64,000 bases of DNA. Origin: Eledone cirrhosa (lineage: Eukaryota). Below the pieces are notes generated by a model. That model ran no database searches. It was given only the letters and a program-made list of their open reading frames with translations, and had not been told where the DNA came from. Shown here in pieces: positions 1-64,000 of the stretch. The position numbers and the translations under genes were made by a program. Within the stretch, counting starts at the first letter, position 1; each line of letters begins with the position of its first letter. The stretch is taken from contig OZ024754.1 in the NCBI GenBank assembly GCA_964016885.1, positions 14,942,001 to 15,006,000 of the forward strand, in the 5' to 3' direction.

Positions 1-13931: not shown

Positions 13932-14698
13932 CTCGTTTGTATATTTGTATTTATATATATATATATATACTCGTTTATATATTTATATTTATATATATAT
14001 ATATATATATATACTCGTTTATATATTTATATATATATATAAACGAGTATAAAAAAAGAATATTTGATAAACCTACACGATATAAGTTCATCAAACCGGT
14101 TGTCGTTTGAATCGTGTTGTAACATGTTCAGTTTGTGCCTCGCATGTATCACATTTGAGATCATTTATGTAATTTTAGTTGTAAACATGTGCTGTTTGCT
14201 TTATAGAGTAATATATTGGCCTTTGTATTGGACTCTAACTCTCTATAGTAATATATATATGGTATTGCTTTGGCATTCAATAAGTCTCTCATGTTTTATT
14301 TGATATTCACATCTATTTGTATCTTACAAAATTCGTAACGCGCCTCTCTTCCGGCAAGCTGATTCATGCAATTATCATAAAGAATATCATCATCATCATC
14401 ATCATTATCAGTGTTTAACGTCCATTTTTTTCACGCTAGCATGGGTTAGACGAGTTGTCCAGCTGTGATTCAAGTCAAGACAGATGACCGTGTCTTGCTC
14501 ATACAGAACTGTTTCTGGCTTGGTTTCTACAGCTGGATAGTTTTCTTAACCCCAACAGCATTTGCAGTGTGGATTGGACGCTATTTATCGTGTAACCAAT
14601 ATGACCACTTTACAGTGTGAACTGGCCACTTTTTGTCGTAGCACCAAAACGACCACTATATGTAGTATGTATGTATGTATGTATGTATGTATGTATGT

Positions 14699-15797
14699 TA
14701 TCTCTTTCTCTTAATTTCGAGTATATTTTCGACCGGCCACCTTCCTGGTGGCAAGGTTGTAAAAGAAAAGAAATTGTCATCCCTTGAATCGCAAGAATGT
14801 TTTGCAAATTTTGAAGGTGCCAGCTATCGCAGCCATTTGTAGACTATGAATTAGGGAGCTTCGCTCTTTATCCGCAAATCCAAGTTCAGTCATACTTTGG
14901 TCCAAGCGGGTTGGTATATAACCCGTAGCTCCAATAATGATGCGTATGAAGCTAAAGGTGTATCTTGGATACTGGATTTGTAAACTCCTCATCAATAGTC
15001 CGTAGATGTCCTCCTTCTGTATTTTTCTGACAACGTTTACATCAAGTGGGCAGCTGATCTCCACAACAGAACACGTTTTCAAAGTGTGGTCCCAAACCAC
15101 AATATCAGGCCAGTTGTGCTTTAATTTGGTGGCAGTTTTTATTTTCAGGTTCCACCAGTATTCCTTAGTGCCATCTGTCTCAATATATTCTTCCTCGTTT
15201 GTTGTTAATTTTGTTTTCCGAAGTGCGTTCCAGATGATTCTAGCTATCCCATCGTGTCTCATGGGGAGGTAGTAGAGAGATGACATTCTTTCGCAGTTGG
15301 CAACAATGTGGCGTACATCTTCGATCTTTGTTTTACATAGCCTACATTTATTGTCAGCTGATGGCCCTCCTCTTTTGTGCAGCAGATATTTGGTAGGGAG
15401 TTCTTGTTCCTGTATTGCATAGAGATATCCCCCAAGGCGTGATGTCATAAACTTATCGGAACTCCATGCCAGGCTTTTTGAGTGGTTTATCCCCTCTATG
15501 GTCTGTGTTTTACGTCTCAAGTATCCATGCACAACTTTTTCTGTAAATTGGTCAATTTGTTCATCTTGTTTGAACATTGAATAGGATCTTCCGATTTCTC
15601 TGGGGGAGAGATTTATATCAGGCTTTATTCCATATCTCTCCTCCAGATCAGTCGCTATCCTAATGATATTTTTTTCTTCACGCTCATAAACCTGAGCAAG
15701 ATGGTTGCCAACCTTTTTCCTATGTTGAAGATGTTGCTTCAGTGTTACTATCCGGATCTCATATGATGTTAATATGGATTTTAGACCCCGGCCACCT
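14699..15797 (-). mobile_element. 5'-truncated R4/Dong-clade non-LTR retrotransposon (CCHC plus restriction-like endonuclease)
   Basis: CRLC..E...HIVANC, RHD, PDIVVWD..EISCP motifs. Flanked on both sides by (TACA)n. Confidence 0.85.
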
Positions 15798-15920
15798 GTA
15801 TGTATGTATGTACGTATGTGGTCAGCTGGTAGACTCACCAGATAGTGTAGAATGTATGAAGGCATACCCCAGTCGTGGTGATGGAGATGATATATATTTA
15901 ATGTGCACTATATGATTTTG

Positions 15921-15999
<79 letters not shown>

Positions 16000-16291
16000 T
16001 CATCATCATCATCATCATCATCAGGTTTAGCGTCCGTGTTCCACGCTTGCATGGGTTTGGACGTGGGGTTTTCCCACTTGAGGCAAGAGTGGTTGTCTTG
16101 CTCGCATAGGACTGTCTGGCGGGTTTTCTACAGTTGGATGCCCTTCCTAACACCAACCACATTTACAGTGTGGGGCTGGGAGGTTTTTACCGTGTTGCCT
16201 ACACGGCCACATTACAGCGTGGACTGTGTGTTTTTTGTCGTGACACCTACACGATCTCATTTGTTTCGGCCTGGATGTTGTGGCACCAACA

Positions 16292-16323
<32 letters not shown>

Positions 16324-16437
16324 AGTAATAATCTGTTATTTTAATATATATATAAGAAGCAAAGAAAATTTCAGTGATACGAAAGATTTCCTGGTAGAAC
16401 CCGCCCGTCCCTTCAATCTTTCTTAGTTCTTATTCTT

Positions 16438-16475
16438 CCTTCTGATGAAGGACTAGCGTCCAAAACGTTAAGCCT
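16438..16475 (+). ncRNA. degenerate minimal hammerhead, family E (also about 27800..27835, 29483..29517, 34091..34125, all minus)
   Basis: Consensus of four copies is CUU-CUGAUGA-A-GGAC uagc GUCC-GAAACGUU-AAG. Each copy carries private substitutions. Confidence 0.6.
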
Positions 16476-16564
16476 CTCTTCCTGCTATTTCAAGCGTTAA
16501 CCTAATATATTCCTTCCATATACTGTACCGATTGTGTTGTTATTTCTGTTTACATATACATATA

Positions 16565-16724
<160 letters not shown>

Positions 16725-16749
16725 AATATATTTTTAATATATTTTGCAG

Positions 16750-16921
16750 CCGGAACTGAATTTGACCAATATCATGTATAACTCTCATTACACCATCCGA
16801 ATCGAGTCGAATGTGAAACCTCGTACTTCTCTAATAAACATAGAAGTTGAAACACCAAAATGTGTGACTCCAGACCCCACCCTTACATATTGTGAACATG
16901 AAATAATGTCGAGTCAAATAG
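16750..16921 (+). CDS. RTK exon 5 ([20 protein letters not shown]...ETPKC...YCEHE)
   Basis: ttttgcag| and |gttagt, phase 0 to 1. LTNI.YNSHY.IRI is an FN3 motif. Confidence 0.85.
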
Positions 16922-17590
16922 GTTAGTTTCACAAGTACTGTTATATTTGTTGTTTTCAGTAAATTAGTTTCAAGCAATTTGGGGAAGATTGATGTTGCTT
17001 TCTCAAAGCACCACTAACATGTTATCGGTGCTTTGAGAATATATCGATCCGTATATATAGTGGAAAATAAGGAAAATCCTTGGTACAGTAATATATATTT
17101 GAAAAATGAGAAGAATGACTTCACTGATGATTGGTATATTTTAACCATCTAACGTTTAAAAATGAGTCATTTTTGTTTATTAGTTCTTGTAAATCTTTTT
17201 CCCAATTGAGAACTTTAACACGTAGTGACAGTTCCCTACTTTAGTTAACAAGAACTTAGAGTGTATAACTCGTGTATCTAATGGAATCTTAAAGCATAAA
17301 AGTTAACTTAAGATACAAATAGATATAATGTTATAGTCACATCGTCCCAACCAGACCAAAACTGATCCCGGTTCTATTAAACAAAACCACTGATTTTAAA
17401 GGATTCAAATTCACGTTAAACATGTCGCCATAAGTTTACATAAGAATCAGATATTATGAACTGATTGATAATTTTAACAAATTCCTTCAAATCTCCCTTA
17501 TTTATTGAAGTAGAGTGTATTTCTTCCGTCTGTCTAACTTAATGTAAATGATACAGTTTTGTTTTTATATCTGTCTATATATTTATCCAG

Positions 17591-17826
17591 GGGTAATAAC
17601 GTGGTATCTGAACAATGCTTCACTATCTTATAACTTAACCGTTGAAAAAGTAATGGCGAACATATCGTGGGTGGCACCGTTTAATAAACCTAACGTGAAA
17701 TACAGCGTTTCTTGGCAGGGACCCGAAATGAGTGAGACATCGGACCGGATTGTTGCTGGCAAAATTGTGACCTCATTAAATTATGCCATCCTAAAGCTGG
17801 ATATTGGTTTTGTCTACAAAATACGG
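17591..17826 (+). CDS. RTK exon 6 (FN3: ANISWVAP...KYSVSW...LDIGFVYKIR)
   Basis: tatccag| and |gtaatt, phase 1 to 0. Canonical FN3 W-x-x-P and Y motifs. Confidence 0.9.
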
Positions 17827-17899
17827 GTAATTTCACCATTATATCACCATTATCGCTATTGTTGTTCTTCGTTATTATTATTATCATTATCATAATGTT

Positions 17900-17979
<80 letters not shown>

Positions 17980-18181
17980 TATGTATACGTACATACATAT
18001 ATGTATTCAAACGTACAGTAGTATGTATATATATATACATACATGCACACATATATATATGTACGTATGGATTCACCAAACATTTATTATAATGCTCAGT
18101 GTGTTTGTAAACAAACATCCCGTATTAAGCCGCAGTGTCTAGCAACCACCGTTGCTCGTTTGTTCAACACTGACAAAGGAA

Positions 18182-18222
18182 CGCTGTACTAGTTTCAAGC
18201 TTGTTAGCTATCGTCAGCAACG
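18182..18222 (-). ncRNA. minimal type I hammerhead, family F (left arm of palindrome)
   Basis: CGUUG-CUGACGA-U-AGC/GCU-U-GAAAC-UA-GUA-CAGCG. Stem III is the palindrome ACUAGU. Confidence 0.75.
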
Positions 18223-18354
18223 TATACCTTCCTGCCAGATAGTTGAACGTCCGAAAGTATATACTTTCCTTATGCATATTGGGCTACTCAGCCGTTAATA
18301 TGCATAAGGAAAGTATATACTTTCGGACGTTCAACTATCTGGCAGAAAGGTATA

Positions 18355-18395
18355 CGTTTCTGACGATAGCTAACAAGCTTGAAACTAGTACAGCG
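18355..18395 (+). ncRNA. minimal type I hammerhead, family F (right arm)
   Basis: Mirror copy of 18182-18222 with one stem I mismatch. Confidence 0.7.
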
Positions 18396-19383
18396 TTCCT
18401 TTGTCAGTGTTGAACAAACGAGCAACGGTGGTTGCTAGACACTACGGCTTAATACGGGATGTTTGTTTACAAACACACTAACATTATAATAAATGTTTGG
18501 TGAATCCATACGTACATATATATATATATATATGTGCATGTATGTATATATATATACATACTACTGTACGTCTGTATACATATATGTATGTACGTGTACA
18601 TACTTATATTTAAGTAACAGCCGTACTAAGAGTGGGAAATGAAATTTCGTTTCATTTTTTCCGTTTATATATATATATATATATACATATATATATACAT
18701 ATATATATGAAGATTATAATCGTCTTAAATATGCTGACTACAATATATATTGTTCAATCATATGCAATACTTAATTATTTATCACACTTCACCAGAAAGA
18801 CTATACTTGTTGAAGTGACTATTCACTACGTGGTAGAATTCAGGAATTATATATATATATATATATGTAGTGAAAATATATTTTTATCTTCATTGTTTTT
18901 GTTGACTTCGAAACTTTTTACTCGATGTTCAACTATTATATAATTATATCCTCGAGATAAATTATTAAAATACCGTTCGTATCTTTCATCCCTTCTACAT
19001 GTGTGTGTGTGTGTTTGTAAATATATATATGTATGTGTGTGAAGGCGCGTGGCTGAGTGGTTAGGGAATTAGATCGCAATCTTGAGGTTGTGAGTTTGGT
19101 TCCCAGACCGGGCGATGCGTTATGTCCTTGAGCAAGACACTTTGCTCCTTCACGTTGCTCCTTCTGTCTGGATTTGCGACCGACATATAGTATTAGCAAT
19201 TGGAAAGACCAATGAAAACATTGTTTCCACGCTCCGATTTGACGAATTGCACTCCACTCGTTAAGCAAATGAGGTCTGGGATCTTGTCAATCGACTATCG
19301 ATGTGTGTGTTGTGTGTGTAGCTGTATATTTGTATATGTGTAATATGCTAGAGAATTTATACATGTTTGTATGTACGTCATAG

Positions 19384-19519
19384 GTAAAGGCATTCTATCG
19401 GACAGAACAAGGCACCAATGAAACACTGGACAGTGAGTTTACTTATCTCAACCTTACTCGGTCCAGCTACCAGCAGGAAGAAACAAATGAAGGGAACACA
19501 CAGAAAAATGTCAGCAACA
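19384..19519 (+). CDS. RTK exon 7 (VKAFYRTEQGTNETLDSEFTYLNLT...; end of FN3 plus stalk)
   Basis: tcatag| and |gtacgt, phase 0 to 1. Completes the YKIR-VKA FN3 strand; N-glycosylation sequons present. Confidence 0.85.
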
Positions 19520-19907
19520 GTACGTCAACATATATTTATTTATTATTATTATTGTTATCATGAGGGCGGTTGATTGGCAGTATCAGTAGAAGGTCGGACG
19601 CCATGCTTTGACGCATAGAGTTACGTCCCTTTACGACCTGAGTTCAAATCCCGCCGAGGTTGACTTTGCCTTTCATCCTTACGGAGTCGATAAAATAAAG
19701 TACCAGTAATGCACTGGGTAATTTGCTGGCCTTGTGCCTAAAGTAGAAACAATTATTATTGTTATCATTAGAGTTGTTGTTGTTGTGTGGGCAGAGCGTC
19801 CGACAGCATGCTTTGCGGCATTTAGTTAAGACACCTTACGTTCTGAGTGTAAATCCTGACGAGGTCAGCTTTGCCTTTCATCACTACGAGGTCGACAACT
19901 CACGCAT

Positions 19908-20036
<129 letters not shown>

Positions 20037-20729
20037 CACACACTGTAAACGTGGTTGGTGTTAGGAAGGGTATCCAGCCGTAGAAAACCTGCCAGGCAGC
20101 CATATACGAGCGAAACATGGTCACCTGACCAATCTTGCCTCAAGTAGGACAATTCCCGTCTAAACCCATGCTAGCGTGGAAGATAGACATTAAACGTTGA
20201 TGATGATGATGATGACATACACATACATATATATGCACATATATGTATACATACGTACATATATATGTACATACATATATGAGATGTCAACATGCATGGA
20301 CCTATTATTTTTATCTAAAGACATTTTTTCCAATTCCATCCTATATTATATATACTCCAGTCCTACAAACTGTAGAGTGCTACTTATCCGATATTTGCAT
20401 TGCTTTATTGTGCTACAATATAGCTCACCTCCTACATTATACATATATATATATATATATATCATAAAACATGTCTTTAGAATCACTAGATATAATATAT
20501 ACAATTTCCTCTCCCAATTAGCATAATTAACCATATAAAAAAAATCAATTAGACCAAGCTATAAGAATAAAGGCTCCTATGAAGAAATCTCCGACAAATA
20601 ACCGAAAGCAGCCCCTTCGCGGTGGCTACGATGGAATATTTATCGAACATTTCGACAGCATGTAGAAATCGACCAGGTATACAGTCAACTGTAAAATCAA
20701 ACTTAGAAGAAATGTGTACATACTAAATT

Positions 20730-20805
20730 ACCTCTACCATGGTTTCATCCGTATTTTAAGACATCCGATAACGGAATGTCCAGAGCTTCGGATTCATCAG
20801 GAGTG
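20730..20805 (-). ncRNA. type I hammerhead, family L
   Basis: CUC-CUGAUGA-AUCCG...CGGAU-GAAAC-CAUG-GUA-GAG. Palindromic stem III ACCAUGGU, with an extra hairpin inside loop II. Confidence 0.75.
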
Positions 20806-20961
20806 AACTCAAAATTAGACATTTAATTTTCCAAAGTGATCGCGCCAAAAATACATTCAAAAATGGCTAAGAATCGTGACGTGGCAGCGGTCAAGTTTGA
20901 GCCACAACGTGACCTGTTGCAAAACACATATATATCTATGACTTTATATATATATGTAAAC

Positions 20962-21000
<39 letters not shown>

Positions 21001-21734
21001 AACGAATAGGACCCCGACGGCTGAGCTCAAGCCGTTTCGACGGCTAATTCTGGACTAAAATTTTTTAGTCCAGAATTAGCTGTCGAAACGGCTTGAGCTC
21101 AGCCGTCGGGGTCCTACTCGTTCCTATTACCCACTCTACTACCCTAAGTATTGAGTACTTTGGTGCGTTATGGTCCATCTGGTTCCTTACCACATTTCCT
21201 TCGTTATATATATATATATATATATATATGAAAAATATGGGTGAGAAGAATACTGCTGGTTGCACATGGATAACATGTTATAAAATGAGTCCCTCATCAG
21301 TGATTTACCAAACGATCATGGGTATTTCATCGCATTAAAAATCATATACCTCACGTTGGAGCGATAATAACTAAAATAAGTTATTAAGACAATAGAAACG
21401 CGTAAAGCGAGTGGGACAAGTAAACAACACAGGGGGAAGCTAACCAAAGATGGAAATAAACACAAGCAACATAGTTATTCTTTCAGCATAAGCTGTGTGA
21501 ATATATGAGCGAGTCAGAAAACAGACCTTTCGCTAGTGAATCCGGTGTTAGAAAGAATGAAAACCGTTTTCCCAGCGAACGGGAGGAAGAAAGAAGGGGA
21601 GAAACAGGGACTGAGTGAGTGGGAGTGCGAGGAATACACACACAGACACACACACACACACATATATATATATATTTTTATAGAAGGAGCTTCTACAGAA
21701 CTAGTACTGTTTCATTCAGATGAAATCTTCAGGA

Positions 21735-21785
21735 AGCTTCCTGAAGATTTCATCTGAATGAAACAGTACTAGTCCTGTAGAAGCT
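21735..21785 (+). ncRNA. type I hammerhead, family B (mirror copy at 21688..21738 on minus)
   Basis: AGCUUC-CUGAAGA-UUUCAUCUGAAU-GAAAC-AG...CU-GUA-GAAGCU. Stem II is weak. Related copies at 2858..2904 (-) and 60268..60362. Confidence 0.7.
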
Positions 21786-21871
21786 CCTTCTATAAAATAA
21801 AAAAATGTTACTCTGCCATGTATTGAGTACCTTACTTACTATGGTTATCCCCGACTCAACCCGGGACCTAC

Positions 21872-21906
<35 letters not shown>

Positions 21907-21912
<6 letters not shown>

Positions 21913-22109
21913 ATGCCTTCTTCAGACAAAATACAATATAGACAGTTTTATAGATAAATAGATTTGACATACCGTTCAACATCGACTTGTATTTGAAAAA
22001 GTTGATTTGGCAACTTTTTCAAATACAAGTCGATGTTGAACGGTATGTCAAATCTATTTATCTATAAAACTGTCTATATTGTATTTTGTCTGAAGAAGGC
22101 ATAACATAT
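21907..22109. repeat. about 200-bp perfect palindrome (family C)
   Basis: Arms atgttatgccttcttcagac.../...gtctgaagaaggcataacat. The right arm continues into an HHR and a tail to 22278. Confidence 0.9.
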
Positions 22110-22147
22110 TGTTAATATGATATCCCTGAAATATATATAATGAAATA
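22082..22147 (+). ncRNA. type I hammerhead, family C
   Basis: UAUUUUGU-CUGAAGA-AGG...CCU-GAAA-UAUAUAU-A-AUGAAAUA. Confidence 0.75.
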
Positions 22148-22641
22148 AATATGGTTTTATAAATATAGTTTCCATTTATTTAATATCGTAAATATACTCC
22201 AAATACTTGTTGAGTGCTTTTATATCAGTTATAAATATTTACTAGTTGTAACCCAACAATTTAAATATAACTTTCCATATATATATATATATATATATAC
22301 ATGTACATGTGTATATCTGTGTGTGAAACGTTAGGGAAACAGCGACCCAAATCAGACCCGGTTGGAATATTAAATTGATGTGTGATACTCCCACCAGATT
22401 CGTCGTTTCTATCAACAGTTCTTAAAGTTCACACCTAGGATTTTGTTATCGAGCTCCTAACAACCAGACACACATATATATATATATATATATACATACA
22501 TACCTGTGTGTGAGAGTATGTGTAACCGCGTGCATATCTATTTATATGTATATATATATTATACTCTTACACATATACCTCTGTGTGAGACTATGTGCGA
22601 GCGCACGCATCTGTGTTTATATGTATCTATCTATCTATCTA

Positions 22642-22677
<36 letters not shown>

Positions 22678-22794
22678 TAGATAGATAGATAGATACATAT
22701 AAACACAGGCACACACAAACACACACATATATACATAAATAAATCTCACACGTATATATTATATATGTGTGAGATTTAGTGAATATATTATATG

Positions 22795-22832
<38 letters not shown>

Positions 22833-22989
22833 CATATACAACATATATACGTGTATACATACATACACACATTGATACACACACACAGGATCCTGAATCT
22901 TTTCTCATATATACATATATACATATGTATATATATATATATATATGTATATGTGTGTGTGTATATATGTATATGTGTGTGTGTATATA

Positions 22990-23037
<48 letters not shown>

Positions 23038-23064
23038 AACACATATACATATATACACACACAC

Positions 23065-23096
<32 letters not shown>

Positions 23097-23176
23097 GTAT
23101 ATATGAGAAAAGATTCAGGATCCTGTGTGTGTGTATGTATACACGTATATATTATGTTGTATGTGTGTGTTTATAT

Positions 23177-23261
<85 letters not shown>

Positions 23262-23425
23262 TATTCACTAAATCTCACACATATATAATATATACGTGTG
23301 TATTTATTTATTTATATATGTGTGTGTGTTTGTGTGTGCTTGTGCGTGTTTGTTTGCGTTTATGTGCAGGTGTCTATATGAGTACTATATATATATATAT
23401 ATATATAAATATATCAGGAGGACAC

Positions 23426-23486
<61 letters not shown>

Positions 23487-23711
23487 CGCAATGTATGGTA
23501 GATCTCCAACGGTGCGCAAGTAACGGCCGACTCAGAATCCCCACGGGGACTTTACTGTAAACTAAAACAAAGTTTGCTGTTTAATTGAGTCTTAAGCTAA
23601 TAAAACTTCCCATATGTAAATAGAAAAATGAGCTGTGGGTTGGAATATATACATCCATACACACACACACATATATATATATATATACATACATATATAT
23701 ATATACACACG

Positions 23712-23757
<46 letters not shown>

Positions 23758-24044
23758 TCACTGTATTTATACAGGTATAAACCTTATATATGTGTGTGTG
23801 TGTGTGTGTGTAGGTATGTGTATATAGAGAGAGAAAGCTAGAAACAGAGAAATGAAATAGTTAAGGGTGCAATACCTACCCATAATACTCGATTACAATG
23901 TCTAAATATCCTTATATATACAAACAAAAGCTAGATTGGCATTGCTCCTTCTCCGTCCCTCCCTAGTATCATAGTATACCGAAAACACTAACACCGACGA
24001 GTGAGAGAGAGAAAGGGTTATTTATAGCGAGAGAAAGACAAGGT

Positions 24045-24965
24045 ATATGGGTATATTTCTTTATTTGCCACAAGGGCGCAAAAGATGGGGACAAATACAG
24101 AGTGGGGAGTTTACATACATGCGTGTAAAAAGTCGAATTAATAAAAATAACAAATAACAATTAACAATTGAAATCCTCAATAGGGGGAGGCGTTACACTT
24201 GGGTTGTACACACTCCGAAAAAATGTACAACCCTCATCTCCAGGAGCACGAAGAGTGAGCGCTCCATTCTTCTCTTCCTCTTTTTCCTCAACCTACAGGT
24301 TTATATAAAGAGAAGGCCCAACCACTCGGGCCATCCTTGCCACATTCACCAGACCTTTCGTAAAATTTGCTGGGGTGCAGCACCTCTCTCTCCACTCTGA
24401 TTTTTCTTCTAAAATGATATTTAAAGAAGCGAACCAGTTGTTCGCCGGAGAGAAAGGTGTCTGACCTCAGCCCTTTCAGCCTCGTTCACCATATAGCCTC
24501 TTTCGCCATAGCCATTACACAGAGGAAAACCGCCTCTCCTTCGTTTTTGAAGGAAGGTGGCGGTTTGATCGCAATAATGGACTCGGTGGTCAACCAGATT
24601 TGTCCCACCCGCGACAGTAGTCGTTCTGCGTAGCCCCACAGGTCGGAACGCCCGGGCAGTGTACAAATGCGTACGCGACGGTTTCCTCGTCCCGCACGCA
24701 TCTCGGACAGATCTTTTTAGAGGGATCCTTGCTCGGGCGCCCGTGTCTGTAGAGCTTGTCTCGAACGGGTAGAGCTCCTCGGTAGCCTACCGAACAGACT
24801 GGCCAGTTCGACTTCCTCTACGGCTAGAGTTTCTCCGAGAGTGTCGTCGCACTTGCTGCGAACTAACCCTTTATAGAATGACGAGGTGGAGTCTCCACTG
24901 ATCGCCGGGTCCGTTTGCCAGAGGACTGTGAGCGCCTGAGCACATTCAATGTGCCAATAGACAAA
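24045..24965 (-). mobile_element. degenerate Tx1/L1-clade LINE 3' fragment
   Basis: Frameshifted segments DLWGYAERLLSRVG...FLCVMAMAKEAIW, typical of the L1/Tx1 ORF2 C-terminus. A-rich 3' end at about 24050. Confidence 0.6.
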
Positions 24966-26548
24966 CAAGCAGATAGAGAGAGAGAGAGAGAGAGAGAAAC
25001 AAGTAGATAGATAGATAGTTATATAGATAGACAGACAGACAGAGTGGAAGAGGGTGCACGAGGATATTTACAGATGCGTATGCTGGACCTTCTTCGATTC
25101 CGACGACGCGTGTCCGACAACGGAAAAGCTTACTTATTTACGTTTAAGTGCCTGAGCATTTCACAGACACGTGTACCCCAGGGAGATTCAGCGTGTTACA
25201 ATGTGTGACAAGGCTGGTCCTTTGAATTACAACGTGAAATAAAGAGTCATGTTCAAAGATACAAGGCGCCGCACGAAGAATCGAACTCACTTCCTGAGGA
25301 TCTTGAGCCAAACACTCTAACCACTAAACCATGCGCCTTCACTGTGTCGGAATACTGTAAATTTGTTCGGCCATCGTTACTGAAGGATAGAATGCTTTGC
25401 GATATTCGCTTTTTGCTCTCTGCTTCTCTGTGTTCAAATCTTGCTAAGGTCAACTTATCTTTTCGAGGTCGATAAAAAACGAAGCAGTCAAGTACTGGGA
25501 GCGATTCTACCTCTATATCTCTTTCTCAGTTTCTATCTTACTCTGGTAGAAATCTGCTGTATGCAGACTTGTGAGAGGGGATGGTCACCGCCAGGTTTTA
25601 AAATGCGCTAGAAACGCCGTATGTCAATAAGGCAAACGAATTTACATATAGAAAAAGGTCGGTGGATTAAAAGATTCAGTAGAGTGTCGGACACCATGCT
25701 TTGCAGCATATAGCTGCGGCTCTTTACATTCTGATTTCAAATCCCACCGAGGATAGCTTTGCCTTTCATTCTTAAAGGGGTTGATTTAATCGAATCCCCC
25801 CCCCCTTCAAATTGCTGGCCTTGTGCCTAAACAATACATCAAATTAAAGACTCTTTAAAACAGTTTTTCAGTGAACGAGAGTGGCTTAGATGTTAGATCT
25901 CAGGATTCATATTCCTGATGTTGTGGGATCGATTCTTGGACCGAACGGTGCGATGTGTCCTTGAGCAAGTCACTTTATTTCACTTTGCTCCAGTTCAATC
26001 AGCTGTAGAAATGAGCTGCAACATCATTGGTGTCGGGATGTATCAGCAACTGCCCTTCCTTTGAACAACATCGATGACACGTAGAAATAGCTATTATTCA
26101 AATCCCGCCGAGGTTGACTTTGCCTTTCATCCTTACGGGGTCGATAAAATAAAGTACCAGTAATGCACTGGGTAATTGCTGGCCTTGTGCCTAAAGTAGA
26201 AATAATTATTGGTAGTATCGGTAGAGGGTCGGACGCCATGCTTTCCAGCATAGAGTTACGTCCCTTTACGATCTGAGTTCAAATCCCGCCGAGGTTGACT
26301 TTGCCTTTCATCCTTACGAGGTCGATAAAATAAAGTACCAGTAATGCACTGGGGTAATTGCTGGCCCAGAAACAATTATTGGTAGCATCGGTAGAGGGTC
26401 GGACGCCATGCTTTCCAACATAGAGTTACGTCCCTTTACGGTCTGAGTAACGGTCGATAAAATAAAGTACCAGTAATGCACTGGGGTAATTGCTGGCCTT
26501 GTGCCAAATGTAGAAACAATTATTATCTGTTTTCGATCTTATCTTCAC

Positions 26549-26589
<41 letters not shown>

Positions 26590-26661
26590 ACAACAACAGC
26601 TACAAGATTACAATCCCTATATTGTGTCATTTCAGTTTTTGTTTTCTTTTGTCTTATCTAG

Positions 26662-26832
26662 ACACCAAGAAAGTTTCCAGTGCTGCCATATTAGCAGTTT
26701 GTGCTACCATCTTTGTACTGATGGCAGTTCTAATGCTGTTAATATACAAGAAACGCAAAAGTCTCAAAGAAGTTGTTATCATCAAGACGATGGCAGCAAA
26801 GAACAATACTTATAAATCAAACGTCACGGGAT
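26662..26832 (+). CDS. RTK exon 8, transmembrane helix (AAILAVCATIFVLMAVLMLLIY-KKRK)
   Basis: tctag| and |gtaagt, phase 1 to 1. 22 hydrophobic residues followed by a basic stop-transfer segment. Confidence 0.9.
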
Positions 26833-26839
26833 GTAAGTA

Positions 26840-26961
<122 letters not shown>

Positions 26962-27001
26962 TTGAAATAAAATGAAAACGAAATTTCATTTCTCACTCTT
27001 A

Positions 27002-27042
27002 GGGTGCTGATGATAGCTAACAAGCTTGAAACTAGTACATCG
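27002..27042 (+). ncRNA. minimal type I hammerhead, family F diverged copy
   Basis: GGUG-CUGAUGA-UAGCUAACAAGCUU-GAAAC-UA-GUA-CAUC. Stem I differs from the 18.2-kb copies but still pairs. Confidence 0.75.
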
Positions 27043-27195
27043 TTCCTGTGTCAGTGTTGAACAAAAAGGTGACGTGGTTGCCTTAACACCGTATGGCATA
27101 AAAATTCAGGCTGTTCAGTTTGTTTACAAACGAACAAAGCGGCGTTATAATAAGCGTCCGCTAAACTGATACGTGCATATATGTATGTGTACCTG

Positions 27196-27265
<70 letters not shown>

Positions 27266-27998
27266 TGCTACTGTACGTCTGTATACATATATGTATGTAC
27301 GTATACACACATACTTACATATATATATATATATATATAGTAAAGCCAGAGTCCGGGTGTTTCTCCAGTGCAAGGCGCATACAATAGTCCACTACGATGA
27401 TAAAAAGCTAGGGAGCCAATGTATCTCCCTGGAGCACTGGTCTGTTGGAGACGCAGGACATGGCAACGATGATGAGGGACAGAGACTGCTGGAGAGAACT
27501 CGTCCATGGATCTCGGGAATTTTACCCGCCTTAGAATATATATATATATATATATATATATTGTTATACTTGGGGAGGATCATATTGTTGTAATAATATT
27601 GCCAGAAATAATAACAGAACAATCTCACTGTTTGGTTGGTTTTCGCCTCTGTATCTTTTATATCTCCATAGTTAATTTATTTGGCAATCAACGTTTATCA
27701 TATATATATGTAAAAGGTAAACAGAAATAACAACACAATCGGTAGAGTTTATGGAAGGAATATATTAGGTTAACGCTTGAAATAGAGGAAGAGAGAGGAT
27801 TTTAACGTTCCGGACGCTAGTCCTTCATCAGAAGAAAGAATGAGAAATAAGTTATATTGAAGGGACGGGCGGGGTGGAATTGGAAAAAATGTCTTTAGAT
27901 AAAAATATATTTGTAAATATATACAATGATATTAAATAAATGGAAACTATATTTATAAAACCATATTCATTCTATTATATATAGTTCAAGGGTACCAA

Positions 27999-28029
<31 letters not shown>

Positions 28030-29342
28030 GTTTAACGTCCGTGTTCCATGCTTGCATGGGTTTGGACGGGAGTTTTCCCACTTGAGGCAAGAGTGGTTGT
28101 CTTGCTCGCGTAGGACTGTCTGGCGGGTTTTCTACAGTTGGATGCCCTTCCTAACACCAACCACATTTACAGTGTGGGGCTGGGAGGTTTTTACCGTGTT
28201 GCCTACACAGCCACATTACAGCGTGGACTGTCTGGCAGGTTTTCTACAGCTGGATGCCCTTCCTAACACCAACCACATTTACAGTGTGGGACTGGGACGT
28301 TTTTACCGTGTTGCCTACACGGTCATATTACAGCGTGGACTGTGTGTTTTTTTTTTTCGTGACACCTACACGATCTCATTTGTTTCGGCCTGGATTTTGT
28401 GGCACCAACATAACTTTACATTGAAAGGGGCGGTGTGGATGGGGTGGGGATATATATATATATATATATATAGCACCCAGCACATAATGTAAAGTAGTCG
28501 TATAGGTGATACGACAAAATCACCCGGTGCACACTGTAAAAATGGTTGGCGCTAGAAAGGGCATCCAGCTGTAGAAATAAAACCAAAATAATTTCTCTTT
28601 GAGCAATACATAGTCACCACCTCACGTAGCATTTCTCACAACAGGACAACTCGTCTAACCCATGCTAGCCTAGAAAAATGAACGTTAAACGGTGATTATG
28701 ATTATATATATATATGGGATAACAAGTTATCGTTATAGGTAATCCAGTTAGAGGTTGTGAGTACTCTGTATTGTGGAAATAAAGCCCCTTGTTGTACAGC
28801 AGACCATGTTATTCCCTCAATCTTTCACTATATATATCATCATCATCGTTTAACGTCCATCTTCCACACTTGCATGGGTTAGGACGGGAGTTTTCCCACT
28901 TGAGGCAAGATTGGTTGTCCTGCTCGTATAGGACTGTCTGGCAGGGTTTTGTACGGCTGGATGCCCTTCCCAACACCAACCACGTTTACAGTGTGGACTG
29001 GGAGGTTTTTACCGTGTTACCTACACGGCCACATTACAGCGTGGACTGTGTGTTTTTTGTCGTGACACCTACACGACCTCATTTGTTTCGGACTGGATGT
29101 TGTGGTACCAACATAACTTCACATTTAAGGGGGTGGTGTGGATGGGGTGGGGGTAGTGGGTCGGGGTGTATTTTTGTTAGAGATGCCTACTGACTGTAGG
29201 TTTCGCTTTGTACTTAGGCAAGGCGGGTCTTCTGTATTACTGCGTAGCGCCAAAGATCTCGGTCCAGTGACATTGTCTTGGAGAGGTTTAAGTGTGTACG
29301 GTCGGAATTTATCAAATCGTCCCAGGTTTTTCTGGGTCTGCC

Positions 29343-29383
<41 letters not shown>

Positions 29384-30061
29384 ATATATATATAAGTAAA
29401 AGGTAAACAGAAATAACAACTCAATCGGTACAGTATATGGAAGGAATATATTAGGTTAACGCTTGAAATAGCAAGAAGAGGGTCTTAACATTTCGAATGC
29501 TAGTCCTTCGTCAGAAGAAAGAATGAGAAATAAGATATATTGAAGGGACAGGTGGGGTTATATATATATATATATATCATAATCATCATCATTGCGTCAG
29601 TTCTTTTTCGGAGTTACTCCCCCGTAGACGTATCTGTGACCCAATCTCGCTCGTAGTTTCCAATTTTGAAATTTCTACTTCCTAACATAAAGATCTTTGC
29701 ACAGTGTTCTGGGTGCATTTCATTGAGGCATTGACACTAAACCATATTAAACAGATTTTTTAGATAATCTTTAAACGGCGTTCAACATTTTCTTAGCTCA
29801 CAGTACTGCTTAACTTTTAAATATATTTACGTACACAGCTAGCAACGAAATCTGTCATATTTTTCAATAATCCATCACCATTGACATCTTTGCTGTTCAC
29901 ACAAACAGAAAAACATGCTCATACGAAATCTCTCCAACCCACGCGTTCTTTTCTCCATACATACACAAACATCCATATGTATTCACATTTAATATATATA
30001 TATATATATGAATATATACATATATGTACATAGGCAAGGCGGGTCTTCTGTATAACTACAA

Positions 30062-30098
<37 letters not shown>

Positions 30099-30379
30099 AA
30101 TATGGGGAGAAGAATACTGCATGGTTGCACATGGATTGCATGTTATAAAATGAGTCCCTCATCAGTGATTTGCCATCGATCATTGGTATTTCATCGCATT
30201 AAAAATCATGTACCTCACGTTGGTGCGACAATATCTAGAATAAGTTATTGGGACAATTGAAACGCGTAAAGCGAGTGAGACAAGTAAACAACACAGGGGA
30301 AAGCTAACCGAAGACATGTATGTATATATATATATGTATATACGTGAGAAAACCTACAAACCCTCCATATATATACATG

Positions 30380-30478
<99 letters not shown>

Positions 30479-30691
30479 CAAATTGAAGGATAAGTGTTTC
30501 AAACTTTATTTTATCATGAGTTAAGGTCTATAGATTTTTCCCTGGATTTTACTAAATTCTGTGGATGAATTTATATCCTGATTCTCTTTTGAGATGAGTT
30601 TGAGTTATTTTCCCTAAATCTTTCGTTAACTACTTTTCCCATCTTGACGTTATAGTCGCATATATGTTGAATGCCGTTAGCTTCTTGCTAA

Positions 30692-31180
<489 letters not shown>

Positions 31181-31559
31181 CTATATATATATATATATGA
31201 TAGCTGCAAAATCTGCTGAAAGTATTGCAATCGCTTGCTTGTCAGATTACAGAATATAGTGCACTGTCACGCTACAGCCAGCCGCACGATCCTGTAACAC
31301 CTTCCAAACAACCAATGCCTCTGCTTTGAAGGGTTTTTTTAAGTGGAGAAAGGCCTTGCATTCGACCAATCCCACTCTCTGAGCATCGAAAACACAACCC
31401 GAAAAGGAGAACTGGTCAACATCATCGGATGCTTCAGAAGCACCAGTTTTTTTTTTTTTTTTTTTTTTCTCTTCTCAGAGATTCCCTCTCCTAGAAAGGT
31501 GTTATGACAACAACTGGGGGCTTTTCACTCCCAGGTGAAAAATAAATGTACTATTTAGA

Positions 31560-31745
31560 TGGCCGTTGACTCTGTTGAGTTCCTCCGCCCTTCACTGGGT
31601 CTTGTATTTCATCCCGCAGGGTGTCCAAATATCACCCTCCTCACCAAGCTTGGTGAGGTTGCCGGTTTAGTCGCCGACGACCCGACCATGAGACAGGTTC
31701 TACTGGGTTACATGTTACCAGTAGCACTCGTGAGTGACCTGACAT
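31560..31745. repeat. dispersed repeat family (also 41650..41900, 55730..55900)
   Basis: Shared ccggtttagtcgcc...gaccatgagacaggtt.tactgg...ttaccagtagcac...gacctgaca. Confidence 0.65.
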
Positions 31746-31769
31746 AATATATTTATATATGCATTTTAT

Positions 31770-31820
<51 letters not shown>

Positions 31821-31825
<5 letters not shown>

Positions 31826-32512
31826 AATGAGAGGTATAGAGATTGTTTTAGCAAGAAGCTAACGGCATTCTATAACATATATGCGACTATAACGTCAAGA
31901 TGGGAAAAGTAGTTAACGTAAGATTTAGGGAAAATAACTCAAACTCATCTCAAAAGAGAATCAGGATATAAATTCATCCACAGAATTTAGTGAAATCCGG
32001 CGAAAAATCTATAGACCTTTAACTCATGATAAAATAAAGTTTGAAACACTTATCCTTCAATTTGGAATAACATCAAATGCTCTGTATAGTCTTAAAAGAC
32101 TCTTTCATGAAAACTTTCAGTGGAGATGGTCACGGTTGGATTTCATTCATCAGCAGAGCTCAACAGAAAACCAGGGCTCTCACAGTAATATAATCCGAAA
32201 AAGGGAATTCTAAAACTGGCTAGTTCGCCTTCATGTGTAATTATGAAAAAGCACATGAGGAAAAAACGGGGCTAGTGACGTCAGGATGGAAGTGAATGTT
32301 TATTTACAAGAAACAGCAGTCAAATACATTCTGAAAAAAAACTCTACAAAAGGAGTTCAGCAAAATAGCAATAATTATCACAGTTTTTATGAAAAAAACC
32401 GGGATTAGTCACAGATAGTTTAAGCACTCTAGGAAAAGAATCCGAGTATAAATATAAATGAGAGGTATAGAGATTGTTTTAGCAAGAAGCTAACGGCATT
32501 CTATAATATATA
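31821..32512 (-). mobile_element. retrozyme/Penelope-like non-coding element, 631-nt unit with about 60-nt direct terminal redundancy
   Basis: ataaatgagaggtatagag...cattctataa occurs at 31823 and again 631 nt later. It has one HHR and a (TA)n flank. Partial inverted copies at 30476..30695 and 2207..2283. Confidence 0.7.
32079..32159 (-). ncRNA. type I hammerhead inside the 631-nt terminally redundant element
   Basis: GCUCUG-CUGAUGA-AUGAAA...UUUCAU-GAAA-G-AGUCUU/AAGACU-AUA-CAGAGC. Perfect 6-bp stems I and II. Confidence 0.85.
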
Positions 32513-32577
32513 TAACATATGTTGATTTAAAACTGCACTATCCACAAGTGTTTATTAACCTTCATATCATGTCTTCC

Positions 32578-32648
32578 TATTTTATCTGATGAAAACACAA
32601 ATGTTATTGCATGATGATATTTGTTTTTGAAATGCGCATAATAAAATA
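32578..32648 (+). ncRNA. type I hammerhead ribozyme, family D second copy
   Basis: Same fold as 7246 with a perfect 8-bp stem I (UAUUUUAU/AUAAAAUA). Confidence 0.85.
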
Positions 32649-32776
32649 CATGGAACTCTTTTAACCATCTTTTGATCTTATATATTATGTATACTCCAGT
32701 CCTACAAACTGTAGAGTGCTTCTTATCCGATATCTGCATTGCTTTATTGTACTACAATAAAACTCACCTCCTACAT

Positions 32777-32842
<66 letters not shown>

Positions 32843-32880
32843 ATATTAATAAATGGAAACTATATTTATAAAACCATAAT

Positions 32881-32946
32881 TATTTTATTATATATATTTC
32901 AAGGGAAACCAAGGCAAATTTTGGTGCGCTTTCATCAGATAAAATA
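32881..32946 (-). ncRNA. type I hammerhead, family C relative
   Basis: UAUUUUAU-CUGAUGA-AAG..ACCAA/UUGGU..CUU-GAAA-UAUAUAU-A-AUAAAAUA. A G5A-mutant copy lies at about 13142..13207 (-). Confidence 0.8.
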
Positions 32947-33708
32947 CAAAATTTGTTTTATAAATGTTGACATACCCGCAAAAATCCCAACAAATGAAAT
33001 ATAACTTTTGCATATATATATATACATATACATATATATACATATATATACATATATATATAGAGAGAGTAATCGTTCATCTGTCTGCCAGCTTCGAGCA
33101 AAGTACAAACTTAAAAAAATATGACACTGAATTCTCACCTTTGGTAGTAAGAAAAGGTTTTAATAATTTGCTCTGAACCAATTCGAATGTTAAATGTAAT
33201 TTGTTTATCAACTGCATAAACAATATTGTGTGTGTAATAGATATATAAGGATTATTTGATCTAGGTGGATGGATAGATGGTGTGTAGTTTGGAATATGTG
33301 GTCACATATGCACATCAGATTGCGTGTATGTTTATATTATATATATATTTATATATAATATATATATATAATATATAAATATATATATATAATATATATA
33401 ATATATAAATATATATATATATAATATATATAATATATATATATAATATATATATATATATAATATATATATATATATAATATATATATATAATATATAA
33501 ATATATATAATAAATATATATATATATATATATTAATAAGGTAATGAATTCTTTTACAATGGAATTAGCTCGAAGGAGGAAAATACCCCTGAGCCGTGTA
33601 TAAACTAATATATATGTGATGAAACACAGCTAAATTTTCTTTTGCAATATATATACAGATGTGTTGGTATCTGTGTTTCATCACATATATATTAGTTTAT
33701 ATATATAT

Positions 33709-33879
<171 letters not shown>

Positions 33880-33934
33880 ATATAATATATAAATATATAT
33901 ATATATATAATAAATATATAAATATATATATATA

Positions 33935-33966
<32 letters not shown>

Positions 33967-34719
33967 GGGTGTCGGTGTGTATGTATGTATGTGTAAGGTA
34001 AACGGTAAAAAAGCACAACCTACGATGATGTAAAATGAAGATATATATTAGTTTCTCGCTTAATTTAGTGACCAAAAAAAAAAAAAATTGTCTTAACGTT
34101 TCGGACGCTAGTCTTTCATCAGAAACTAGAAGGAAAAATTAAAACAAAAGAGAAAGTTAGAGAGTGAACCAGGTGTGTGGAAAACTGTTGATAGGGGCAT
34201 TTATGGTGTAGGAAATCCGAGGTCACACACACACACACACAACACACACACACACACATATATATATAGGAGGAGGAAGATTGTGATGATATGTACAACG
34301 ACGACAACAGGAATATCAACAGAGAAGGCGGGTGCATCAGGATCGTAGTTTAAATACGAATTACCCGTCAAAAAGTTGACCTCCACATTTATATGCCGGC
34401 TCTAAGCCAGGGAAATTGTCTGACTATCGCTAGAAGGCCAATTCCCCATGTAGTAATATAAACAGAACTACAGTAAAGAGTTTACCAGTAGAGTGTGATA
34501 TACGAGCTATCGTCGATATACATCTAATTATAAAGGGCTCTGACCCCTTAGACGTGGTGGTTGTAGTGAATGTGAAGACGGTGCTTGTCTGGTCTGGCGG
34601 TGGGGCATGGTGGCAGCGACGGGGATGGTGGTGGTGGTGGTGGTGAAGGCGACGGTGCTGGCTGCAGTGCTGGTTGTAATGGGTAATGGGGTGGGGGTGG
34701 GGGTGAAAGTAGCGTTGCT

Positions 34720-35050
34720 GGTTATAGTCGGTTGTGATGGTAGTGTCGGGGGAGGGGGGGGGGGGTGATGGCAGTGGCGTCGGAGTGATTGTAGTGTGGT
34801 GGTGTCGGGGTGATGGTAGTGGTGTCGGGGTGAAGGTAGTGTGGTGGTGAAGGTAGTGGTGTCGGGGTGATTGTAGTGTGGTGGTGATGGCAGTGGTATC
34901 GGGGTGAGGGTAGTGTGGTCGTGATGGCAGTAGTGTCGGGGTGATGGTAGTGTGGTGGCGAAGGTAGAGGTGTCGGAGTGATGGTAGTGTGGTGGTGATG
35001 GCAGTGGTGTCGGGGTGATTGTAGTGTGGTGGTGAAGGTAGTGGTGCTGG
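34720..35050. repeat. G-rich minisatellite of about 39 bp (gtagtgtggtggtgatggcagtggtgtcggggtgat)
   Basis: Tandem degenerate units. Confidence 0.8.
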
Positions 35051-35963
35051 TTGTAATGGTGAGAAAATGGTGTTGCAGGTTGTAGTGTACATACAGCTAA
35101 AAGAGATGTTGTTTAAACAAACGACAGCATGCTCCCCTATGATTGCTAACCAAACCCTTCCAACTTATGTTTACCTTAGTTAATAATAATTTCTAACATA
35201 AACAGAATCTAACAGATTTTGGGCGGGAGGTGTAATAGTGAGATGTAATGTAATCTGTTAGTAGTTATTTTGAACTGAGAATGGGGGTAGACTGGGTGGG
35301 AGGATTGACCCCGTCACCTGCTTCAACATCGTCGCCTGGTCTTTGGGTGTCTTTAGCGGAGCACACTCTGTGACCTCTGTAGCTACCAATCAGAAAAGAT
35401 CTTAGAGTTGAGGACCCCTTCCTACCCTTCACTCACTCACTCACTCACTCTCTATCCCCCCCCCCCCCTTCCCCCTCTCTCTCTTATCCCCCTCTCTCTC
35501 TCTCCAACCATCCTTGGAGGTCTTGAAAAAGGGTCATAGATGCTACTTTTTTCTTCCTGATTAAATAATAAAACTAAAATAATAAGTGTTGTTGTTAACG
35601 ACGAATGCTCCAGTTGTTCGAACAACAGAACAACCTGCTCCTTAAATTAACGTGCAGGTGACTGAGAATTCCACAGACACGTGCACCCTTAACGCAGATT
35701 TCAGATAGATTCTGTGTGACAAAGCTGGCCCTTTGAATTATAAGTCCACCTCATACGACCTTAGATGTTTCACGATTCTCCATTATCATGTAACTCGTTA
35801 TTTTACAATGTTTGTTCAAGCCTCCACTGAATAGGAAGGCAGTTGATCATGATTAAACACTCCAACCTCGGTAGGTTTCTGACATTAAGTTAAGCTCAAT
35901 TTTCATGTAACACATTCAAGAGAATAACGTTGTTTTGTTTTTGTTTTCATTTAATATTTCCAG

Positions 35964-36125
35964 CCAGTAAAATGGATTACACATCAGAACCAACAGTAGT
36001 TACAGATGAATGGGAGTTAGATCCAAGTTTACTTCGATTCAGTACACCTCTTGGACAGGGAGCATTCGGTAAAGTGGTTACTGGATATTATGCACAAAGG
36101 AAAGTCGCTATCAAAGTTGTCAAAG
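35964..36125 (+). CDS. RTK exon 9 (DEWE, LGQGAFGKV, VAIK)
   Basis: ttccag| and |gttggt. Gly-rich loop and catalytic Lys. Confidence 0.95.
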
Positions 36126-36491
36126 GTTGGTTAACTTCTTATTGAAAATGTTATCTTTTTTCTCTGCTTCGTTGTTGATTTGTGGGAGTTGGGTGCGCTA
36201 TGTTTCTCTATCAGTCCTGTAAAGACGACACAATATCATGTTTGCCATCAATATGCCCAATATCTCCAGTTTATCTCATAACCCTCATCAGCGTCGGTAC
36301 AAAACAGCAGTTTCGTGGGTTAATGTGAGGAAGGGCATGTAGCTGCGCCCAGCCCATGCCAGTTTGGAAAAGTGGACGCAAAAACGATGATGATGATGAT
36401 GATGATGATGATTCTCAGAACGATCTTAGAATTTAAATTAAATTGATATTTCGATTGTAATGTTTAATTTGTTCTTTCTTTCATCAAATAG

Positions 36492-36660
36492 ATAGCGCCC
36501 CTCTTTCTTATAAAGAAGATCTTTTGGATGAACTGAACCTCATGAAAAGAATAGGTATCCACCCCAATATTGTGTCCATGGTAGGGGCCTGCACCCTAAA
36601 GGAACCAATTGCCCTTGTCATGGAATATGTACCCTATGGCAATCTACACAACTTTTTAAG
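36492..36660 (+). CDS. RTK exon 10 ([22 protein letters not shown]...[14 protein letters not shown])
   Basis: aatag| and |gtaact, phase 1 to 2. Kinase subdomains III-V. Confidence 0.95.
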
Positions 36661-36794
36661 GTAACTTCAAGATTATTTTGATTTTTGAAACTTTTACACG
36701 TTTCAGTTACTATAGCATGGCGATGCTGGTACAGCGCAGTTGTGAACAAAAAGTAAAATCGACACAGCATACGAAAATACGTTGTCTTAAAGTT

Positions 36795-36873
<79 letters not shown>

Positions 36874-37099
36874 CACAGTCCACGCTGTAATGTGGCCGTG
36901 TAGGCAACACGGTAAAAACCTCCCAGACCCACACTGTAAATGTGGTTGGTGTTAGGAAGGGCATCCAACTGTAGAAAACCTGCCAGACAGTCCTATGCGA
37001 GCAAGACAATCACTCTTGCCTCAAGTGGGAATACCCCCGTCCAAACCCATGCAAGCGTGGAACACGGACGTTAAACGTTGATCATGATGATGATGATGA

Positions 37100-37149
<50 letters not shown>

Positions 37150-37350
37150 GGATTTTAATGGATACAGTTTAGTTAAAAGGAATTTATTGACACGTGTTTC
37201 TATAAAAGTTACATAACCTGAAAACAGCTGCTATCTACAAAGTATTAGTTATGCAGACATTCAATATTTCAATGTTATTATCAACTGTCATTTCATCGGA
37301 ATATATATATTATCGCTCTAAACATGATTTTCTACACTATCTCTTTACAG

Positions 37351-37498
37351 GAAATGCAGATCAGAAGGAGAAGTACGACTACGAAACGGCTCTTCAGAAT
37401 TAAACTACTCAGTAATGGACAAGAATGGTCAAATCGAAAATGGAATAATAACTCCAGTCGACATATTATCATTTGCCAGACAGATCTCTATGGCCATG
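37351..37498 (+). CDS. RTK exon 11 (short kinase insert; DILSFARQISMAM)
   Basis: tttacag| and |gttagt, phase 2 to 0. Confidence 0.92.
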
Positions 37499-38272
37499 GT
37501 TAGTATCATTTAGTTCCATCTTTAGAATTTCCATTGTTCTAAAATAATCTTTATCTGATCGCTAAGTCTATGTCCACAGGTTTTCAATACTGATGGTAAC
37601 AAAGTTATTTTAGAAAAGCATCTTTTACACTGAGTATACGAAATCATTAGTCACTTTCTGTTTCTGACTTTGGTATTGCTCAAACACAAACACACACGTT
37701 AACCAGCGCTAACTTCGTATCGCAGTCTAATCGCCTGGTGGTATTTAATGTCCGAAAAGGTTCTAGGAACTATCATTGTTACTGTCACACTGTTTCTCGC
37801 CATGGTGCTTAGAATGCTACCATTCTATTGTACAGCGAGTGGAGACTGATCTTTTTCTAATAATCGATTTTTCACTCACTTGTTAATTTGTGTTTGAGTT
37901 ACGTTGACTGAGAGCTTATGGCAGGAGCGGAACTATTTGAATTTCGTCTCCTACCGTAATGTAAATTTCTGAACCAATAGCCAATTGGTTGACGGCATTG
38001 TGTTGACACGTAGAGATTTCGGTTGCTAACGTTTTACTGTGTTGGCCGTCGCATTCACTGTCATAACCGACACGGACTGAAATCGAATTCTGTCGATCGA
38101 TTGGTTATGGATTAGGTGAAACCCGCTGATGAAGCCACATGCGCCAATTGTGCATTGTTGCATAAAATGACAGGAGGCCAAATAGATTGAATTTCCTTAA
38201 TTATTTATTTCTGGAAACGGTTAACATTGCAGAATTACCAATTCTACCCAGTGGTAAACCCCCAAATTTAAA

Positions 38273-38311
<39 letters not shown>

Positions 38312-38522
38312 CGAAGGAAATGTGGTAAGGAACCAGGTGGACCATAACGTACCAAAGTACTCAATACTTAGGGTAGTAGAGTGGGTAATAGGAACGAGTA
38401 GGACCCCGACGGCTGAGCTCAAGCCGTTTCGACGGCTAATTCTGGACTAAAATTAGACGGCTAATTCTGGACCAGAATTAGCCGTCGAAACGGCTTGAGC
38501 TCAGCCGTCGGGGTCCTACTCG

Positions 38523-38567
<45 letters not shown>

Positions 38568-39034
38568 CCATGCTAGCGTGGAAGATAGACGTTAAACGAT
38601 GATGATGATGATATATATATGTATATATTTTTAACCGTTGGTCAATCAATGATAAACATTGTTTGCCAGCTAAATTAACTATAGGGATATAAAATATAGA
38701 GCAGCGAAAACCAATCCAAACCAAGCAGTGAGTGTGTTTTATTATTATTTCTGGCAATATCATAACAATATGACCCACTTATAATATTATTATAATATAT
38801 ATTATATATATATATTATAATAATATTTGCTTCCTCTTTGTATTGATAAATTTCTATTATCCTCCGACAAAAATATCAACAATATGATAATATTGAAGAG
38901 GGATTTTTAAAAGTAATTAAATAAAACTAATTATGTATTTATATGCAGGAAAGGTTGATTTTTGTACAACTAAGTCGCAAGAAAATACATCAATGAATTC
39001 TAAATAGTTAAAGAAATATCTATTTCTTTTCTAG

Positions 39035-39290
39035 GAATATATGGCTGAAAATAAATACGTCCATCGAGATTTAGCAGCTCGGAATGTCCTGCTCGATTGT
39101 GGTAAAGTTGTCAAAGTGTGTGATTTCGGCTTGTCTCGTGACATTTATAAGGATAACCAATATCAGAAATTGACTAATGGTAAACTTCCTATCAAGTGGA
39201 TGGCAATTGAATCGCTCCGAGACCGAATCTTTACCACGCAAAGTGATGTCTGGTCATTCGGTATACTTCTCTGGGAAATTGTCTCGTTAG
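39035..39290 (+). CDS. RTK exon 12 ([33 protein letters not shown])
   Basis: ttctag| and |gtaagt. Intact tyrosine kinase catalytic and activation loops. Confidence 0.98.
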
Positions 39291-39352
39291 GTAAGTCGCA
39301 ATTTCTCCAGGCTTATAGCATATGTTTCTGTGAGTGTTTCTCTATGTGTGTA

Positions 39353-39549
39353 CGAGGGTCGGCTGAACATTTCATAGGCTGACCAAGATACTCTCATGGA
39401 ATGACCAAATGTGGTTTACTTTTCAAAATAGTGCCTGGAAAGAAACAATGAAGTTATTAATAAGAATTAGAATTAAAGCATATGAAAGATTTCACAGCTC
39501 TAGCATCACTCCATCATTGTCAGCTTATGAACTTTTTAGCCGACCCTCG
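39353..39549. mobile_element. mariner-derived MITE
   Basis: TIRs cgagggtcggctgaa.../...ttagccgaccctcg with TA target duplication. Confidence 0.75.
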
Positions 39550-39936
39550 TATATTTGTATGTGTATGAGCTCTATGTATATGTATATGTGTGTACATATT
39601 TCTGTGTGCGTTTGTACATGTGGTGTATATGTGTGTGTGTGTGTGTGTGTCTGTGCGTGTGTCTGTATTTTCATGTGTCGGATGTACCTATAATTAAAAG
39701 GGTTGGCCTTATCACACATTGTTAATGTTACACGTGTCTGTGGAATGGTCTGCTACTTGTACGTTGTTTCATAGGGCGAACAACTGGAACACCCCTCGTC
39801 CAAAGGACCAGAGATCAATTCCATTCCATTTCTAAACAGTAATTTCTATGTTGTTAATGATGATGATGATGATGATATCGATGCTTCGAACAGACTCACT
39901 GATTAAAAATTAACTCTATCCTCCTTTCCATTGAAG

Positions 39937-40033
39937 GTGCCTCGCCTTATCCGTCCATCGCGCTGGCCGATCTCTACCATGTACTGTGCAGTGGTTACCG
40001 CATGGAGAGGACCAGTAACTGCTCAGAGGAGTT
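39937..40033 (+). CDS. RTK exon 13 (GASPYP...GYRMERTSNCSEE)
   Basis: ttgaag| and |gtaagt, phase 1 to 2. Confidence 0.95.
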
Positions 40034-40100
40034 GTAAGTACTGTGTTTATTAAGTCTTAAATAATACATCAAGTGAAGGCGGGTGGATCAGTTTTTAGAT

Positions 40101-40390
40101 CATTCATGGGCAACCTGCGGCCCGTGAAGCTTTCTGAATGGCTCGCCTAAGTCACCTAAGTGAATCTTTCTGATTTTTTACCCCAACTTTTCAGTCGTAA
40201 TTTATCTTTCTATCATTTTTACGATCGAGGAAAACAACGTGAACGAATTCTGAAGAAACAAATCAAAACAACCTGAGTTATCACCCTTTATTTTAAATGT
40301 GGGCACGAATCTAAATTAGCGCTTGCGACCCGCCTGATGATGAGCGATTTCTCATGCGGCCCACTTCTCGTAAAAAGTTGGCCATGCCTG
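40101..40390. mobile_element. hAT (Charlie-like) MITE
   Basis: TIRs ca..catgggcaac / gttggccatgcctg. 8-bp TSD ttttagat / gtttagat. gcggccc subterminal motifs. Confidence 0.7.
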
Positions 40391-55188: not shown

Positions 55189-57026
55189 CAAAGAACCGTG
55201 TATAAATGATCCCAGCGTAGTTCATTTAAATAGTATTAACACTTTTATTTGTGTCATATGGATCTTAACACAGATCTATATCGTTTGATCTTAACATATA
55301 TACTTGTACAGGTTCATCTTATCACAGGAATCCTTTGTACAACACAATTTTACCACAGTCCATCTTTGTATATATAATACACTACCATACCACAGCTCTT
55401 AATTACACAATCACCTCACCAATTCTATACATGCTGCCAAATGATATACAACAATCTCTTATCATTCTATGCCGTATGCAGTGATATTAACACAGCTCTA
55501 TATCCAAACCAATCCAATCCAATCCAGCACCTTCTCACTCTTGTTTGAGGAACACCTCCCTGGTTGATCTTCATCCCTTTCTTTGGTTATGGTTATGTCA
55601 TAGATGTGGTTATGGTTATGTCATAGATGTGGTTATGGTTATGTCATAGATGTAACTGTACTCACCACTTTTGGCCAATTGCAGGATAGTGAAGCTATTT
55701 AACCCATAGTTGGGGTGGATGATCGTTGACTCTGACAAGTTCATCTGCCCTTTTAACAGCTCTTGTTGTTTTGTGTTGCTGAGGTTCGACATACCCCTCT
55801 TCACCAGACCAGAGAACCTGTTTAGTTGCCAACCACCTGACCATGAAGCAGGTTGTACTGGATTACATAGTACTGGTAGCAGACAGAAGCCTGACCTGAC
55901 AATAACATTTCTATATATGAAGTCTGAAATGATCACAGTTTAATGTAATAATTGTTTCTACTTTTGGCACAAGGCCAGCAATTTCCCAGTGTATTACTGG
56001 TACTTTATTTTATCGACCCCGTAAGGATGAAAGGCAAAGTTAACCTCGGCGGGATTTGAACTCAGAATGGCAAGGGCCGTAACTCTATGCATCAAAGCAT
56101 GGCGTCCGACCCTCTACCGATACTGCCAATTCACTAAACAGTTTAATGTAATAATATGACCACAACTGCCATATGATGCAGTTTATCTGATGTGAATATA
56201 GTGAGGCAAATTCATCTACCTTGGAGAGAGATTCATCTGCTTTTTACAAACATTAAATGATGATGATGATGAGCAGGATGATAACGAGCATCAAAATTAA
56301 TATAGTTATGGCATTGTATAGTTAGTAACTATATGATGAAATAAGCAGAAGACATCAAATATATAAACAATTAAATAAATGAAAACAAAAGAGAGCAGAA
56401 ATTTACACAAATAAAGATGGAGTAAAATAGCGAAGGACTATAAAGGCAAAATTAAAATAGAATTTCAAAGTAAACCTCATTAGTTTCGAACTCAGGGTGA
56501 CATAGTGATGGGGATGTAAAGGACTAAGTAAAACGTTATTTGAGATAAATCAATAATTGTTTCTACTTTTGGCACAAGGCCTGCAATTATCCCAGTATAT
56601 TACTAGTGCTTTATTTTATCGACCCCCGTAAGGATGAAAAAAGCCAACATTTTGTGAGGATGGAAAAGTCTGTTACATCAACCCCAGCACATGACAGGTA
56701 CTTTATTTTATCAACCCCATAAGGATGAAAGGCAAAGTTAACCTTGGTGGGATTAGAACTCAGGATGTAGAGAGCAATAATTAACTGCCACTCTAGTGGT
56801 TCTACTATTCCTCCATCCTTTAGATAAATAAATAATAAAAGTTAAGTTTGTTTTTGAAAAATTTGGACCAGATTCTTGCTTCAATCACGGACATTGATAT
56901 ATATTCAGGGGCTGATTATTTGATGAGCCCCAATCTCAGTAGTTTGGAAGAGCCTACAAAATGTTGTTGGTTCTGACTCTCCCAACCTCTTTAACCAAGT
57001 TTTAAAAAATAACTTCAAATAAAAAT

Positions 57027-57058
<32 letters not shown>

Positions 57059-59987
57059 GAAAAAATATCTAAAAACACATTTTATAAAGATGGCGAGTTA
57101 TAAATGTCAAATTATTAAGTAATAAATTATTAAGTACTAAATTATTAAGTACTAAATTATTAAGTACTAAATTGACAAAGTCTTTAGAGGGACAAAATAC
57201 TTGTTTCAGTTCTTGACCCTCTGAGGTCAAATGCTGTCACAGTCATCTTTGCTTTTCATCCTGCTTGGGTTTAGCGAGATAGATTGTTGGAATTGTTACA
57301 GCGTTTGGTGAGATGCCTTGTGGTATTTGTTCCTACCCTTTGTATTCTGAGTTGAAATCACCTTGTAGTTTTCTTAGGTATCAGACTTAATCTGTCACCC
57401 AGTTTAACACCACCACCTGTACCTTGGGTGCTGCTTGAGGGTTCCAGTCTGCAGCATACATTAGGAATAACTAAAAAAATAAATATAGCTTTCTTTAGTT
57501 GAGACATATAATTTACTTATCATTAAGTACTTGTGGTGAGGTTAGTACAAGGTGAGACGAGTTTACACACAGTTACTGAGTACATTTAGTTTCAGTTATT
57601 TCATGTTTCCTTGAAGATGGCATGAATATTATCACATCATTTTATTTCTATCTTTATATATATATGAAATATATGATAAACTGGCATATATCTTCCTAGG
57701 TACTCTTAGATACTGAGGGATCTTTCTTTATTGAATACAACCACAAATTTAGGCAACAATATATATATATATATATATATATAAAGATTAAGAAGCACTA
57801 AAAATCGATATGCTATAAAACACGTTTCAGCCAATAAAGCTTCGTCCCGAGGATGTGAAGTTACAAAATCAGAAATTTTATAATTTTAAAAAAAAATTTT
57901 TTTTCAGAAAAATTATAATCAAAATTTCCTTAAGGTTAAACAATGCAAAAATAGTCTGTAAGATGAGGTAACAAAAAAGTAAGTTACCTGATAATCTTTG
58001 TTTTGCCTTTGTTAAAAACCTTCAAAGCACAGGCATTGCTTGTTCAGGATATGTTACAGGTTTGTGTGGCTGGCGGTAGCCTAAAAGTGCACCAAACTCC
58101 ATAATCTGGCAAGCGATTGCAATACTCTTAGCAGAGTTTGCAGCAATCATGTATATATGCATGCATACATGTATATAAAGGTAGTTGTCCCTAAACAGAA
58201 GAGAAGCCAATGACTAGAATAAACAGGGACAATGATGAGTTGATATAGTTTCATATGAAGTGATGAGAGATCAAGCACTGATCAATGAGATTAACAGATG
58301 TATATAGAAATAAAGAATCATTAAAAACAAAGGAGGATCATGTGTCTAAATTATTCCTCTCTAAACAATTCATAATGCCCTGAGTTCTATTCCTGGACTG
58401 GGTTGCGTGTTGTGTTCTTAAGCGAAACACTTCATTTCACATTGCTCCAGTATACTCAGCATCCTGTCCAGGGAGGAGTCTTGTACTCTCAGTCACTTCA
58501 TGCTATGGAAACTGGAATAAGTACCAGCCTGATGAGCCTCCGGACCCAAGACAGGCTTTAGATTTAGAATAAACAATTCTATTTTTCTTTGCAAAACAAT
58601 GTAAAATATTGGTGGATGTTTTTTTTGTTTTTTCTTTGCTGTACGTGTTGTATGGCAAAGGGTATGCTTCACTGGTGAGGTCAGTATAACATCTAAACAT
58701 AACATGAGTTATCTCACATACTTGCCGATGAAAAATGAAAATGATATTCCCCAATGAGCTAATATTGCTTTTATGTACCTTATGAGGGGTAGATGTTAAT
58801 TGATTAAATGAACCCTAGGACTTGATTGGTATTTATTTTATCAATGTTAGGATGATGGAAAACAAAGTTGAACTCAGATTTAAAATTGGGAGGTAAGGCG
58901 ACTGAACATATACTGCAAGACGTTCTAGCTGACGCGCAGATTATTACTATTATTATTAGGTTAAGCCGTAGAATCAGTATAGCCTTGTAGGATTTGCTTT
59001 ACTTTACGTACTAAGTTCAAATCCCACCAGGGCCCTCTTTATCTTTCATCTTTCCAAAGTCGATGAAATAAAATAACTGTCATATACTAAGACAAATATA
59101 ATCAACTTATCCATTGCGTCAAATTAGAGGCCTTGTGCCCATGAAATATCTCACTATTACTCTTAACACTAACATAATATATAGTGAGCCAGATGTTAAG
59201 TTACATCTCTTTATGTTGTGAGTTCAAGCCTGGAACTAACTTTGTCTTCCGTTCTTCTAGGGTTTAATAAAATAAATACTAATCAAGTACTGTGGATCAT
59301 TTAACTATTTTCATACCACCCAATCCCAAACTACCTCTGGTTCTATGAAACAAAACCACCCATTTTAAAGGATTTTGTATTTAAATTAAAATCTTCCACT
59401 ATAATTTTTATGAGAACCATAAGTTTATGAGAACCATTGAGTTATGTTTCAAACACCATTTCAATTTTGACAGTAGATTAGCAGAATTGGAAGAGTGTCA
59501 GCTGAAATGCCATTATGGTATTTTTTCTGACCCTTTATATTCTGAGTTCAAATCCCACCAAGGTCAAATTTGTCTTTCATTTTTCCGGGGTTGATAAAAT
59601 AATGCACCAGTAAAATACTGAGGTGTGTTTAATCAACCTCTCCCTTATCTCAAATTTAGTGGGCTTGTGTCTAAATTAGAAATCAATTAGGAAATAATTG
59701 ATAAGCTAAGTAAATGCCTTCAAAATCCTCATTACAGAATGTTTACTAATGTTAAATATAATCTGTAATAATTGTTTCTACTTTAGGCACAAGGCCAGCA
59801 ATTACCCAGTGCATTACTGGTATCTGTAATAATGCCATTCTGATTGTCATAACATGAATTCGAATGTGACACTTTCAAAGAGAAATAACCACATCTTCAC
59901 CTGGATTGCTATTCATATCAGTTGCAGTCAGAGTCAGAAAGTCAGGTGATTAAAGCAGCTGGGCTCACATTTTTTTAAACATAGCTT

Positions 59988-60160
59988 TCAAGCTAGATCC
60001 ACAATTGGAGTAGGTGAAAGGTTAGCAGGAATTTTGTGGTATATTTCCATCATGAAGTCACTCATCTCGTTCAATCCATTGAGGACGAAAGACCCTTTGC
60101 TCCATAGCTCGTAGATTTCGAGAATTATGAAGACACCATTGATTTGTAAGCCATCAAAGA
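59988..60160 (-). CDS. putative terminal exon of an unknown convergent gene (VFDGLQINGVFIILEIYELW...DLA*)
   Basis: ttctctccag| acceptor, non-repetitive open frame to TGA, phase 1 compatible with candidate exon 62065..62139. No homology recognised. Confidence 0.4.
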
Positions 60161-60562
60161 CTGGAGAGAATATCACACACACGCAGACACACAAACATAT
60201 TCGCACAAATTAACACGTGGACACACACACACACATACACATATATATATTATTTTATATAGAAATGGCTTCTACAGGACTAGAACTGTTTCATTCGAAG
60301 GAAATCATCAAGGCTTTCCTGATGATTTCCTTCAAATAAAACAGTTCTAGTCCTGTAGAAGCTACTTGTATATTAAATATTGTATATACTCTACTATGTA
60401 TTGAGTACCTTATTTACTGTCGTTACCCTCGATTGAACCTGGGATACACACACACCTATATATATATATAAAATCAAAAGTTTAACAAGGTTCATTGATT
60501 AATCAATGAATAAAGTTTTACAATAGATTAGAAGCACTCAACAAAGAGGTTTTCTGGAGTTA

Positions 60563-61145
60563 TTAATATTACTTCAAAATATAAATAAATATAGACATTC
60601 ATGTGATCAAATATATTTTATTATACATATTTCAGAGGTACTGAGCTATTTCATCAGTACGTCCTCATCAGATAAAATAAATTGATGTCTGACATACCTC
60701 AACTGTCAAGACTGCCAAGACTGGAATTGAACCATCAGCACAGTTGAGGTATGTCAGGCATCAATTTATTTTATCTGATGAGGACGTACTGATGAAATAG
60801 CTCAGTACCTCTGAAATATGTATAATAAAATATATTTGATCACATGAATGTCTATCATCATCATCATCATCATCATCAGGTTTAGCGTCCGTGTTCCACG
60901 CTTGCATGGGTTTGGACGGGGGTTTTCCCACTTGAGGCAGGAGTGGTTGTCTTGCTCGCATAGGACTGTCTGGCGGGTTTTCAACAGTTGGATGCCCTTC
61001 CTAACACCAACCACATTTACAGTGTGGGGCTGGGAGGTTTTTACCGTGTTGCCTACACGGCCACATTACAGCGTGGACTGTCTGGCGGGTTTTCTACAGC
61101 TGGATGCCCTTCCTAACATTTATTTATATTTTGAAGTAATATTAT
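60563..61145. repeat. HHR-bearing palindrome whose right arm is interrupted by a SINE (60856..61117)
   Basis: Arms 60591..60855 pair. 61118..61145 pairs with 60563..60590. Confidence 0.85.
60767..60832 (+). ncRNA. type I hammerhead (mirror copy at 60614..60679 on minus)
   Basis: UAUUUUAU-CUGAUGA-GGAC-GUACUGA/UCAGUAC-CUCU-GAAA-UAUGUAU-A-AUAAAAUA. Confidence 0.85.
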
Positions 61146-62064
61146 ATATATATATAAAACAAAAGAACTGCTTACCAGAGAGTTTGAGTGGCAGTCTCCT
61201 TTGAATTGTATAGCATAAATATCCAAGCAGGAGAATATGGTATATAGGTCCAGAAGAGATCACAGAGTTTTATTTTTCTTGGTGTAATACTTGCTTATAT
61301 ATATATATATATATTTATCATCATTTCATTCATCATCATTTCATTTTACGTCCGCTTTTTCCCTGCTTGCAAGGATGGGACGGGAACTGATTCTGGCTTG
61401 ATTTCTACAGCTGGATGCCCTTCCTAACACCAACCTCATTTAGAGTGAGTGCTGAGTGTTTTTTTGCCGTGGCACCTCCACAACCACTTTGCAGTCGAAT
61501 GATATGGACTCCAGTCCCTATCATCTCATTTCTACAGCTGTGTAAACTGGAGCAATGTGAAATAAAGTGTCTTGCTCAAGGAAACAACACATCACCCGGT
61601 CTGAGAATTGAACTCACAACCTTTCGATTGCAAGGCCAATGCTCTAACCACTAAGCCATGTGCCTTCATTATATATATATATATGCATGTGTGTATAGGT
61701 GATTATAATGGTGTATTCCACTATTACTTTTGGTAAGGTGAGAGAAGCTTAATGCCCAGTAGAAATCCTTAGCTCGTAAAGAATTCAAAATGAAGTTTTT
61801 GTCGAGGATGGTATATATATTCTTCTATCAAATCTACCCTTCTATGGCAACAATGATCATAAAAGTATCCCGTATCTCCAGCTTTCCGTCCTGTGTGTAT
61901 TAGGGTGTCAATGGTGGTTAACTTTTGTTCCGTCCTATGTTCTTCGATTTAATTCCAAGACTCATTGAGTAACACAATTGGGCCTTAGTCGGGTACAATT
62001 AGCTGTGGCTAAAAGGGAGATTTCAGTGGAGTAATTGGTTCAGGAACATACCCTAAATAAATAC

Positions 62065-62139
62065 CTGTGCCTTTGCCAGTCCAAGTATCGAGTGGGATCA
62101 GTTCCGCATGGATAGTTCCCTTTTCATTACACTTGTTTT
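62065..62139 (-). CDS. putative penultimate exon of the same gene (NKCNEKGTIHAELIPLDTWTGKGT)
   Basis: acacag| and ag|gtattt, 75 nt, phase 1-1. The polypyrimidine tract is weak. Confidence 0.3.
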
Positions 62140-62809
62140 CTGTGTGTGTATCTGCTTGCGTACGTGTATGTGTGAAAATGTGTATGTGTATGTGTGTGTG
62201 TGTGTGTGTGTGCAAGCCAGCAGGAACCATCCTCATGGTCATTCTAACTGTTTGAAATAGCAGCTAAATTCCATCCAATCACTCACGTCTTGAAACAAAC
62301 CGGAAGGAAGGAGACGTTAGACAACGTCGTAGTGTTAGTATACTGTAATGAGTTGGTCAACGGTAGAATGCCTTTGACCATGTGTTTGCTTGATCAGGAC
62401 TCAACTCAGAGCTACACAGCAATTTGTATGTAAGAGTATGTGTGTGAAATCTTTTAACGGAAACACAAACTTCATAACATCGATTTCTGGTGCCTTAAAT
62501 ATGTCGTGAAAAATAGACTTGGTTAGAATTAAAATTATCTCAGTCACCAAACTTAAACCAATTTTCTGTTGGGAATTGTCGTTCAATAATTCGTGAGAAA
62601 AATGTCAATATCCTGCAGCAAATCTTGGTAGTTACTGCTCTTTACATTCTGGTTAGTTTAGTTCCTAACCATGTGTTTTGGGATTGAGTTCCACACACAC
62701 ACACACACATGTATGTATGTATATATATGTATACATTATATATATATATATGTGTGTGTATGTATATATATATATATGTATACATTATATATATATATAT
62801 ATGTGTGTG

Positions 62810-62878
<69 letters not shown>

Positions 62879-63437
62879 ACATTATATATATATATGTGTG
62901 TATGTATACATTATATATATATATAAAGAGAGAGAGATTTGATAGAGTCGTTAGACCGTCGGATAAAAAGCTTTGTGGTACTCGTTTTCGCTTCCTGTGC
63001 TTTGCCTTTCGAAGTCGATAAAAGACGTACCAATCAATTCTTTAAGTATGTATAAAAACAATCTCTACTCATTAAACACACACATACACACACTCACACA
63101 CATATATATATACCAACACGTACAGGTATGTTTTTGTCTTTTGTTTCTGTTTATCTTCTGTTTTAGTTCTTTTTTTTTTTCTTTACGAAGATGAAATGGG
63201 CCATAATTTTGACCTATGTCTATTGTGACACCAACATTTTTCCGACACCAAGTTTACACATTTCTGATGTTTAGCAGGGATTTCATGGAAAAATAACGAA
63301 TGTGTATGTACACCCTTGGTATCAACCAATGGAATGTAACTCTGTCAGTTTTAAGGATAAGGGTTTCAGTTGTTCAACTAAAAGAACACATTTCAGGAAA
63401 CTCCGAGTAACTAGGAAGGTATCCACCAGTTTACATG

Positions 63438-63529
<92 letters not shown>

Positions 63530-64000
63530 GCGTACATACAAACACACATAGCTTGCTTCGGGAAACTCCGACTACCTACGAACGTATACGCCAGTTTACA
63601 TGCATTATATCTATATATATAGAGAGAGAGGCGGTGGATTGGCAGTATCGGTAGAGGGTCGGACGCCATGCTTTCCAGCATAGTTACGTCCCTTTACGAT
63701 CTGAGTTCAAATCCCGCCGAGGTTGACTTTGCCTTTCATCCTCACGGGGTCGATAAAATAAAGTACCAGTAATGCACTGGGTGATTGCTGGCCTTGTGCC
63801 TAAAGTAGAAACAATTATATCTCTCTATATATATATATTCTGTGTTTATCGTTATTGTGGTGGTTTTTCTTGGTGTCACACTTTCTAACTGTTGTGTTTA
63901 CTTTGGACGATAATGTATTAACATAACCACTCTATCGAGTGCTTTGTGATTGCCTCAAACAACTACCTGCTATATGGCAGCTACAACTTCGATTCATACC

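Follow-up and report, generated by a model that had tools for sequence, protein, structure and literature searches.

The window analysed here, a 64,000-nt stretch of the Eledone cirrhosa genome, carries an insertion of a non-coding, 631-nt repeat with a hammerhead ribozyme (HHR), whose genomic copies stop at one fixed point on the 3′ side, in TA microsatellites, and at random points on the 5′ side. The unit is very probably a non-autonomous element mobilised by Penelope-type retroelements (PLEs), and on balance we slightly favour the fuller reading that it is an animal retrozyme likely copied by a Hydra-clade reverse transcriptase (RT), most likely that of a family here termed PLE-B, from a probably circular RNA. 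Two questions are addressed, namely the identity of the enzyme that mobilises animal retrozymes and the way in which Penelope-type RTs pick an internal start; in the portions of earlier accounts considered here, PLEs are merely nominated as retrozyme mobilisers (PMC7229834; bioRxiv 10.64898/2026.07.22.740005). The retrozyme class is already known, and what is new is a covarying hairpin common to the unit and PLE-B. This hairpin and the candidate helper are the main interest of the family and make retrozyme mobilisation directly testable: the existing in vitro PLE assay can be applied to the helper, which has intact copies, to the sharply defined start and to the short, covarying RNA motif.

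The hammerhead-bearing unit in the window

The focal insertion, delimited by sequence comparison, occupies 31826-32513 on the minus strand and comprises about 1.09 units; the unit is numbered 1-631 from 31826 (31826-32456, minus strand). Its fixed 3′ end lies at 31826, with an ambiguity confined to the TATAT at 31821-31825, at the edge of a (TA)n target tract (31780-31825, no strand assigned), and its variable 5′ end at about 32506-32513. The terminal redundancy described in the earlier note was recovered as 55 exactly matching nucleotides at 31821-31875 and 32452-32506 (both minus strand, period 631), the second copy being the start of a second pass and followed by one mismatch and five further matches. 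The note had taken it for slightly more than one pass of reverse transcription around a circular or multimeric template, and a mobile, HHR-bearing repeat templated in this way is supported. The focal copy did run 1.09 units, but because one end is fixed across copies and only the other varies, the redundancy is ordinary random 5′ truncation just past one unit. Nor is it a duplication private to this locus, k-mers of the unit having more than 1,000 exact matches in this 3.0-Gb, microsatellite-rich genome (1,125 for a 20-mer and 1,327 for a 21-mer; none for the reversed controls); unit candidates numbered 2,257 genome-wide at first look. The two inverted partial copies that had been listed for the window are both real and TA-flanked. 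One, at 30476-30695 (plus strand, unit positions ~19-244), has TA on both sides and the usual 3′ end minus its first ~18 nt; the other, at 2207-2282 (plus strand, positions 1-76; previously ended at 2283), has the standard fixed end in (TA)n.

The single minus-strand HHR in mid-unit (32079-32159) is a type I motif whose MFE structure is the hammerhead fold, and the AUA cleavage site anticipated near 32085 corresponds to a predicted cut between 32085 and 32084 (unit positions 260/259). It comprises a stem I of 6 bp, CUGAUGA, a stem II of 6 bp with a 28-nt loop, GAAA, stem III and AUA. Aligned across 31 copies, which span young and old subfamilies, the HHR has 95.4% of its cells paired and two pairs changed on both sides, a covariation score reached by 0 of 500 shuffles of these related rows. 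An Rfam search returned no hammerhead match for the unit, an absence that probably reflects the 28-nt loop II; fold and covariation indicate a type I HHR. In the window copy, HHR position 15.2 (window 32102) is G, which gives a G.A mismatch at the start of stem III and breaks pair 15.2-16.2; U occupies this position in 28 other pattern-matched loci (one of 30 loci fell outside the pattern) and in 30 of the 31 rows of HHR alignment A1. Fold z-scores are -2.56 for the family HHR versus -1.48 for the window copy. With its only HHR damaged in this way, the otherwise ordinary focal locus could not, as far as its sequence predicts, produce a monomer.

As the note had observed, the unit lacks a long ORF, the longest ATG frames across three tandem units of one array (L215) being 36 and 31 aa. 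No RT or GIY-YIG ORF was found in the unit or attached to it in the same sense, so it is not an autonomous PLE. The family has a GC content of 33.5% (measured on L003), and the monomer, modelled as a circle, folds with a z-score of -3.4 against 40 shuffles.

Fixed ends, arrays and the form of the template

Insertion ends were mapped with internal queries, a full-unit query being biased to its own register. Wherever the end was in view, in material that included a set of 60 partly redundant loci, copies start at unit position 1 in TA, with one exception (position 10), and the fixed end was scored in 170 of 195 parsed chains. The remaining 25 comprise second arms of inverted structures, short side matches, diverged copies missed by the parser and three chains (L317, L332 and L335) that start elsewhere than at position 1. 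Circularly permuted starts, one of the expectations of the earlier note, were dropped once internal queries replaced the register-biased one. The note had counted shared fixed ends against its own reading, and this applies to one end only, the other being random.

In a sample of 74 insertions, taken in genome order from the first 100 places of 21-mer matches, lengths range from 22 to 3,630 nt and 16 insertions exceed one unit. The predicted head-to-tail arrays are present, with a period of ~630 nt and a maximum of 7.45 units; at least two full units occur in 16 of 142 young insertions. Of 97 joins within chains, 91 regularly connect the end of one unit to the start of the next, and none of the other six is a truncated internal unit. 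Some copies are 5′-inverted (L184, L217 and L317). Older subfamilies, mostly 76-85% identical (about 78%), have kept the period, the end and the HHR, and positions 571-631, which include the hairpin described below, are the stretch best conserved between old and young subfamilies (0.88-0.90). Flanks match directly in 3 and in inverted orientation in 5 of the 170 insertions, the TA tracts masking target-site duplications; in the latter five (L004, L018, L025, L063 and L109) the two flanks are inverted repeats of each other rather than direct duplications. Other arrangements were seen at individual borders. Two units in opposite orientation lie ~2 kb apart with their fixed ends outward at L164 (G000:C1:105594500-105600800), and at L003, L139, L156 and L329 the hairpin region of a different HHR family, the one found at 21070-21162 of the window, adjoins the 5′ end of the unit in the same sense, almost or entirely without intervening TA. 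A repeat left of L142 that has ~25 nt in common with the unit belongs to an unrelated family.

One fixed and one random end indicate reverse transcription, and the end structure of the unit is not LTR-like. The unit has the marks of PLE-type mobilisation, namely a fixed 3′ end downstream of the HHR, 5′ truncation, partial tandems, 5′-inverted copies and a microsatellite target. That it should be merely the pLTR of a longer coding PLE, as the note had allowed, or a satellite spread at the DNA level is therefore very improbable. Retrozymes often derive from pLTRs, according to the part of bioRxiv 10.64898/2026.07.22.740005 considered, and the insertions inspected number ~170, but no such PLE adjoins the 170 insertions and no Hydra ORF lies directly 5′ of them in the same sense. 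A Hydra ORF start falls within 900 nt downstream in 0 of 101 hairpin contexts of the unit family, and 85 of the 88 full-unit insertions run into another unit start, two ending in TA and one in other DNA.

The fixed end lies 259 nt downstream of the predicted cut, and copying passes through the cut: among the 74 sampled insertions, 40 extend as far as position 250 and 39 of these go beyond the cut, and no more than 8 matches in the genome stop there in TA, versus 1,125 that reach it. A pile-up of 5′ ends at the cut was considered and not seen, the nine pooled ends at position 263 including eight loci chosen for that.

We propose that unit arrays would be transcribed, that the HHR would cut out monomers and a host ligase would close them into circles, and that a Hydra RT/GIY-YIG protein would bind the bulged hairpin described below and cut genomic (TA)n. 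Priming by the cut DNA end would occur at the UAUAU immediately 5′ of the hairpin; the RT would then circle the template through the cut site until it dissociates at an arbitrary point, with inserts of a few bases to more than seven units as the outcome. Because copies terminate upstream of the hairpin and a second end site is absent from the unit, each generation of purely linear copying would cost one unit, yet the subfamilies span more than 20% divergence and some form of regeneration is thus needed. A ribozyme-made circle would supply it most simply, while RT jumping or unequal crossing-over could do so as well.

Under a competing model with the same element and helper clade, possible though less probable, the template is an uncleaved linear multimer transcript in whose RNP the HHR does nothing. 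Arrays would regain their length either when redundant ends undergo unequal crossing-over or when the RT jumps from one RNA end to another, and any circles would be by-products. Read-through of the cut is expected equally from this model. In vitro, HHR mutants had no effect on insertion by the PLE of a lizard, the anole, and uncleaved linear RNA was the main substrate (PMC11167929), and in vitro cleavage of Xenopus retrozyme dimers was seen in only one of nine (bioRxiv 10.64898/2026.07.22.740005, in part). By contrast, efficient cleavage and circle formation are known from invertebrate retrozymes with canonical HHRs (PMC7229834, in part), and the HHR core and covarying stems of the unit have been kept over more than 20% divergence, while each linear generation would cost one unit.

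Array variants do not decide between the two models. Within-array polymorphisms comprise 104 private and 23 shared ones, and mosaic units in L210, L211, L212 and L216 form a period-2 or period-3 higher-order patchwork in which the first unit breaks the period and the breakpoints could not be tied to the cut site. To judge from the sequences, post-insertion recombination fits the patchwork of these long arrays better than one pass round a circle, and in L210, L211 and L216 it would represent the DNA-level exchange invoked by the linear model. Against that model, arrays are homogeneous for subfamily variants: L196 has one internal deletion common to its units, which yields a 599-nt period, and 27 variants are fixed in all seven units of L210. 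All in all, a circular RNA is the somewhat more probable template.

A covarying hairpin and the candidate helper

The unit contains a bulged hairpin, ACUC-GGA-loop-UCC-UA-GAGUGC (32424-32447, minus strand, in the window copy), which we predict to be the RT-recognition signal. It lies 5-9 nt downstream of the fixed end (in the window copy, of the junction between units that corresponds to this end), as does ACUC-CAG-loop-CUG-UA-GAGUGC in PLE-B, and the two have the same UA bulge and GAGUGCUU. The general frame is ACUC-NNN-loop-NNN-UH-GAGURC with a covarying inner stem: in a locus set that includes redundant loci, all three inner pairs form in 477 of 516 frame matches, pairing not having been required. 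Statistics were compiled by triplet types, k-mer clustering of contexts having over-merged and split families; 9 of 13 recurrent triplet types pair, a result equalled in 3 of 20,000 permutations, in counts that take in related sequences. Conversely, plain local alignment of the hairpin region between the unit and PLE-B is weak (its score is reached by 648 of 20,000 shuffles), the PLE-B hairpin is not its MFE fold, which uses another register (z -0.40), and no homology of the unit to PLE-B or PLE-A was detectable outside the hairpin.

The window contains 14 matches to the frame, compared with 0.23 expected. Twelve further copies belong to several other repeat families and have differing, complementary inner triplets; they lie on the minus strand at 3309-3335, 7135-7161, 38357-38382, 49089-49114, 51892-51914 and 60534-60560, and also at 6978-7003, 20354-20380, 21133-21158, 21810-21830, 22196-22217 and 60388-60408. 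At several of the twelve an HHR core lies ~70-140 nt upstream. More generally, an HHR core is found upstream of the hairpin in several families, and several other hairpin families likewise have their ends in (TA)n, at 5-9 nt on the upstream side of the motif.

The hairpin follows the Hydra endonuclease ends of PLE-B, L180, L073 and, imperfectly, L314, and is lacking in PLE-A. Inspection by eye of published Hydra consensi (PMC8557442 File S7) revealed GCUC/GAGC hairpins with paired inner triplets in three of six, all from corals and sea cucumbers (Hydra-2_Amil, Hydra-1_Ajap, at its start, and Hydra-2_Ajap); Hydra-1_Crog has a partial one and two have none. The hairpin matches no known Rfam family, the words 'stem-loop' and 'hairpin' are absent from the main text of PMC8557442, and the titles and abstract openings in our literature search do not describe it, although supplements and subscription papers could. 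We tentatively suggest, while rating it somewhat short of probable, that RCUC-NNN-loop-NNN-UH-GAGY-RC, conserved between this genome and those of coral and sea cucumber, is the template-recognition and internal-start signal in much of the Hydra clade, an element of ~25 nt that suffices for a Hydra RT to roll ribozyme-made circles into (TA)n. If so, both the cis-signal and the enzyme behind the mobility of an animal retrozyme would be identified. The short hairpin would be a tag by which RNA circles are copied, with target priming, into TA microsatellites, and it could be used to find PLE ends and their non-autonomous partners in other genomes.

The search for a helper covered two intact PLE families, PLE-A and PLE-B. 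PLE-B was traced from L299, where a near full-length PLE and a 1.13-unit copy meet head-to-head without an intervening TA tract, (TA)n lying outside both. It is a young, autonomous element of ~3.7 kb (L364-L383 and L339-L363) in which 5′-inverted structures are frequent. Its copies are 98-99% alike, frames of 818-831 aa are intact in 7 of 20 loci, and 10,051 exact copies of its hairpin were counted. It has two 3′ ends ~93 nt apart, site 1 being used in 10 loci and site 2 in 5, with no end seen in another 5. Its motifs (RLRW(T), DKT, CNCx5C and C-terminal GIYRDD, YFGST and CxxC), its HHR and its (TA)n target were judged against the definition of the Hydra clade (RWK-like, DKT and CxCx5C motifs, C-terminal GIY-YIG, HHR and (TA)n target) and, by eye, against a published alignment, both from the consulted part of PMC8557442; they appear to fit this clade, with RWT in place of RWK. 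Pfam gave no match for the PLE fragments tried, a set that left out full-length PLE-B.

In the window, the focal copy is joined head-to-head to a 5′-truncated PLE-B 3′ end (32514-32778, plus strand; HHR core at 32586, end site 1 at ~32680, hairpin at 32693-32719 and end site 2 at ~32774). Direct joins of this kind to PLE-B were found in 3 of 170 insertions (the window, L299 and L177, the last with a diverged relative) and to PLE-A in none; six TA-spaced adjacencies to PLE-B, also seen, are chance neighbours. Given how abundant PLE-B is, the joins are only suggestive of a helper.

PLE-A (L219-L248) is an intact, 808-aa Hydra-type family that ends in (TA)n. In its HHR the core reads CCGAAGA and stem II is very long; the published Hydra-1_Obim starts with sequence similar to the PLE-A end. 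PLE-A was rejected as the helper on account of its lack of homology to the unit, of the exact hairpin and of direct joins.

That another PLE is nevertheless the helper, be it PLE-A, a family of the L180 or L073 type or an unsampled one, with the PLE-B joins as chance neighbours in TA clusters, seems to us rather unlikely; this proposal overlaps with the others as regards the form of the template. The joins are three in number and the search spanned two families, the hairpin is common to several Hydra families, and PLE-A is itself intact and TA-targeting, with a similar AUUUAU at its end. PLE-B, however, has the closest hairpin, along with its near-identical copies and intact frames, and it remains the preferred candidate.

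Relation to known retrozymes and PLEs

The anatomy of the unit fits that of animal non-LTR retrozymes, which, in the sections of two accounts considered (PMC7229834; bioRxiv 10.64898/2026.07.22.740005), are likewise non-coding, low in GC and arranged head-to-tail, have one type I HHR per unit and co-exist with PLEs. The class is further marked by the absence of a primer-binding site and polypurine tract, by target-site duplications that, where present, exceed 4 bp, and by self-cleavage and expression as linear and circular RNA. The earlier note had considered the unit unusually long; its 631 nt fall within the published range of retrozyme consensus lengths (51-972 bp, with a mean of 650 bp in ray-finned fish; bioRxiv 10.64898/2026.07.22.740005, in part). 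They do exceed the 170-400 nt of the circular RNAs proven for other invertebrate retrozymes (PMC7229834, in part), the circle of the unit being a probable one. Unlike retrozymes with pLTR homology to a PLE, the unit yielded none beyond the hairpin, and its fixed internal start, random 5′ truncation and specific cis-signal are absent from the considered sections of both accounts.

Hydra-clade PLEs, as characterised in part of PMC8557442, resemble the unit in their (TA)n targets, HHR near the 3′ end, partial tandems and 5′-inverted copies, and differ from it in that the unit encodes no RT or endonuclease. The cut-to-end distance is 259 nt in the unit versus ~40 nt in PLE-B, and the unit has one end site where PLE-B has two. 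A fixed internal end downstream of the HHR is a PLE signature that has been explained in vitro for the Anolis Poseidon PLE (PMC11167929, in part). There too the RT starts inside the RNA downstream of the HHR, targets are AT-rich and RNA 3′ of the start is required; Poseidon also has two end sites, like PLE-B. It belongs to another clade, however, and its start is an AC-rich stem-loop without homology to the cut DNA, whereas the start in the unit, UAUAU, shares microhomology with (TA)n and is followed on its 3′ side by a different hairpin. Chlamys elements such as MRC1 (PMC8557442, in part) are likewise non-autonomous PLE derivatives with multicopy head-to-tail insertions in microsatellites, but belong to a green-algal, mostly HHR-less clade and resemble their partners over the 3′ end.

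Elsewhere in the window, a 376-aa open frame at 14780-15907 (minus strand) is a fragment of an unrelated non-LTR retrotransposon, and its zf-RVT match was the only one among ten ORF fragments searched against Pfam. A minisatellite with units of 21-26 nt occupies 53926-55204.
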